Part shown: positions 1 through 64,000 of the stretch, in pieces
How the letters are laid out: every line of letters begins with the position of its first letter
Numbering within the stretch: position 1 is the stretch's first letter
DNA from: Bdellovibrionales bacterium
GTDB taxonomy: Bacteria > Bdellovibrionota > Bdellovibrionia > Bdellovibrionales > UBA1609
Length of the DNA stretch: 64,000 nucleotides
Reading direction: 5' to 3'
Assembly (NCBI GenBank): GCA_027459485.1
Contig: DAIDIG010000002.1
Location: forward strand, 159,597 to 223,596
The notes under the pieces: generated by a model
Database searches by the model: none
What the model saw: only the letters and a program-made list of their open reading frames with translations
Told to the model about the DNA's origin: nothing
Translations under genes and position numbers: made by a program

Positions 1-2538
1 ATTCGAAAATTTTTGGGACGCGACTATATGGTGGAGTCCTGCATGGGCCATGTTCGCGACCTGCCGCAATCGGCGAAAGACATCCCTGAAAAATTCAAAA
101 AGAAACCGTGGGCAAATCTAGGCGTCGATGTCGAACACAGTTTTACTCCTATATATTGCGTGCCAAAAAACAAAACCAAAATCGTTAGCGAATTGAAAAA
201 GAAAATCGACGAGGCGTCTGAAGTCATACTCGCGACTGACGAAGACCGCGAAGGCGAAAGCATCAGTTGGCATTTGGTGAACCTTTTAAAGCCGAGCGTA
301 AAAGTAAAGCGCATGGTATTTAACGAAATCACAAAAGAGGCGATTCTCGCCGCGCTCAAGGACTTTCGCGACATCGACATGAATCTCGTTCATGCGCAGG
401 AAGCCCGGCGGATTCTCGATAGACTTGTCGGTTACACCATTTCGCCACTTTTGTGGAAGAAAGTGGCCTACGGCCTTTCGGCTGGTCGGGTGCAGTCAGT
501 CGCGGTTCGATTGGTGGCCGAGCGCGAGCACGAGCGATTGCGATTTAAGAAATCGGAATACTGGGATCTCACAGCGGAAAACGAAAAGAGTAAAAGTAAA
601 TTTGAATCGCGCCTTGTGAATTACAAAGGTCAGCGAATTGCGAGCGGCAAAGATTTTGATAGCCTCACGGGTGCGTTGACCAAAGATGCCAATCAGCAGC
701 GGGTTCTGTGCCTCGACGAAGTGCAAACACAAAAAATAAAAAAAGAAGTCGAGAAAAAAGATTGGGTTGTAACCGAGGCAGAAGAAAAGCCCGTTTCGCG
801 CAAACCCGCGCCGCCGTTTATCACTTCGACGCTCCAGCAGGAGTCGAACCGAAAATTGGGCCTCAGTTCACGCGAGACCATGCAAATCGCCCAGCGCCTG
901 TATGAACGCGGGATGATCACATACATGCGTACCGATTCAATGTTTCTTTCGGAGCAGGCCATACATGCCGCGCGCGAAGGCATCGTCAAATTATACGGTA
1001 AAAAATATTTGCCCGATCAGTTTCGCGATTATGGCAAGAAAAAGGTCAAAGGCGCGCAAGAGGCGCACGAGGCGATTCGCCCGGCCGGGACGAGTTTTGT
1101 GCTCCCCGAAGATTCGGAGCTCAGCGGTATCGAGCTCAAACTCTATGACCTGATTTGGAAGCGAACCATGGCTTGCCAGATGGTGAATTCCGAACACAAA
1201 CAAATGACAGTGAAAATTCAAGCCGGTGACGCACTTTTTTCAGCGTCTGGTATGACGATCGAGTTCCCCGGGTTTTTGAAGGCCTATGTCGAAGGCAGTG
1301 ACGACCCCGAAGCCGAACTCGAAACGAACGAAGTCCGCCTGCCGAATTTAAAAAAGGGCGACAAAGTCGGCGTCGAGAGTATCAAAGTCAACCGTCATGA
1401 GACAAAACCGCCAGCGCGATATACTGAAGCTTCACTCGTGCAAACTCTCGAGCGCGAAGGCGTCGGCCGCCCATCCACTTATGCTTCAATTCTCGGCACC
1501 ATTCAAGATCGCGGCTACGTGAAAAAGGTCGGCAATGCACTCGTGCCTACATTTACGGCTCTCGTCGTTACGAAACTTCTCAGCCAAAACTTGCCGGAGT
1601 ACGTCGAAACCGGTTTCACTTCGGCCATGGAACAAGCTCTCGATGACATCGCCAGCGGCGATTTGGATCAAGAAAAATATCTGACCTCTGTGTATTTCGG
1701 CGACAAGGGTTTGAAAAAACAAGTTGAGAAGAAAGAAAAAGAAATCAATGCCGACGAATCACGTAGCGTGCAGCTCGAAGGTTTGAAGGGGTTTGATTTC
1801 AGAGTCGGCCGCTACGGGGCATACGTTTGCCGAAAAGAGAAAAAGGGTGAAGAGGTGTGCGCGTCGATTCCAGAGACGCAGTTCCCCGGTGACATGACGG
1901 CCGAAATTGCCAACAAGCTGATTGATCAAAAGATCAACGGGGCTGACTCCATCGGCAATGACCCAGCCACAGGCAAACCGGTTTATGTTTTGTCGGGACG
2001 TTACGGCCCATATGTTCAGTTGGGCGACGGCGACGAAAACAATAAAGAGACAAAGCCAAAACGCATGGCATTGCCCGCGGGCTTGGCACCCGAAGACGTG
2101 ACGCTCGACAAGGCTCTTTGGCTGCTCAGTATGCCGCGAAAGCTTGGTGTGCATCCGCAATTGAAAAAAGATGTCAAATTGGGGATCGGCCGATTTGGCC
2201 CCTACGTTGTCTGCGAAGGCGACTATCGATCAGTGCCCAAGACCGAGGATTTTTTTTCAGTTTCAATCAAGCGCGCTCTTGAATTGCTGGCCCAACCCAA
2301 GCGCGGGCGCGGTAAATCAGTACCACTCAAAGAGCTTGGCCAACACCCACAGAAAAAAACAGTGGTACAGGTTCTCAACGGGAAGTATGGCCCGTACATC
2401 AAATGCGGTGGAACGAATGTGTCCTTGCCTGAAGGGCTTAAGCCCGAAGATGTGACTCTTAAAATCGCGCTCGATCTTTTGGCCAAAAAAGAAGACGCCC
2501 GAGGTGGGAAGAATGCGCAGCAAAAACGCGCAACTTGA
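1..2538 (+). CDS. topA: DNA topoisomerase I (type IA) with C-terminal Topo_C repeats; 5' end lies outside the window
   Basis: Motifs GHVRDLP, ATDEDREGE (Toprim), SAGRVQS and ITYMRTDS (catalytic Tyr); repeated GRYGPY/GRFGPY/GKYGPY units; frame is open from base 1. Confidence 0.97.
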   Translation: MRKFLGRDYMVESCMGHVRDLPQSAKDIPEKFKKKPWANLGVDVEHSFTPIYCVPKNKTKIVSELKKKIDEASEVILATDEDREGESISWHLVNLLKPSVKVKRMVFNEITKEAILAALKDFRDIDMNLVHAQEARRILDRLVGYTISPLLWKKVAYGLSAGRVQSVAVRLVAEREHERLRFKKSEYWDLTAENEKSKSKFESRLVNYKGQRIASGKDFDSLTGALTKDANQQRVLCLDEVQTQKIKKEVEKKDWVVTEAEEKPVSRKPAPPFITSTLQQESNRKLGLSSRETMQIAQRLYERGMITYMRTDSMFLSEQAIHAAREGIVKLYGKKYLPDQFRDYGKKKVKGAQEAHEAIRPAGTSFVLPEDSELSGIELKLYDLIWKRTMACQMVNSEHKQMTVKIQAGDALFSASGMTIEFPGFLKAYVEGSDDPEAELETNEVRLPNLKKGDKVGVESIKVNRHETKPPARYTEASLVQTLEREGVGRPSTYASILGTIQDRGYVKKVGNALVPTFTALVVTKLLSQNLPEYVETGFTSAMEQALDDIASGDLDQEKYLTSVYFGDKGLKKQVEKKEKEINADESRSVQLEGLKGFDFRVGRYGAYVCRKEKKGEEVCASIPETQFPGDMTAEIANKLIDQKINGADSIGNDPATGKPVYVLSGRYGPYVQLGDGDENNKETKPKRMALPAGLAPEDVTLDKALWLLSMPRKLGVHPQLKKDVKLGIGRFGPYVVCEGDYRSVPKTEDFFSVSIKRALELLAQPKRGRGKSVPLKELGQHPQKKTVVQVLNGKYGPYIKCGGTNVSLPEGLKPEDVTLKIALDLLAKKEDARGGKNAQQKRAT

Positions 2539-3391
2539 ACTCGGGATCGAGCGTTCGCGCGAACAAGACCGAAACTACAATAAGGGTGGGCGCAGCTTTT
2601 ACTTCTTCGACTTCGATGACAATATCGCCATATTGTCGACGGCGACATACATTTTCCACAAATATACCGGCAAAGAGTTAGAGCTATCGACCCGCGAATT
2701 CGGCGAACATAGCGGGAGTGTCGGGCGGTCCGGACCATATAAAGACTATGAAATAAGATTCGATGACGCGACTGGCAGTTTTCGCAACTTTCGTGATCGT
2801 GATATGTCATTGGTCGAGCGGCTCCTCGGCAAGAAGCAACCGTTCATTGAAGATTTAATTCACGCGTTAGGCCATGCCGATTATCATTGGAAAGGCCCCA
2901 GTTGGAATTGTTTTTATCACGCCGTGTTCAACAGGCGGCCACTTTCATTGATTACCGCCCGCGGTCATAAGCCTCAGACTTTGAAAGCCGGCATTCGCTT
3001 GCTTGTTAATGAAGGTCACATCCCGCACGAGCCCAACTACCTCGGGTTATATCCGGTCAATTGTCCAGAAACTCGCAAGGCCTTAATTCAAGGGCGTTCG
3101 GATATCTCGGTGGCTGAAATGAAACAGTCGGCGATTCGCGCATCCGTCGAGCAGGCGTTTGAGACGTACGGTTTAAATGAACATCATCGATTCGGGATGT
3201 CGGACGATGATCCAAGAAATGTCGAACTTATCATCGACGAAATGACTCGGTTGAAACGTCGATTTCCGCGCAATTCGTTTTTCGTATTTAACACTCACAA
3301 GGGCCAGTTTTTAAGACGCGAGGTGTTTGACGGCCGAACGGAAGACAAGGTCGTCCCCTCCCAGTTTCATCAGCTCTCGCTTTTCGATTGA
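2513..3391 (+). CDS. HAD-superfamily hydrolase of unknown substrate with C-terminal QLSLF clamp-binding-like motif
   Basis: FDFDDNI (DxD motif I), LITARGH (motif II), GMSDDD (motif IV); ATG at 2513 follows GAGGTG and overlaps the topA 3' end; ORF track starts at 2504. Confidence 0.75.
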   Translation: MRSKNAQLELGIERSREQDRNYNKGGRSFYFFDFDDNIAILSTATYIFHKYTGKELELSTREFGEHSGSVGRSGPYKDYEIRFDDATGSFRNFRDRDMSLVERLLGKKQPFIEDLIHALGHADYHWKGPSWNCFYHAVFNRRPLSLITARGHKPQTLKAGIRLLVNEGHIPHEPNYLGLYPVNCPETRKALIQGRSDISVAEMKQSAIRASVEQAFETYGLNEHHRFGMSDDDPRNVELIIDEMTRLKRRFPRNSFFVFNTHKGQFLRREVFDGRTEDKVVPSQFHQLSLFD

Positions 3392-3436
3392 ATCGTTGCT
3401 AGTATGAAGCTTCATCATTCGAAGAAAGGTGCCTAC

Positions 3437-5479
3437 ATGAATCGCATCACATTGTTTATCGCCATATTAATCTCGCTGATTTCAGCTCACTCGTTCGGAC
3501 TGGACCTCAGTTGCCGCTATGTCGCGCCGATCGAGATGCGCTTTTTGCAGAAGCATCTCATCTATAGCCGGCTCACGCCCAATCTTGAAAAGCGAACCAT
3601 CGATCAATACATCGAGCACCTCGACGGTTCAAAAATGTATTTTACTCAAGGCGATGTCGCGAAAATCAAGTCGATGATGAAGGGCATATTTGAAGAGGTG
3701 AATCACGAGCAGTGTCAGCCGATCGTGGACGTTTACAATCTTTTCAAAACCAGAATGAAAGACAACATTGAATTCGCCGAAAAGACCCTTCAATCGAAGG
3801 ATTTCAAATTCAACCCCAAGACCGAACTGATTACCGATCCTAAAAAACGTAAATTCGGCAAAGACGAAACGGCCGTCGATAACTACATGAAAAAATACAT
3901 TCAGCTTCAAGTCGCCAACTATATTGCGACCGGCGTGAAAGAACCGAAAGCGCACGAAAAGGTACTTCAAAATTACCAGCGCGCGATGAAGCGTCTCAAT
4001 GAAGACAAGCCGTCTGATATACTATCGACTTATCTTGATTCGTTCGCTCTTGCGCTTGACCCTCACTCGACCTACTGGTCGCCGGATGCCTTTCAAGAGT
4101 TCGAAATTCAAATCCGCCTCTCTCTTGAAGGTATTGGCGCGACCTTGAGTTCTAAAGACGGCTTGACGGTGATCGAACAGCTCCTGCCGGGCGGCGCGGC
4201 GGCAAAATCAGGCTTACTCAAGCAAAAGGACATGATTGTGGGAGTTGGCCAAGGCGAAAATGGCCCGATCGAAGATGTCATGGATGAGGACTTACGCGAT
4301 GTCGTCAAAAAAATTCGCGGTAAAAAGGGCACGAAGGTGAGACTCGCGATTTTGCGCAAAACTCCGAAAGGTAACAAAAAATTCAATGTCACCTTGACTC
4401 GTGCAGAAATCAGCATTCAAGACGAAGCTGCGTCAATCGATTACGTCAATAAAGTATACAACGGCAAAAAAGTTAAGCTTGCTCTCGTCAATTTGCCGAG
4501 TTTTTACGCCGACGGCACTGAAGGTGGCCGCTCATCGGCCTCTGATATGAAAAAACTTTTACGCCAAGCGCGCGAGAAGCACGTCGACGGAATGGTTCTT
4601 GATCTCTCATCTGACGGCGGCGGCTCGCTGCAAGATGCGGTTGAAATCGCGGGGCAGTTTTTTCGCGAAGGTAACGTCGTGAAGCAATCGAGCCGCGACA
4701 CAAATAAAGAAATTGTGTTGGCCGATCGTGATCCGTTAGTCGATTATGCCGGCCCGCTTGTCATTCTGACGAGCCGCTATACAGCGTCGGCCGCGGAAAT
4801 TGTATCAGGCACGCTGAAAGATTACGGCCGTGCCGTGATTGTAGGCACCGATCACACGTTCGGTAAGGGGACCGTGCAGCAAGTTGAGCCGCTCCCACAG
4901 CTCGGAGCGATTAAGACGACTATTGGCATGTTTTTTATACCCGGCGGAGAATCGACTCAGCGAATCGGTGTGAAATCCGATATCACATTGCCGAGTGTGT
5001 TGCCGCTTGAACATATCGCCGAAAAGGAACTCGAGTATGCGCTGCCCGCGAAGCGATTGGCGCCGTTTTTGTCGGCCGAAGCGTTTGTACCCTCGGGCCC
5101 GGGTGCTTGGCGGCATGTCGATAAAAAGTTGATCGAGAAATTGCGTCGTGATAGTGAGATTCGCGTTGCCAAAGACCCTGACTTCAAAAAGATTCGTAAA
5201 GATATTGCTAAAGAAAAGAAGAATAAAAACGGCGAGATGCTCATCAGCGACTTCTTGAAAGATCAAGGTAAGGCGGACGAAGAAGAACAAAAAGAAGAAG
5301 GCAAAGATTACGCGCAAACTCAAGAGTTACATAAAGAAGCCTACATGAAGCGCGCGGATATCAAAGAGGCGCTGAACATCGCGGCTGAAATGTCCGTCCT
5401 GCAAGGGTACGGCAAAGCGGTCGCGCACTCGGGCACGTTGGCGAAGGATGCAGACGCGAAACATGCCCAAGCGGACTAA
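3437..5479 (+). CDS. prc: Carboxy-terminal processing protease (S41A, Prc/Tsp)
   Basis: Signal peptide, LDPHSTY, GIGA PDZ loop, ASAAEIVSG (catalytic Ser), TFGKGTVQ (catalytic Lys). Confidence 0.93.
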   Translation: MNRITLFIAILISLISAHSFGLDLSCRYVAPIEMRFLQKHLIYSRLTPNLEKRTIDQYIEHLDGSKMYFTQGDVAKIKSMMKGIFEEVNHEQCQPIVDVYNLFKTRMKDNIEFAEKTLQSKDFKFNPKTELITDPKKRKFGKDETAVDNYMKKYIQLQVANYIATGVKEPKAHEKVLQNYQRAMKRLNEDKPSDILSTYLDSFALALDPHSTYWSPDAFQEFEIQIRLSLEGIGATLSSKDGLTVIEQLLPGGAAAKSGLLKQKDMIVGVGQGENGPIEDVMDEDLRDVVKKIRGKKGTKVRLAILRKTPKGNKKFNVTLTRAEISIQDEAASIDYVNKVYNGKKVKLALVNLPSFYADGTEGGRSSASDMKKLLRQAREKHVDGMVLDLSSDGGGSLQDAVEIAGQFFREGNVVKQSSRDTNKEIVLADRDPLVDYAGPLVILTSRYTASAAEIVSGTLKDYGRAVIVGTDHTFGKGTVQQVEPLPQLGAIKTTIGMFFIPGGESTQRIGVKSDITLPSVLPLEHIAEKELEYALPAKRLAPFLSAEAFVPSGPGAWRHVDKKLIEKLRRDSEIRVAKDPDFKKIRKDIAKEKKNKNGEMLISDFLKDQGKADEEEQKEEGKDYAQTQELHKEAYMKRADIKEALNIAAEMSVLQGYGKAVAHSGTLAKDADAKHAQAD

Positions 5480-6527
5480 ATCTAGGGCGAAAAAGAACAT
5501 GCACGGGCCGATTCGAACACAAAAAAAGTGGGGAGCGAAACTGCCGCTCCCAAAAGATCTCTTGCGCAAAATGCTCGATCTTATGATCAAGTCGCGACGG
5601 CTCGAAGAGCGGCTGATTAAGATTTACAAGGCCGGTGAGGCCTATTTTTGGATTGGCGGGCCGGGTGAAGAAGCGTTCGGCGTGCCGCTTGGTTTACTCG
5701 TGAACAAAGGTCGTGGCCACGATCACGACTATTTGCATTTACATTATCGCGGTTCGCCGACGCTCGTGGCGATGGGCATGCCGATGATTGATTCAATCCG
5801 TATTATGATGAATCGCGCCACTGATACTTCGACCGGCGGCAAAAATTTCTCTAACCATTTTTGCTATCCGGAATGGAATGTCGTGCCGGTTTCGTCTCCC
5901 ATAGAAGTGCAATATCCGATGGCGATTGGCACCGCTTGGGCTCAGCGTCGAGCGAAAGCGAAAGGCATCACAATCGTGACCGGTGGCGATGCCGGCACGG
6001 CCGAGGGTGATTTTGCATCGTGTTTGGTTTGGTCATCGCGAAAAGGCAGCGAGTTACCTCTTCTGATTACGGTTCAAAACAACCTTTGGGGGATTTCGAC
6101 CGCATTTGAAGGTCAGCACGGTGAAACTCAGATTGCCGACCGCGCGAAGGCATTCAACATCGAATCTGTCGTGATCGACGGCAATGATCCCGTCGAATCT
6201 TACATTCGCCTGCAAGAAGCTTTTCAATATATTCGAAAAAATCGAAAACCGTATTTTATCGAGGCGCGGCTTTCGCGATTGTACGGCCACTCGTCGGCAT
6301 CGGGGGCAAACCCGATACCTGAGGCGGATTGCATTCAATCGTTTTCTGAGTTGTTGTTGAAAAACGACGTCGTCAAAGAGAGAGAAGTTAAAGATCTATT
6401 TGACCGCTACGAAAGCGAAGCGCGCGAGGCTCAAGAGATCGTGCGCGGCGAACCGGTACCCGAGCCCGGCGAAATTTGGAAGCACGTTTACGCCAATAAT
6501 GAAAACGCTGATTGGAGATTGTTCTAA
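5463..6527 (+). CDS. TPP-dependent 2-oxoacid dehydrogenase E1 alpha subunit (probably branched-chain)
   Basis: GDAGTAEG...NN TPP-binding motif; RLYGHSS loop. Confidence 0.9.
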   Translation: MPKRTKSRAKKNMHGPIRTQKKWGAKLPLPKDLLRKMLDLMIKSRRLEERLIKIYKAGEAYFWIGGPGEEAFGVPLGLLVNKGRGHDHDYLHLHYRGSPTLVAMGMPMIDSIRIMMNRATDTSTGGKNFSNHFCYPEWNVVPVSSPIEVQYPMAIGTAWAQRRAKAKGITIVTGGDAGTAEGDFASCLVWSSRKGSELPLLITVQNNLWGISTAFEGQHGETQIADRAKAFNIESVVIDGNDPVESYIRLQEAFQYIRKNRKPYFIEARLSRLYGHSSASGANPIPEADCIQSFSELLLKNDVVKEREVKDLFDRYESEAREAQEIVRGEPVPEPGEIWKHVYANNENADWRLF

Positions 6528-6546
6528 ATGAATCGTGAGGCGCGAC

Positions 6547-7620
6547 ATGGCTAATATGGCCCAGGCGATCCGAATGGCGCTTCATATTGGCGAACATCAC
6601 CTCGGCGTAAAAGATATTTTCGGCCAGGATGTTGGCGCGCCACTCGGTGGAGTCTTTACAGCGACTCAAGGTCTTAAAACTGCATGGAACACTCCACTCG
6701 ACGAGCGCGGAATCATCGGTTGCGCAATCGGTATCGCGCTCACCGGTGACCGATGCGTCGCCGAAATTCAATTTTGCGATTACATTTTTAACACCATCGA
6801 TCTTTTAAAAATCGCGGGCAATACGCATTGGGTGAGCCATGGTAACTACAACTTGCCTATGGTGGTGATGACCCCCACGGGTGCGGGCATTCGCGGTTCG
6901 ATCTATCACTCTCACAGTTTCGACGCGTGGGCCTCGCGCCTCACGGGGTGGAAGATTGTGATGCCTTCGACGCCACTCGATGCGTTTGGGCTCATGCTTT
7001 CGGCGATCGAAGATCCGAACCCAGTGATGTTTCTTAAGCCAAAGGCCTTGCTGCGAGTGAAGGGCGAAGAGTTGTTACCGGGTGAGCCGGCCGACGAAAA
7101 AGAGCTCAAATCATTGATCGACGCGCCGATTGGCGACCGATCGAAATGGAAGCCGCGCTGGCCGAAACTTGATGAAACCTTTCGCGTGCCGATCGGCAAG
7201 GCGAAGGTGACACGATCGCTGGCTCAGTCGAATGGCCCCAGCGCCACTTTGGTCAGTTATGGGCGGACGTCGCTTCTCTGCAATCGCGTTGCCGATGAAT
7301 TGCAATCCGAAGGCGTCGGCGTCGAGGTGATCGATTTGCGCTCGATTTACCCATATGATTGGCAGGCGATTCGTGAATCAGTCATGAAAACGGGCCGCGT
7401 GATGTTTGTAAATGAAGACACCGAAGTTACGAATTTCGGCGAACATCTGGCCTATCGTGCGACGAACGAGCTTTTTTATCATTTGCTCGCACGGCCGCGC
7501 GTTCTCGCCGGCAAAAATGTTCCGGGGATTGGTCTTCACCCGAATTACGAAGATCACTCCGTCCCGCAATTGAGCGATATCGCACGCGAAGTTCGCGAGA
7601 TGATCGCTGAAGTACCGTGA
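6547..7620 (+). CDS. 2-oxoacid dehydrogenase E1 beta subunit
   Basis: GQDVG..GGVF, NTPLDE, VAEIQFCDY, HS, DPNPVMFL, EVIDLRS. Confidence 0.92.
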   Translation: MANMAQAIRMALHIGEHHLGVKDIFGQDVGAPLGGVFTATQGLKTAWNTPLDERGIIGCAIGIALTGDRCVAEIQFCDYIFNTIDLLKIAGNTHWVSHGNYNLPMVVMTPTGAGIRGSIYHSHSFDAWASRLTGWKIVMPSTPLDAFGLMLSAIEDPNPVMFLKPKALLRVKGEELLPGEPADEKELKSLIDAPIGDRSKWKPRWPKLDETFRVPIGKAKVTRSLAQSNGPSATLVSYGRTSLLCNRVADELQSEGVGVEVIDLRSIYPYDWQAIRESVMKTGRVMFVNEDTEVTNFGEHLAYRATNELFYHLLARPRVLAGKNVPGIGLHPNYEDHSVPQLSDIAREVREMIAEVP

Positions 7621-7943
7621 CTTCAAAGATCTGCTTCATCTATACAACTTGGCCCGATAAACGATCGGCGAAAGCGGCGGCGAAAAAGTTGCTCGACGAG
7701 CGGTTGGTCGCCTGCGCCAATATTTTTGGCGGAGCGATCACCAGTCTGTACCGATGGCAGGGCCGCGTCAGCCAAAGCGTCGAAACGGTGATGATTTTAA
7801 AAACCCGCGATCGGCTGTGGTCACGTGTTGAACGACGCGTGTTCGAATTGCACCCGTATGATTGCCCATGCATTGTGAAGGTGACAACGCCGCAGGCTCA
7901 TCGAGCCTTCGCGGACTGGATTCACTCAGAAACGCGAATCTGA
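7617..7943 (+). CDS. cutA: Divalent-cation tolerance protein CutA
   Basis: LVACANI, SLYRWQG, KT, HPYDCP; GTGA overlap with the E1 beta gene. Confidence 0.92.
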   Translation: MTSKICFIYTTWPDKRSAKAAAKKLLDERLVACANIFGGAITSLYRWQGRVSQSVETVMILKTRDRLWSRVERRVFELHPYDCPCIVKVTTPQAHRAFADWIHSETRI

Positions 7944-7944
7944 G

Positions 7945-8031
7945 CTACAGACTGCGCGCAAGAAACTGTGCGGCAAAAACCATCAATACTGTTAACGCGA
8001 ATAGAATTAAAAATACATGCTGTGTTTTCAT
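7945..8031 (-). CDS. Putative 28-aa single-TM small protein MKTQHVFLILFALTVLMVFAAQFLARSL
   Basis: Read manually; ATG preceded by GGAGGG and GAAGGA; fills the cutA-pyrE gap; hydrophobic helix. Confidence 0.5.
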   Translation of the reverse strand: MKTQHVFLILFALTVLMVFAAQFLARSL

Positions 8032-8212
8032 TTGTCCTTCGACCTCAACCCTCCGTGGTTAAACTTCACGCTCAGGTGTCTGAGCGGTGGTGCCATTTTA
8101 TCTCCGAAAACGGCAACCACACCCTCCCATACTGTTTAAGAGCACAATTCATGCCAACCGCGACGGTGCACTGAAGCTTGCTGATTCTTTGGTTAAGGCC
8201 TACATTCATCCA

Positions 8213-8737
8213 ATGACACGAAATGATTTAGCAGCCGCCATTTTTAAGTGCGCGTATTTGCGCGGAGAATTCAAATTGCGATCCGGTCAGACATCGAATG
8301 AATATTTCGATAAATACCGGTTCGAATCGAACCCTGAAATTTTGCGTGAAATTGCTCGAAAAATGACACCACTGGTTCCGGATCGCACCCAGGTGCTCGC
8401 GGGCCTTGAGATGGGTGGTTTGCCAGTTGCAGCCGCTCTCGGCATGGAGGCCGGGATTGATGTTTGTTTTGTTCGTAAGAAGGCCAAAGAATACGGCACC
8501 ATGAAACTCGCCGAAGGCGCTGACATTGTTGGCAGGCGAGTGTGTGTAATTGAAGATGTTGTGACAACTGGCGGGCAAATTATTGAAAGCGTGCGTGAGC
8601 TTCGCAAACTCGGCGCGGAAATCACCGACGTTTTATGCGTGATCGATCGCGAACAGGGAGCCCACGACAAACTGCAAGACGAAAAACTTTGGCTTCATCC
8701 GCTGTTTCTGATGTCTGAGCTCAAGGCCTCGATTTAG
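8213..8737 (+). CDS. pyrE: Orotate phosphoribosyltransferase
   Basis: FKLRSG..S.EYFDKY, VRKKAKEYGT, VIEDVVTTGG (PRPP motif); ATG 8213 preferred over ORF-track start 8087. Confidence 0.93.
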   Translation: MTRNDLAAAIFKCAYLRGEFKLRSGQTSNEYFDKYRFESNPEILREIARKMTPLVPDRTQVLAGLEMGGLPVAAALGMEAGIDVCFVRKKAKEYGTMKLAEGADIVGRRVCVIEDVVTTGGQIIESVRELRKLGAEITDVLCVIDREQGAHDKLQDEKLWLHPLFLMSELKASI

Positions 8738-8774
8738 CCCGCACCTAGCGAGGCGGACTCTAGCCCAGGCGCGG

Positions 8775-8805
8775 TGTTGACAACAATTTGTAATTTGTTG
8801 ACGCT
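8775..8805 (+). promoter_or_regulatory. TTGACA -35 element overlapped by an inverted/direct repeat, candidate operator
   Basis: TTGACA at 8777-8782; CAACAA-N8-TTGTTG at 8781-8800; TGTTGAC direct repeat at 8775 and 8796. Confidence 0.5.
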
Positions 8806-8806
8806 A

Positions 8807-10327
8807 ATGAGCGCAATGAAAGAGCATCCGTCAGAACGATTGATCCGTCTGCGAAAGAAATTGGGCATTTCTCAAAGAGAAATGGCGCAAGAATTTGCGG
8901 TCTCAAACGGAGCCGTCGCTTTATGGGAAAGTGGCGAAAGACCGATACCTGGGCCAGTAATTAAGCTCATCGATTCGTTTGAATCTTACCTAAAACCGAA
9001 AAAATTTTCGAACGCCGAGATCAACACAATTGATGCAGTTAGTGGCAAGTGGGCTGAAGACATTCTTTTGGCGACTTGCAATAAGAAAGCGCAGTCGCGT
9101 TTGGTTTCGCTGAGACCAAAATTTAAAGAGCTGATTCAATATTATTTGTGTAAAAATCTCCCGCACGACAGCATTCAGAGGAGAGTGCAGTTTGCGATAC
9201 TTCAACAGTTGATTCAAAAAATAAAAGAAACCCGGGGGCTGCCCTTAAAGTTAATTCAGCTCGCGAGCCATCTTGACCCCGAAATTCCAGCCTCGTTGAG
9301 GGAGTATCTGCATCATGTTCAGACGGCATTAACGGCCATGCCCGCGCACGTCGCTTCACGCGTTATCCATCAACAATTTGGGCAACGACCGACTGAGCTA
9401 TTCGCACAGTGGCAAGCCGAACCCTTTGCAACGGCGAGCATCGGGCAAGTTCATCTGGCGCGACTGCATACCGGAGAGTGGGTGGCCGTTAAGGTTCAAT
9501 ATCCAAATATCCGTGAAGAACTTGAGGCGGCATTTTACGACCCCGTGGTCAGAGAATTACTTGCCACGCTTCTCTGGTCCGGTTCGTCTGAGGTTTTGGA
9601 AGAGTTTCAACATCGAGTTCTTCAGGAGTGTGACTATAATAAAGAGGCTGAAAACCAAAATAACTTTCGTCATTTTTTCGAAGGCGACAACGAAATTCAG
9701 ATACCTCGAGTATTTGAAAAGTATTGCTCGAATCGAGTCTTGACTACGGGATATTTTGCCGGAGAGAGCTTTGATAAATTTTTGCAAACCGCAACTCAGG
9801 ACGAAAAAAATCATGCTGCCGAATTGATCGTTCGTTTTCAGGCGGTTTCATTCTTTAAATATGGCTATATTTATGCGGATATTCACAAGGGCAATCTTCT
9901 GTTTTCTAAAGGCCAGCTGGGCATCGTCGATTTCGGTCGCGTCGTTCAATACCACGAACCCGACAAAACAAATGCCGGCAATTTAACGAAAGCCATTCTT
10001 AACAATGATATCCAGGCCGCCCGGCGCGCGGTTGAAGGTCTCGGCATGGTGAGAGAATGGTCTGGCTTCGACTTTGATGAGCTTTGGGATTTGCTGCGCG
10101 AAGAGCATCGGCATTTTCACGAGGATAAACCGTTCAAATTTACGATCGAGTATTTAAAGAGAAAAAATCGACTGTCGAAATCTTTCAGCCAAAAAAGCTT
10201 TTTGGATATTAAAGCTCCGTTGTTTTGGAACTGGTTTGCGGTTTCGACCCATGATGCCGTTCGCGCCGAGCTTGGAGCCGAATCCAATTGGCGGAAGTTG
10301 ATGCTCGGTTTGATCTCGAATTGCTAG
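8807..10327 (+). CDS. XRE-family HTH fused to an ABC1/AarF/UbiB atypical kinase
   Basis: N-terminal LRKKLGISQREMA...VALWESGERP; then ATASIGQVH, VAVKVQYP, ECDYNKEA, ADIHKGN, DFG. Confidence 0.88.
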   Translation: MSAMKEHPSERLIRLRKKLGISQREMAQEFAVSNGAVALWESGERPIPGPVIKLIDSFESYLKPKKFSNAEINTIDAVSGKWAEDILLATCNKKAQSRLVSLRPKFKELIQYYLCKNLPHDSIQRRVQFAILQQLIQKIKETRGLPLKLIQLASHLDPEIPASLREYLHHVQTALTAMPAHVASRVIHQQFGQRPTELFAQWQAEPFATASIGQVHLARLHTGEWVAVKVQYPNIREELEAAFYDPVVRELLATLLWSGSSEVLEEFQHRVLQECDYNKEAENQNNFRHFFEGDNEIQIPRVFEKYCSNRVLTTGYFAGESFDKFLQTATQDEKNHAAELIVRFQAVSFFKYGYIYADIHKGNLLFSKGQLGIVDFGRVVQYHEPDKTNAGNLTKAILNNDIQAARRAVEGLGMVREWSGFDFDELWDLLREEHRHFHEDKPFKFTIEYLKRKNRLSKSFSQKSFLDIKAPLFWNWFAVSTHDAVRAELGAESNWRKLMLGLISNC

Positions 10328-10501
10328 ACCGACGGCAAGCCTCGCGCCGCAAATCACTCGATAACCACCCTTTATGGCTCCGGCTGCTTACGCTGTAAGC
10401 ATTTTTATCGAATTTGCTGTGATTTGAGAACACCTTCAAACTCTTAGCTGAAACTCATAGCAATAAAATCCACAAGTTTTGGACGGAAGGGGAATTCAGA
10501 A

Positions 10502-11977
10502 ATGAGAACGTTTGTATTTTCTAAGAGTGTATTGATAGGTGGGGTCATCGCCGGGCTGGCGAGCGTTGCGTTTATACAAGGCTGTCAAAAAAAATCGAGT
10601 TCAAGTTCGACCACTGCGTGTTCTACGACTGTCACGTCGTTGCAGTCGGGAATTTGCGCGGCACAAACAGCCATGGCGGTGGCCCCCCACTTTGTTGACT
10701 CAAACCCAACGGCGTTCAATTTGATGCCACGCCTGTTTCGTTATGCCGACAACAGTATAGAGCAGCTGCTCATGCCGGCGGCGTTTGCGACGTCAGGTCC
10801 AAGTTTAAGCGCGTTTTGGACGACTTCGACGGCTGTCCGCAGTCTGTACGACGGCAGTACCTTTGAATCGCCGCAAAATTGGATGGGCGAAGAAATGGAC
10901 TCGAATTTCGTCAACAGTAATAATGCGCCTACGACACCGTTTGGGCGCGCAGCAATGGATCAGTTTATGGCGTGTGTGCTGGGGTCCGTTACGAGTGAAA
11001 TGTGGTCAAGCTCGATCGACACCGACAATCTTTTGAAAGTTGGTACATACTCGACAACGCAGGCAATCGATTTTTCAACTGCTTCAAGCGGCACATTTAT
11101 GGGCTGCACGGTGCCATCAACAGCCAAGCAAAACATCGTTTCGATGGGATCGATCGCATCCGGCACCCCGATTTTAACCGTAACCGCTGTCACTGGCTCG
11201 ACTTACACAAAAGCGTACGCCATGAATGGCGGCAATACGTATTACCTGAAGCTCGATCCAACAAATCACATTATGAACTTAGGTGAGGTTGACGAGCTTA
11301 CGGGGCTCCAACACGGATGGGGCGTCGAACGCCAACTGCTGTCGGTCAATAGCGGTGTGGTCGATTTTGAGTATACCTCACAATCATATTGCGGCGGCGG
11401 CGCAACAAAGTGCACTGATGCGGCTTCAGCTGAAGGGGGCAATCTTCTCGATAGTCTTGAAATGTATCGATTTCACGTCGATACCAGTACAAATGTTGCT
11501 TACGTTTTTGGCGCTTCTACTCAGTACGACGACGCCCTGGCTTCGGGCGACGGTAGCAGCAATGCAAGCGAAAGCTTTATGCGTTATGCGATGGCCGGTA
11601 AACCCAATAGCCTGAATTCAATTTCGATTTCGATGACTGAGGCAGGTATGAGCCAAGGTTTAAGTTTCATTGCGGTTGGCGCCAGTGCTCAAAATTACGG
11701 TGACGGTTGCATATCGGCATCGACCGGAAGTGAAAGTAACGACGGCAGTCTCAGCTGCGATCTCAGTGCATCGGCGATCGATATCACCAATAGCGGCAGC
11801 AGTGGCGCGACAAGCACGAGCGGCGTTGCCGAAGCCACAATCATTGCCCATGCTTCGAGTAGTTCGACCTACGCGTCTTCGGTTTACACGGTTGACGGCA
11901 ACACCGCGATCAACTGGTCAACTTTTGACACGAATACTTCAACGGGGATGTTCGGCGTGCCTTCTACCACGAACTAA
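10502..11977 (+). CDS. Ser/Thr-rich lipoprotein of unknown function
   Basis: Lipobox-like FIQG-C after a hydrophobic stretch; poly-Ser linker; SD GGAAGGGG. Confidence 0.75.
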   Translation: MRTFVFSKSVLIGGVIAGLASVAFIQGCQKKSSSSSTTACSTTVTSLQSGICAAQTAMAVAPHFVDSNPTAFNLMPRLFRYADNSIEQLLMPAAFATSGPSLSAFWTTSTAVRSLYDGSTFESPQNWMGEEMDSNFVNSNNAPTTPFGRAAMDQFMACVLGSVTSEMWSSSIDTDNLLKVGTYSTTQAIDFSTASSGTFMGCTVPSTAKQNIVSMGSIASGTPILTVTAVTGSTYTKAYAMNGGNTYYLKLDPTNHIMNLGEVDELTGLQHGWGVERQLLSVNSGVVDFEYTSQSYCGGGATKCTDAASAEGGNLLDSLEMYRFHVDTSTNVAYVFGASTQYDDALASGDGSSNASESFMRYAMAGKPNSLNSISISMTEAGMSQGLSFIAVGASAQNYGDGCISASTGSESNDGSLSCDLSASAIDITNSGSSGATSTSGVAEATIIAHASSSSTYASSVYTVDGNTAINWSTFDTNTSTGMFGVPSTTN

Positions 11978-12027
11978 AGTGGCCAAATTGGCGGCACAAG
12001 TTCGGACCGCGCGAGGGACGATGAAGT

Positions 12028-13080
12028 TTAAGCTTTTTTGGCGGCGGCTTGTTTTTTCTGCCGCCACTGATCGAGGGCGAACTGCCGCATATCCGTAACC
12101 GAATCGTATTCGTCGACGATCTCAACGCCGAGTAGAGTTTCAATCGCATCCTCGAGCGTGACGATCCCGGACATCGTTCCGTACTCGTTCACGACGAGAA
12201 ACAAATGCTCGCGGCGTTTGATAAATTCATCGAGCGCGGCGCTGACGGTCGTGTCCTCTGAAATCGTGTGAATAGACGTCATGATATCTTTGATCGGTAT
12301 ATTGTCGCGATCATGCGCAACGGCCTCCATCAACTTATAACGATGGAGCAAACCCTTCACGTTATCGAGGTCGCGATCATAAACCGGTATGCGTGAAAAG
12401 CGCACGGGCTTGTACTTCGCCATGACGGCGCCAACGGTTTCATTCATTTCAAACGCATTCACGACGGATCGCGGGGTCATGATCTCCGAAACTTTAATTT
12501 TATTCAGCATCAGCAAGTTTTTTATGATCTTGCTTTCTTTCTGGTGAATCGCCCCTTCATCGGCGCCGATTTCGGCCGTCGCAATCATTTCTTCTCGCGA
12601 AGTACTGTGCACATTTTCTTTGCTTTCGACGAGTCGATTGAGAAGGCCCGTCAGTGCCACAAAAGGTATCGTAATAAAGATCATCGCGCGAATGACATAC
12701 GCCAAGGCGGGGGCCAGCTCTTTGGCGTAATGAGCGCCAATCGTTTTCGGCAATATTTCTGAAAACACCAAAATTACAAATGTTAGTATCGCGGAGGCCA
12801 CGCCCAATGTCGTGTCACCCCAGATGTGCACGACTTCGCGCCCGATCATCATGGAGCCCGCCGTGTTCGCAATCGTATTCAACGTCAAAATAGCGGCGAT
12901 CGGGCGTTCGATGTTTTCGCGTAAACGCTCGAGCAGCTCACCCGTCCGCTTGCGGCGTTTACCGACTAGGGCGATCGCAGCCGGTGATATTGAGAGGATT
13001 GAGGCCTCGCTCATCGAGCAAATAAAAGAAGTCGCAAGAGTGGCGACGACGTACAAGATCAGTGCAAGATGGTCGTCCAT
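12028..13080 (-). CDS. CNNM/CorC-HlyC family membrane protein (DUF21 plus CBS pair)
   Basis: CSMSEASILS, ILTLNTIANT, SEILPKTIG, IMTPR, FSRIPVY, VTLEDAIETLLGVEIVDEYD. Confidence 0.93.
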   Translation of the reverse strand: MDDHLALILYVVATLATSFICSMSEASILSISPAAIALVGKRRKRTGELLERLRENIERPIAAILTLNTIANTAGSMMIGREVVHIWGDTTLGVASAILTFVILVFSEILPKTIGAHYAKELAPALAYVIRAMIFITIPFVALTGLLNRLVESKENVHSTSREEMIATAEIGADEGAIHQKESKIIKNLLMLNKIKVSEIMTPRSVVNAFEMNETVGAVMAKYKPVRFSRIPVYDRDLDNVKGLLHRYKLMEAVAHDRDNIPIKDIMTSIHTISEDTTVSAALDEFIKRREHLFLVVNEYGTMSGIVTLEDAIETLLGVEIVDEYDSVTDMRQFALDQWRQKKQAAAKKA

Positions 13081-13092
13081 GAAGCTACTATT

Positions 13093-13629
13093 TTAGCGGA
13101 CTTCGGGGTCTTCGTAAACGCGGCTGCCTGTTGCCTTGCGTTGCCCCTGATATTTGCCTTTATAGGGATTAAGAGCGGCTTGATCCATCTGACAAAAGAC
13201 CAGTTGGCAAACGCGGCGCCCGGCCCGCAAACGAATGGGGAGCGAATTTGCATTGTAAAGTTCGAGCGTAATTTGCCCTTCGAAGCCAGGGTCAACCCAG
13301 CCGGCATTTTGAATAAAGAGCCCGATGCGCCCGATGGAACTTCGCCCTTCGACAAACGCCGTTAGATTATGAGGTAAGCGAATATACTCTTCGGTCGTCG
13401 CCAAAAGGAACGAGTGCGGTGGCATTATTATCTCGTCGTCCTCAATTTCACGATACAAAATTTTAGATTCCATATCAATGATGTGCATCTGCCGGTCTTC
13501 GACAATCAAAAAGTGACGGCCCAAATGGCAGTCAATCGAAGCTGGTTGAATCGAATTCGAGCGAAGTGGCTCGACCAGCAATTCGCCACTATTGATCATG
13601 GCTGTCAGCGTTTTATCGGAGAGGATCAT
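13093..13629 (-). CDS. dcd: dCTP deaminase
   Basis: MILSD, IQPASID, EGRSSIGRIG, AGWVDPGFEGQITLE, YKGKYQGQ. Confidence 0.96.
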   Translation of the reverse strand: MILSDKTLTAMINSGELLVEPLRSNSIQPASIDCHLGRHFLIVEDRQMHIIDMESKILYREIEDDEIIMPPHSFLLATTEEYIRLPHNLTAFVEGRSSIGRIGLFIQNAGWVDPGFEGQITLELYNANSLPIRLRAGRRVCQLVFCQMDQAALNPYKGKYQGQRKATGSRVYEDPEVR

Positions 13630-13888
13630 GGTTTGACCTTATAGCAGGTTCAAGTGCAGACAACCAGGACTGTATCGCAACATTTACCCCTATCGTGAAG
13701 AAGTGAAACAGCCGCAGTGCGTGAGAGACAAAAATTATTTCAAAGTTTCGGAGCTGATACAGTCGCATTGACAAAAAAATCGCAAAACCTGTAGATCGAA
13801 CGTGAGGGCGGGGCGGTGGCTACAAGGCGAAAGTCCCGGGGATTTTTAAAAACGGCGCGTCCAGCGTCTACAACAAAGAGGGGGATTT

Positions 13889-14242
13889 ATGAAAAAACTA
13901 TTAGTAGCGGTCGTGTTCTTGGTATCGTCTGCCGCATTCGCGCAGTACGAAGCGATCGCCTACAACCCGCAGACCGGGCAAGTGGCAGGTTCGCGCGGTT
14001 ACTCGTTCGAGTCGGACGCCGTGAACAACGCGCTTTACGCCTGTCAAAATGCGTATCCTTATCAGGCATGTACAGTTATGAACACCGGCTATGCGAATTG
14101 CATCGCTCTTGCAGCGGACCACATGGGTCACTGGGGTCGCGCGCAGAATTTTCCGGGTTGGGATCAAAACGACGCCGTTTCGGGTGCTCTCAACGCTTGC
14201 GGTAGCCCAGAATGCACTTTGCTCCGAGTTGAGTGCAATTAA
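13889..14242 (+). CDS. Secreted Cys-rich protein, DUF4189-like
   Basis: Signal peptide ending AFA; AIAY..., AL.AC...C...CIALA...AL.AC....C pattern; strong SD. Confidence 0.75.
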   Translation: MKKLLVAVVFLVSSAAFAQYEAIAYNPQTGQVAGSRGYSFESDAVNNALYACQNAYPYQACTVMNTGYANCIALAADHMGHWGRAQNFPGWDQNDAVSGALNACGSPECTLLRVECN

Positions 14243-14268
14243 TCCGATTTTAAAAATTTAAAGCTTAT

Positions 14269-14301
14269 AAAAAAGGCGGGTCAGCAAATGCCCGCCTTTT
14301 T
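14269..14301. terminator. Bidirectional intrinsic terminator
   Basis: AAAAAGGCGGG-N10-CCCGCCTTTTT between convergent genes. Confidence 0.85.
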
Positions 14302-14319
14302 CATTGCTACGAGTTGTCT

Positions 14320-15081
14320 CTATTCCGCGCGAATTTGAATTTGAACGGCTCCGGACGACGGAATAAGCAATGACTGAGTATCGCTCGCGCCGTACTTCGC
14401 TTCCAAAAAATCGACGACGCTTGGCAGGTACGGCGCAAAAAATCGAATGTGCGCTGCACCTCTCAGTGGCATCGAAAGCTCTCGAAGGCATGAAACCGCG
14501 TTGCTGGCGTCGGCACATGCATTCGAACAGCCTCCGCCGGCCAACACGCACGCCGGTGTGGGAGTGACATTCGGCTCAATTGGATTCGAAAAAGCGCCCG
14601 TTTGCAAAACCTGATCGTGCATCGAGATTTCATCCAATTCATGAGTCGACAAAGCGACGAGATCGCGGGATTTGATTTCGCCGACGGAACAAGCATCCTT
14701 GGTCTTACCGTACATCGCTTCGAAGTGAACGCTTTGCCGAGCGGGATTTTGCAATTCAACTTCAACCGTAGAATGTTCGCCGGGTAAGATCGGTGCCGAG
14801 GTATGAGTAACAAATGTCACGTCAGAGTGGTTCATGATTTCACTCGCACGTGTTTCAGGATGGCCGGTAGTGCAAAGTTGAATGAACCCTGCAGTCGGGC
14901 TTTCGCCCACCTGAGCTTTCGGTTGTTGCCCGTTTTCGATATAGATCACAGCGGGCGAAATCGGCATGCCGCTGCCGTTTGTCACCGTTAAATCATACTT
15001 GGCGGCATGCGCCTGAGCTGCGACAGATAACAGCGCGGTCACAGCGCACGTTAAAACCGAAAATTGTTTTGCTTGAGTCAT
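14320..15081 (-). CDS. Secreted spondin_N-like domain protein
   Basis: Signal peptide ending AHA; YDLTVTN...PISP, API.PG motifs; ATG 15081 with SD AGGGGG. Confidence 0.65.
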   Translation of the reverse strand: MTQAKQFSVLTCAVTALLSVAAQAHAAKYDLTVTNGSGMPISPAVIYIENGQQPKAQVGESPTAGFIQLCTTGHPETRASEIMNHSDVTFVTHTSAPILPGEHSTVEVELQNPARQSVHFEAMYGKTKDACSVGEIKSRDLVALSTHELDEISMHDQVLQTGAFSNPIEPNVTPTPACVLAGGGCSNACADASNAVSCLRELSMPLRGAAHIRFFAPYLPSVVDFLEAKYGASDTQSLLIPSSGAVQIQIRAE

Positions 15082-15104
15082 TTTTAGTTCCCCCTTGTTT
15101 CGTT

Positions 15105-15174
15105 GAGTCGCGACCATCGAGTGGTCTCCGAAATCTATTATCGGAGACCACACCCAGATGTCGCGATTAGACTC
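15105..15174. repeat. Long imperfect inverted repeat (hairpin) between fusA and the spondin-like gene
   Basis: GTGGTCTCCGA/TCGGAGACCAC 11-bp perfect stem, extended by TCGCGAC/GTCGCGA. Confidence 0.8.
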
Positions 15175-15222
15175 TCTAAACTCGGAGGTAAGCGGGGCTC
15201 ACTTCAAAACGAGCCCGCGGAG

Positions 15223-17331
15223 TTATTTGTTCTCCGCTGCTCGCTTCTCTTGATATTTTTTTGCAAGTTCGTCTTGAATATTGCGCGGGCATTGGGCGTA
15301 ACGTGAGAATTCCATTGTGAATTCTCCCTTGCCTTGAGTTGCCGAGCGCAAAATTGTCGAGTAGCCGAACATTTCAGAAAGCGGAACTTCGGCGTTGATC
15401 ACCACGAGACCGCCATCCATCGAGCTTGTGCCCTGAATAATACCACGGCGTTGGTTGATTTGGCCCATCACGGTGCCTTGATATTCTTCGGGGCAAGTCA
15501 CTTCAAGTTTCATGATCGGTTCAAGCGCGCACGGGCCCGCCTTTTCGTAACCTTGGCGAAAGGCCGCCATCGCGCAAATGCGAAAGGCCATCTCGCTCGA
15601 GTCGACGTCGTGATAAGCGCCGTCTTGCAGCCGCACAAGCACGTTGACGATCGGGAAGCCAATAAGCGGCCCTTTTGCCATTTGCTCGGCAAAACCCTTA
15701 TCACAGGCCGGGATAAATTCACGAGGGATACGACCGCCGACGATTTCGTCCACAAATTCGTAAATCTTTTCGCTATTCGGCGGGAGCGGCTCCATCATAC
15801 CGGCGACTTTTGCATACTGACCCGCACCGCCTGTTTGCTTTTTGTGAGTGTAATCGAAAGCCGCAGCCTGCGTAATTGTCTCGCGATAGGCCACTTGCGG
15901 CGCGCCTGCGACCACCTCGCATTTGAATTCGCGTTTCATCCGCTCCATGTAAACGTCAAGGTGCAGTTCGCCCATCCCTGAAATGATCGTTTCGCTGGAT
16001 TCTTCATCGCGGTGAACGCGAAACGTCGGGTCTTCTTTGCGAAATTTGTTGAGCGCTTTCGTGAAATTGTCGGCGCCCGCTTTGTCTTTTGGGCGAACGG
16101 CAAGCGAAATCACCGCATTCGGTACGAACATCGAAGTCATGGTGAGATTCACTGTGCCATCTGTAAACGTGGTGCCCGATTCGCAATCGATACCAAACAT
16201 CGCGATAATATCGCCGGCTGATGACGACTCGGTCTCTTCCATCTTATCAGCATGCATGCGCGCAAGACGTGGTACCTTAATTTTTTTGCCCGTCTGCATG
16301 TTCGTGATGAAGTCGCCTTTTTTAACCGTGCCTTGATAAATACGCACATAAGTCAATTGGCCGAACGGCGTCTCTTGCAGCTTAAATCCGTAACCGACAA
16401 ACGGTTTCGACGGGTCGCAAGGTAATTCGACTTTGGCTTCTTTGTTGTCTTGATCAAGCGCTTCGTTTTTCACCTCAGTCGGGTTCGGCAAGTAATCCGT
16501 CACACCGTTGAGTAGCAACTGTACGCCCTTGTTCTTATAGGCCGAGCCCATGAAAACGGGTGTGAGCTGCATCGAAAGACAACCTTTGCGGATGGCTTTC
16601 TTGAGTTCTTCTTCAGACGGGTCTTCTTCCATTAAAAACTTTTCGCCCAAAGCTTCGTCGAAATCGGCGGCCTTGGCGATCAGTTCTTGACGGTATTTTT
16701 TCGCATCGTCATGCAATTGCGGCGGGATGGCCTCTTCGCGAATGTGCTCGCCGTTTTCGCCATCGAAATAAAACGCCTTCATTTTAACCAAATCCACGAC
16801 ACCTTCGAAGCCGTCTTCGGCGCCGATCGGGATTTGCATCATGGCCGCATTGTGATTCAATTTGTCGCGCAAAGTGCCGGTCACGCGGTAGGCGTTGGCG
16901 CCCGAGCGATCGAGCTTATTGATAAAGGCCAAGCGTGGAACTTTGTACCGGCGCATTTGGCGGTCGACAGTGAATGATTGCGACTGCACGCCCGCCACTC
17001 CACAAAGCACGAGAATGGCGCCATCTAAAACGCGAAGCGAACGTTCCACTTCGATCGTAAAATCGACGTGCCCGGGCGTATCGATGATGTTGATCTCCGT
17101 ATCGCCCCAGTGAACGTTGGTGGCGGCCGATTGAATGGTGATTCCGCGCTCGCGTTCAAGCTCCATAGAATCCATGGTCGCGCCGACGCCGTCTTTGCCT
17201 TTTACTTCATGAATGGCATGAATACGGCCGGTGTAAAAAAGAACACGCTCGGTTAAGGTCGTTTTACCCGAATCGATGTGAGCCGAGATCCCGATGTTTC
17301 TTACTTTTTCTAGAACCCATTTACCAGCCAT
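15223..17331 (-). CDS. fusA: Elongation factor G (stand-alone copy)
   Basis: [49 protein letters not shown]. Confidence 0.98.
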
Positions 17332-17420
17332 TGCGAACCTTTCGTGCTAGCGCTTTAATGCGATTAATTTTATGCCATTGAAAGCGTGAATAAATATCAT
17401 GTTTTTTCGCAGCTTGTCTA

Positions 17421-17598
17421 GCGCCCTGATGGTTCTAATAGGGGCCTGACCCTTGGAGCCTTGATACCCCGCCGGGTCCATCTATCGTCGATCCGGCGCA
17501 AACCCCTTTCGGACCAACCCTGCCGCCGCCGGAACTCCGCATCGTTCCTAATTGTATTTGCAATGCCGGCAATGGCGTTCGCGCGCCGGTGAGGGCGC
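17421..17598. ncRNA. Candidate structured ncRNA of about 180 nt (6S-like size)
   Basis: Ends pair (GCGCCCT/AGGGCGC); internal GC stems; T-run after the 3' end on +; only a weak 60-aa ORF overlaps. Confidence 0.35.
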
Positions 17599-17770
17599 AC
17601 CTTTTTTAAGTAGGCGTCTCGAACAGCGACCGGATAAAGCTTTTTCCAAAATTGCCATGAAATCGGTTCGCGATTTTTAGGGACAGCGAAGGCTATCGGA
17701 GCAAAACGCGAGAGTGTCTGTCGGTCAGGGTTAGGTTGCGACTAAAGAAAATAGGCCGTAAAATTCGCCT

Positions 17771-19234
17771 ATGAGCCACTCCTTTCGACAAGCCCTACAA
17801 GACACTTTTCACCTTGAGCAGTTTCGCCCACTCCAGCATGAGGTCATCGAGCATTTTTTTGCGGGTGGGTCGGCATTGGTGATCATGCCCACGGGGAGTG
17901 GTAAAAGTCTGACTTATCAGCTGCCGGCCGTAAGCTTGCCTGGGACGACGCTTGTCGTTTCGCCGCTCAAAGCATTGATGAAAGATCAGGTGGATAAGTT
18001 GCGGGCCTTGGGCGTGCGGGCTAGCCTCATCAATTCGGATGTCTCGCGCACCGAGCGTGAAAAGCGCCAAGAGAAGTTAAAACGCGGAGACCTTCAAATT
18101 TTGTACGTGACGCCTGAGCGATTTCAAAAGCAAGAGTTTCTCGATGCGGTCGATAGCGCGAAGATTTCACGACTGGTCCTGGATGAAGCCCATTGTATTT
18201 CGCAATGGGGCCATGACTTTCGGCCGGAGTACGGAAAAGTCGGACTTCTACGAGAGCGATTAAAAAATCCGCCGACGCTCGCCCTCACTGCAACTGCGAC
18301 GGCGGAAGTGAAAAACGACATTCGCGAAAAACTTCGCTTCGACGCGAACGCGCCGACTTTTTCATTGCCGATCGCGCGCCCGAACCTTGCGATTGAGGTC
18401 GAAGACATTGTCAGCCTCGAAGAGAAAGCCGAAACAGCTATCGAACGTTTGCATGGGCATGACGGCGTGGGTTCGGCGATTATTTACTTTGCGCTCATCA
18501 CGACGCTCCACAAATTTTCGGATGTACTTAGAAAGAAGAAGATTCGCCATGTCGTGTACCACGGCGATTTGCCCGAAAAGATGAAGCGCTCGTCGCAAGA
18601 AGATTTTTTAGCGGGGCGGGAGCCGATCATATTGGCAACGCCGGCGTTCGGGCTCGGCGTCGATAAACCGGATGTGCGGGCGGTGATTCATGCCGAGGTG
18701 CCAGGCTCGATTGAAGCCTATTTTCAAGAAATCGGGCGGGCCGGTCGCGACGGCTTACCCGCTCGGTGCGTGTTGCTGTACGATCAAGACGACGTCACAA
18801 CGCAAATGGAGTTTATCGAATGGGCCAATCCTGACGGGGAATATATTCGTAAAGTGATGTCGCTTATTGCGGGCCACTCCGCACGGTTTAGACAAGAAGG
18901 TGCGGATTTCTTACGTGAACAAATGAGCTATTTCAATAAGCGCGATTATCGGGTTGAAACGGCACTGAACCTTTTGCGTTCGTGGGGGATTCTTGAGGAG
19001 ACTGCGGATCGCGCCGAGATCACCGGCGAACTTACCAATGCTCTATGGAATGAAGAATTGCGCACGACGCGAAAGCGCCACCAGCAAGAAAAGCTGCTGA
19101 AACTAATTCGATGGATCAATTCTCGGGCGTGCCGTCAGCAAGGCATCTACCAGTATTTCAGCGAGGTCGAGACGACACCTTGCGGGATTTGCGACAATTG
19201 CCGGGCGGCTCAGCCGCCGCGGGTGAATCGATGA
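17771..19234 (+). CDS. recQ: RecQ-family ATP-dependent DNA helicase (short form, no HRDC)
   Basis: MPTGSGKS, VSPL.ALM.DQV, DEAHCISQWGHDFRP, QEIGRAGRDG, C...CGICDNC. Confidence 0.93.
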   Translation: MSHSFRQALQDTFHLEQFRPLQHEVIEHFFAGGSALVIMPTGSGKSLTYQLPAVSLPGTTLVVSPLKALMKDQVDKLRALGVRASLINSDVSRTEREKRQEKLKRGDLQILYVTPERFQKQEFLDAVDSAKISRLVLDEAHCISQWGHDFRPEYGKVGLLRERLKNPPTLALTATATAEVKNDIREKLRFDANAPTFSLPIARPNLAIEVEDIVSLEEKAETAIERLHGHDGVGSAIIYFALITTLHKFSDVLRKKKIRHVVYHGDLPEKMKRSSQEDFLAGREPIILATPAFGLGVDKPDVRAVIHAEVPGSIEAYFQEIGRAGRDGLPARCVLLYDQDDVTTQMEFIEWANPDGEYIRKVMSLIAGHSARFRQEGADFLREQMSYFNKRDYRVETALNLLRSWGILEETADRAEITGELTNALWNEELRTTRKRHQQEKLLKLIRWINSRACRQQGIYQYFSEVETTPCGICDNCRAAQPPRVNR

Positions 19235-19926
19235 GCCCGCACGATTCGTTTACTCAGCCGTTGTATGCGAAAAGGCGCAAGCGTTTTCCGGACCCAGCTG
19301 CAGCCACAATGGATGGCATCGTTGCCATGGGCGATGATCTCACAGCTGATACTCTGTTCGAGGCCTATAGTTTTGGAATCTTCCCTTGGCCGCATCCCGA
19401 TCTGCCTTGTCTCTGGTTTTGCCCAGATGAACGCGGAGTTCTCGAGTTTAAAGATCTGCACATCAATCGATCTCTCGCTAAATTTTTACGTAAATGCGAT
19501 TACGAAATCACGTTCAATCGCGCTTTCGGTGATGTCATGCGCGAATGCGCGAACGTGGCAAGGCCGGGGCAAAGCGGGACTTGGATTACGCCTGATATTA
19601 TTCAAACATATCAAGAATTTCACAAGCGTGGATATGCGCATAGTGTAGAGTGCTGGTCGGGTGGGGACTTGATCGGCGGCCTTTATGGCGTTTATGTTGC
19701 TGGTGTCTTCAGCGGTGAAAGCATGTTTTTTAAAAAGAGCAATGCTTCGAAACTTTGCCTCATTCGTTTGGCGGAACAACTTCAAAAAAGCGGCCTGACG
19801 TGGATGGACATACAAATGGTGACCTCAGTCACATCACAGTTGGGCGGCCGTTACATTTCAAAATCAGATTTTCTTGACCGTTTGAAAGCGGCAAAGCGAA
19901 CGGCGAAAAGGCTTCACTTACCTTGA
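19231..19926 (+). CDS. aat: Leucyl/phenylalanyl-tRNA--protein transferase
   Basis: AYSFGIFPW, WFCPDERG, TWI, AHSVECW, GGLYGV, FSGESMF, ASK; ATGA overlap with recQ. Confidence 0.95.
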   Translation: MSPHDSFTQPLYAKRRKRFPDPAAATMDGIVAMGDDLTADTLFEAYSFGIFPWPHPDLPCLWFCPDERGVLEFKDLHINRSLAKFLRKCDYEITFNRAFGDVMRECANVARPGQSGTWITPDIIQTYQEFHKRGYAHSVECWSGGDLIGGLYGVYVAGVFSGESMFFKKSNASKLCLIRLAEQLQKSGLTWMDIQMVTSVTSQLGGRYISKSDFLDRLKAAKRTAKRLHLP

Positions 19927-20528
19927 TGGCTATAGAAATCGAGGCTCGGAAAACGCTGACCCCATGGTGAGCCGTTTTTAGGATTGTAACTCGGCGTCGG
20001 TTGGGCGATGTACCACATTAAAAAGACCGTCGCGGCGGTGAGAATGGCACACATGACGAGCCGCCAGGCATATTCTTGTAAAAACGATAAGTAGCGAAAG
20101 AATTTCTGTCGCCGATGGGTTTTAAATACTTCTTTGAATTTGTGGTCGAGCGCTTGGCGAATCGCAACAGTGTGCCCCGCCGGTAAATTTTGAAATTGAA
20201 CGGCGACGAGGACGGGGTTCTCCGCTACGAAGTTTTCACGCTTCACATACCACTTCTTGATTGTGTATTCTTCGACCCGCACCACGCGCGCCCACCAGGC
20301 GACACTTTGACCGTCTTTAAGGGGGACCTCGACTTTGATCAAGTCCGATAAGTGCGGGGCTTGATCGCGATCGATCACGAAAGCCAGGCCGGTTGCCGAA
20401 ATATCGATGAAAATAGTCGTATGCGTGCGGCCATGCTCGTCTTCACGAGCAAAGCGAATGTACCGGTTGTCGGTCGATTGCAATGTATAGCGTGGCTCGC
20501 GGGCCACGAATTTTCGCGCTTCGGACAT
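19914..20528 (-). CDS. PilZ-domain protein with C-terminal TM helix
   Basis: REPR plus DISATG (RxxxR-like and DxSxxG motifs), ARVVR; hydrophobic C-terminal segment. Confidence 0.8.
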   Translation of the reverse strand: MSEARKFVAREPRYTLQSTDNRYIRFAREDEHGRTHTTIFIDISATGLAFVIDRDQAPHLSDLIKVEVPLKDGQSVAWWARVVRVEEYTIKKWYVKRENFVAENPVLVAVQFQNLPAGHTVAIRQALDHKFKEVFKTHRRQKFFRYLSFLQEYAWRLVMCAILTAATVFLMWYIAQPTPSYNPKNGSPWGQRFPSLDFYSHQGK

Positions 20529-20543
20529 AGAACCTCGTTGACC

Positions 20544-20571
20544 GGTTCGGCGTTTTCCGAACAATTCTTGA
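20544..20571 (-). promoter_or_regulatory. Sigma28 (FliA)-type promoter of the PilZ gene
   Basis: TCAAG-N15-GCCGAACC ending 15 nt before the ATG. Confidence 0.55.
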
Positions 20572-20628
20572 CTAGTCAGGATTGCCGCTGATCTGCATAG
20601 TGGATATTTAAGATTAGGTCCGACAACG

Positions 20629-21306
20629 ATGAAGAAACACAACTTTCGTCTGGTACTATACGCCGGCGGTCAGAGCGTCGAGAATAAGCGCATTCACTCC
20701 GCTCTTTCTAAGATTCTCGGTCGAAAAGCGCGCTCTTTAACCTACGTACCGTCGTCGCATGAAAACGGCGAATATTATTTTCGGCGAATTCGCAAACGCT
20801 ACGCTCAATTCGGATTTAAAAAATTTCGTTACTTCGCCGTCGACAGTGATTTTCTGATGCGCGAGATGCGCGAAGCCCTGAAGAGCGACGTTGTTTACCT
20901 CGCCGGTGGCAACACGTTTTATTTTTTGAAGCATCTGCGCGAGAGCGGGATGTTAGAGCGTCTCGACCGTTACGCAAAGGGCGGGGGAGTGATCGCGGGC
21001 CTCAGTGCTGGCGCTATCATTATGACGCCGACAATAGAGCTCGCAGCTTATCCGCCGCCGGACGCCGATTTGAATGAGGTCAAACTTAAAAACTGGCGTG
21101 GTCTGGGGCTTGTTGATTTTGAATTTTTGCCTCACTTTAGCAATTCGAAGCAGGCCACAGAGGCGCTGGTTCGTTACTCCCGCCGCAGGCTTCGAATGAT
21201 TATTGCCGCGCCCGATGGTAGTGGCGTCGTAATCAATCGCAGTGAAATTCATATATACGGCCCGGTTTATATTTTTTACCGGGGGCAGAAGATTCGTCTC
21301 GGGTAA
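20629..21306 (+). CDS. pepE: Peptidase E (S51) family protein
   Basis: YLAGGNT, GLSAGA nucleophile, GLGLV, FLPHF. Confidence 0.88.
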   Translation: MKKHNFRLVLYAGGQSVENKRIHSALSKILGRKARSLTYVPSSHENGEYYFRRIRKRYAQFGFKKFRYFAVDSDFLMREMREALKSDVVYLAGGNTFYFLKHLRESGMLERLDRYAKGGGVIAGLSAGAIIMTPTIELAAYPPPDADLNEVKLKNWRGLGLVDFEFLPHFSNSKQATEALVRYSRRRLRMIIAAPDGSGVVINRSEIHIYGPVYIFYRGQKIRLG

Positions 21307-21321
21307 ACTTGCGTTCTACTG

Positions 21322-22350
21322 TTGAACCGTTTACGGTACCCATACTCAAGGGGTAAGGGTCTGGGGCGTTCGAGGTTTATCTTTTTACTGCTAACTGTAC
21401 TGGCTGCCGTTCATATACCGGTGGCATCTCGGGCCGACCAAACGTGCTCGCGTTTTCTGACGCCGTCTATAAATTCAGGCATTACCCCGAACGATGTACC
21501 TCTCAAAGATACTCCGACAGGTCGCAAGGTTTATAAGCAATTGCGGCAAGCTTTGCTTGTCAATCCGACTACATTTGCGGCTTTTGTATCTGCTCAAAAC
21601 GACCGGACGACAGTTCGTGATGTTGTTGAGTTCATGCTGAAAGATCGAAAGCGTATTTATGATTTACTCAGCAAAATTTTGACCGAATTGCCTGAGAACG
21701 ATCGACTTTATAACATGGTGGCGCGCATTCAAAAAATTATGCATTCTGGAGTTTCGGGCCCACTTTATCTGAAAATGAAGCAAATTTCTCAAAGGTACGG
21801 CCAGGCCGATTGGCAACCGTCTTTTAAAGTCGATCTGCTGGGCTCCTTCTACATGAACAGCTATACGTATCTATCTGAATTAATCACGGCTCTCGAGCTG
21901 CGCGGACTTCTTTATGCCAACGTGCACTTTTATCAGATGTTACCGAGCAATAACCGAGAAAAGTTAGAAGCCTATTTCAATACAAATTACTCTCGAGATT
22001 TACTAAAATACGAGCTGGATGCCGTCACCGTAGATACTAAACGGCGTGAAATGACGTGGTTTGAGGTCAAGCATTATAGCCATAGAGTCGAGGCTGGCCG
22101 CACAATTTCAGATCTGGGCAAGCGCATTTACAACCTTCGGCGGTTAATAAGCGCCATAGAAACCAACCCCGAGCTCCGTGCGTTGTTCCCGTACAAATTT
22201 AAGATTCGATATGTTATTTGGGGAGCCGGCATAAGTCCGGACGAGTGCGCGCGTATTAAAGAACAATATGGCGTGACGGTTGAAGATCGGAGCGTTCAAA
22301 ATTTCAACCATCAATTTGGAATTACTAATCGTAGTGCCTCCGGGTTTTGA
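21322..22350 (+). CDS. Secreted protein with C-terminal PD-(D/E)xK nuclease-like motif
   Basis: Hydrophobic signal FIFLLLTVLAAV...ASRA; SE...YELDAV...WFEVK; start codon uncertain. Confidence 0.6.
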   Translation: MNRLRYPYSRGKGLGRSRFIFLLLTVLAAVHIPVASRADQTCSRFLTPSINSGITPNDVPLKDTPTGRKVYKQLRQALLVNPTTFAAFVSAQNDRTTVRDVVEFMLKDRKRIYDLLSKILTELPENDRLYNMVARIQKIMHSGVSGPLYLKMKQISQRYGQADWQPSFKVDLLGSFYMNSYTYLSELITALELRGLLYANVHFYQMLPSNNREKLEAYFNTNYSRDLLKYELDAVTVDTKRREMTWFEVKHYSHRVEAGRTISDLGKRIYNLRRLISAIETNPELRALFPYKFKIRYVIWGAGISPDECARIKEQYGVTVEDRSVQNFNHQFGITNRSASGF

Positions 22351-23515
22351 ATCCCTCGCCGCGGCTGAATTGGATGAAAAGTTCCCTGAACTCGTGTCTG
22401 ACGAAAGCTACCGGCGCGGCGAATTTGTTCGCGGCGGGTTGAATCTATCGGTGCCCATCGAAATTGTTCCCGACTTGCATTTTAAACTGAAATTGCCTAC
22501 CTCAATACGCGAGCGGCTTTATGAATTCAAGTGTCGCGACTTTCCGAAACTGTTCAACAAGATACAGTCGCTACCTTGGCGCCGGCATTTGATTGGCGAC
22601 GCTTTTGAGCTTTCTGTCAGCGCCGAAACTTCACGGCTCGGCAACGAAAAGCGAATCGCCGAAACCGTGACAGATGGAATTCGCCGGTATTTTTCAAAAC
22701 AGCCGGCAAAAAAACCGGCTGTACCGTATACCCATAGGATTTATGTACGTTTGTCGCAGGATATCTGCACGATTTCACGCGATCTATCAGGTGATCCGCT
22801 TTTTCAACGCGGTTATAAAGAGCTTTCGGCGATCGCCCCCATGCGTGAAAATTTAGCGGCGGGTTTGTTTTACGGGTTGTGGCGCGAAAGCGGAGGGTTT
22901 GATTGTCTGGTTGATCCGATGTGCGGTAGCGGCACATTTCTTTTCGAATCTTGGCTTTTTTGGCGCGATGTTCGGTTCATTGAGCGTGATTTTGCGTTCT
23001 TCCATGATGAAAGGTGGGGCGTGAGCCGTGGGCACTCTACCCAACAAAACAACGTGGCCGGCGACACTCTACCAAAGCCGACTCATTTTTTTGGTTTTGA
23101 TCGCGACAGTCGAGCGCTCAAATCGGTTGAATCGACTGTGGCCGGCTTGATCAAAAAGAGACATCTCGAAGCCGACGAATCGCCGTGGTCATTTACGGTT
23201 AGTGACGTTTTGACTGCCGATTTTTCAAAACAGTTCGCCGACCTTCGAATTGACCCAGCTCGGTCGATGGCTGTGATTGCAAATCCACCCTACGGCGAAC
23301 GAATAGCGCTTCCGATGCCCCCTCAGAGTTATTATCCGCTGTTGCTTGAGCGACTCACACAGGCTGCCGGCCCAAATGTCAAAGCCTTGGGAGTTGTAAT
23401 ACCAAGCTCCTATCATCGACATGTGCACAATAAATCTGGCAGTTTCAATCTAGCTCGAACCATCGATTTTAAAAACGGCGGGTTGGACGTACAGTTTCAA
23501 ATTTTCAAACGGTGA
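22316..23515 (+). CDS. THUMP-domain rRNA methyltransferase (RlmL/YpsC-like)
   Basis: SGDPLFQRGY, APMRENLAAG, DPMCGSGT, NPPYGER; start at TTG 22316 or 22280. Confidence 0.9.
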   Translation: MELLIVVPPGFESLAAAELDEKFPELVSDESYRRGEFVRGGLNLSVPIEIVPDLHFKLKLPTSIRERLYEFKCRDFPKLFNKIQSLPWRRHLIGDAFELSVSAETSRLGNEKRIAETVTDGIRRYFSKQPAKKPAVPYTHRIYVRLSQDICTISRDLSGDPLFQRGYKELSAIAPMRENLAAGLFYGLWRESGGFDCLVDPMCGSGTFLFESWLFWRDVRFIERDFAFFHDERWGVSRGHSTQQNNVAGDTLPKPTHFFGFDRDSRALKSVESTVAGLIKKRHLEADESPWSFTVSDVLTADFSKQFADLRIDPARSMAVIANPPYGERIALPMPPQSYYPLLLERLTQAAGPNVKALGVVIPSSYHRHVHNKSGSFNLARTIDFKNGGLDVQFQIFKR

Positions 23516-24434
23516 TGCCGGTTTGAAACCGCGATATGAATGAGCAGCGTTCGCAGAGTTCTTCGTGGAGCTGCCCGCGATCAAATCCGTCGCGTAGGCG
23601 GCGCGCACGATCGTTTGCTAATATTTTGGCGAGTTCACCAGACGGCGAATCAGCCTGAAGACGACCGAGCGGGATGCCGGCCTCCTTGTCGAGGCAGCAG
23701 GGCACAATAGTACCGTCTGATAAAATCGAAAAGTGAGTTTTGAGCGCGTGGCATTTGCCTTCGGTCTGTATCCGCGCCCGTTCAAGGTTGGGCCATTCGA
23801 AGCGCGAGTCGAAATGGACGTAAAGTCGCCCCTGTACGCGATAAGATTTTCGCTTTCGCACATCCACTGGCGACGCCAGTTCAAATCCGAATTCTTCGCG
23901 AATCGGTTTTAGAAACTGCTCGTTGTGTTCGATCGAAGCTTCATCCGAACCGATATTCCAAATTCGAAAATTTATATACAGATCGGGGCGGCGGTCGAGC
24001 GCTATTCGGGTAAAACGAAAAATCCGCTGAAGATAACTGTCGAAGCCGGCGTTTCGCTTTTCAAGGCTTTGCCGAATGTTGGCCGGAAAGCTCTGTAGCG
24101 AAAAATTAATTTGACGAAAAATCGGGTGAAGTAAAATATCGGCGCGAGATCGGCCGCCGTTAGTACCGTGGTCGAGAAGGGTGCCATTTGTCGTAAGCTG
24201 AACGGGCACGCTTTTTTTGGCGCACATTTCGACAAAAGTTTCGAATTCGGGGTGGGCCAGCGGCTCGCCCATCACGTGAAACGTCACTTCGTCGACGAGG
24301 CCTTTGGACTCTTCAATGGCGCGCTGGAAGAGCGCCGGCGTCATTCGCTGAGCCGGTCGCTCCACTTCGGGGCAGAAATCACACTGCAAATTGCAAACAT
24401 TCGAAATCTCGATGTAGGCGCGTTGAAAGTGCAT
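23505..24434 (-). CDS. Radical SAM/SPASM domain protein
   Basis: CNLQCDFC, GEPL, TTNG; C-terminal C...DG.IVPCCLD...CERC. Confidence 0.92.
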   Translation of the reverse strand: MHFQRAYIEISNVCNLQCDFCPEVERPAQRMTPALFQRAIEESKGLVDEVTFHVMGEPLAHPEFETFVEMCAKKSVPVQLTTNGTLLDHGTNGGRSRADILLHPIFRQINFSLQSFPANIRQSLEKRNAGFDSYLQRIFRFTRIALDRRPDLYINFRIWNIGSDEASIEHNEQFLKPIREEFGFELASPVDVRKRKSYRVQGRLYVHFDSRFEWPNLERARIQTEGKCHALKTHFSILSDGTIVPCCLDKEAGIPLGRLQADSPSGELAKILANDRARRLRDGFDRGQLHEELCERCSFISRFQTGITV

Positions 24435-24451
24435 TTGCGCTTGTCATACCA

Positions 24452-26017
24452 TCACCATTCGCTCGTCGGTACCGGTTTCGGCGCGCGAAGGAGTGCGGCT
24501 TGTTCGTCCTGGCTCAGCATGCTCCGCCGGACGACGACACCGAACACGTTTTGATGTAGCCATTCGCGATACATGTGCAGCATGCCGCCATCGCCCACTT
24601 TTTCTCCCCACGAATTTTCGACCAAATATTTAATCGGCGGGGCCTTCGGGTCCGGGCGGTCGTAGCCGCGTATGGACATGGCATGGTTGGCTGAAATAAG
24701 ACGGTAGAAATCCAAGATCGCGCGAGCGGGGTAGAGCGAACGCGAACCGGAAAAACCATAAACCGGGTCGTTGTTATAGAGCTTCGGATGCAGAATGCCC
24801 GAGTATGGTTTAACCGGCGAGGCTGGCGAAAAATCAGCGCTGTTCAAAACATCCGCCTCGAAGTAGAGGGCCTGGCCGGCGTCGATTGACTTCATAATGA
24901 GCTGTTCGATGCGGTCCATTGGCAAATTTAGACCCGTATATGAAAATTCCGGATTCGGTTGCTTTTCAATGGCCATTGCCGATCCGCTGACTTCGTACCG
25001 CTGACCATAGGGAAAGCGTGGATTATAAAACAGCGTGACGTACTCAGAAGGATCATATTTCACGAATTCATGAGCGAACGACTGCGGCGTGAACTCCAGA
25101 ACCTGCGTGTCGGTCACGACGAGAGGCGAACCCTTCTGCGCCTGGCGGGGCCTGGCTTGCATGCGAAATGAAAATTCGGCCGGCGGCACTCCCAAATTGG
25201 CGACTAAAATTGCCATTACGTCTTGAAGCGCTGATTCGCGAATCGAGCGAAGCGCGCGATCTATCTGAGCGTCAGAGCCGGCGCCCTGCACCACCTGCCT
25301 CATTTGCTCGGTCGCAAGCATTAGCTTTTTCTGCAAGTCAGCGTTGAGGATGCCAGAATTAAACGAGCCCGAAGCTTCTCGCATGGCCGACTTCGGAACC
25401 AGGCCGTACTTCTGAACGAGAAAGTTAAACCACTGGTGGGTGCCGCCGTCGCCTGCGACCCATTGGGTGCCGTTGTTGATGGCATTGAGGAGCTTGCCGC
25501 GATCGTTTCCGAACTTCCTTACCGCCTGTTGAGTCAAAGTCAGCGCCGTGTTGGCTTTTTCAAGCATAGCGAAGAAATAAAGGTAATTTTCAGAAAATTC
25601 GAAACTTCTGTCGACCAGTCCTTCGACTAACAATTTCGATCGAAGCATGTTGAGGCTTGCGAAGAGCCAACAGCGACCAGACTGATATTGATTCGTGACT
25701 TTTGGGATTGCGATGATGTTGGTGTAATTTTCGTTATGGTTTTGAATAATTTCACGATTCAACGTCAATGATGATAGGCCTTGGGTTTGCGCCGCCTGAA
25801 GGATTAACTTTTGCTCCGGCGTCGGTTCAGTTTTCATTTTTGCGAGCTGTTGATCGATCCACCGAACATTGATTTCACTAGAACCTTTCACAAAGGTCGA
25901 ATTGTTTAGGATGTCCGAACACTTTTCGCCTTCGGCACGTGCGATCGGTGATAAGGTCAAAATTGTTGCTGCAAGTATAACCGAAAAAAAGACGGCTCGC
26001 GCCGTTGATCGATACAT
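24452..26017 (-). CDS. Secreted C1B cysteine aminopeptidase (PepC/bleomycin hydrolase family)
   Basis: NQYQSGRCW, ANHAM, VENSWG catalytic triad; signal peptide ending ARA; SD GAGGGGG. Confidence 0.9.
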   Translation of the reverse strand: MYRSTARAVFFSVILAATILTLSPIARAEGEKCSDILNNSTFVKGSSEINVRWIDQQLAKMKTEPTPEQKLILQAAQTQGLSSLTLNREIIQNHNENYTNIIAIPKVTNQYQSGRCWLFASLNMLRSKLLVEGLVDRSFEFSENYLYFFAMLEKANTALTLTQQAVRKFGNDRGKLLNAINNGTQWVAGDGGTHQWFNFLVQKYGLVPKSAMREASGSFNSGILNADLQKKLMLATEQMRQVVQGAGSDAQIDRALRSIRESALQDVMAILVANLGVPPAEFSFRMQARPRQAQKGSPLVVTDTQVLEFTPQSFAHEFVKYDPSEYVTLFYNPRFPYGQRYEVSGSAMAIEKQPNPEFSYTGLNLPMDRIEQLIMKSIDAGQALYFEADVLNSADFSPASPVKPYSGILHPKLYNNDPVYGFSGSRSLYPARAILDFYRLISANHAMSIRGYDRPDPKAPPIKYLVENSWGEKVGDGGMLHMYREWLHQNVFGVVVRRSMLSQDEQAALLRAPKPVPTSEW

Positions 26018-26153
26018 GAGTCCCCCCTCAATTTTTATTTCCCCGCCGCTACAATTCACCCGGCATCGCCTGGGGGTCAATACATAAACTTTTCCAAACT
26101 TTTTCTGATGAGTTTTGGATTTTCTACATTGGCTGGCTAGGGTTCGCCCTGAA

Positions 26154-27248
26154 TCAAATTTTCTGACGTTGTGAAGAATCGAGCGCGACGGCGACGATGA
26201 TGATCACACCTTTGAGTACCATTTGATAAAAGCTCGAAATGCCTAGGAGGTCCATGCCGTTATTGAGTGCCGCCATGATTAATGCGCCGATGAGTGAACC
26301 CGTCACCGTGCCGCTGCCGCCACGCAAACTGGTGCCGCCGATGACAGCCGCCGCAATGGCATCGAGCTCGAACAAATTGCCGGCATTCGGGTCGGCACTG
26401 TTGAGACGCGAGCACAGGAGCACCCCTGCAAGACCGGCGAATGCACCCATGATTGTGTAAACCCAAAATAAAGTGCGCTTGATCCGCACCCCGGCCCAAT
26501 AAGCGGCTCGTTGGTTCGAACCGATCGCATATATACTTCGACCGAAAACAGTGGAGTTCAGCCAAAAACTGCTGAGAGCCGCCACCACAACCAAAAACAC
26601 GACGAAAACCGGCAGCCCGCGGTAACCATAAAAGGCGTATGCGAACGCGGCCAAAAGAAGCGCGGGGAAGATCAGGTTTTGCCATTGTTTGCGATTGACC
26701 CAGATCAAACAAAGAAGAAACAGTAAAACCAGAGCTAGAGACGGCACGCGTGGCAAATATGAATCTGAGAATTTACCGAGCTGGTCGCTCATCGGGGATA
26801 GTGTGGCACCGCCTGAAAGGATCATGGCTCCGCCGCGCGCAATGACCATCATGCCGAGGGTAATAATAAACGGATTGACCCCGAGAAGAGCTGTTAAGAG
26901 GCCCGAGATTGCGCCGCAAGCAAGACCGACAAGAACGGCTACACCGACCGAAAGCCATGCGCCGGTATATCCGAGATCGATGAAGTGCCAGTTGAGTTGC
27001 GCAATGCCGGCTACGATTCCGGTGATTGCGACCAAGCTACCGACGGAAAGGTCAATCCCGCTTGTGATAATCACAAGGGTCATGCCGGCGGCTAGAATTC
27101 CGTTGATAGTTGCCTGTAAAAGCAGGTTTGTGAGATTACGGGCGGAGCCGAACTCGCCATGAGTGAGAATGAGAAAAATAAATGAAAGGCCGAAAAGGCC
27201 GATCCAGGCGCCGTTTTTTTGTGCGAACGTACCCATCTTGGATTTCAT
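26154..27248 (-). CDS. xylH: Sugar ABC transporter permease, XylH-like
   Basis: IDLSVGS, FIITLG, GRSIYAIG.N..AA, FELDAIAAAVIGGTSL.GG.G. Confidence 0.85.
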   Translation of the reverse strand: MKSKMGTFAQKNGAWIGLFGLSFIFLILTHGEFGSARNLTNLLLQATINGILAAGMTLVIITSGIDLSVGSLVAITGIVAGIAQLNWHFIDLGYTGAWLSVGVAVLVGLACGAISGLLTALLGVNPFIITLGMMVIARGGAMILSGGATLSPMSDQLGKFSDSYLPRVPSLALVLLFLLCLIWVNRKQWQNLIFPALLLAAFAYAFYGYRGLPVFVVFLVVVAALSSFWLNSTVFGRSIYAIGSNQRAAYWAGVRIKRTLFWVYTIMGAFAGLAGVLLCSRLNSADPNAGNLFELDAIAAAVIGGTSLRGGSGTVTGSLIGALIMAALNNGMDLLGISSFYQMVLKGVIIIVAVALDSSQRQKI

Positions 27249-28774
27249 GCCATGGCCTCCTTGCGCGCGTTACCGACCGCAAGTTGCATGAGCGCCACCT
27301 GCGAAAATTGCTCACGCGCGAGTATGCCCATTAATTGCCCCTCGCGCATCATCGCAATGCGGTCGCTGAGCGCCATCAGCTCTGGCAAATCCGACGAAAT
27401 CATGAGAATGCTTCGCCCTTGCGTCGCCAATTGAAAAATAATTTCATAAATTTCGGACTTTGCTTTGACGTCGATACCGCGAGTTGGTTCATCGAGAATA
27501 ATTAATTTCGCGTCGGTATCCATTGCGCGGGCAATGATAACTTTTTGCTGGTTGCCACCTGAAAGTTGCGAGATCGACTGATCGAGAGAGGAGTGCTTCG
27601 TGCTCAGCTCCCCAAGGCGGGTACGAGCGCGTTCGGTTTCGCCCGTGTGATTAATGCGCAAACCGCGAAAAAAAACCGCAAGTCGTGAAATGCCGGCATT
27701 TTCGATGAGCGAGCGTTCGGGCAAAATGCTTTCACCTTTGCGATCTTCGCTGACGTAACTCAGCCCGCGCCGAAGTGCCGCTTGAGGAGTCAAAAACTTC
27801 ACGACCTCATCGAGAAACCGAACTTCGCCGCCCAGCTGCTCGGCTGTTTCGTCGCCGAAAATCGCTTTTACGAGTTCGGTACGGCCGGCACCGAGCAGTC
27901 CGCCAATGCCAAATATTTCGCCGGCACGTATTTGAAAGCTTAAAGGCCCAAGTACAATTGCGCGCTCGGGTAGTCGCGCCCTGTATTCATTCAACTCAAG
28001 AATGGGATTGCCGAACTTACGCTTCGGTGCAGGCGGGTATATGTTTTGAATTGCGCGACCTACCATGTGTTCGATCAAGCCGTCCGGATTCGTTTCGGTC
28101 GTCATGAAGGAGCAGACCGTTTGGCCATCGCGTAAGACAGTCAGGCGATCGCAAAGCGCGAAAATTTCTTCCATCTTGTGGCTGATGTAAACCATTGCCT
28201 TGCCTTGCAGCCGCAAGTCTCGAAGTAGCTGAAAAAGTTTTGCGCTCTCTGTCGGTGTGAGACTTGAGGTCGGCTCGTCTAAGATCAAAACCTTGGATTG
28301 CCTCGATAGTGCTTTGGCAATTTCTATCAATTGTTGCGTACCGATGCTGAGGTCACCGATTTTTTCGTCTGCCCGGCAGGGTGCTCCCACTGTGTCGAGC
28401 CAGGTTTGGGCCATTTGATTTAGACGCTGCCAATCGACCATACCGCTGGCGGCTTTCGGCCAATGCCCGACGAATAGATTTTCCGCTACAGTCAGGTCTG
28501 GAAAGGTAGAAAGCTCTTGATGAATGATTGCGACGCCGTGACTTTCGGCATCTGAAGGGGAACTGAATGCGACGGGCGTGCCGTCTATGGTGATTTGCCC
28601 TTCGTATGTGCCGTTGGCGTACACTCCCGACAGAATTTTCATGAGCGTCGATTTACCGGCGCCGTTTTCGCCGATGAGGCCCAGAATTTCTCCGGACCGA
28701 ATGGTTAAATCGACATTGTCGAGGGCCTTCACTCCAGGGAAGAGCTTGGTGACGCCCTTGAGCTCAACGATCAT
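27245..28774 (-). CDS. xylG: Sugar ABC transporter ATPase, XylG-like (two ABC domains)
   Basis: GENGAGKST, SGVY..GTYEG, LDEPT, LSGGNQQK, SSDLPEL. Confidence 0.85.
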   Translation of the reverse strand: MIVELKGVTKLFPGVKALDNVDLTIRSGEILGLIGENGAGKSTLMKILSGVYANGTYEGQITIDGTPVAFSSPSDAESHGVAIIHQELSTFPDLTVAENLFVGHWPKAASGMVDWQRLNQMAQTWLDTVGAPCRADEKIGDLSIGTQQLIEIAKALSRQSKVLILDEPTSSLTPTESAKLFQLLRDLRLQGKAMVYISHKMEEIFALCDRLTVLRDGQTVCSFMTTETNPDGLIEHMVGRAIQNIYPPAPKRKFGNPILELNEYRARLPERAIVLGPLSFQIRAGEIFGIGGLLGAGRTELVKAIFGDETAEQLGGEVRFLDEVVKFLTPQAALRRGLSYVSEDRKGESILPERSLIENAGISRLAVFFRGLRINHTGETERARTRLGELSTKHSSLDQSISQLSGGNQQKVIIARAMDTDAKLIILDEPTRGIDVKAKSEIYEIIFQLATQGRSILMISSDLPELMALSDRIAMMREGQLMGILAREQFSQVALMQLAVGNARKEAMA

Positions 28775-28785
28775 GACGACGAGCC

Positions 28786-29805
28786 CTAGTGTCCGTAAAT
28801 TTCAGCGTGAGTGTGAAAGCCCGATTTGATAATACGCTGGTCAATGTTGCCCTTATCGATTAGGTACACCGGTATCGTATCCATCGGCACTTCGAAGCGG
28901 CCGTTTTTGAATTCTACTGTTTTCGTTTCATTGAGAGCGATTTTTTGCTTGAGCGCCAGTTTGTAGGCGATGTCGGCCGAATCGCGCGCCATTTTTTCGA
29001 TATCCTGCATGACGTCTACTTGTTGTTTGCCGGCCACGATATTTTTGATGGCCGCGACATCGGCATCGGCGCCCGCAACAAAAACTTTACCCGCGAGCTT
29101 TTGTTCGTTCAATGCTTGAACGGCGGCATTGGCCATCCCCGAGTTATTACAGAGTACGGCTTGAATATTATTATTGTAGCGTGCCAGTGCGTTTTCAACG
29201 GTAGCGAGTGCGAGCGAGGGGCTCCAGTTTTCATGATTCTTTTCAACAACGATATGAATGTCGGGATATTTGCTGAGAACTGAGTGATAACCGCGCGTGA
29301 TTTCAGTCGCGATATTGTGACCGGCCTGGCCCAAAACAAGAACGTAGTTGCCTTTACCATGGGTCGCTTTGACGGCTGCTTCGGCTTGTAAGACGCCAAT
29401 CTTAAACGCGTTCTCAGTGATGTAGTAATCAATCGGTGAATTACTGATGACCCGGTCATACGCAATGACCGGAACATTGTCATCGTGAGCCATGCGCACC
29501 AAATTGGTAGCTGCATTCGAATTGACTGGCTGTATGACTAAAGCTTTTACGCCTTCGCTCAAGAGGTTTTCGACTTTCGCGGTTTGTGTTTGCGGGTTGT
29601 TATCGGCAGACACGACAACCGGTTTAAACCCCAATTTGTGAGCCTCATTTACAAAATATTTTTGATCTTTGATGTAGCGCTCCTCTTGGAGCGTTGAAAG
29701 CACAAAACCGATTTTGGGTTCGGTTGCGGCCGCGGCGTTGGCGGCTGGCCCGAGAACGCAGCAAACAGATAAAAGTCCTAACAAAAACAAAATAGATCCG
29801 TTCAT
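28786..29805 (-). CDS. xylF: Sugar ABC substrate-binding protein, XylF-like
   Basis: Signal peptide; LQEERY.KD, VIAYDR, VAGADAD; sugar specificity is inferred. Confidence 0.8.
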   Translation of the reverse strand: MNGSILFLLGLLSVCCVLGPAANAAAATEPKIGFVLSTLQEERYIKDQKYFVNEAHKLGFKPVVVSADNNPQTQTAKVENLLSEGVKALVIQPVNSNAATNLVRMAHDDNVPVIAYDRVISNSPIDYYITENAFKIGVLQAEAAVKATHGKGNYVLVLGQAGHNIATEITRGYHSVLSKYPDIHIVVEKNHENWSPSLALATVENALARYNNNIQAVLCNNSGMANAAVQALNEQKLAGKVFVAGADADVAAIKNIVAGKQQVDVMQDIEKMARDSADIAYKLALKQKIALNETKTVEFKNGRFEVPMDTIPVYLIDKGNIDQRIIKSGFHTHAEIYGH

Positions 29806-29831
29806 TTTGCAATTCCCCTTTTTCCGATGTG

Positions 29832-29876
29832 TGGAGCGTTCCCGCGAATATGGATTTGAATATGGTTAGTAGTCAA
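29832..29876 (-). promoter_or_regulatory. Sigma70-type promoter with LacI-family operator-like palindrome upstream of xylF
   Basis: TTGACT-N18-CATATT on the minus strand, followed by GGGAACGCTCCA (GGAnCGnTCC core). Confidence 0.5.
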
Positions 29877-29892
29877 TGTTAAAAACCACGAC

Positions 29893-30264
29893 ATGGTAAC
29901 TGTCGAAATGTGGTGTCGCAGCCGTAGTGGCGTAATTGCTGGCGTGTGTAAAGGTTTGGCCGAGCGAATCGACATAGATGTAATTTTCGTACGTTTGGTG
30001 TGGGCACTTGCCGTTCTCTTGGCCGGCGCGGGGCTCGGCCTGTATTTACTACTCGCAGTCAGCTTGCCGCGCGAAGATCGTTTGGATCAAGCATACAACT
30101 CGCGAGTCTTCGGAGTGGCGGCGCGATTCGCAAGACGATTCGAACTTGATGTTGGTCTGACGCGCGCGGCATTTGTTTTTTTACTTTTCGCAACCGGTGG
30201 CACGATGCTCCTCGCCTACTTAATCATGTATTTTATTTTGCCGAGCGAAGCCGAACTCCGCTAA
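29893..30264 (+). CDS. Tandem PspC-domain membrane protein
   Basis: RS..IAGVC.GLA....D...VR and a second RVFGVAA...D....R repeat ending Y.I.P. Confidence 0.85.
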   Translation: MVTVEMWCRSRSGVIAGVCKGLAERIDIDVIFVRLVWALAVLLAGAGLGLYLLLAVSLPREDRLDQAYNSRVFGVAARFARRFELDVGLTRAAFVFLLFATGGTMLLAYLIMYFILPSEAELR

Positions 30265-30287
30265 TATTGAATCCACGCAGGGAGGCA

Positions 30288-31361
30288 ATGAGTATGGCTT
30301 GGTATAAACGGCTGAACTGGGTGAATGCGATTTTTCTGATCGTAACTCCGGTGATTGTTTCAATTTTTATCCCGCTCAATATTATTTTTCACGGGTTCGA
30401 TTGGCGTTTGGTGCTGATTTTTATCCTCGGTTGTTTGGCGACCAGCGTTTCGATCACGGGCGGTTATCATCGCCTCTTCGCGCACCGAAGTTACGAAGCA
30501 AATTGGCTACTGAAGCTTTTTTATCTCGTTTTCGGAGCGGCCGCATTGCAGGGGTCGGCAATCAAATGGTGCAGCGACCATCGCCGCCACCACAAGCACG
30601 TCGATACCGACGTTGACCCTTACTCCATTAGTAAAGGATTTTTGTTCGCGCATGTCGGCTGGGTTTTTTTGAAAGATGACCCGCAGTATCGAGAGTTTCG
30701 ATCGCAAGACCTGAAAGCTGATCCGCTGGTGGTGTGGCAAAATAAATATTACTTTTTGCTGGCCGTAATCGTGGGGTTTGGCATTCCCACTCTGATCGGC
30801 CTCGCGTTCGGTTCGCCGTGGGGCGGTTTATTATGGGGCGGGTTCGCGCGCGTCGTGATCACGCACCACTGCACGTTTTTTATCAATTCGCTTTGCCACA
30901 TGTGGGGCAAGCAACCTTACGGTAAGAAAAATTCGGCGCGCGACAATTTCGTGCTCGCATTTTTCACTTATGGCGAAGGTTACCATAATTTTCATCACCG
31001 CTTTGAGGCCGATTATCGTAACGGCGTACGCTGGTATCAGTGGGATCCGACCAAATGGTGGATTCGCAGTTTGTCCTTCTTCAAACTCACGCGCAATTTA
31101 AAGCGCGTGCCGGATTCTGAAATTTTGAAGGCGCGTCTGCAAGCCGATGAGTCTCTCTTTATTGCGGCGGGTTCCTACAACGAGCGGTTGCGAGAGATAA
31201 AAACGAACATCGAGGAGCGGCTTCGTCAGATGGCCCAATTTCGAAAAGAAAAGCTCAAATTTGAATTTAAATCGGCGCGGATCGAGCTACGGGCGCTGCT
31301 CGCGCAGTGGCGTTTGGCGCGTCGTCTCTACGGCAAGCGACGGGTTGAGTTTGCCGCCTGA
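30288..31361 (+). CDS. Acyl-CoA/acyl-lipid delta-9 desaturase
   Basis: His boxes HRLFAH, HRRHH, HNFHH; WYQWDPTKW. Confidence 0.95.
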   Translation: MSMAWYKRLNWVNAIFLIVTPVIVSIFIPLNIIFHGFDWRLVLIFILGCLATSVSITGGYHRLFAHRSYEANWLLKLFYLVFGAAALQGSAIKWCSDHRRHHKHVDTDVDPYSISKGFLFAHVGWVFLKDDPQYREFRSQDLKADPLVVWQNKYYFLLAVIVGFGIPTLIGLAFGSPWGGLLWGGFARVVITHHCTFFINSLCHMWGKQPYGKKNSARDNFVLAFFTYGEGYHNFHHRFEADYRNGVRWYQWDPTKWWIRSLSFFKLTRNLKRVPDSEILKARLQADESLFIAAGSYNERLREIKTNIEERLRQMAQFRKEKLKFEFKSARIELRALLAQWRLARRLYGKRRVEFAA

Positions 31362-32255
31362 AATCAGGCGATTGTGAAAATTGTTAACCGCGGTCGCGGT
31401 TTGATCGATATGCTCAATGATTGTTTCGGGCGAGCGAACTTGCGGGTTCAACTGTAAGAATCGGGCCACCACGCCCGTCACGACCGCGGTTGCTTGGGAC
31501 GTTCCGCTCATCGCGCCCATTTCACCGCCCGGGAGTGTCGAGATCAAATTGTCGCCGGGCGCGGCGATGCTCACCGAGTGCTCTCCATAATTGCTGAAGT
31601 CGAGAAGATTTTGGCCGCTGTGATCGAGGGCGGCGACCGACAAAATATTCGATAGTTTGTACGAGGCCGGGTAAAAGCCGCTGATGTCGTTGTCACTGTG
31701 GTTATTGCCGGCCGCCGCTACAAAGAGTACGTTCGCGCGCGCAGCCTTTTCAATCGCCGCTTTTTCGTTGGCGTCGGGGTTGGCTCCGCCGCTAGAGAAA
31801 TTGATCACGCGCGCGTGCATCTTCACGGCATATCGGATGGCGGCCGTCGATGCGCGCAATGAGGCTGTCGGGAGCATGCCGCGTTCGTAGTACTTCAGCA
31901 CCATAAGTTGAATCGGGCGGCACGATGTACTCGCGATTTCGCGCTGGTTGCGAGGGCCGACTATTAGACCGGCCACGTGGGTCCCGTGCCCATGTTGATC
32001 GGCGAGGTTATTCGAACGATCGGCGAAATTCCAGCCATGAACATCGTCGACATAGCCGTTGGCATCGTCGTCGACTTGGTTGGTCGACTTGTTTTTGCCG
32101 AACGCATCTGTGCCTGTCTCACCCGGGTTTGTCCAAAGATGGCCTTTGAACCGAGGGTGATTCGGATCAAGGCCCGTATCAATGACGGCGACCACCACTG
32201 GTTGTGCGGCGGCACAGGTCACTGGCGTTATTTTGGGTGGGGGATAAGCATGCAT
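31287..32255 (-). CDS. Subtilisin-like S8 protease (catalytic domain only)
   Basis: VIDTG, HGTHVAG, AAAGN, SGTSQAT; ATG 32255 with SD AAGGAGG. Confidence 0.9.
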   Translation of the reverse strand: MHAYPPPKITPVTCAAAQPVVVAVIDTGLDPNHPRFKGHLWTNPGETGTDAFGKNKSTNQVDDDANGYVDDVHGWNFADRSNNLADQHGHGTHVAGLIVGPRNQREIASTSCRPIQLMVLKYYERGMLPTASLRASTAAIRYAVKMHARVINFSSGGANPDANEKAAIEKAARANVLFVAAAGNNHSDNDISGFYPASYKLSNILSVAALDHSGQNLLDFSNYGEHSVSIAAPGDNLISTLPGGEMGAMSGTSQATAVVTGVVARFLQLNPQVRSPETIIEHIDQTATAVNNFHNRLISGGKLNPSLAVETTRQTPLREQRP

Positions 32256-32351
32256 TCGTTGCCTCCTTCGCGCCGAAAGCGCGAGTGATTTCGGTTGCCC
32301 CTTTTGGCGTCGGGCCCCTTGCCCGAAGTTCATGGGGTAAGACTGGGGGAG

Positions 32352-32367
32352 TGCAACGGTTAGACCA
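32352..32367 (-). promoter_or_regulatory. Sigma54-type promoter of the S8 protease gene
   Basis: TGGTCT-AACCG-TTGCA (GG-N10-GC). Confidence 0.5.
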
Positions 32368-32561
32368 GGTGGTGAGAGCGTATTTTTCAGTTCGCTGAGA
32401 AATGTGTGCGGAGGTGAATGCAGACGACTGTCACGCGAACACGTGTTGATCGTTATCAGATGTCTATAAAAAACAGAGGGCTGTAGATTCAACTTCGCCG
32501 CTGTCAAGAGAGTGGACAGGTGTAAAAAATCGAATGGCTGAAACAGAAAAACGGAGGGAGT

Positions 32562-33752
32562 TTAGCCCGGTGGAATTGCGCCGGTTTTGGCGCGCCGACG
32601 TAAAAGGCGCGAGCACGGTGTCGCGTTCCATTTACGCACGATAAAATCGCGAGCCTGATTCATTTTCTGATTCAGCTTTTCAGTCGCCTGTTGAAACCGC
32701 TCGAGCGAGCGGGCAATCTGCGGATATCGTGCCAATATTCGATCGCCCCAAACGTAGAATAATCCGCCGGCTGCGGCTGAAATGAGAAACGGGGAGTTGG
32801 CCATGGCAAAATGAGCTAGACTGACAGAAGATCCGGCCATGACCATTTGAGGAACAAAATAGCCGACCGCCGTTCCGCGAATCGTATTAAAAACTGTATA
32901 AGCCTGGCGGCTGATGGGGCGTTCGCTGTCTTTTAACGGATCCCACTTACGCGAGAGAAGTGTCCAGCCAAATCCGCTGAAATAACCAAAGCCCGCTTTA
33001 CGTAAATTGTTGTACAGTGGGCCCGCTCCAAAAGCCTGAAGAAAAAGACTTTTTGAAGCATGTAGAACGTTCAGCAAAAATGCGATCGCACCGGGACCCG
33101 AATGCCAATGCGGCAAACTAAAATCAATGACAAACTGATAAGCGAGGTACGTGAGGTAAATCAAAGCGGCGTGTGAAAGATAAGGGCTTATTTTCGAAAC
33201 TTGCGTTTCAGTTAGCCGCGGTATCTTTCTGAGGCCCTTCGAAATCACGCTGCGCTCGACCAATTGCATGGCCTTCGTCCAACTGCCCGGTCGCAAATCC
33301 CAATATTTCATAAAGTAGAGGTTGAAAAGCGTAACGCCGGCTTTTTGCAGAAGCGTATGGGTGGGTGAAATAAAGTAGAGTCGATCTTCGTTGGCGTAGC
33401 TTAAAACCGTGATCGTCGTATTGAGTGAATCAGCCTGCTGCACGACAATGTCGGCGTCGGCTTTGGTCGGTTTGTCCGTCGCGGATTGGTCATCACTTGC
33501 CGGCGGTTCAGCCGCGACAAGAACCTTGGCGGACGGATCTTGTTTTAATACTTCGCGAGCAAGGTCATCAGGTGCGACGCCGTCGACCTCAGTCGTGAAC
33601 GCGAGCGCCGGATCCTCTAACGGCGGTGGATTTGCAGCTGTCGCCGCCTCATTAAGTGCGGACTCCGCATGCGCGATCGGCGCAATCGGCCCCGCGATAA
33701 CGAGAAGCGCGAGAATAAATGATAGGAGTTGATGCTTCTTACCCTCAAGCAT
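32562..33752 (-). CDS. Hypothetical exported/membrane protein
   Basis: Signal peptide ending AHA; several hydrophobic helices; C-terminal PCSRLL. Confidence 0.7.
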   Translation of the reverse strand: MLEGKKHQLLSFILALLVIAGPIAPIAHAESALNEAATAANPPPLEDPALAFTTEVDGVAPDDLAREVLKQDPSAKVLVAAEPPASDDQSATDKPTKADADIVVQQADSLNTTITVLSYANEDRLYFISPTHTLLQKAGVTLFNLYFMKYWDLRPGSWTKAMQLVERSVISKGLRKIPRLTETQVSKISPYLSHAALIYLTYLAYQFVIDFSLPHWHSGPGAIAFLLNVLHASKSLFLQAFGAGPLYNNLRKAGFGYFSGFGWTLLSRKWDPLKDSERPISRQAYTVFNTIRGTAVGYFVPQMVMAGSSVSLAHFAMANSPFLISAAAGGLFYVWGDRILARYPQIARSLERFQQATEKLNQKMNQARDFIVRKWNATPCSRLLRRRAKTGAIPPG

Positions 33753-33852
33753 GGCCGGCGAATGTATACTGTTATTGGGCGATTTGCATACGGATATTTT
33801 TCACAAAGTGAATGAAATGTAGGCAGTAATTTGTATCGTTGATTTGCGGGGC

Positions 33853-34620
33853 TTACCACCCGTTTCGCGCGGTCCGAACTGCCGTGAATTCTTCAACAGT
33901 GTGGGCGCGTAGAAACAAATTGTGATGCCGTTCAGAATCGATCGTTATAGGCACGGTGGGGCGGCCGTGGCGGCGCCTTTCGGCGAGTTGTTCGCGCAGT
34001 TGCAAATACGGAGCGATCGAACGGTCGTCGTGCGTGCGGCGAAGATAGTCGATGGTGAAATCCAGATTGTTGAGCGTATACTCGTGCGCACAATAGACCC
34101 GCGTATCGGGCGGGAGATTCTTCAGCTTTGCAAGAGACCCGAACATTTGGGCGAATGTCCCTTCGAACAGCCGGCCACAGCCGAACGAAAAGAGCACGTC
34201 TCCGCAAAAAAGAACGGGTGCTTGGTATGTGTTGCGGTTTTCTGAATGAATGCCGACGTCGTGGGCAAAAAAAGCCAAGTGATCCAGCGTGTGGCCGGGC
34301 ACGTAAAGAGTTTGCCACTCGCGGTTTCCGAACTGAAAGAAATCGCCTTCATGCAAAACGCGATCAATCTCGATGCCTATTGCGGCTAAACTGGACGGCC
34401 CAAGAATCTTCGATTTTGGGTGGTGCTCTTTGAGATCGGCGATTCCGCCTGAGTGATCCGGGTGATGATGAGTCGCAACGATCAGATCCAGAATTAAATT
34501 GGAGCGCGCTAAAAAATCGAGGACCGGAGCTGCGTCGCCCGGATCGACGACCATCGCATGCCCGTTGGCTTCGACGATAAATATATAGTTATCTTGAAAG
34601 GCGGGGACCAGATGGATCAA
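33853..34620 (-). CDS. gloB: Hydroxyacylglutathione hydrolase (glyoxalase II)
   Basis: DNY, VDPGDA, THHHPDHSGG, PGHT.DH, FCGD.LF..GCGR.FEG, CAHEYT; TTG start after AGGAGG. Confidence 0.96.
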   Translation of the reverse strand: MIHLVPAFQDNYIFIVEANGHAMVVDPGDAAPVLDFLARSNLILDLIVATHHHPDHSGGIADLKEHHPKSKILGPSSLAAIGIEIDRVLHEGDFFQFGNREWQTLYVPGHTLDHLAFFAHDVGIHSENRNTYQAPVLFCGDVLFSFGCGRLFEGTFAQMFGSLAKLKNLPPDTRVYCAHEYTLNNLDFTIDYLRRTHDDRSIAPYLQLREQLAERRRHGRPTVPITIDSERHHNLFLRAHTVEEFTAVRTARNGW

Positions 34621-34843
34621 AATACCTCCTCATACATGCGCGGATTTTCGCAGCTCAAACTTTACGGATGCAATTGCAATGCCGTCAAATCTTTAGACAG
34701 ACCGCTGCCGAATTTCGGCGGTTGGGGCCATAGATCGAAGCTGTGCTGCCTTTAAATTTGCGGGCGAGATACCCGGAGCGGGCCCGCCAATTGCAAAGAC
34801 CGAGATTGGATATGAGCCGCAGGCTCTATCAAGGAGTATTAAG

Positions 34844-35290
34844 ATGGGAAAAAAATCATTCGTAATTTTAGCGGCCGTTTTGACTCTCGCCGGTACCGTG
34901 GCCATGGCAAAAGTATCAACCCGCGATTGCCTGAAGGACGTAATCAATCACCCGAGCAAAAACTCAATGGATCAGATTGACCCCTCCATTCAAAAGTTAA
35001 ACACCGCGATGGGTGATTTTTTTGCAAAGACAGAAACGGGCCAGTTTTATAATGCCAATAATTTCGGCCTTGTGGTTAGGGACTGCAGAATTACCAAAAC
35101 GATCGCCGATGACGGGACGGCCTCGTCACAGCTCAGTGTTGAGTTGCAACGCGGAGATCAGAAACAACACAAGCTTTTTCCCGGCACTCAATCGCTGGTC
35201 ATTCGCGGCGACGCTTCGCGATCTGAATTTTTGCGTCAGGTAAAAGATGCCGCAGATCGATTAAACAGTATTCAACAACAAAATATTTAA
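34844..35290 (+). CDS. Secreted hypothetical protein
   Basis: Signal peptide ending AMA; SD AAGGAG; two Cys. Confidence 0.75.
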   Translation: MGKKSFVILAAVLTLAGTVAMAKVSTRDCLKDVINHPSKNSMDQIDPSIQKLNTAMGDFFAKTETGQFYNANNFGLVVRDCRITKTIADDGTASSQLSVELQRGDQKQHKLFPGTQSLVIRGDASRSEFLRQVKDAADRLNSIQQQNI

Positions 35291-35307
35291 AGTTTATTTA
35301 TCGAGTT

Positions 35308-36693
35308 TTAAAATATTTTGCCCGGGTTTAAAATCGAATCCGGGTCGAATACGCGCTTGATATCTTTCATTAGCGAAATTTCGGCGGCGGATCGCGTGTG
35401 ATGAAGAAATGGCTTTTTCACGAGGCCGACACCGTGCTCGGCTGAAACACTCCCTTCGAACTTTTCGATCACATCAAACATTTTCTCATCGACTTTTTTG
35501 CAGCGCTCGACGAACTCGGTGCTTGAAAGCGAGTCCGGCTTCAATATATTGACGTGCAAATTGCCGTCGCCCACATGACCGAACCAAACAACTTCGAAGT
35601 CGGGGTGCTCGTGAGCGATCACAGCGGTCATCTCGTTTAAAAATTCGGGTACGCGCGAAACGCGCACCGAAATATCGTTCTTATACGGCTGCTTGTGACT
35701 GGTCGCCTCGGTGATGTTTTCGCGAAGGGCCCAGAGCTCCGCCGCTTGTTGTGGCGATTGGCTGATCACTCCATCCACGATCAAACCTTCTTCGAGCAGC
35801 CGGCCGAATTCTTCGGTCGCCTGTTCGATGTAAGCGTCGGACTCGTGCTCGAGTTCAAGTAAAACATAATATTTCGCGGGCGTTGAAAACGGCGCGCGCG
35901 CACCGTGAGCGGCGGTGTAAGTGAGCGCCAGATCGGTGAACATTTCGTAGGCAAAAATGTTAAATCGTGATTTGTACCGCGAGTAGATCTCCATAATAGC
36001 CGCAAGATCGTTGGTGCCCATTACAAACACGGTAAAGTCTTTGGGAGGTTTCGTGAGTCCAACCGTAACTTCGGTGATGATGCCGAGTGTGCCTTCGCTG
36101 CCGATGAAAAGTTGGCGCAAATCGTAGCCGGTGGCGTTTTTCACGAGTGAGCGGTTCAGTTCTAGAATTTCACCTCGCCCGGTCACGACCTTAAGCCCGG
36201 TCACCCAATGACGGGTTAAACCATAGCGAATCACTTTGATGCCGCCGGCATTGGTCGCGACGTTGCCGCCGATTTGACTCGAACCGCGAGCCGCAAAATC
36301 GACCGGATAATAAAACCCGTGCTCACGCGCATACTTTTGTATCTGTTCGGTGATCACTCCCGCTTCACATCGAAGAGTTTGATCGAACGAGTCCAGTTCA
36401 AGAATACGGTTCATGCGGCTCAAACTCACAACCACTTCGCGGTTGGTAGCAAAAGCGCCGCCGCTGAGGCCCGTGCGCCCACCTGAGGGCACAAGCGCCG
36501 TTTTCGTGCGGCGAGCCCATTGCACAATGGTTTTCACCTGTTCGGTCGATCGCGGCAATAAGATGGCGGTCGGGTTGGGGGTGAAGTGTTTTGTCCAATC
36601 TTTGCCGTAGGTTTTGAGACTTTCGGCGTCTGTGAGAGTCTCGACGTCTGCGAGGGAGTCTGCTTCAGGTACGTGAGAATTATGAGAACTCAT
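35308..36693 (-). CDS. FAD-linked oxidoreductase (D-2-hydroxyglutarate/D-lactate dehydrogenase, GlcD family)
   Basis: PSGGRTGLSGG, GGNVATNAGG, GSEGTLG, GHVGDGNLH, SAEHGVG, LNPGK. Confidence 0.93.
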   Translation of the reverse strand: MSSHNSHVPEADSLADVETLTDAESLKTYGKDWTKHFTPNPTAILLPRSTEQVKTIVQWARRTKTALVPSGGRTGLSGGAFATNREVVVSLSRMNRILELDSFDQTLRCEAGVITEQIQKYAREHGFYYPVDFAARGSSQIGGNVATNAGGIKVIRYGLTRHWVTGLKVVTGRGEILELNRSLVKNATGYDLRQLFIGSEGTLGIITEVTVGLTKPPKDFTVFVMGTNDLAAIMEIYSRYKSRFNIFAYEMFTDLALTYTAAHGARAPFSTPAKYYVLLELEHESDAYIEQATEEFGRLLEEGLIVDGVISQSPQQAAELWALRENITEATSHKQPYKNDISVRVSRVPEFLNEMTAVIAHEHPDFEVVWFGHVGDGNLHVNILKPDSLSSTEFVERCKKVDEKMFDVIEKFEGSVSAEHGVGLVKKPFLHHTRSAAEISLMKDIKRVFDPDSILNPGKIF

Positions 36694-36764
36694 TCGCAAT
36701 ATCCTTGAAGATTCGTCACGCGGGGCCTATCGTAAGTCTTTAACCACTACAAGATCATAAAGAT

Positions 36765-38126
36765 ATGAAACTCCTCGAACGTTTGCAAGTCGGCCAACAG
36801 GATATTCAAGACAGTGCCATTGAAATCACGAAGACCACTTTTTCATCGATACCTTTTATCGCGGCGGGCTTAGTATCGGCGATCGTTTGTTCGATTTATT
36901 TATCTCTTTTTAAGAAGGCCGAGGGTCTCGCCTTTCAAACTTTTGATCATCATAAGTGGCAATTTCTTGTGATCGCCCCACTCGTTTTTATGGTGTCGAC
37001 TTGGATCGTGCGGCAATTCGCGCCCGGTAACGGCGGCAGCGGCATCCCGCAAGTTTTGGCTACACTCGAGGCCGAAGACCACGCGGCGGACCCGGCCCAT
37101 GCCGGGATGGTCGCCCCCGAAGTTCTATCGAAACGATTTTTAAATTGGAAGGTTTTGCCGGTCAAAATGCTCAGCTGTGTTGTCGGCGTGATCGGCGGCG
37201 GCGGCATCGGCCCTGAAGGCCCGTGCGTGCAACTCTCGGCTGTCATTTTTCGGATGGCGCGCGATTGGTGGCAGAAATTATTCGGCACGCAGGTCTCGTT
37301 TTACAACATGATTGTGGCGGGGGGCGCAAGCGGGATCGCCGCGGCCTTTAACACTCCTCTCGGGGGAGTGATGTTCGCCGTTGAAGAACTCGCGAAGTCG
37401 CACATTGCCACGTTTCGTCTGGGAGTGCTCGAAGCCGTGATTGCTTGCGGATTTTTGTCGCAGATTATGAATGGCCCGTATCTTTACCTCGGATTTCCGG
37501 TTCTGCCGACCGTGACGCTGAAAGATTTGCTGCTGGTTTTGAGCGTGAGTTTTGTCGCGGGTATCGCGGGCGCTGGGTTCGGTGTTGGGCTTCGCAAAGT
37601 CATTTGCTGGCGGCGTGCACTTGAGGGGCGACTCGTTTATTTCTCCGCAGCAGTCGGCGGATTCGCAACGGCTTTGTTGATTATCATTCTCGGCAAACCG
37701 GCGATTGGTTCGGGTCACGAGCTGATGAAGCATATTTTGTTTACTGGTCAACATCACCCCAGCGTATTCGGCGCGTTTCTGACAAGTGTCGCGCGATTCG
37801 TTTCACCGTTCTTTGTCGCCTGTGGCGATATTGCCGCGGGCATTTTTGCTCCGTCGCTTACGGCCGGTGCTTCAATCGGGCAGTTTCTCGGCCAAGCTTT
37901 TGATCCGGCACTCGGCAACCTCGCTCCAATTTGCGGGATGATCGGTTTTTTGACCGGTATCACGCGCACGCCATTGACGGCGTTCGTGATTATTATGGAG
38001 ATGACTGATCGTCACTCCGCCATTTTCGCGATGATGCTATCGGCGATCGTTGCCTTTATTTCGGCCCGCGCCGTCGATTCGAAATCGTTTTACGAACGCA
38101 TGGCCGAAGTTTATTTAGGGCATTAG
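36765..38126 (+). CDS. ClC-family chloride/proton antiporter
   Basis: GSGIP, GPEGP, AAFNTPLGG..FA.EEL, GIFAP, FY. Confidence 0.93.
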   Translation: MKLLERLQVGQQDIQDSAIEITKTTFSSIPFIAAGLVSAIVCSIYLSLFKKAEGLAFQTFDHHKWQFLVIAPLVFMVSTWIVRQFAPGNGGSGIPQVLATLEAEDHAADPAHAGMVAPEVLSKRFLNWKVLPVKMLSCVVGVIGGGGIGPEGPCVQLSAVIFRMARDWWQKLFGTQVSFYNMIVAGGASGIAAAFNTPLGGVMFAVEELAKSHIATFRLGVLEAVIACGFLSQIMNGPYLYLGFPVLPTVTLKDLLLVLSVSFVAGIAGAGFGVGLRKVICWRRALEGRLVYFSAAVGGFATALLIIILGKPAIGSGHELMKHILFTGQHHPSVFGAFLTSVARFVSPFFVACGDIAAGIFAPSLTAGASIGQFLGQAFDPALGNLAPICGMIGFLTGITRTPLTAFVIIMEMTDRHSAIFAMMLSAIVAFISARAVDSKSFYERMAEVYLGH

Positions 38127-38166
38127 CTGAGCAGACCCGAGCTTGTTTGCGGCCCGGGCAATGCTG

Positions 38167-38658
38167 TTATGGTCGGCACACACCCATTTGAACTAGCTTT
38201 TGTTTCGCCGGTATGACGTCGGTATCCATGCTAGCCATGCATCCCGTAATCGGCGCGTTGTTCAGGTAATAGACATAATCCGTGCAAGGGTTGCCCGCGG
38301 GGTTATATTTTAGAGTACAAACGCCGGGCATCGGTCGCGAGCACGCTCCACTTGCATAGTAATCCGAAAGCGAGTGTTCTACCTGATCTAGGTCAGCGAG
38401 GCACGGTGAAACTGGCGAATTGTTCGCGTAAACGACATAAGTCGTACATGAATTGCCAATGGGATTATATCTCAGTTCGCAGCTTGGGCCCATGACTGGT
38501 GGCGGTTGTGGTTGGCCAGAGCAAATGACCTGAGTGGTCTGCTGAGTTTGATAGTCATAGAATACTTTTGAACTTCCGGGTGTCATATATTCTCGTGGCA
38601 AGTTCTGTGCAAAAGCCGCTGAACCGACAAACACCATTGATATTACGACGCGTTTCAT
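38167..38658 (-). CDS. Secreted Cys-rich protein with two internal repeats
   Basis: Signal ending AFA; CELRYNP.GN.C..YV.Y.NN.P...C unit occurs twice. Confidence 0.8.
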   Translation of the reverse strand: MKRVVISMVFVGSAAFAQNLPREYMTPGSSKVFYDYQTQQTTQVICSGQPQPPPVMGPSCELRYNPIGNSCTTYVVYANNSPVSPCLADLDQVEHSLSDYYASGACSRPMPGVCTLKYNPAGNPCTDYVYYLNNAPITGCMASMDTDVIPAKQKLVQMGVCRP

Positions 38659-38748
38659 GATTTCCCCCTTTGTGATAAGTCCCCGGTCGAAACCTATTAG
38701 AGTGAAATCGAAAAGGCAAGCGGCAACGGTAATAGTAGGCTACGCGGC

Positions 38749-39138
38749 TTAACCGCCGAGGGCGCGTAACCGAGCAAAGTCGGGGACATTGGCGAGATTG
38801 AGTTCTTGGCCGGCCAAGCGGCTCGCCACGATTTTGCGCAAAACAGAGAGCGCGACTCCAACTGAATCGGCGGTATTAGATAACACGTGGGCATCAATTG
38901 CCGAATTACCGCTAGCTGCGCTCAAGCAAATTTTCTCGGTCACTGCGCAGAGCTCGCTGATTTCGGGGATGCCATATGTTTTTCCGGTGCCTTTGAGTTT
39001 GTGAAAGTCGTCGCGCAGGCGGGCGAAATCAAGCGCTTGCAGATGCGCTTCAATGTCATAAAACTTTTGCGGAAAGGATGCGAGGTACTCCGCCCGCAGT
39101 TCTTGCATCATTTTGTTAAAAGATTCGGCACCGTTCAT
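38749..39138 (-). CDS. Hpt-domain phosphotransfer protein
   Basis: FHKLKGTGKTYG motif. Confidence 0.88.
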   Translation of the reverse strand: MNGAESFNKMMQELRAEYLASFPQKFYDIEAHLQALDFARLRDDFHKLKGTGKTYGIPEISELCAVTEKICLSAASGNSAIDAHVLSNTADSVGVALSVLRKIVASRLAGQELNLANVPDFARLRALGG

Positions 39139-39168
39139 GTTAGGGCTCACGATTGTTCATACTACTGT

Positions 39169-40506
39169 TCACACCACGGCTCGCAATTGAGTATTGGGGG
39201 CATGTCGCCACTTTGGCAAGGTAAAGTAAAAAGTCGAACCTTCGCCGGGGCGCGAACGAACGCCGATCATACCGCCATGCTGTTCCACCAGAGTTTTGGC
39301 GATGGCGAGCCCGAGACCTGTGCCCTTCACGAGCGGGTTTTGCGGGCTCGAAGCCTGTCTGAATTTTTCAAAGATTATAGCTTGATCCTCGGGCGCGATG
39401 CCGCGGCCCTTGTCTTGAATCTCGACGCAAATATGGTCCGTTTCGGTCGGAGCGAATCTGACCGTGACGGCTTGACCTTCTGGGCTGTACTTCACTGCGT
39501 TTGAAAGAAGGTTCGTCAGAACTTGCTGGATGCGGTCGCAATCAATGTACAGTTCAAAGTTTGTAGCTTCCTCGCACTCGAGCCGAACTTGCGCCGCCTG
39601 GCAGAGGCCGTTGAGCCCCTGAAAAGTTTTACTGATCAGATCTTTTGACGATACCCATTCCTGATGGAGTGGGAACTGCCGCGCTTCTATTTTGGCGAGA
39701 TCTAATAGTTCGTTGATCAATCGAATCAAGCGGTCGGTTTCTTCAAGGGCGATGGACATGAGGTTTTGCGCTCCCTGACTGATCTTACCCATTATTCCGC
39801 CATTGAGAAGCGCGAGCGAACCTTTAATTGAAGTCAGCGGTGTGCGCAACTCGTGGCTGGCAATGTTCAAAAAATCCGACTTCGCTTTGTCGAGGGCTTT
39901 GAGCTCCTCAATTTGATTCAGAACTTCTTGGGCCATTTGATCGAACGCGTTCTGCAATTCCCCGATCTCGTTCGGCTCGGGCACAGCGAATTCGTAGGAA
40001 TATTCATTCTGCACGAATTCTTCCATTCGAGTCGAGAGTTGATGAATCGGTTTAAATAAATAGACGAGAACGTAAATCATGAGGCCAAAGCTGAAAAAGA
40101 GCGTCGAGCCGAGGGCCAAAGCGCCATAAAACCGAGCTCGTTTCAAAAAATACCGAGTGAGCGGTCGCAGATATTGCCGATATTCTTTCTCGCTTCGAGA
40201 CAAGTAGCGGAAATTGCGGCTGCTCGGGTCTTTGAACATAGCATCGGCCGCATCGGCGCGAAATTTCGGGCGCAGCGTCACGGCCTTGTCGCGCCACGAG
40301 TTGATCCACGCATCGTCTTTGTCGGTTTGATCGAGAGATTTATATTTGAACGCGACCATGGCGTCGACGAGATCGTAACTCGTATCGATTTCAGAGTTCA
40401 GGCGCGAGTACTGATCGAACGAAGCGAAAGTGAGAAACGCGGACGCGGCGACAACCGATAGGCAAGCGGCCGATATCAGAAGTAAACGCGCGCGAATCGA
40501 CTTCAC
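39169..40506 (-). CDS. Membrane sensor histidine kinase (HAMP-HisKA-HATPase)
   Basis: Two TM helices, EIGEL, SHELRTPL, NLLSNAVKY, DKGRGI, GTGLGL. Confidence 0.95.
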   Translation of the reverse strand: MKSIRARLLLISAACLSVVAASAFLTFASFDQYSRLNSEIDTSYDLVDAMVAFKYKSLDQTDKDDAWINSWRDKAVTLRPKFRADAADAMFKDPSSRNFRYLSRSEKEYRQYLRPLTRYFLKRARFYGALALGSTLFFSFGLMIYVLVYLFKPIHQLSTRMEEFVQNEYSYEFAVPEPNEIGELQNAFDQMAQEVLNQIEELKALDKAKSDFLNIASHELRTPLTSIKGSLALLNGGIMGKISQGAQNLMSIALEETDRLIRLINELLDLAKIEARQFPLHQEWVSSKDLISKTFQGLNGLCQAAQVRLECEEATNFELYIDCDRIQQVLTNLLSNAVKYSPEGQAVTVRFAPTETDHICVEIQDKGRGIAPEDQAIIFEKFRQASSPQNPLVKGTGLGLAIAKTLVEQHGGMIGVRSRPGEGSTFYFTLPKWRHAPNTQLRAVV

Positions 40507-40920
40507 TCAGCCCGCCTTCTGCCGGGCCGTGGCGCTCAAAATACGCTCGATCTGCGAGCAGAGTTGCATCGGGTCGAACGGCTTGGCGATGTAACCGACC
40601 GTGATTGGGCTAAATTCTTCGACTCGAGCCGTCTGCGGGTTGGCGCTCAGAAAAATGATGGGAGCCGTGCGCGCGCCGGACTCTCGAATTTCGATGCAAA
40701 CGTCAGCCCCACTTTTTTTCGGCATCATTTCATCAAGTAGGATGACGTCGAACGTGCCGGTGGTTGCGGCGGTTTTGGCTGCTTCGCCGTCGTTAGCCCA
40801 GGTCACTTGGTGATGACCGATTTGCTCGAGCGCCAGACGGGCGATCGTTGCGATGTTCGAGTCATCTTCGCACAATAGAATCTTCACGCGGCTCCCTTTC
40901 GCGTCGCTTGGCCGATCCAT
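40507..40920 (-). CDS. Single-domain response regulator
   Basis: ILLCEDD, LLDEMMPKKSG, FLSA, AKPF. Confidence 0.9.
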   Translation of the reverse strand: MDRPSDAKGSRVKILLCEDDSNIATIARLALEQIGHHQVTWANDGEAAKTAATTGTFDVILLDEMMPKKSGADVCIEIRESGARTAPIIFLSANPQTARVEEFSPITVGYIAKPFDPMQLCSQIERILSATARQKAG

Positions 40921-41579
40921 ACGCGGACGCGATGATAAAACGCATCGCTCACGCCGGCGAATGCGACACGGATTTCGTATCCGTCTTCGACTTTACGGCA
41001 GCCAATCACTTTCATCGGCGGCGGCGTTTTCAGTTCGAGTTTGCGAAAGAAATCTGAAACAACATTAACCGCCGTGCTTTCGGGGATCTCAACCGACGCA
41101 TGCAACACCAAACCGAGTTCGTTGATTTGCACGATGCGCGCGGCCGTTGAAATCTGTGCCACGGCGTAGGTTGAAGTCGGGGGCAATTCGTAATGTAGCC
41201 GTTCAACCGGCGGCTTTTTCTTAAAGAGATGATCGACTTTTTCAAGCAGGAGCATGGGGTCGATCGGCTTGATAATGTAATCGTCAACGCCGGCGCGAAT
41301 CGCCTTTTCAATGTCTTTTTTCTCCCGCAAGCCAGTGAGCATGGCAATGGCCATTCGTTCAAAACGTTTGTTATTTTTGACCGTTCGAACTAATTCAAAG
41401 CCCGAGAATTGGGGCATGTTAGCGTCGCTGATGAGCAAATCGAAGCGCGAGGCGTTCAAAAGGTCCATGGCCTTAACGGCGTCGACCGCTGTGAATACCT
41501 CGTGCTGGCTCAGAGCTAAAACTTTTTCGACGACACGAAGGACGTCCGGGTCGTCATCGACAACTAGGATTCGGCTCAT
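40884..41579 (-). CDS. Response regulator with C-terminal PilZ-like beta domain
   Basis: ILVVDDD, ISDANMP..SG, IKP; C-terminal ER.../QINELG.../VAF. Confidence 0.85.
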   Translation of the reverse strand: MSRILVVDDDPDVLRVVEKVLALSQHEVFTAVDAVKAMDLLNASRFDLLISDANMPQFSGFELVRTVKNNKRFERMAIAMLTGLREKKDIEKAIRAGVDDYIIKPIDPMLLLEKVDHLFKKKPPVERLHYELPPTSTYAVAQISTAARIVQINELGLVLHASVEIPESTAVNVVSDFFRKLELKTPPPMKVIGCRKVEDGYEIRVAFAGVSDAFYHRVRVWIGQATRKGAA

Positions 41580-41922
41580 GCCATTATGTCGGCGAATTGA
41601 TGCGAAAAATCCAGTAAACGAAGCAACTGCCGAAACTGGCCGTCGCGATGAGATAAATTCCGATGAACGTCCAGTGTGGCCCCCCGGCAATGGCCCAGGT
41701 GAAAAGGACGATGCCTAAAATATACCGTAGGATGCGCTCCCACATATCGAGGTTTTTTGGCATGAAATGATACTAGCTCGGGTTGCCGGATTTTGGTAGT
41801 GGACGCCAATCAATCGGTGAGCGCGTTTTTTGGGCGGGGGTGAGCCGGAGTGACAAATTTGAGCGCGGGTTGAAATTTGTTACAGTATTATTTGGAGCGG
41901 CAATTGTGGTAAATTGCCGCCT

Positions 41923-42618
41923 ATGCGAAGTATACGAGCGGTTTGCATTTTTTTATTCGCAATGAGCACTGTATTCGCCCTGTCCGCGAATGCCCGGTCT
42001 CGTGCGATCTATATTGAAGAAGGATTTGACGGCGCCTGGGTAAGCAGCCCTGAGATCGTGCGCTTTTTGTACCGCATCCCCCATTTGGTGAATAACGGCC
42101 GGGTCAGCCTTCTCCAGGGGTATGAATTCAGCACGCTACTTTCAAAAAATTCTCCTGATAGTTGGTACTCAAGCAAGTTTGATAAAAGCCCCGAACAGAT
42201 TCAAAACGATCGCAAAATTTTTGGAGCGCTCGACGACAAAATGGCGGCCGCGTATGAAAATCTCCTGAGCCACGATGAAATCGCCGCACATCTGGCCCGG
42301 TACGGAGTATCGGTGAAGCCGACCGATTGGACGAGTCCGACGACGTACGAATTGAACGATCCGTACATTGACGGCGTCGACACTTTTACCGTCGAAAGCG
42401 TTTGCGTGAAAAATCATGAAATTGTGCCGACGTACAATGCACTCGCGCGCGGCGTGCTCGCGATCCCGCCTTGCGCTGACGGTCAAATCTATTCCGTCAT
42501 AAAATTCGCACAAGTTCGCTATGACCCGTTTTGCGACGGAGTGCCTTGCCGTTCACCCGATGATCTGATTAACACCGTGCAAGTCGTGCCGTTGTTAACG
42601 ACTGTGGTGACAAAATGA
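41923..42618 (+). CDS. Secreted hypothetical protein
   Basis: Signal peptide ending ANA; four Cys in the C-terminal half. Confidence 0.7.
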   Translation: MRSIRAVCIFLFAMSTVFALSANARSRAIYIEEGFDGAWVSSPEIVRFLYRIPHLVNNGRVSLLQGYEFSTLLSKNSPDSWYSSKFDKSPEQIQNDRKIFGALDDKMAAAYENLLSHDEIAAHLARYGVSVKPTDWTSPTTYELNDPYIDGVDTFTVESVCVKNHEIVPTYNALARGVLAIPPCADGQIYSVIKFAQVRYDPFCDGVPCRSPDDLINTVQVVPLLTTVVTK

Positions 42619-42709
42619 GATTATGGTTGAAGGTCACGCAAGGGTATAATTTAAAAATTAAGCGCTGAGCCGTGGGAGGTTGCTCAGTAAAATCGGGTAT
42701 ACACCCCGG

Positions 42710-43018
42710 CTATTTTATCATTTCTTGAAGCTCGCCGGATTGATACATCTCCATCATAATATCGCTGCCTCCCACGAGCTCTTTGTTGACGTAGAGTTGT
42801 GGTATCGTCGGCCAGTTGCCGAATTCTTTAATGCCTTGGCGGACCGTATCGTCAGCCAATACGTCGACGCCTTGAAATTGAACTCCCAGCTCTTGCAAAA
42901 TCGCGACGGCTCGAGCCGAAAAACCGCATTGCGGGAATGACGGCGTACCTTTCATGAACAGCACCACGCGGTTCGAATTCAGAATCGATTCGATTTTCGT
43001 CTTTGTATTTGCGTCCAT
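42710..43018 (-). CDS. grxD: Monothiol glutaredoxin Grx4
   Basis: FMKGTP..PQCGFS, WPTIPQLY, GGSDI. Confidence 0.97.
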   Translation of the reverse strand: MDANTKTKIESILNSNRVVLFMKGTPSFPQCGFSARAVAILQELGVQFQGVDVLADDTVRQGIKEFGNWPTIPQLYVNKELVGGSDIMMEMYQSGELQEMIK

Positions 43019-43045
43019 TTTTTAGATCTCCTTCTATAAAATTAA

Positions 43046-43288
43046 TTAGGCGCCCGGCGCCGGTTTTGCGATCGTTTTGATTTGCAAAGCGTGAACTTCA
43101 CCCGTTTTCAGTTCGGCCGAGAACAGATCCATCACCGACTTGTGCTGTTCGATTCGCGATTTGCCGGCAAACGTACGCGAGGCTACTCGCACGTCAAAAT
43201 GATTATTCGTGCCGGTCGTGTCGAGAACTGCGACTTCGCAATCCGCCCACGCGTCTTTGATCCGCTTTTCAATCTGCTCAGCTGTCAT
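43046..43288 (-). CDS. bolA: BolA/IbaG family protein
   Basis: NHF.V.V.S..F.GKSRI.QH..V, VHALQIKT; adjacent to grxD. Confidence 0.93.
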   Translation of the reverse strand: MTAEQIEKRIKDAWADCEVAVLDTTGTNNHFDVRVASRTFAGKSRIEQHKSVMDLFSAELKTGEVHALQIKTIAKPAPGA

Positions 43289-43355
43289 AGCGCCCCCATA
43301 TAGCACAAGTTGAGGCTAATGACAAAACGTGTTATATCTCCCGATGGAGTAACTA

Positions 43356-43664
43356 TTGGCTGAAGAAAAGAGTGACCCTTATTTCGAAACTGCGGACGAA
43401 ACGCATATCCGGCGCGAAAAGGCACGGGCGCGCGAACTTCGTGAGTCGCAATGGTGGCGAGGTCAACTGGGGCAAGGTGTCTGCTACTATTGCCGTGAGA
43501 AATTCGAGAAATCCGATCTCACCATGGATCACGTCGTTCCGATCGTACGCGGCGGGCGCTCCACAAAATCGAACGTCGTCGTGGCGTGCAAAGAGTGCAA
43601 CTCACAAAAAAAATATTGGACGCCGGCCGAACTGGCGTTTCAAAGATTGCAAAAATCCACTTAG
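43356..43664 (+). CDS. Small HNH endonuclease
   Basis: CYYC...TMDHVVP..RGG....N.V.AC..CN..K; TTG start after GGAG. Confidence 0.9.
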   Translation: MAEEKSDPYFETADETHIRREKARARELRESQWWRGQLGQGVCYYCREKFEKSDLTMDHVVPIVRGGRSTKSNVVVACKECNSQKKYWTPAELAFQRLQKST

Positions 43665-43682
43665 CGTCTTACCGTTTACGTC

Positions 43683-45455
43683 ATGGCATCAAAAATAACT
43701 CAGCATAGCACCGCGGAGTATTTTGCAAAAAATCTCCAGCAGGTGGGTTTTTCATCGCCGGTCAAGGCGGTGTTAACGACATTGAAAGAATCCGTGGACA
43801 ACTCTCTCGACGCTTGCGAAGAAGCCGGTATATTGCCCGAACTTGAGGTAGTCGTGCGTCGCTTGGGCAACGGATCGGCGAAAAACACCGAGCTTGTCGA
43901 AGTGATCGTCGACGATAACGGCCCGGGTATCGACGCCGACGATTTGGCTTCGGTATTCGGCGAATACTTGTCCTCGTCGAAATTCGGCCGCGGTCGCTGC
44001 TCGCGCGGGCAACAAGGCATCGGGATCTCCGCCGCCACGACTTGGGCGCAACTCACCAACGCCGCCGGCGTAAAAGTCACGAGTAAAACGAAGGCCATGC
44101 GCAAAGCCGTGAAGGCGCAAATCGACGTCGACATCAAAGCCAATAAAGGCCTCGTGAAAAATAAAGAAACCATCGATTGGGATCGCCCCCACGGCACGCG
44201 CGTGCAGTTTTGCATCGACGGCCGAGTTCAGCTCAATGGTGACGGTGGAATACTGACCTATCTCGAAGGCACAACGTTGGTGAATCCACACCTGACTCTG
44301 AAATACAAACTCCTCGATAATGAGGCAGTCGAAGTGAAACGTGTCAGCGACGCGGTGCCTGAGGTGCCGCCGCCAACGCTTCCGCACCCTCATACGATGA
44401 AACTCGGCGAGTTCATGACCCACGCGCACCTTTTCGGCAAAGTGACACTCGACAATTTTTTGCGCAAAGGGTTTTCGAGAGTCGCCGATGAAGCGATCAA
44501 AGGATTTGTTCAACACGGTATGCCCAAGTCGTTTCTGCATAAGGCTCTGACGACTGTCTCTGAGGCCGAGTTCAAAACGGCATTTCAAGCGATTCAATCA
44601 ACCGAATTGCAAAATCCGTCGACGCGATCGGTGATGATCGTCGGCGAAGAAGCGCTATCGAAAAGCATTCAGCGGCTCGGCGAAGTGGATTTCTTTTCCG
44701 TCGTGGCTCGTAAGCCGCGCATCTGCGATTTTAAGCCGGTGGCTGTCGAGGTGGCGATCGCGCGCTTTATTAAGAAGCCGAATTTGAGCGACGAAGCTGA
44801 ACAAATTCAGCTTTTGCGTTTTGCCAATCGCGTGCCGCTTCAATTCGATAAAGCCGCCTGCGCCATCACGCAAGCGGTGGAGTCGGTGAATTGGCGCGCC
44901 TATGGCCTGCAGCAGTCGAAAGATTCTTTGCCGCTCGGCCCTTATGTCTTCGCGATCAGTGTCGTATCACCCTTCATTAAGTTTAAAAATGCCTCGAAAG
45001 AAACAATTGACGCGAGCGATGAGCTGGTCGAAGAAATTCGTCGGGCGCTGATGCAAGCCGGGCAAAAGCTCTCGCGTCATATCAAGCGCGAAGTGCGGGC
45101 CGCCGATCTCGAGAGAAAACTGCAGCACATCGAGAAATTCGGGCCGATTTTGGTTGAAGCCCTTGGTAAAATCGTGAATGCCCCGAAAGCGCGCGTGAAG
45201 CGGGCCGAAGATGGTTTGGCGAAACTATTGGGCCGCGACAGCCGCGATGCCGAAAAGGAACTCGCCGAAGCTGAAACGCAACTTGAAAAAGTGAAGGCCA
45301 AGCAAAAAGGCACATCTTCAGATGACGGCGAAGGTGGCGGCGAAGAAGTTGCGATCGAAGCAGCGTCCGCTTCAGATGAGGCGCCGATTGGGGCAGATGA
45401 GCGGCGCGGTCAACTCGAGATGGAATTTAAAGTCGAAGAACCCGAAGAGGTTTAA
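43683..45455 (+). CDS. top6B: DNA topoisomerase VI subunit B
   Basis: AEYF.KN, KE.VDNSLDA, DNGPGI, SSKF, SRGQQGIGISAA (GHKL), RFANRVPL, SKE. Confidence 0.95.
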   Translation: MASKITQHSTAEYFAKNLQQVGFSSPVKAVLTTLKESVDNSLDACEEAGILPELEVVVRRLGNGSAKNTELVEVIVDDNGPGIDADDLASVFGEYLSSSKFGRGRCSRGQQGIGISAATTWAQLTNAAGVKVTSKTKAMRKAVKAQIDVDIKANKGLVKNKETIDWDRPHGTRVQFCIDGRVQLNGDGGILTYLEGTTLVNPHLTLKYKLLDNEAVEVKRVSDAVPEVPPPTLPHPHTMKLGEFMTHAHLFGKVTLDNFLRKGFSRVADEAIKGFVQHGMPKSFLHKALTTVSEAEFKTAFQAIQSTELQNPSTRSVMIVGEEALSKSIQRLGEVDFFSVVARKPRICDFKPVAVEVAIARFIKKPNLSDEAEQIQLLRFANRVPLQFDKAACAITQAVESVNWRAYGLQQSKDSLPLGPYVFAISVVSPFIKFKNASKETIDASDELVEEIRRALMQAGQKLSRHIKREVRAADLERKLQHIEKFGPILVEALGKIVNAPKARVKRAEDGLAKLLGRDSRDAEKELAEAETQLEKVKAKQKGTSSDDGEGGGEEVAIEAASASDEAPIGADERRGQLEMEFKVEEPEEV

Positions 45456-45469
45456 TTAGAGGTGTTACT

Positions 45470-46633
45470 GTGGCGAATCCGGCAACGTTAAGAAAATCCG
45501 ACAAAGACATCCCGAAAATCGCGCAGAAGATTTGTGACGATATGCTAAAAGATTTGGAGCACGCCAAGCGCCCGATTCTCGAAGCGGTCAAGTGCTCTCT
45601 CGATAATAGCTTGTACGATTCGAAAGTCGGTTATCTCACGCCCGGCAAAAAAATGGTGGCGACCGAGCTCAACGTTTCATCGGTTCAGAAAATGGCGCGC
45701 ACGGTATTTTTTCTCGATATTTTGCTCAACAACATTAAAACGGGCGCTGTGAACACGAAACGTGAATTGTATTATATGGCGAAAGGTTTCGTGAAATCCG
45801 ACCCGCATTATAAGCCGCTTGATTTCGACGACCAGAACGAGAGCGACGCCATCATTCAATTTATTTGCGATATGCTCACAGTCTATCGCGAAGAGATGAA
45901 CTGCTTTGCCAACGATCGCGGCGGTCAGACCTACTCGAAGCAATTGGTGGTAACCGAGCATCTGCCCGATGGTACTCGCGCCGAAGTCGACCTCGGCTCT
46001 CTCGGAACGACTCCGTTTCAACCAAAAAATAAACCGCAAGTGTTTAAGCTAAAGTCAAAGGGCAAAATTGATTTTTGTCTCGTCATCGAGTCGGAAGGCA
46101 CGGCGAACACATTGGTATCGAACGGTTTTACCAAGCGCCACAAATGCATCATGGTCGGCGCGCAAGGTGTGCCGAGTAATGGCGTACGGGGATGGGTGCG
46201 AACCATTCAAGATCAACTCAAAATCCCGTGCTACTTTTATGGTGACCTCGACGCGTACACGTTGCAAAATATCTATAGAACGTTGAAGGCGGGTTCGGCT
46301 GCGTCACTCATTCGAAACAGCGAATTTAGCGCGCCTGAGGTGAAATTTTTGGGCGTGCTCCCGGAAGACGTCAAAAAATACGATCTGCATTGTTACCCCG
46401 TTTCAGAGAAGAACCCGGCCGATGCACGGTCACTCAAAAAAGCGCGCGACGTTTTGCAAAACGACCCGTTTTTTCAAGACAAGCGAAATAAAAAGCTCGC
46501 CGACATTCTCAATTGGCTTTTGAAAAACAAAGTGCGCTGCGAGCAGCAATCGATTTTTTCGGTGAATCCGAAAGACCCGACAATGCCCGAGAAGATTATT
46601 GTTGAGAAGATCAAGCACGGGTCGTTTGTATAA
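45470..46633 (+). CDS. top6A: DNA topoisomerase VI subunit A (Spo11-like)
   Basis: TKRELYY (catalytic Tyr), F.DQNESD, VIE, G.P, DLD (Toprim), EQQS. Confidence 0.93.
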   Translation: MANPATLRKSDKDIPKIAQKICDDMLKDLEHAKRPILEAVKCSLDNSLYDSKVGYLTPGKKMVATELNVSSVQKMARTVFFLDILLNNIKTGAVNTKRELYYMAKGFVKSDPHYKPLDFDDQNESDAIIQFICDMLTVYREEMNCFANDRGGQTYSKQLVVTEHLPDGTRAEVDLGSLGTTPFQPKNKPQVFKLKSKGKIDFCLVIESEGTANTLVSNGFTKRHKCIMVGAQGVPSNGVRGWVRTIQDQLKIPCYFYGDLDAYTLQNIYRTLKAGSAASLIRNSEFSAPEVKFLGVLPEDVKKYDLHCYPVSEKNPADARSLKKARDVLQNDPFFQDKRNKKLADILNWLLKNKVRCEQQSIFSVNPKDPTMPEKIIVEKIKHGSFV

Positions 46634-46664
46634 GCGATCTTCAATTGTTGCCGGCAATCAATTA

Positions 46665-46713
46665 ACAAATAAAAAAATAAAAAAGGCCTGAACCAATCCT
46701 AGGTAGCAGGCCT
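46665..46713 (-). terminator. Probable intrinsic terminator of the outer-membrane protein gene
   Basis: AGGCCTG...CAGGCCT stem with a long A-run on + (U-tract on -). Confidence 0.55.
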
Positions 46714-46759
46714 CAAGAACTAAAGTAACTCTCTTGCAGTTTATTAAAAAGTCTTTCGA

Positions 46760-47308
46760 CTAAAACGTCAACGGCAGAGTCACGGTGAGGAGTGTCGAAT
46801 TTGCCGTGACGTTGCTCCCCAAAGACGAACTGCCTTGTTTCGTATAGGTTCGGCTCACTTCTTCGAGCGCGAGCGTGATAAACGGCAATGGAGTGAACCC
46901 AATGCCTAAACGATAACCGGTGCCTTTGATGTCACCGCCCGAAATATCCGCATCGGTCGCCGTCGACAACAAATAGTATGTTCCGTAAACACGAAACAGA
47001 ATCGGGAAGTTGTAACCGACGAATATCCCTGCGTCTGTCGTAGACACGTCGTAGTTAGATCCACCGCTCGGGTTGCCTCTGAGCGCGCCGAGTGCGTATT
47101 CGCCGCCGATCATAAAACCCAAGCTTTCGTAACCTAGCCGCGCACCGTAATTGGCGCCGGTGAGGCCATCTGACTGACTGCCCTGTTTGATCTTACCGAT
47201 TTCATAGCCTGCGAATGGCTCCACTAGAAGACTTGCGTGGGCATCGAAGCCAATCCCGCAAACCAAGAGCGAAACAAGCGCCACCGCGGTGGCAAATTTA
47301 ACTTTCAT
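46760..47308 (-). CDS. Outer-membrane beta-barrel protein (8-stranded type)
   Basis: Signal ending AHA; alternating amphipathic strands; terminal Phe. Confidence 0.85.
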   Translation of the reverse strand: MKVKFATAVALVSLLVCGIGFDAHASLLVEPFAGYEIGKIKQGSQSDGLTGANYGARLGYESLGFMIGGEYALGALRGNPSGGSNYDVSTTDAGIFVGYNFPILFRVYGTYYLLSTATDADISGGDIKGTGYRLGIGFTPLPFITLALEEVSRTYTKQGSSSLGSNVTANSTLLTVTLPLTF

Positions 47309-47459
47309 GACCCCTCCCGTTTTAAGCTAGTTTACCTACCCGTTGGGCCCAATCCAACTGGGCTTCGGGCCGGAGTTATAATCCAACGCGATGGGGTTTG
47401 CTGAAACCAGGTCTAGGTTCTAACATGGTACCCGTCAATATATAGACGGGAGCAGAATC

Positions 47460-49994
47460 ATGGCAAAACGGAAAAGTGCGAAAAAGTCCGCAAAGAATGC
47501 AAAAAAATCGGCGAAGAAAAAAGTGGCAACGAAGAAATCGGCGATGAAAAGGTCAATGGCGCGAAAGCCGGCGATTAAAAAGTCGACCATGAAGTCGACT
47601 AAGAAAAAAGTGACAAAGGCGAAGCGCAAACCAGCACGAAAAGCTGGGGCGAGCGCCGTGCCCATGATGGCTCAATCATCAAACCCCAAATTGGGCGGCG
47701 GCAAAATCGACACCACGCCCGAGTTGGTTCGTGCCGCCTATGCAAAAATGCGGGAGCGTCTCTCGATCGTTCGCAATCGCCTCGATCGCCCGATGACGTT
47801 GGCCGAAAAAATCGTGTTTGGGCATTTGGTCGAGCCGAAAGCTCAAGATCTCGCGCGCGGTAAAAGTTTTTTGCAACTGCAACCGGATCGCGTGGCAATG
47901 CAAGACGCGACGGCGCAAATGGCGCTGCTCCAATTCATGCTCGCTGGCCGAGACGAGGCGGCCGTGCCGAGCACGGTCCATTGCGACCACTTGATTCGCG
48001 CGTATGAAGGCATGGAGCCGGATATGAAAACGGCCATGCAAGAAAACAAAGAAGTATTCGATTTTCTGGCGACCGTCGCCTCTCGTTATAATATTGGGTT
48101 TTGGAAGCCCGGGGCCGGTATTATTCACCAGGTGATTTTAGAAAACTACGCTTTCCCGGGTGGGCTTATGATCGGCACCGATTCGCACACACCGAACGCG
48201 GGTGGTCTCGGTATGGCGGCGTGTGGAGTAGGCGGCGCCGATGCGTCGGATGTGATGGCCGGACTCCCGTGGGAGGTCAAAAACCCGAATATCGTCGGTG
48301 TTCACCTCACCGGCAAATTGCAAGGTTGGACCTCCGCCAAGGACGTGATTTTAAAATTGTGCGGAATTTTAACCGTCAAAGGCGGTACGAACAAAATCAT
48401 CGAATATTTCGGCGAAGGCTGCGAATCGATCAGCTGCACCGGCAAAGGCACGATTACGAATATGGGGGCAGAACTCGGCGCCACGTGTTCGATCTTCCCC
48501 TACGATACGCGGATGGCGACGTATCTCAAAGCCACTCGTCGAGGGGATCTCGCGGCGCTGGCCGACAAAAATCGCGATCTCGTCACGGCTGACAAAGAAG
48601 TTTGGGCCGACCCGCATCGTTTTTATGACGAAGTTGTCGAGATCGATCTGTCAACGCTTGAACCGCAAATCGTCGGCCCTCACTCGCCCGACGCCGCTCA
48701 CGCGATTTCGGAGATGAAAACGGCGGCCGAGAAGAACAAATGGCCGACGCGATTGTCGGCGGCGCTGATCGGTTCGTGCACGAATTCATCTTACGAGGAT
48801 ATCGGCCGCGCCACACACGTTGCACAACAAGCGCTCGACGCTGGCCTCAAAATGCCGCAGCAATTTATGGTGTCGCCCGGCTCGTCGCAGATAAAAAAGA
48901 CGATCGAGCGCGACGGTCAGATGGAAGTCTTGAGCGAAGTCGGTGCGAACGTTCTTGCCAACGCCTGCGGGCCATGCATCGGGCAATGGCAACGTAAAGA
49001 CATCCGAAAAGGCGAAGTGAATACAATCGTGAACAGTTTCAATCGTAATTTTCGCGGGCGAAACGACGATAATCCAGAAACGTTGTCGTTCATCGCGTCG
49101 CCAGAGACGACAATGGCGCTCGGGATAGCCGGTCGGCTCGATTTTAATCCGGCGAAGGATACGCTGACGACTCCCTCAGGTAAAACTGTGAAACTACAAC
49201 CGCCATCGGCGCCCGAATTGCCGAAGAACGGATTTGTCACCGACCCGACGGGATATCAAGCCCCGCAAGGTTCGGGCGTGACCGTCAAAGTGAGCCCGTC
49301 GTCGAACCGTCTGCAACTACTCGAGCCTTTCGCGAAGTGGGATGGCGATGACGTGCGCGAAGCGCTGGTATTGTGCAAAGCCAAAGGCAAATGCACAACC
49401 GATCACATAAGCCCCGCCGGCAAATGGCTTACCTACCGCGGCCACCTCGATAACATTTCAAACAATTTGCTTTTGGGCGCGACAAACGCGTTCGGCGGCA
49501 CGAATTCGTCTCAAATGATCGGCAAAGGCAAAAATGTTTTGACCGGCGAAAGCAGCATTGAATTCGCGAAAATAGCGCGCGATTACAAAGCAAAAAAGCA
49601 GAACTGGGTAATTATCGGCGACGATAATTACGGCGAGGGTTCGAGTCGCGAGCACGCGGCCATGACGCCGCGTTTTCTGGGAGGTCGTGCCGTGATAGCG
49701 AAGAGTTTCGCGCGAATACACGAGACGAACCTCAAAAAGCAGGGGATGCTGGCGCTCACGTTTGCCAACCCCGCTGATTACGACAAAATTCGCGAGGACG
49801 ATCGCGTGACGATCGAAGGCCTCAAGAATTTTGCACCGGGGCAACAGCTGACGCTCGTCATACACCATGTCGACGGCGGCAATGAGCGAGTGAAACTCAA
49901 TCACACGTTCAACGCCGAGCAGATCAAATGGTTCAAAGCGGGTTCGGCACTGAATCTTTTGCGTGCTGAGCGGGCCTCCGGTCGTGGCCACTAA
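47460..49994 (+). CDS. acn: Aconitate hydratase, mitochondrial type, with N-terminal histone-H1-like extension
   Basis: [61 protein letters not shown]. Confidence 0.96.
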
Positions 49995-50015
49995 AGCACG
50001 AGCTGAAGTTCGCGC

Positions 50016-50561
50016 GTGAGACTGATAACGAAGATTTTTCTCATTTTAGTTGCGGCGGTCATGACATTTTTGGTCGCCGTGTTCGTCCATTTGGGCGCTT
50101 ACAAAACTCCGCGCGTCAGTCAAAGGTCTATACCCGGCATGAGTCTTCTCTATGTCGAGCATATCGGCGCGTACAACGGTGTTGCTTCACTGATGGACCA
50201 AGTTCAGCAATGGGCGATGGCTCATCATTTGTTATGCGAGAAAACATTCGGCTGGTATCTCGATGATCCGCAAACGACCGAAGAGCGCCGGCTGCGCAGC
50301 CACCTCGGTTGTGTCTTGACGGCGGGTTCGCCTCCCCCGAATGGGCCGTATAGGGTCGAACAATTACCCTCGGGCCGATACGTTTGGGCGTCGTTTGATG
50401 GGTCGCCGGCGATCGGGCCATTTCGCGTGTATCCCAAAATTTTCGAATATGCGCGCTCGCATCATCTCAAGCTCGGGCCCTCGTCACTGGAAGTCTATAC
50501 GGTACGAGGGCCGCAAGAGCTGACGACTGAATATTATATTCCAGTCGTCAGTGCTCGTTAA
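50016..50561 (+). CDS. Membrane-anchored GyrI-like small-molecule-binding protein
   Basis: N-terminal TM; HIGAY, YLDDP......LRS..G, LEVY, TEYYIPV. Confidence 0.82.
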   Translation: MRLITKIFLILVAAVMTFLVAVFVHLGAYKTPRVSQRSIPGMSLLYVEHIGAYNGVASLMDQVQQWAMAHHLLCEKTFGWYLDDPQTTEERRLRSHLGCVLTAGSPPPNGPYRVEQLPSGRYVWASFDGSPAIGPFRVYPKIFEYARSHHLKLGPSSLEVYTVRGPQELTTEYYIPVVSAR

Positions 50562-51292
50562 GGCACGGTCGGGATGAAATCGGGAACAAATATGATCGAA
50601 TTCACCGCTTGACCATTGAGTGATCGCACATGCAGCAAATAACGGCCCGATTTTAATTCGCCGACGCTGACGGATTTCTCAAACGGGAAGACGCCTTGTT
50701 TGCAATCGTTGCGTTCCGCTACCTCGGCGATCGGCTGTATGACTATGACGTCCGGTTGAGTCGTCACTTTTACGCTTTCAATTTGCAAACAACTGTTGGT
50801 GAAAGAACCTGAAATCGTGACCACGTTTTGACGGGCGACACGGTGGTAGTAGGCCTGTGATATAGGTGCATACAGATAATCGTCAGCATTGGGGCTGATC
50901 GCTTTGCGAATATCGAATTCGGCGAGCGGCTTTCGCTCACCCGACTGTAACACCGTGTAATGGCCGTGCGGCAAAATGCCCAAATTGAGTACTTGATCGT
51001 ACGGCACGAGAACCATGAGACACATGCCTGAATAATAAAATGCCGATGGTGAAAGCGTGATGGTCTTTGCAAACTTGTCAATGACGACATTTGTCGTGCC
51101 GGGGCGATAACAAGTGTTGGCGAATAGGCCCTCGGCGACGACTTGCACGCGGTCATTGTCGTCAAAACCGTTAGGTATATAGGTTTTGTCATAAGCGGTG
51201 GCCACGAGCTTTGGTTGCATATTCGTGTCGGCGAATACGTGTGCAGAATATATGGCGCTAACAGTTAAGATTAAGGTTAAAATATAGGACAT
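50558..51292 (-). CDS. Secreted hypothetical protein with two related beta domains
   Basis: Signal peptide; G.F.N.C...C.....P......LG.L..G.Y unit occurs twice; SD AGGGAGG. Confidence 0.8.
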   Translation of the reverse strand: MSYILTLILTVSAIYSAHVFADTNMQPKLVATAYDKTYIPNGFDDNDRVQVVAEGLFANTCYRPGTTNVVIDKFAKTITLSPSAFYYSGMCLMVLVPYDQVLNLGILPHGHYTVLQSGERKPLAEFDIRKAISPNADDYLYAPISQAYYHRVARQNVVTISGSFTNSCLQIESVKVTTQPDVIVIQPIAEVAERNDCKQGVFPFEKSVSVGELKSGRYLLHVRSLNGQAVNSIIFVPDFIPTVP

Positions 51293-51339
51293 AAATACCT
51301 CCCTTATGAGTGTCGATGTCGTGCCATCAATACGAACGC

Positions 51340-51450
51340 TACAATTTCTGTGCCACTGAAATGCGGCAACAAATAAAATCAGGCGATACATGATTATGAA
51401 ATTGAAACAAAGATGACGTTATTGTCGTCATTGGAGTGACAGATTGTCGC
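51340..51450 (-). promoter_or_regulatory. Sigma54-type promoter with upstream activator-like palindrome
   Basis: TGGCAC-AGAAA-TTGTA at 51355-51340; GTGACAGATTGTCGC at 51436-51450; AT-rich spacer between. Confidence 0.55.
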
Positions 51451-51537
51451 AATGGAGGCGCGACTCCTTGACGGAACGCGCGAAGAATTGTTCTACTTAA
51501 AGTCGCTCGTAAACATTAATATCAAAGGGAGTATTCA

Positions 51538-51936
51538 ATGCGAAACTTGCAAAAAGTAGTGCTCGGTCTTGCATGCGCCGGTTTGTTTGTAATCGTGCCG
51601 ATGACCGCGAATGCCGATATGGCAAAAGAAGTCGCAACTGCGGCTGATCACGCGAAACTTTCAACCCAGGCTCCAACGCTTGAGGTGGCACATTTACACC
51701 TTAACCACACGCTGAATTGTTTGGTCGGTGCGAAAGGTCATGGCTACAATGCGAAAGCCGGCGACCCATGTAGCGGGATGGGCAAAGGTGCAATCAACGA
51801 CGCGAAAAACGCCAAGTCGAAAGGGATGCTCAAACGCATCGCCGCCCGAGTCAAAGCTGCGCTTCACAATAAGCATCTCGCCAGCGTTAAGAAGCTGGCC
51901 GGCAAAATCGAAGCCGATCTCGCGAAGATTAAATAA
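51538..51936 (+). CDS. Secreted basic helical hypothetical protein
   Basis: Signal ending ANA; HL.H.LNCLVG...GDPC.G.G.GA motif; SD GGGAG. Confidence 0.8.
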   Translation: MRNLQKVVLGLACAGLFVIVPMTANADMAKEVATAADHAKLSTQAPTLEVAHLHLNHTLNCLVGAKGHGYNAKAGDPCSGMGKGAINDAKNAKSKGMLKRIAARVKAALHNKHLASVKKLAGKIEADLAKIK

Positions 51937-52285
51937 TTTCGCTGAATTTTTCTTTTACCTGGCCTCGGCGCTTGCGTGCGAAATCTTCAAGCTGGCGCCG
52001 AGTCGCACCGAACGCATCACGAATGGCAACGTAAACATCTTCGTGTGCCGCATTTTTCTCGTGTTCAGTTGAGACAAAAATATCGCCGCCGGCCACATGC
52101 AGTCGAATTTGTATGTGATAAATATTGCCTTGTCGGTGATGGTGGTGAGGGGCAGTGACGATCACATGACATGAGATAATTCGCTTGTAGAATTTGTCGA
52201 GCTTTTCAGCGTGATCCCAAATGTTGTTCCAGATAAAATCCGAGTGGTCCATGCCGCGAAACTGAATGTGCAGGGGAAAGTTCAT
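51929..52285 (-). CDS. HPF/RaiA-family ribosome-associated protein
   Basis: PL.I.FR.MD.S, I.SC.V....PH.H, HEDVYVAIRDAF....RQL. Confidence 0.88.
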   Translation of the reverse strand: MNFPLHIQFRGMDHSDFIWNNIWDHAEKLDKFYKRIISCHVIVTAPHHHHRQGNIYHIQIRLHVAGGDIFVSTEHEKNAAHEDVYVAIRDAFGATRRQLEDFARKRRGQVKEKFSEII

Positions 52286-52375
52286 GAATAACTCCTGTAA
52301 CTTCCCCCTGCATTTACCGTACCCATGACCGGGTAGACAGTTAAGAAATCAAAGTAAAATATCTTCGCGTCGCTT

Positions 52376-53860
52376 TTAAAACAACCGCAGCGGCTTTCTA
52401 CGCTCAGCAAATCGCAAATACTGGGCGCTATACTTATTCAAGCTGAGCGTGGGCTCGACCCGAACCGGTGTAAACACGTGCGGGTGCGCGTTCATCTGGT
52501 TGGCGGCGATCGAGTTCATCGCAAGACCGTCGGTTTTTGAGCTCAGCGCAAAAATCGGGAAGGCCGTCGAGCCGCCGAACGAACTCGATATATAATCGCC
52601 GACCATATGGCCCATTGTGGTTGATGGAACAGTCGCCCAATCCACGACATTTTGGCCCATTTCGACGGGAGCAGACCAGCTCGCTCCACCATCAAGTGAT
52701 TGAACGGTGGCGACACGCAGTTGGCAGTCGGTGCCGTTACAGCCAGCGTCAGGGTAGAAATAATAAGTGAGACTCAAATGAACTGCGGCGCCGGTTGTCG
52801 CACGGTCAACGGCTAGACCCGGGATGAAATGATCGACATTGCTGCCGACCGGCTCAGTCGGAATGCGCACGACGGGCGACCAATTCACACCGTCGGTTGT
52901 CGTCGTCATGACCATGTCATTCGCCGAACAGTTATTCTCAAATCGACAGTCTTGCCAAACCACGTAGACTTTGCCATTTGCATCGACAGCAGCACTCGGC
53001 AGCGGCTCGGTTCGCACGCCGTTGCCGACATCGTGCGAGTTCATGCTGGCAACCGCAGTCACCGAACTCCACGATTGACCCCCATCGGTCGAAACAAACG
53101 ATTGCAGGTTGCCGAGATTCGCATCGCCGATCGGTACAACAACAGTACCATTCGGTTGCACCACAGGTTGGCCGCCGAGACCGCTGGCTTGTTCGGCCGT
53201 GTTTTTCGGAGCGCCCCAAGTGAGCCCGCCGTCTGTCGACGTACTCATGTCGATGAGGTTCCAATTGCCCGGTTCATCCCACTCTGTGTAGCAATTGCCG
53301 TAGTAGGGTGATTGCGGCCAGTTGTCGCAAGTAGTCCAGTTTTTATCGAGGCTCGCGCTGATACCTTCACCGTATATGTTCACGGGGCTCTGCCAATTCA
53401 ATCCGTCGGATGACCGACTGACCACAACAGCCGCGCCGTTCACGTTGCCGCCGGATGCACTTACCGCAAGGGTCGAAACAAGCCAGACGCCGTGCTTGGC
53501 ATAGTAAGCGACAGACGCATCGCTGCCACGGTCAAAAGGGCCGTTACCCTGGTACTTGGTCAGCGCAGGTAGAAAACCATGCTGCCACGACGTGCCGTTA
53601 TCTTTCGATGTCGCCCAGCCAATATCAACCGCACCGCCATCGGCGAAACGGCCGACTTGAAACGCTGTCACAATTGTTGATCCGTACGAATACGAATCGG
53701 GTTCTACTTCGGTTTTTTGTGATTGATTCGTGTAAGGGTCCGAGCTGATTTCAGTTGTAAAGGCCATTTTCATGGCAGCGAACGCGCTCGCCCCTAAGCC
53801 GAGCATGATGAATATAATCCACTTTCTAGAGAACCGTGATTTTGATGAACGAGCCCCCAT
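52376..53860 (-). CDS. Secreted sialidase-like BNR/Asp-box beta-propeller protein
   Basis: Six Asp boxes (SKDNGTSW, SSDGLNW, STDGGLTW, STDGGQSW, TTDGVNW, SLDGGASW); signal peptide. Confidence 0.88.
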   Translation of the reverse strand: MGARSSKSRFSRKWIIFIMLGLGASAFAAMKMAFTTEISSDPYTNQSQKTEVEPDSYSYGSTIVTAFQVGRFADGGAVDIGWATSKDNGTSWQHGFLPALTKYQGNGPFDRGSDASVAYYAKHGVWLVSTLAVSASGGNVNGAAVVVSRSSDGLNWQSPVNIYGEGISASLDKNWTTCDNWPQSPYYGNCYTEWDEPGNWNLIDMSTSTDGGLTWGAPKNTAEQASGLGGQPVVQPNGTVVVPIGDANLGNLQSFVSTDGGQSWSSVTAVASMNSHDVGNGVRTEPLPSAAVDANGKVYVVWQDCRFENNCSANDMVMTTTTDGVNWSPVVRIPTEPVGSNVDHFIPGLAVDRATTGAAVHLSLTYYFYPDAGCNGTDCQLRVATVQSLDGGASWSAPVEMGQNVVDWATVPSTTMGHMVGDYISSSFGGSTAFPIFALSSKTDGLAMNSIAANQMNAHPHVFTPVRVEPTLSLNKYSAQYLRFAERRKPLRLF

Positions 53861-53933
53861 ATTCCCCCCTCTTTAATTTGCTTAATATTTAAGCGAACCA
53901 AAGTGCGACCCGCCTGTCAATCGCCCGCTCAGT

Positions 53934-54983
53934 TTAATTTTTATGGCTGTGCGTATGGTGCATGTCGGGAAAGTGCGAGTGCTTATGCGTCAGCCTTGCG
54001 TGTCGATGTTTGTGAGTGTGAGGTTCGCCCGGTGGATCATCCGGGCTGTGAGTGTGTTGATGGTGATCGTCATGGTTGTGCGAATGTTCGTGTTCGATCT
54101 CTTCATGCGTATGCTCATGGTCATGCGATTCGGTTAGGTGCAGGTAGAACCCTGCGCCCATCAATGCAGCCGCAATCACCAGATTTCGAGTCAGCGGCTC
54201 GTGCCCAAAAATAATCGCTATCATCGCCCCGATGAAAGGTGCCGTCGAAAAATAAGCTCCGGTTCGCGCCGCGCCCATATTGCGAAGGGCTAGAATGAAA
54301 CAGATGAGGCTCATTCCGTAGCAGAGAAAACCAAGAGCGCCGGCCCGTGCGGCGACACCGATCGCCGGTAGCTTTTCGCCGATCGTAAAAGCCAGCGCAA
54401 GATTTGTCGCGCCCGCGACCAAGCTTTTAATCATCGTGATCTGCACTGGGTCATTAAGCGATATTTTTCGCGTGAGATTGTTGTCGATGGCCCAACTGAG
54501 GCATGCTCCCGCAACAAAAAGAGGGCCGGCAAAACCGCCCAGCGACAAACGATTCGTCCAACTCAATACAACGCCCCCGATGATGATCGCGACCATGCCG
54601 GTGACAATGCGACGATCGAAATGTTCACGAAATATCGCCCACGCCAACCCAGCTGTTAACACGCCTTCTAAATTTAAAAGGAGTGATGCAGTTGAGGCCG
54701 GCGTGCGCGAGAGGCCATACATTAACAGTACGGGGCCTATCACGCCGCCGAAAAGCGTCAAGCCGATCAGCCATGGTACATCACGCCGGTTGATCGATTT
54801 GATCGGCTGTCTTTTGCGCAGCGACTGAATGCTGATGATGACACCCATCCCGACGCCGGAACCTAAGTAAAGAAGCGAAGCCAGAACCCAAGGGTTGACG
54901 ACGCCGAGAAGTGATTTGGCTATCGGCGAACTCAGTCCGAACAAAAGCGCGGCAAAAGAAGCTAGCAGGGGGCCTGATATCAT
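53934..54983 (-). CDS. DMT/EamA transporter with His-rich C-terminal tail
   Basis: Ten TM helices; DNNLTRK; tail HDHEHTHEEIEHEHSHNHDDHHQH...HFPDMHHTHSH. Confidence 0.92.
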   Translation of the reverse strand: MISGPLLASFAALLFGLSSPIAKSLLGVVNPWVLASLLYLGSGVGMGVIISIQSLRKRQPIKSINRRDVPWLIGLTLFGGVIGPVLLMYGLSRTPASTASLLLNLEGVLTAGLAWAIFREHFDRRIVTGMVAIIIGGVVLSWTNRLSLGGFAGPLFVAGACLSWAIDNNLTRKISLNDPVQITMIKSLVAGATNLALAFTIGEKLPAIGVAARAGALGFLCYGMSLICFILALRNMGAARTGAYFSTAPFIGAMIAIIFGHEPLTRNLVIAAALMGAGFYLHLTESHDHEHTHEEIEHEHSHNHDDHHQHTHSPDDPPGEPHTHKHRHARLTHKHSHFPDMHHTHSHKN

Positions 54984-55066
54984 GCCTTTAGAAACGCTTT
55001 GCAACGTGGATTTGTCAATGACGGTTTTAAAGGTATATTTGCGAAAAGCGAAAGCAAAGCAGGTTT

Positions 55067-56014
55067 ATGAGCGACGACCACGACGAACACCGACAGCACG
55101 ATCATTCGCATCACCATCACCATGGTCATTCTCATGCTCCGAAAGATTTCACCATGGCATTCGCGGTTGCGGTCTCACTCAATCTTGGGTTCGTTATTGT
55201 TGAAGTTGTGTATGGCTACTGGGCAAGTTCACTCGCGCTCATTGCCGACGCCGGTCACAACCTCAGCGATGTCTTGGCACTCGTTCTCGCATGGGGCGCC
55301 ATCTGGCTTTCGAAACGAAAACCATCGGCAATGTATTCATACGGCCTGCGTAGCAGTTCGTTTTTGGCTTCACTCGCCAACTCTATCTTACTTCTCGTCG
55401 TGACCGGCGGGATAATTTGGGAGTCTATCGATCGACTGATTCATCCCACTGTTGTCGCGGCCAATGTCATGATCTGGGTGGCGGCGATCGGAATTTTTGT
55501 CAACGGTATCACGGCGACATTATTTGCGCGCGGTCGCAATTCCGACCTTAATATCCGCACGGCTTATTTTCATATGGCGGCCGACGCTCTTATTTCTCTG
55601 GCCGTTGTGATCGGCGGGCTCATCATCAAGTACACGGGGTGGACGGCGATTGACCCCCTGCTGGGTCTAATCGTCAGCTTTACGATTATTGCCAGTACGT
55701 GGGAGCTGCTGCGAGAATCTATCAATTATGCTCTTCACGCTGTACCCACAGGTATTAGTTATGAGGACGTTTATCGATATTTAAAATCTCTGAAAGGCGT
55801 GGCGAAAATTCATGACCTGCACATTTGGGGCATGAGCACCACCGAAACCGCAATGACCGCGCATTTAATTTGCCCGTCGGGGCACCCAGGTGACGCGTTT
55901 TTGAACAGGATTACGCACGAATTGGCAACGCGTTTTTCTATTCATCACGCAACATTGCAAATTGAAATCGGCGACGGCGCCGCGTGTGCGCTCGAGCCCG
56001 ACGAAGTTGTTTAA
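55067..56014 (+). CDS. Cation diffusion facilitator (CzcD/ZitB-like)
   Basis: His-rich N-terminus; SLALIADAGHNLSD, HMAAD, HDLHIW, H.TLQIE. Confidence 0.95.
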   Translation: MSDDHDEHRQHDHSHHHHHGHSHAPKDFTMAFAVAVSLNLGFVIVEVVYGYWASSLALIADAGHNLSDVLALVLAWGAIWLSKRKPSAMYSYGLRSSSFLASLANSILLLVVTGGIIWESIDRLIHPTVVAANVMIWVAAIGIFVNGITATLFARGRNSDLNIRTAYFHMAADALISLAVVIGGLIIKYTGWTAIDPLLGLIVSFTIIASTWELLRESINYALHAVPTGISYEDVYRYLKSLKGVAKIHDLHIWGMSTTETAMTAHLICPSGHPGDAFLNRITHELATRFSIHHATLQIEIGDGAACALEPDEVV

Positions 56015-56042
56015 ACCGGCCGACTAAAAAAAGGGGGAACTC

Positions 56043-56672
56043 ATGGATACAATCAAATTTTACACCAATCCGTTGTCGCGCGGGCGCATCGCACATTGGA
56101 TGCTCGAAGAAGTCGGAGCTCAATACGATGTCGAGCTGCTGAGTTTTGAAAAGCGCGAGCACAAGAGCCCGAAGTATCTCGAAATCAATCCGCTCGGCAA
56201 GGTGCCCGCAATCGTCCATCGTGGAGTGGCCGTCACAGAAACATGCGCGATTATCGCGTATCTTGCGGAGCTCTACCCGAAGGCCAATCTCGCCCCCGCT
56301 GTCGGCACAGCCGAGCGCGGTGCGTATTATCGTTGGTTGTTTTTCGCGACTGCAACTCTGGAGCCCGCGATTATTGATAAAATGACCAATCGCCCGCAGA
56401 GCGAAAAGACCGGTGCTCTACCGTACGGCACTTATTCAGATACATTCAATGCGCTCGAGAAAATCGTAAGTGAAAACAATTTTCTTATAGGTGATCATTT
56501 CACGGCGGCTGACCTGGCTGTCGCGTCGCAAATCGGTTTTGGCTTGATGGTTAAGGCATTTGATGAGCGACCGGCGTTTAAACAATATGTCGCCCGTTGC
56601 ACCGATCGGCCCGCATTTCAGCGTGTGCAAAAGCTATCAGCTGAATGGGCCGAAAAGCTAAGCGGAAAATGA
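56043..56672 (+). CDS. Glutathione S-transferase family protein
   Basis: SRG..A.WMLEE, INPLGKVP, TETCAI, GD.FTAAD. Confidence 0.94.
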   Translation: MDTIKFYTNPLSRGRIAHWMLEEVGAQYDVELLSFEKREHKSPKYLEINPLGKVPAIVHRGVAVTETCAIIAYLAELYPKANLAPAVGTAERGAYYRWLFFATATLEPAIIDKMTNRPQSEKTGALPYGTYSDTFNALEKIVSENNFLIGDHFTAADLAVASQIGFGLMVKAFDERPAFKQYVARCTDRPAFQRVQKLSAEWAEKLSGK

Positions 56673-57320
56673 GCGTGCTGTTTGAGATGTCATCAGACGC
56701 GATCTGACCGACGCAAGATTCTCAGGCCACAAAGATTCAAGTTTCATTGTGGCTAAATTTTGAGCTTGTTTACCGCGCGTGTATCCTTCGGTGATTCGCT
56801 CAAAAACTTTCGGCAATTCGAGCGGGTTGTAAAATAAAATATGAAGTAGGCCGGCTGTCAGTATGTACATCGAGATCGGAGCATTGAGCTGCGCATACAC
56901 AAAAGCCTGAAGGGCCAATTCGCCTTCGGGCGTGGTATCGTAACCCGTCAGCACATGCCACAAATCATGTGTTTGGCGCATTCTCGCCGCCAAGTAATCG
57001 AGCTCGCTTTCCGGTTCTATTTTCGGAAAGCCATTCGGCTCAAACCCATTCGTATCTAAAAACTTGGCGAGTTCGCGACCGACCGTGCCCTCGGGCAATT
57101 TTCGCAGCTGATCGATCTCGATCAGTTTGTTATATCGCTCGCGCCATAGGCTTATAAAATTCGGATCGTTGAGAATGTTGGCCATGATCCTCTTGGCCGA
57201 TTCTCGCTGGCTGCTGCGGCCGACGTCGCCCATTTCAAAAATCTTTTCGGTTCGAAGTGGATTTCTAACCACCATCAGATAGGCGCGAATGAATTTGATT
57301 TTTTGCCACAGCCTTTTCAT
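56658..57320 (-). CDS. Coq4-family protein
   Basis: LPEGT.G, THDLWHVLTGY.T...GE.ALQAF (HDxxH...E). Confidence 0.88.
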   Translation of the reverse strand: MKRLWQKIKFIRAYLMVVRNPLRTEKIFEMGDVGRSSQRESAKRIMANILNDPNFISLWRERYNKLIEIDQLRKLPEGTVGRELAKFLDTNGFEPNGFPKIEPESELDYLAARMRQTHDLWHVLTGYDTTPEGELALQAFVYAQLNAPISMYILTAGLLHILFYNPLELPKVFERITEGYTRGKQAQNLATMKLESLWPENLASVRSRLMTSQTARSFSA

Positions 57321-57399
57321 AACTTGCCCCCTTGCTGTTGGTTCTACCATAAATTTGTTTTAGTTGAAGTAGAACAGTACATGGCGCTAGACTTTCTAT

Positions 57400-57813
57400 A
57401 TGACATACGTTCGAGGTTTCATCGCCGGTTTTGCTTCAACTCTCATCTTTCACCAAGGCTTACTTGGCCTGCTCTACGTTATGAAGGCGGTGCCGTTTGC
57501 GCCATTTAATATGTCGCCGACTCGACCTTTCGGCGTCCCCTCGGTTGTTTCACTCGCGTTTTTTGGCGGTTTGTGGGGTGTTTTGATCGCCCGCCTCGTG
57601 ATGAACGCCTCAACCACAAAACAATTGTTTCGATGGATCGTTTACGGAGCAATCGGGCCCACTGCCGTTGCGATTTTAGTTGTATTCCCATTGAAGGGCA
57701 TGCGTTTTGAACCACGAATTATACCTGCCGGTTTATTGCTCAACGGATTCTGGGGTCTTGGCTGCAGTTTGATCATGCAGATTCGCGTTCGGCCTAAGGT
57801 GCGCTCCGCCTAG
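57400..57813 (+). CDS. Four-TM hypothetical membrane protein
   Basis: GF.AGF...L.FHQ, PFGVP...SLAF.GG.WG, NG.WG.G. Confidence 0.8.
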   Translation: MTYVRGFIAGFASTLIFHQGLLGLLYVMKAVPFAPFNMSPTRPFGVPSVVSLAFFGGLWGVLIARLVMNASTTKQLFRWIVYGAIGPTAVAILVVFPLKGMRFEPRIIPAGLLLNGFWGLGCSLIMQIRVRPKVRSA

Positions 57814-57837
57814 ATAAACGTCCTGCCAATAAACTAG

Positions 57838-57865
57838 TCAAACTTACCTTGCAGAAGGCCGATAA
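57838..57865 (+). promoter_or_regulatory. Sigma28 (FliA)-type promoter
   Basis: TCAAA-N15-GCCGATAA with a perfect -10 element ending 9 nt before the ATG. Confidence 0.7.
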
Positions 57866-57874
57866 GAAGCCGAT

Positions 57875-60592
57875 ATGTCTAGGCCATTTTCTGCGCGCCT
57901 TTTTATTGTACTTTCGATTTTCGCAATCGGCGCGAATTGCATTGCATTGAACGCTTCGGCCGCGCCTTTTAACACTCAAACGGCTGCCGGCCTTTGTGAG
58001 AATTGCCCGAACGGTCTTGATCAGATCGGCTTTCTTCAAAACTCTCCGCTGGACGCGAACACATTCGGCGTGCTCAGTGGCACCACGAGATCGCTCGATC
58101 GCGACGTCGCCACAAAAACGTGCGCGCAAATCGAGAAATCAAAAGAATGCCAGGATGTCTATGCTGCTATTAAAAAAAGCGGCAATGACCCGGCCGACTA
58201 TCAACTCACTTGCAACGAAAGCGAGATCGCACAGCTCGAAGAAGACGCTTGGTACTATGAACTCGGTGGCCTAGTGGGCGCCGGCGAAACATTGCGGAGT
58301 ATCATTCACCTCCCAGCGGATGCCTGGGATTTCGGTCAGCTAAGCATTCAAAAGCTGAATCAACTCGGCGCTGACATCGGCTCCAAGCTTTATTGCGACA
58401 CCCATGTTCAAGCGAAGAAGCTGCTGTTCGAAGCTTTGAATGAGAACTTCTCACCCGGAGATCAGCTGCCCATTCCGTCTGACAACATGCTCAAGTATGT
58501 GACATGTCATCAAATCAATTACGCCTTTTATTTGCAGAGATTGCACGTGGCCGGCCCGACAATTGCCAAGCCAGGCGAGTATCCGGGGCGAAGTATTGTT
58601 CGGGGTTTGCGCCGTCTTTTAGCGAAAAAGTACAAAACGATGAAAATTCACGCCGAATGCTACAATTCGCGCAAACGCTCTGAAATAGCAGGGGCCACGG
58701 TTATGACTTTGGCTTTGGACGTCGCTCCCGTCGGTTTTGCCAAAAAGCTTGCGCAGATCGCCGGCCTCGTCAAAGTAGCGGAGACGGAAGACCAAATTCT
58801 CGATGCCGCCGAAGTCGCCCGCGGGGCCCTGTCGCGGCCTCACGCGCCCGAAGATCTCAATTTGGCAAAAGCTTTGGTCGATCGCAAATTGCTTACCGAA
58901 CAAGAAAAAGACAGGCTTGTGGCCGATCACGACACGAAGACGTTAACCCATCTTTTGCACGGGGGTAAAATTTCGCGCGACGAATTCGACGAACTCGTCG
59001 ACGCCTTCGGTTCGGTACAGCCCCCACAACATATCACTCGCGAGGTTGAGTACGAATTTGTGCCGAAGGGGGCGGCTCAGGGGGCAAAATCGCGAATCCT
59101 CATACGCTATACAGATTTAAAAAACTACCACGCAATGTCGCTCATTGACCCGGCAACAAAGCAGCCGATCGGGATCGTTCATTACTCGATTCTAGATGAC
59201 GGCAAGACCCTTCATATTAATCTAATTCGCATCAACAAAGTGAATCGCGGCTTCGGTTATTCTGAAATGTTGTTTCAGAGTATATTGAAAGAGCATCCCG
59301 GTATCAAAACCATTACCACCGATTTGGTGGATAAGAATCTTCAGATTTTAAACGATGCGCTCGCTCGCGACATGCCGCTCGAAGATGCGATTAGAGAAAC
59401 GCCAGCTTATAAAGTTAGAAAGCGAATAGGTTTTTCTGACATGACCGTTAAAAAACAAATTGTCGGGCGCACAAAAGACGGGCGAGACGAGGTCATTTAT
59501 TCGATTCACGCCACTCGACCAGAAGCAAGCGCCCGGGCTTATTCCCGATGGGTTGGCGACCCGGTGGCGGTTGCGTCCGAGCAAGTGAGGCGAAAAACAG
59601 ATGAGGCCCTGTTACAACTGAGGCGGATGAACATCGGGCATCACCTCAATTCCGGGATAACGACGGAATTACATCGAATGGCAAATAGCGAAGAAATAAA
59701 CGTGGCAGCGGACGCTCGCGGCTTTCGATATTACGGTGAAATCTATACGGTGGACACTTTACCTAAACCCCTGGCAAAAGGTTCGGCATACACCGAGGCA
59801 CTTTTGCACCCCGAAATGGCAAGATACAGAAAATTGCTAGATAAAATGGGATATCAACTCGTAATCGACACGTCGTTGGGCCCGATGAACACAAAAGGTT
59901 ATGTCTGTGTGAAAAACCGCATACTCGCTCTAGAGCCGACGAGTTCGTGGCAAACCTTCATTCATGAATATCAACACGTCGAATTCGACCACTATATAAA
60001 GCCGCACTTCTTTTCTTTAGAGAACTTAGTGGCCGAAGGTAAAAGCATTAAAGATGTTTTGCCGATTGAGGAGCAAAAGGCGTGGGGGGCGAGACGTGTC
60101 GCTCTTTTGCAAACCCTATTAGAAAAGCAATTGCCCGAGACGGCCGTAAACGAATCACTTTCGGTCGATGCTCAGATTCGCTCACTCGGATTCCATCGCT
60201 TTTTACCAACCGGAGATGCCATGAGCGCCCGATTGTATGCTCTTGAGCATCAGATCACCGAGCTTGAAAAACTCCCTAAGTTGACGGCGACCCAAGAACA
60301 CACGCTTAAACATGCAATAAGAGGATATAAACTGTTTATGTTGCAAGATTACGGTTATCGCATCGGAGCAACGGCCGCTATTGGCGCGGCGGTCGGTGCA
60401 CCGATTTACAATCGCTTGAAACGGCTTCGCAACGCCAAAGCTATCTCGGCGCAAACAACAATTAATCAGCCGAGCGAAGACCCGAATAACTACCGACAGA
60501 TTCTTTACGATAAAAAGGGGGACATTATCGCCCAGACAAACGCTGGCACTTGGGTCCGCTTTCATGCACAGGACCTATCTGCGGCTAAATGA
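57875..60592 (+). CDS. Large secreted multidomain protein (Cys-rich N-terminus, GNAT-like domain, HExxH domain)
   Basis: Signal peptide; LHINLIRI...NRGFGYSEML; FIHEYQH...NE; 905 aa. Confidence 0.75.
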   Translation: MSRPFSARLFIVLSIFAIGANCIALNASAAPFNTQTAAGLCENCPNGLDQIGFLQNSPLDANTFGVLSGTTRSLDRDVATKTCAQIEKSKECQDVYAAIKKSGNDPADYQLTCNESEIAQLEEDAWYYELGGLVGAGETLRSIIHLPADAWDFGQLSIQKLNQLGADIGSKLYCDTHVQAKKLLFEALNENFSPGDQLPIPSDNMLKYVTCHQINYAFYLQRLHVAGPTIAKPGEYPGRSIVRGLRRLLAKKYKTMKIHAECYNSRKRSEIAGATVMTLALDVAPVGFAKKLAQIAGLVKVAETEDQILDAAEVARGALSRPHAPEDLNLAKALVDRKLLTEQEKDRLVADHDTKTLTHLLHGGKISRDEFDELVDAFGSVQPPQHITREVEYEFVPKGAAQGAKSRILIRYTDLKNYHAMSLIDPATKQPIGIVHYSILDDGKTLHINLIRINKVNRGFGYSEMLFQSILKEHPGIKTITTDLVDKNLQILNDALARDMPLEDAIRETPAYKVRKRIGFSDMTVKKQIVGRTKDGRDEVIYSIHATRPEASARAYSRWVGDPVAVASEQVRRKTDEALLQLRRMNIGHHLNSGITTELHRMANSEEINVAADARGFRYYGEIYTVDTLPKPLAKGSAYTEALLHPEMARYRKLLDKMGYQLVIDTSLGPMNTKGYVCVKNRILALEPTSSWQTFIHEYQHVEFDHYIKPHFFSLENLVAEGKSIKDVLPIEEQKAWGARRVALLQTLLEKQLPETAVNESLSVDAQIRSLGFHRFLPTGDAMSARLYALEHQITELEKLPKLTATQEHTLKHAIRGYKLFMLQDYGYRIGATAAIGAAVGAPIYNRLKRLRNAKAISAQTTINQPSEDPNNYRQILYDKKGDIIAQTNAGTWVRFHAQDLSAAK

Positions 60593-60611
60593 TCCACCTT
60601 GTTGGTGCGAA

Positions 60612-61367
60612 CTACTGCGCCGTCCATCCACCATCGACAACCAAAGCGTGGCCAGTTACGAACGAGGCCTCGTCAGAGCACAACCAAAGAACGGCTGATG
60701 CAATTTCTTCTGGTTTGCCCATTCGCCCAATTGGTTCGCTCTTGCTAAGTGAATAGGCTTCTTGCGCATTGCCTCGTGTAAGGCGTTGCACCATTGGCGT
60801 GTCGATGACCCCCGGACAAACGGCATTGATGCGCAATTTCGACTTTGCGTATTCGAGCGCAGCCGTTTTGGTTAAACCGATCACTCCATGTTTGCTTGCC
60901 ACGTATGCCGGTAGGTTCGGAAAGCCGACCAATCCGGCAATTGACGCGCAATTTACAATTAATCCGCCGCTTACTTGTTTGAGCATATGCGGGATTTCAA
61001 ATTTCATGCATAACCAAACACCGCGCAAGTTCACAGTGAGAAGGCGATCCCAGTTTTCGAGCGTGCAGTCGGCCGTCGGGCCTTCGTTACCTTCGACTCC
61101 TGCATTGTTGAATGCGTAATCGAGACTTCCGAATCGCTCAACTGTTTCATCGACTGCAGCTTTAACCTGGTCAGGCTGCGAAACATCACATTTGATGAAT
61201 GCCGCCGAGCCTTTCGCAAGTTTAATCAACTCGACTGTCCTTTCCCCTTCGGCTTCTTGAGTATCCGCAACCGCGACATGTGCGCCACGCCGGGCAAATG
61301 CCAAGGCGGCGGCTCGGCCAATCCCCGAGGCGGCGCCTGTAATAAATGCGGTCTTGTTCGATTTCAT
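60612..61367 (-). CDS. Short-chain dehydrogenase/reductase
   Basis: [26 protein letters not shown]. Confidence 0.96.
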
Positions 61368-61573
61368 TTTTTATCTCCTCACGTCATTTTCGACAGTAGT
61401 TTGAGTTTGCGGCCAGCGATCATAAAGTAGCCACCAGGGCCGGTTCGCGAAATCTATACACCTCAGAAAGTGCGAGACGTTTCTTCATCCCACCTGCAGT
61501 GTAGTGCGGTACGGCGGCGAGCTCTTGTCAAAAAATCTGAACAAGCAAAAAGTCAGCTTTTGCGCATAATTTC

Positions 61574-61978
61574 TTAAAGAGACTTCGAAGGCAGAAGATC
61601 AGCAAGTACTCGGCGCGCATCCGTCTCGGTAAAAATGCCGACCAGTTTGCCGTTGTCGACGACCAGAGCGCACTCATGTTTATATTCAGCCATTTGTTCA
61701 ACGACTTCGCTGAGCGAAGCTTGCGGAGTGGTAACGTATGGATCGAACGTGCACGCATCTTCAACTTTTAGCGTTTCGGCGTTGGCGTTTTTGATACCGA
61801 GTGCTCGGTCGATATCTCGATCGGTAATAACACCAACCAATTCGCCCCCTTTAATTACGGGCAAATGTCTCAGTCTCAACTTGCGCATAAAATCCGCGGC
61901 TTGTGCAATCGTTTGATCGAAGGCTATTGATTTCGGAATGAACGTCATAAATTTTTTAATTTGCGGGCGAGTTCTCAT
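61574..61978 (-). CDS. Stand-alone CBS-pair protein
   Basis: FMT, RHLPV....LVGVITDRD, LVGIFTETD; SD GGAG. Confidence 0.9.
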   Translation of the reverse strand: MRTRPQIKKFMTFIPKSIAFDQTIAQAADFMRKLRLRHLPVIKGGELVGVITDRDIDRALGIKNANAETLKVEDACTFDPYVTTPQASLSEVVEQMAEYKHECALVVDNGKLVGIFTETDARRVLADLLPSKSL

Positions 61979-62014
61979 AGTTGTATCTCCATTTACCGAC
62001 CTACAAAAAAACAA

Positions 62015-62116
62015 TTCAAAAATCTTGCCACTTTTTTTTGAGCAACAAATCAAGTTTAAAACGTTTTAGTGGGCAAAATGTCGCCAATGTCCCAAAGTAG
62101 CTGGTCAAAATGGCGC
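62015..62116 (-). promoter_or_regulatory. Sigma54-like promoter with two activator-like boxes
   Basis: TGGCAA-GATTT-TTGAA at 62030-62015; GGGCAAAATGTCGC at 62071; GGTCAAAATGGCGC at 62103. Confidence 0.45.
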
Positions 62117-62388
62117 AACTGTTTGACAAAGCTTTGCTCAAAAACCGGCACAGTCGGCTAGGCTAATCTGGGCCAAGCTTGAGTCAGATTGGCCCAAAAG
62201 CTGTATGCGCGACGATCTATTAGTTTGGCCGCCAAGTGTTAAACCGGCATCAATTCAATTGCTCTTAGCGGTCAGTTGACTCTCGCTGACAGTTAAGCAT
62301 TCGTGAGAGCTGGGTCTTCTATTTGACTCGCTGGTGCTTCGCCGGCCAAAATATGCTTTTGTGCTGAAGCTTGAGTTTGAGGTAGCCC

Positions 62389-63528
62389 ATGAAACCGTCA
62401 ATTGAGGGTCTGGATTTCAGTCACCTCAAATCCGCCATCGACGAGGCGGCGATTGTCGCGATTACCGATAAACGCGGTATTATTAAATACGTCAATTCGA
62501 AATTTTGCGCGATTTCAAAGTATGCACCTGAGGAGCTCCTTGGCAAGACTCACAAAATCATCAATTCGGGCTACCACCCGAAAGAATATTTTACCGAGAT
62601 GTGGCGGACTATTTCGTCCGGCAAAGTGTGGGAAGGCGAACTTCGCAATCGAGCGAAGGACGGGTCGTATTATTGGGTGCATACGACAATCGTTCCATTT
62701 ATGAACGCTGAGGGCAAGCCGGAGGATTACGTGGCCGTCCGCTACGAAATTACCGAACGAAAACTCGCTGAAGAGCAACTCAAAATCTATTCGAAAAAGC
62801 TTGAGCTCAGCAACCAAGAGTTACAGGATTTCGCCTCAGTCGCAGCTCATGACTTGCAAGAGCCTTTGCGTAAGATCCAGTCTTTCTCTGACAGGCTTAA
62901 AACAAAAGGCCGGGAAGAATTGAAGCCGGAGCTTTTCGATTACCTCGATCGTATACAAAGTTCAGCGGCGCGGATGCAAACTCTGATCAATGATCTGCTT
63001 GCGTTCTCTCGTGTGACGACTCGGGCCCAGCCCTTTATACGTGTCTCGTTAAACGAAATAATGAAGCAAGTCGTGTCGGATCTCGAACTGCGGTTGGAGC
63101 AGTCAGCAGGCCGGGTTGAATGGGATGATCTCCCCTCGATCGATGCCGACGCCACGCAAATGCGTCAGCTCTTTCAAAATTTGATCGGTAATGCATTGAA
63201 ATTCAAAAAGCCTGATCAGTCACCGGTCGTCAGAGTAGAAGCTCACGTTTTGGATTTATCTCCCTTGGGGCGGCCCGGTCCGGCTGTCAAGGTCACTGTC
63301 ACGGACAACGGGATCGGTTTTGACGAAAAATATTTAGATCGCATTTTTACAATATTTCAAAGACTTCATGGCCGGCACGAATTTGAAGGGACCGGCATTG
63401 GCCTCGCCGTTTGCAGAAAAATTGTTGATCGACATGGTGGGCAGATCACGGCAAACTCGTCTCCAGGGCAGGGAGCTAAATTTATCGTGACGCTGCCCAT
63501 GACCCAACCTTCAGGAGTGGCGATATGA
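62389..63528 (+). CDS. Cytoplasmic PAS-domain histidine kinase
   Basis: PAS/PAC (NRAKDG.YYWV), AHDLQEPLRK, NLIGNALKF, DNGIG, GTGIGL. Confidence 0.95.
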   Translation: MKPSIEGLDFSHLKSAIDEAAIVAITDKRGIIKYVNSKFCAISKYAPEELLGKTHKIINSGYHPKEYFTEMWRTISSGKVWEGELRNRAKDGSYYWVHTTIVPFMNAEGKPEDYVAVRYEITERKLAEEQLKIYSKKLELSNQELQDFASVAAHDLQEPLRKIQSFSDRLKTKGREELKPELFDYLDRIQSSAARMQTLINDLLAFSRVTTRAQPFIRVSLNEIMKQVVSDLELRLEQSAGRVEWDDLPSIDADATQMRQLFQNLIGNALKFKKPDQSPVVRVEAHVLDLSPLGRPGPAVKVTVTDNGIGFDEKYLDRIFTIFQRLHGRHEFEGTGIGLAVCRKIVDRHGGQITANSSPGQGAKFIVTLPMTQPSGVAI

Positions 63529-63983
63529 AATTGAACTCACATGTTCCTATTCTTATAGCTGATGACGATCTTGAAGATTGCCAAATGATTAAAGAAGCGT
63601 TTGAAGAAAGCCGTTTAATTAATTCGCTTTACTTCGTGCACGATGGTGAAGAGCTGATGAGCTATCTTCATCATCAAGGTAAATATGAAGATATGAAAAG
63701 GCATCCCACTCCCGGGCTTATACTTCTCGATTTGAATATGCCCCGAAAGGACGGGCGAGAAGCTCTTAAAGAAATAAAGTCGGATGCCAAATTTCGACAG
63801 ATTCCGGTTGTCGTGTTGACGACGTCTCAGGCGGACGAAGATATTTTTCGGACCTATAACCTGGGCGTAAATTCGTTTATTACCAAGCCGGTCGCCTTCG
63901 ATTCGCTCGTCCAAGTGATGCGTGAGTTGGGGCGTTACTGGTTAGAAATAGTCGAACTCCCCGACGGCAAAGACGACAAGTGA
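63525..63983 (+). CDS. Single-domain response regulator (Rcp1-like)
   Basis: ADDD.ED, LLDLNMPRKDG, LTTS, NSFITKP; ATGA overlap with the kinase. Confidence 0.95.
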   Translation: MKLNSHVPILIADDDLEDCQMIKEAFEESRLINSLYFVHDGEELMSYLHHQGKYEDMKRHPTPGLILLDLNMPRKDGREALKEIKSDAKFRQIPVVVLTTSQADEDIFRTYNLGVNSFITKPVAFDSLVQVMRELGRYWLEIVELPDGKDDK

Positions 63984-64000
63984 CCGCTTTTGACTTCAAT

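Follow-up and report, generated by a model that had tools for sequence, protein, structure and literature searches.

A lysine-rich tail on a mitochondrial-type aconitase of Bdellovibrionales, one instance of a module attached to many proteins

The window analysed here is a stretch of 64,000 nt from a Bdellovibrionales bacterium (contig DAIDIG010000002.1 of GCA_027459485.1). It carries an aconitase ORF of 844 aa at 47460-49994 on the forward strand, in which three parts were distinguished. The polycationic N-terminal tail, rich in Lys, Ala, Ser, and Thr, comprises residues 1-62 (47460-47645, + strand; net charge +29) and was recognized from its composition. A Gly/Ser/Ala linker follows as residues 63-82 (47646-47705, +), and the core, defined by profile and structure matches, comprises residues 83-844 (47706-49994, +). 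The tail contains 24 Lys, 5 Arg, 12 Ala, 7 Ser, 2 Pro (3.2% of the 62 residues), and no Asp or Glu; this recount agrees with the 24 Lys, 5 Arg, and zero acidic residues given in an earlier note on this DNA. The first acidic residue of the ORF appears after residue 80. In the AlphaFold model, residues 1-81 are unstructured (pLDDT about 30) and the remainder of the enzyme is folded. Since the disorder reaches residue 81 or so, the tail and the linker together cover 47460-47705. A filter for K-rich frames was passed by 17 of the 36,415 stop-to-stop frames of the genome, among which the tailed aconitase had the second-highest score, indicating that the tail is no common chance feature.

The core is complete, and the earlier description of the tail as in frame with a mitochondrial-type aconitase was right. 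The protein scored 1079.5 bits with TIGR01340 (aconitase_mito; cut-off, 825.35) over model positions 1-745 of 745, and mitochondrial aconitase structures matched the core with the same fold, 59-60% identity, and an E-value of 6e-299 (1aco). The residues C440, C503, C506, D176-H177, H223, D241, H243, and S728 were invariant in 44 sequences and aligned with 1aco; we take the three cysteines to be those of the [4Fe-4S] cluster and the others to belong to the catalytic motifs. Compared with known mitochondrial-type aconitases (PDB 1aco and 5acn; yeast Aco1), the fold, the three cluster cysteines, and the active-site motifs are alike, whereas the window enzyme adds a polycationic N-terminal extension of about 80 residues, and its alignment with the solved structures begins at residue 94. 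The named close homologs were Bdellovibrionales, and the tailed aconitase was the sole PF00330 match in the genome (99.8% complete). By its sequence, the gene product is a true member of the mitochondrial-type aconitases. The tailed cores were on average more basic than the tail-less ones (+4.6 vs -4.3; n = 25 and 111, kin not being independent), also in three sister comparisons, and habitat or whole-proteome bias may account for this shift. Intramolecular charge compensation of the tail was not supported, as the tailed cores were no more acidic.

As to the start of translation, a Shine-Dalgarno-like GGGAG (47448-47452, +) lies 7 nt 5' of ATG 47460, so that the tail indeed has an SD and an ATG of its own, as had been noted. 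The anti-SD duplex at this ATG (-6.6 kcal/mol) was the best of the 14 in-frame start codons examined. Possible secondary starts in the linker are GTG 47658, ATG 47664, and ATG 47667; the duplex was -4.7 kcal/mol at GTG 47658 and ATG 47664, and -4.7 or less for the 47658-47667 starts together. The RNA around ATG 47460 was open (local MFE -2.1 vs about -11), and the 47658-47667 starts lay in folded RNA. A promoter scan returned one site vs 0.7 expected, which was located on the opposite strand. The tail might still be missing from all or most of the enzyme made, the true start being at 47658-47667, where the earlier note had pointed to an internal ATGATG near 47664. This possibility draws on the public gene call of the window gene (P0001, 775 aa), which starts at 47667 and omits the tail, on the similarity of MMAQ to the ancestral MAQIET start, and on an internal GGGG that gives the -4.7 kcal/mol duplex.

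A survey of the N-termini of the orthologs, proposed in the earlier note as a check, came out in favour of the fusion. Among six congeneric genomes, a similar tail with its own ATG was found in all five that gave an aconitase match; the sixth, 76% complete, was without one. The N-tail was present in 0 of 24 loci of other genera, most of which begin at M-x(1-3)-I-E/D-T-T. In a protein search, 20 of the 120 homologs among the matches listed were tailed (33-109 residues) and all 20 begin with MAK; the search favoured tailed sequences, so the fraction is no prevalence. A Met occurs within the last 25 aa in no more than 3 of 23 tails. In G003 and G004, there is no start codon from the tail ATG to the inside of the conserved core, and in G001 there is none past position -33; G005 and G002 offer only TTG or GTG codons near the junction, with a weak or absent SD. 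Since the tail occurs in all matched congeners and the junction holds few Met or start codons, the tail-aconitase fusion is, on comparative sequence evidence, real. Given also the weaker SD and the structured RNA at the internal starts, translation of the enzyme without its tail is highly improbable, although a minor short isoform in the window genome alone is possible. Gene callers can omit such tails (P0001 and P0058 were called short), and lysine tails are therefore under-annotated.

Beyond the genus, the aconitase tail is patchy. In 55 genomes, 20 of them picked from the matches listed and mostly for long reading frames, an N-tail was found in 6, a C-tail in 2, and none in 47. The C-terminal tails belong to two genomes of family f3 and consist of (KKKAT)n in G038 and (KKKAPS)n in G381. 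In genus g52, which is probably Bdellovibrio, the tail was missing from both aconitase and the BCP peroxiredoxin in 5 of 5 genomes; the model genus with a compact nucleoid would thus manage without it. Among the matches listed, 80 GTDB loci, mainly of other phyla and 71 of them with a closed 3' end, and 80 metagenome loci, 52 of them with a closed 3' end, showed neither an N- nor a C-tail. When residues 1-147 were compared with cluster representatives, 0 of 150 among the matches listed had a K-rich prefix (all at 68-451 aa too short for a complete aconitase), which is uninformative because full-length enzymes collapse into clusters. The tail alone, searched in longer proteins, gave 0 of 1,681 candidates at E <= 0.001, likewise uninformative with a low-complexity query. 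No clear free-standing K-rich donor ORF was found beside tail-less aconitases in 59 loci; the nine matches were three tailed aconitases, one Top6B end (L078), two frames at or overlapping Top6B ends, and three short unassigned frames. Separately, an aconitase frame of Acidimicrobiia (L117) runs on for 232 residues, by fusion or a lost stop; we take this extension to resemble a nitroreductase domain.

The history of the tail was followed on a 56-row tree of the cores, built without four rows that duplicated other genes and without the majority of the tail-less P rows, which may be short gene calls. Nineteen tailed rows formed one group (SH-aLRT 93), and L016, P0004/P0053, and P0043 fell outside it, amounting to at least four gain or loss changes. 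P0004/P0053 were sister to the tail-less enzyme of G305 (support 100). A single origin of the N-tail was rejected, as monophyly of the 13 N-tailed rows had a p-AU of 4.7e-7 (34 rows, LG+G4, a quick tree, with the rows picked after the first trees were known and hence not blind). The tailed aconitase L016 (from G002) grouped with enzymes from other genera that have no tail (support 99), a placement for which core replacement, loss in the sisters, and a binning artefact (6% contamination) are candidate explanations.

Similar tails were found on other proteins of the lineage. In the window genome, similar basic ends occur on the BCP peroxiredoxin, a SWIB protein, L21, a NadD-RsfS fusion, and a 150-residue basic-acidic protein; judged by eye, none of the 10 matches from 2,132 long frames was another TCA enzyme (C1:602664 and C2:109915 were not assigned). 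The BCP of the window genome has a K/A/S-rich N-tail (L038:3741-4346; G000:C1:238740). An N-tail was found on BCP at 14 of 35 loci, among them those of 5 genomes with a tail-less aconitase, and in 106 of 120 homologs of a tailed query among the matches listed; its tails hold 37% K, 20% A, and 0.7% D+E. The Top6B C-terminus was K-rich in 15 of 30 loci (L236-L265). A scan of 10 genomes for the pattern MAK[KR]K gave 54 starts, many of them short or spurious frames, and 14 of the 54 frames were scanned against Pfam. Among the carriers were SWIB proteins (tails of about 25-85 residues), GroES, PyrG, a sigma-70-family factor, and basic-acidic proteins; GroES (Cpn10) of G038 begins with about 150 K-rich residues (L231:781-1515). 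The tails of BCP, Top6B, SWIB, GroES, and PyrG share the composition of the aconitase tail and often the MAK start; they sit on other carriers, and their distributions are unlike that of the aconitase tail. These sequence comparisons show that the aconitase tail represents a module which recurs on many proteins of Bdellovibrionales, and its presence on BCP, GroES, PyrG, and L21 means that it does not single out aconitase.

Three further observations were made. Free-standing K/A micro-ORFs of 22 and 44 residues (L192:1119-1184, preceded by a GGAGG SD, and L207:1384-1515) are possible stand-alone versions of the tail. A family of 145-230 aa combines a basic K/A N-terminal half with a strongly acidic C-terminal half ending in YF (L039:3507-3956; L200, L204, L219, L232); it matched no Pfam family above cut-off, and its members are candidate H1-like or chaperone-like proteins. 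At L040:3430-4506 (G000:C10), a NadD-like cytidylyltransferase and RsfS form one ORF of 359 aa with a short basic N-terminus.

To see what is conserved, 23 aconitase tails (1,572 residues), chosen for K+R richness and not for low acid content, were compared. They contained 38.9% K, 16.9% A, 9.7% S, 8.8% T, 6.0% V, and 3.3% R. Acidic residues numbered 4 of the 1,572, compared with 11.2% in the core; there was a single Glu against 52 Arg, and F, W, and Y together made up 5. Tail lengths ranged from 33 to 109 while the cores were 71-88% identical, and the tails compared with the window's tail scored barely above their own shuffles (z -0.8 to 3.9). As the composition is kept while order and length vary, we infer that selection acts on charge, composition, and disorder, and not on length, residue order, or terminus.

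The same data were examined for the opposite reading, in which the tail is a close to neutral extension that the protein tolerates: coding repeats rich in A and prone to slippage would grow at protein termini of the lineage and be kept as little harmful, perhaps aiding translation initiation. The patchy distribution with repeated gain or loss, the great length variation, the lack of conserved order, the numerous unrelated carriers, and the absence of the tail from most relatives are all consistent with it. However, Lys codons are one transition from Glu codons, yet a single Glu is found against all those Arg residues; the 19-row clade retains the tail throughout; the C-terminal tails cannot aid initiation; and slower diffusion is the expected cost of a tail of net +30. 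Neutral retention appears unlikely.

The tail was compared with known polycationic tails. The chlamydial proteins Hc1/Hc2 and the C-terminal tail of histone H1 share with the aconitase tail a K/A-rich, acid-free, disordered polycation. However, the aconitase tail falls under the family cut-off, is without the H1 globular domain, and is not free-standing: HC2 (PF07382) matched at 20 bits (E 8e-4) and 24.7 bits against a Pfam cut-off of 40, and residues 1-80 alone matched zero families in Pfam and NCBIfam. The earlier likening to H1 and Hc1 thus stands for composition and fails as a profile match, and, judged by sequence, the tail is not a member of the H1/Hc families. Streptomyces TopA and mycobacterial HupB likewise carry a K/A-rich disordered tail on a folded protein. 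In TopA, lysine repeats lend stability to the complex with DNA, and 175 of the 554 Streptomyces proteins that carry lysine repeats are annotated as DNA-binding (PMC5714199); nucleoid association of HupB requires its tail (PMC5676037). These are DNA-binding carriers with C-terminal tails, whereas the aconitase is a metabolic enzyme with an N-terminal tail in which Pro is scarce, in a genome of 50.6% GC. Pseudomonas AlgP/PhaF, whose H1-like tail is thought to tether a granule to the nucleoid (PMC9239181), have regular C-terminal KPAA repeats on granule proteins, in contrast to the irregular N-terminal K/A/S/T tail of the aconitase, which has no tandem KPAA. A lysine-rich tail appended to a folded protein is of a known kind; in titles and abstract openings of the mostly open-access literature, no description of a lysine-tailed bacterial aconitase or of such tails on Bdellovibrionales enzymes was found.

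As the best explanation, at a probability of about 40%, we propose that the tail is a sequence-independent nucleic-acid tether with DNA as its leading partner. By sequence, orthologs, and model, the gene encodes a single product, a normal TCA-cycle aconitase behind about 80 disordered residues of net charge about +30. The tail would bind polyanions electrostatically and without sequence specificity, which would lower the mobility of the aconitase and bias its location, with chromosomal DNA as the putative leading partner. Catalysis would probably go on as before, and the binding could be tuned by acylation of the lysines; acetylation modulates lysine-rich tails elsewhere (PMC7398561). DNA-acting proteins of the relatives with similar tails, namely Top6B, SWIB proteins, and the sigma-70-family factor, are consistent with this proposal, as is the action on DNA of the tails of TopA, HupB, and AlgP/PhaF. 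The nucleoid of Bdellovibrio bacteriovorus partly excludes free fluorescent proteins (PMC8445325) and is histone-rich (PMC10627809); the exclusion is known from that species, and the window organism belongs to another, uncultured lineage. A histone-like match is present in the window genome (G000:C8:72296-72469; 41% identity, E 2e-8, to a 65-aa protein of G003), where the histone label of the 65-aa protein is a resemblance to the Bd0055 sequence, with zero Pfam match. Leptospira aconitase, which may or may not be tailed, was depleted from the nucleoid fraction (-5.62; PMC10627809). BCP, GroES, PyrG, L21, and NadD-RsfS as carriers without a DNA role, and the 47 of 55 genomes without an aconitase tail, including all five of genus g52, count against DNA.

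The main rival is that the same polycationic tether has ribosomal or messenger RNA as its main partner, so that aconitase, BCP, and GroES would be parked on ribosomes or in an RNA-rich zone. In E. coli, the binding target of +25 GFP is the ribosome and not DNA, and positively charged proteins there bind mainly ribosomes (PMC5726854), which means that a polycation does not have DNA as its partner by default. L21 and the NadD-RsfS fusion are among the carriers in the window genome, and other aconitases (IRP1) bind RNA. However, the GFP result concerns a folded supercharged surface and not flexible K/A repeats, and IRP1, which is only about 25% identical, binds RNA via folded domains. RNA as the main partner is thus possible but somewhat unlikely, and the carrier list, with DNA-acting, ribosome-linked, and metabolic proteins, leaves the partner unsettled. 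Binding to another polyanion, either polyphosphate granules or anionic membrane lipids, was also considered. AlgP, with its similar tail, localises to polyP granules (PMC9239181). On the other side, the tail is poor in aromatics (the 5 F, W, and Y residues above) and in large hydrophobics, which disfavours membrane insertion, and such a partner seems distinctly improbable. For the DNA tether, the earlier idea of a nucleoid-tethered enzyme is therefore upheld as regards the real and conserved fusion, the H1-like composition, and the plausibility of nucleic-acid binding; it is weakened by the generic nature of the tail and by DNA not being the default partner.

The neighbourhood of the gene was examined as well. 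The operon top6B-top6A (43683-46633, +) lies one gene from the aconitase in the window annotation, as the earlier note had it, and throughout the order it is kept as a neighbour whether or not the aconitase is tailed. Among 30 genomes of several families, the distance from the aconitase to top6B was at most 10 kb in 20 and larger in 3, and in 7 the two lay on different contigs; top6BA directly adjoins the aconitase in G028, G031, and G040. By tail status, the aconitases within 10 kb were 4 of 6 with an N-tail, the single one with a C-tail, and 15 of 23 without a tail. Because the linkage is common to tail-less enzymes, it has no bearing on the tail, and Topo VI adjacency was rejected as support for a tail role. 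Two further observations concern this region. The Top6B of the window (43683-45455) ends acidic, with a net charge of -13; a K-rich Top6B tail was found in 0 of 6 genomes with an N-tailed aconitase vs 10 of 16 with a tail-less one, which is a lead only, since the six N-tailed genomes all belong to one genus and both tails occur together in G038. Just 5' of top6B, 4 kb from the aconitase, lie a BolA and glutaredoxin pair and an HNH protein (42710-43306, -; 43356-43664, +); the BolA-glutaredoxin pair is presumably Fe-S related.

In its strong form, the earlier idea is that the Fe-S enzyme would be a chromatin component coupling iron, redox, or TCA state to chromosome compaction, in the manner of yeast Aco1, a nucleoid protein needed for mtDNA maintenance (PMC6124551). 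The precedent, together with the mitochondrial type of the window enzyme, the proximity to top6B, and the basic shift of the tailed cores, speaks for it. To our knowledge, the nucleoid role of Aco1 requires no such tail. Moreover, the tail is disordered, cysteine-free, and placed at either end, so that no feature couples it to the state of the cluster; it is generic and sits on numerous carriers; the Topo VI linkage is shared by tail-less enzymes; and the core charge shift may follow habitat or whole-proteome bias. No feature supporting the link between iron, redox, or TCA state and compaction that the earlier note had drawn was found, and such a sensor is very improbable.

A bolder version of the DNA tether, which we consider quite unlikely, is that the lysine tail acts as a mobile, general address tag admitting selected housekeeping enzymes to a dense, protein-excluding nucleoid, which would be a charge-coded, nucleus-like compartment. 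Aconitase, BCP peroxiredoxin, GroES, CTP synthase, and Topo VI would be its cargo, with aconitase a recurrent one whose tag would have been gained separately at either end, and perhaps an oxidant-labile Fe-S enzyme would be placed beside DNA together with a peroxidase.

If the tail is merely tolerated, the protein is an ordinary aconitase with a lineage quirk. If it brings the aconitase to the nucleoid, nature would here be using a simple charge tag to position a metabolic enzyme in a bacterium, and protein entry into the protein-excluding Bdellovibrio nucleoid would become testable, for which the tailed and tail-less orthologs, with their closely similar cores, are ready-made pairs.
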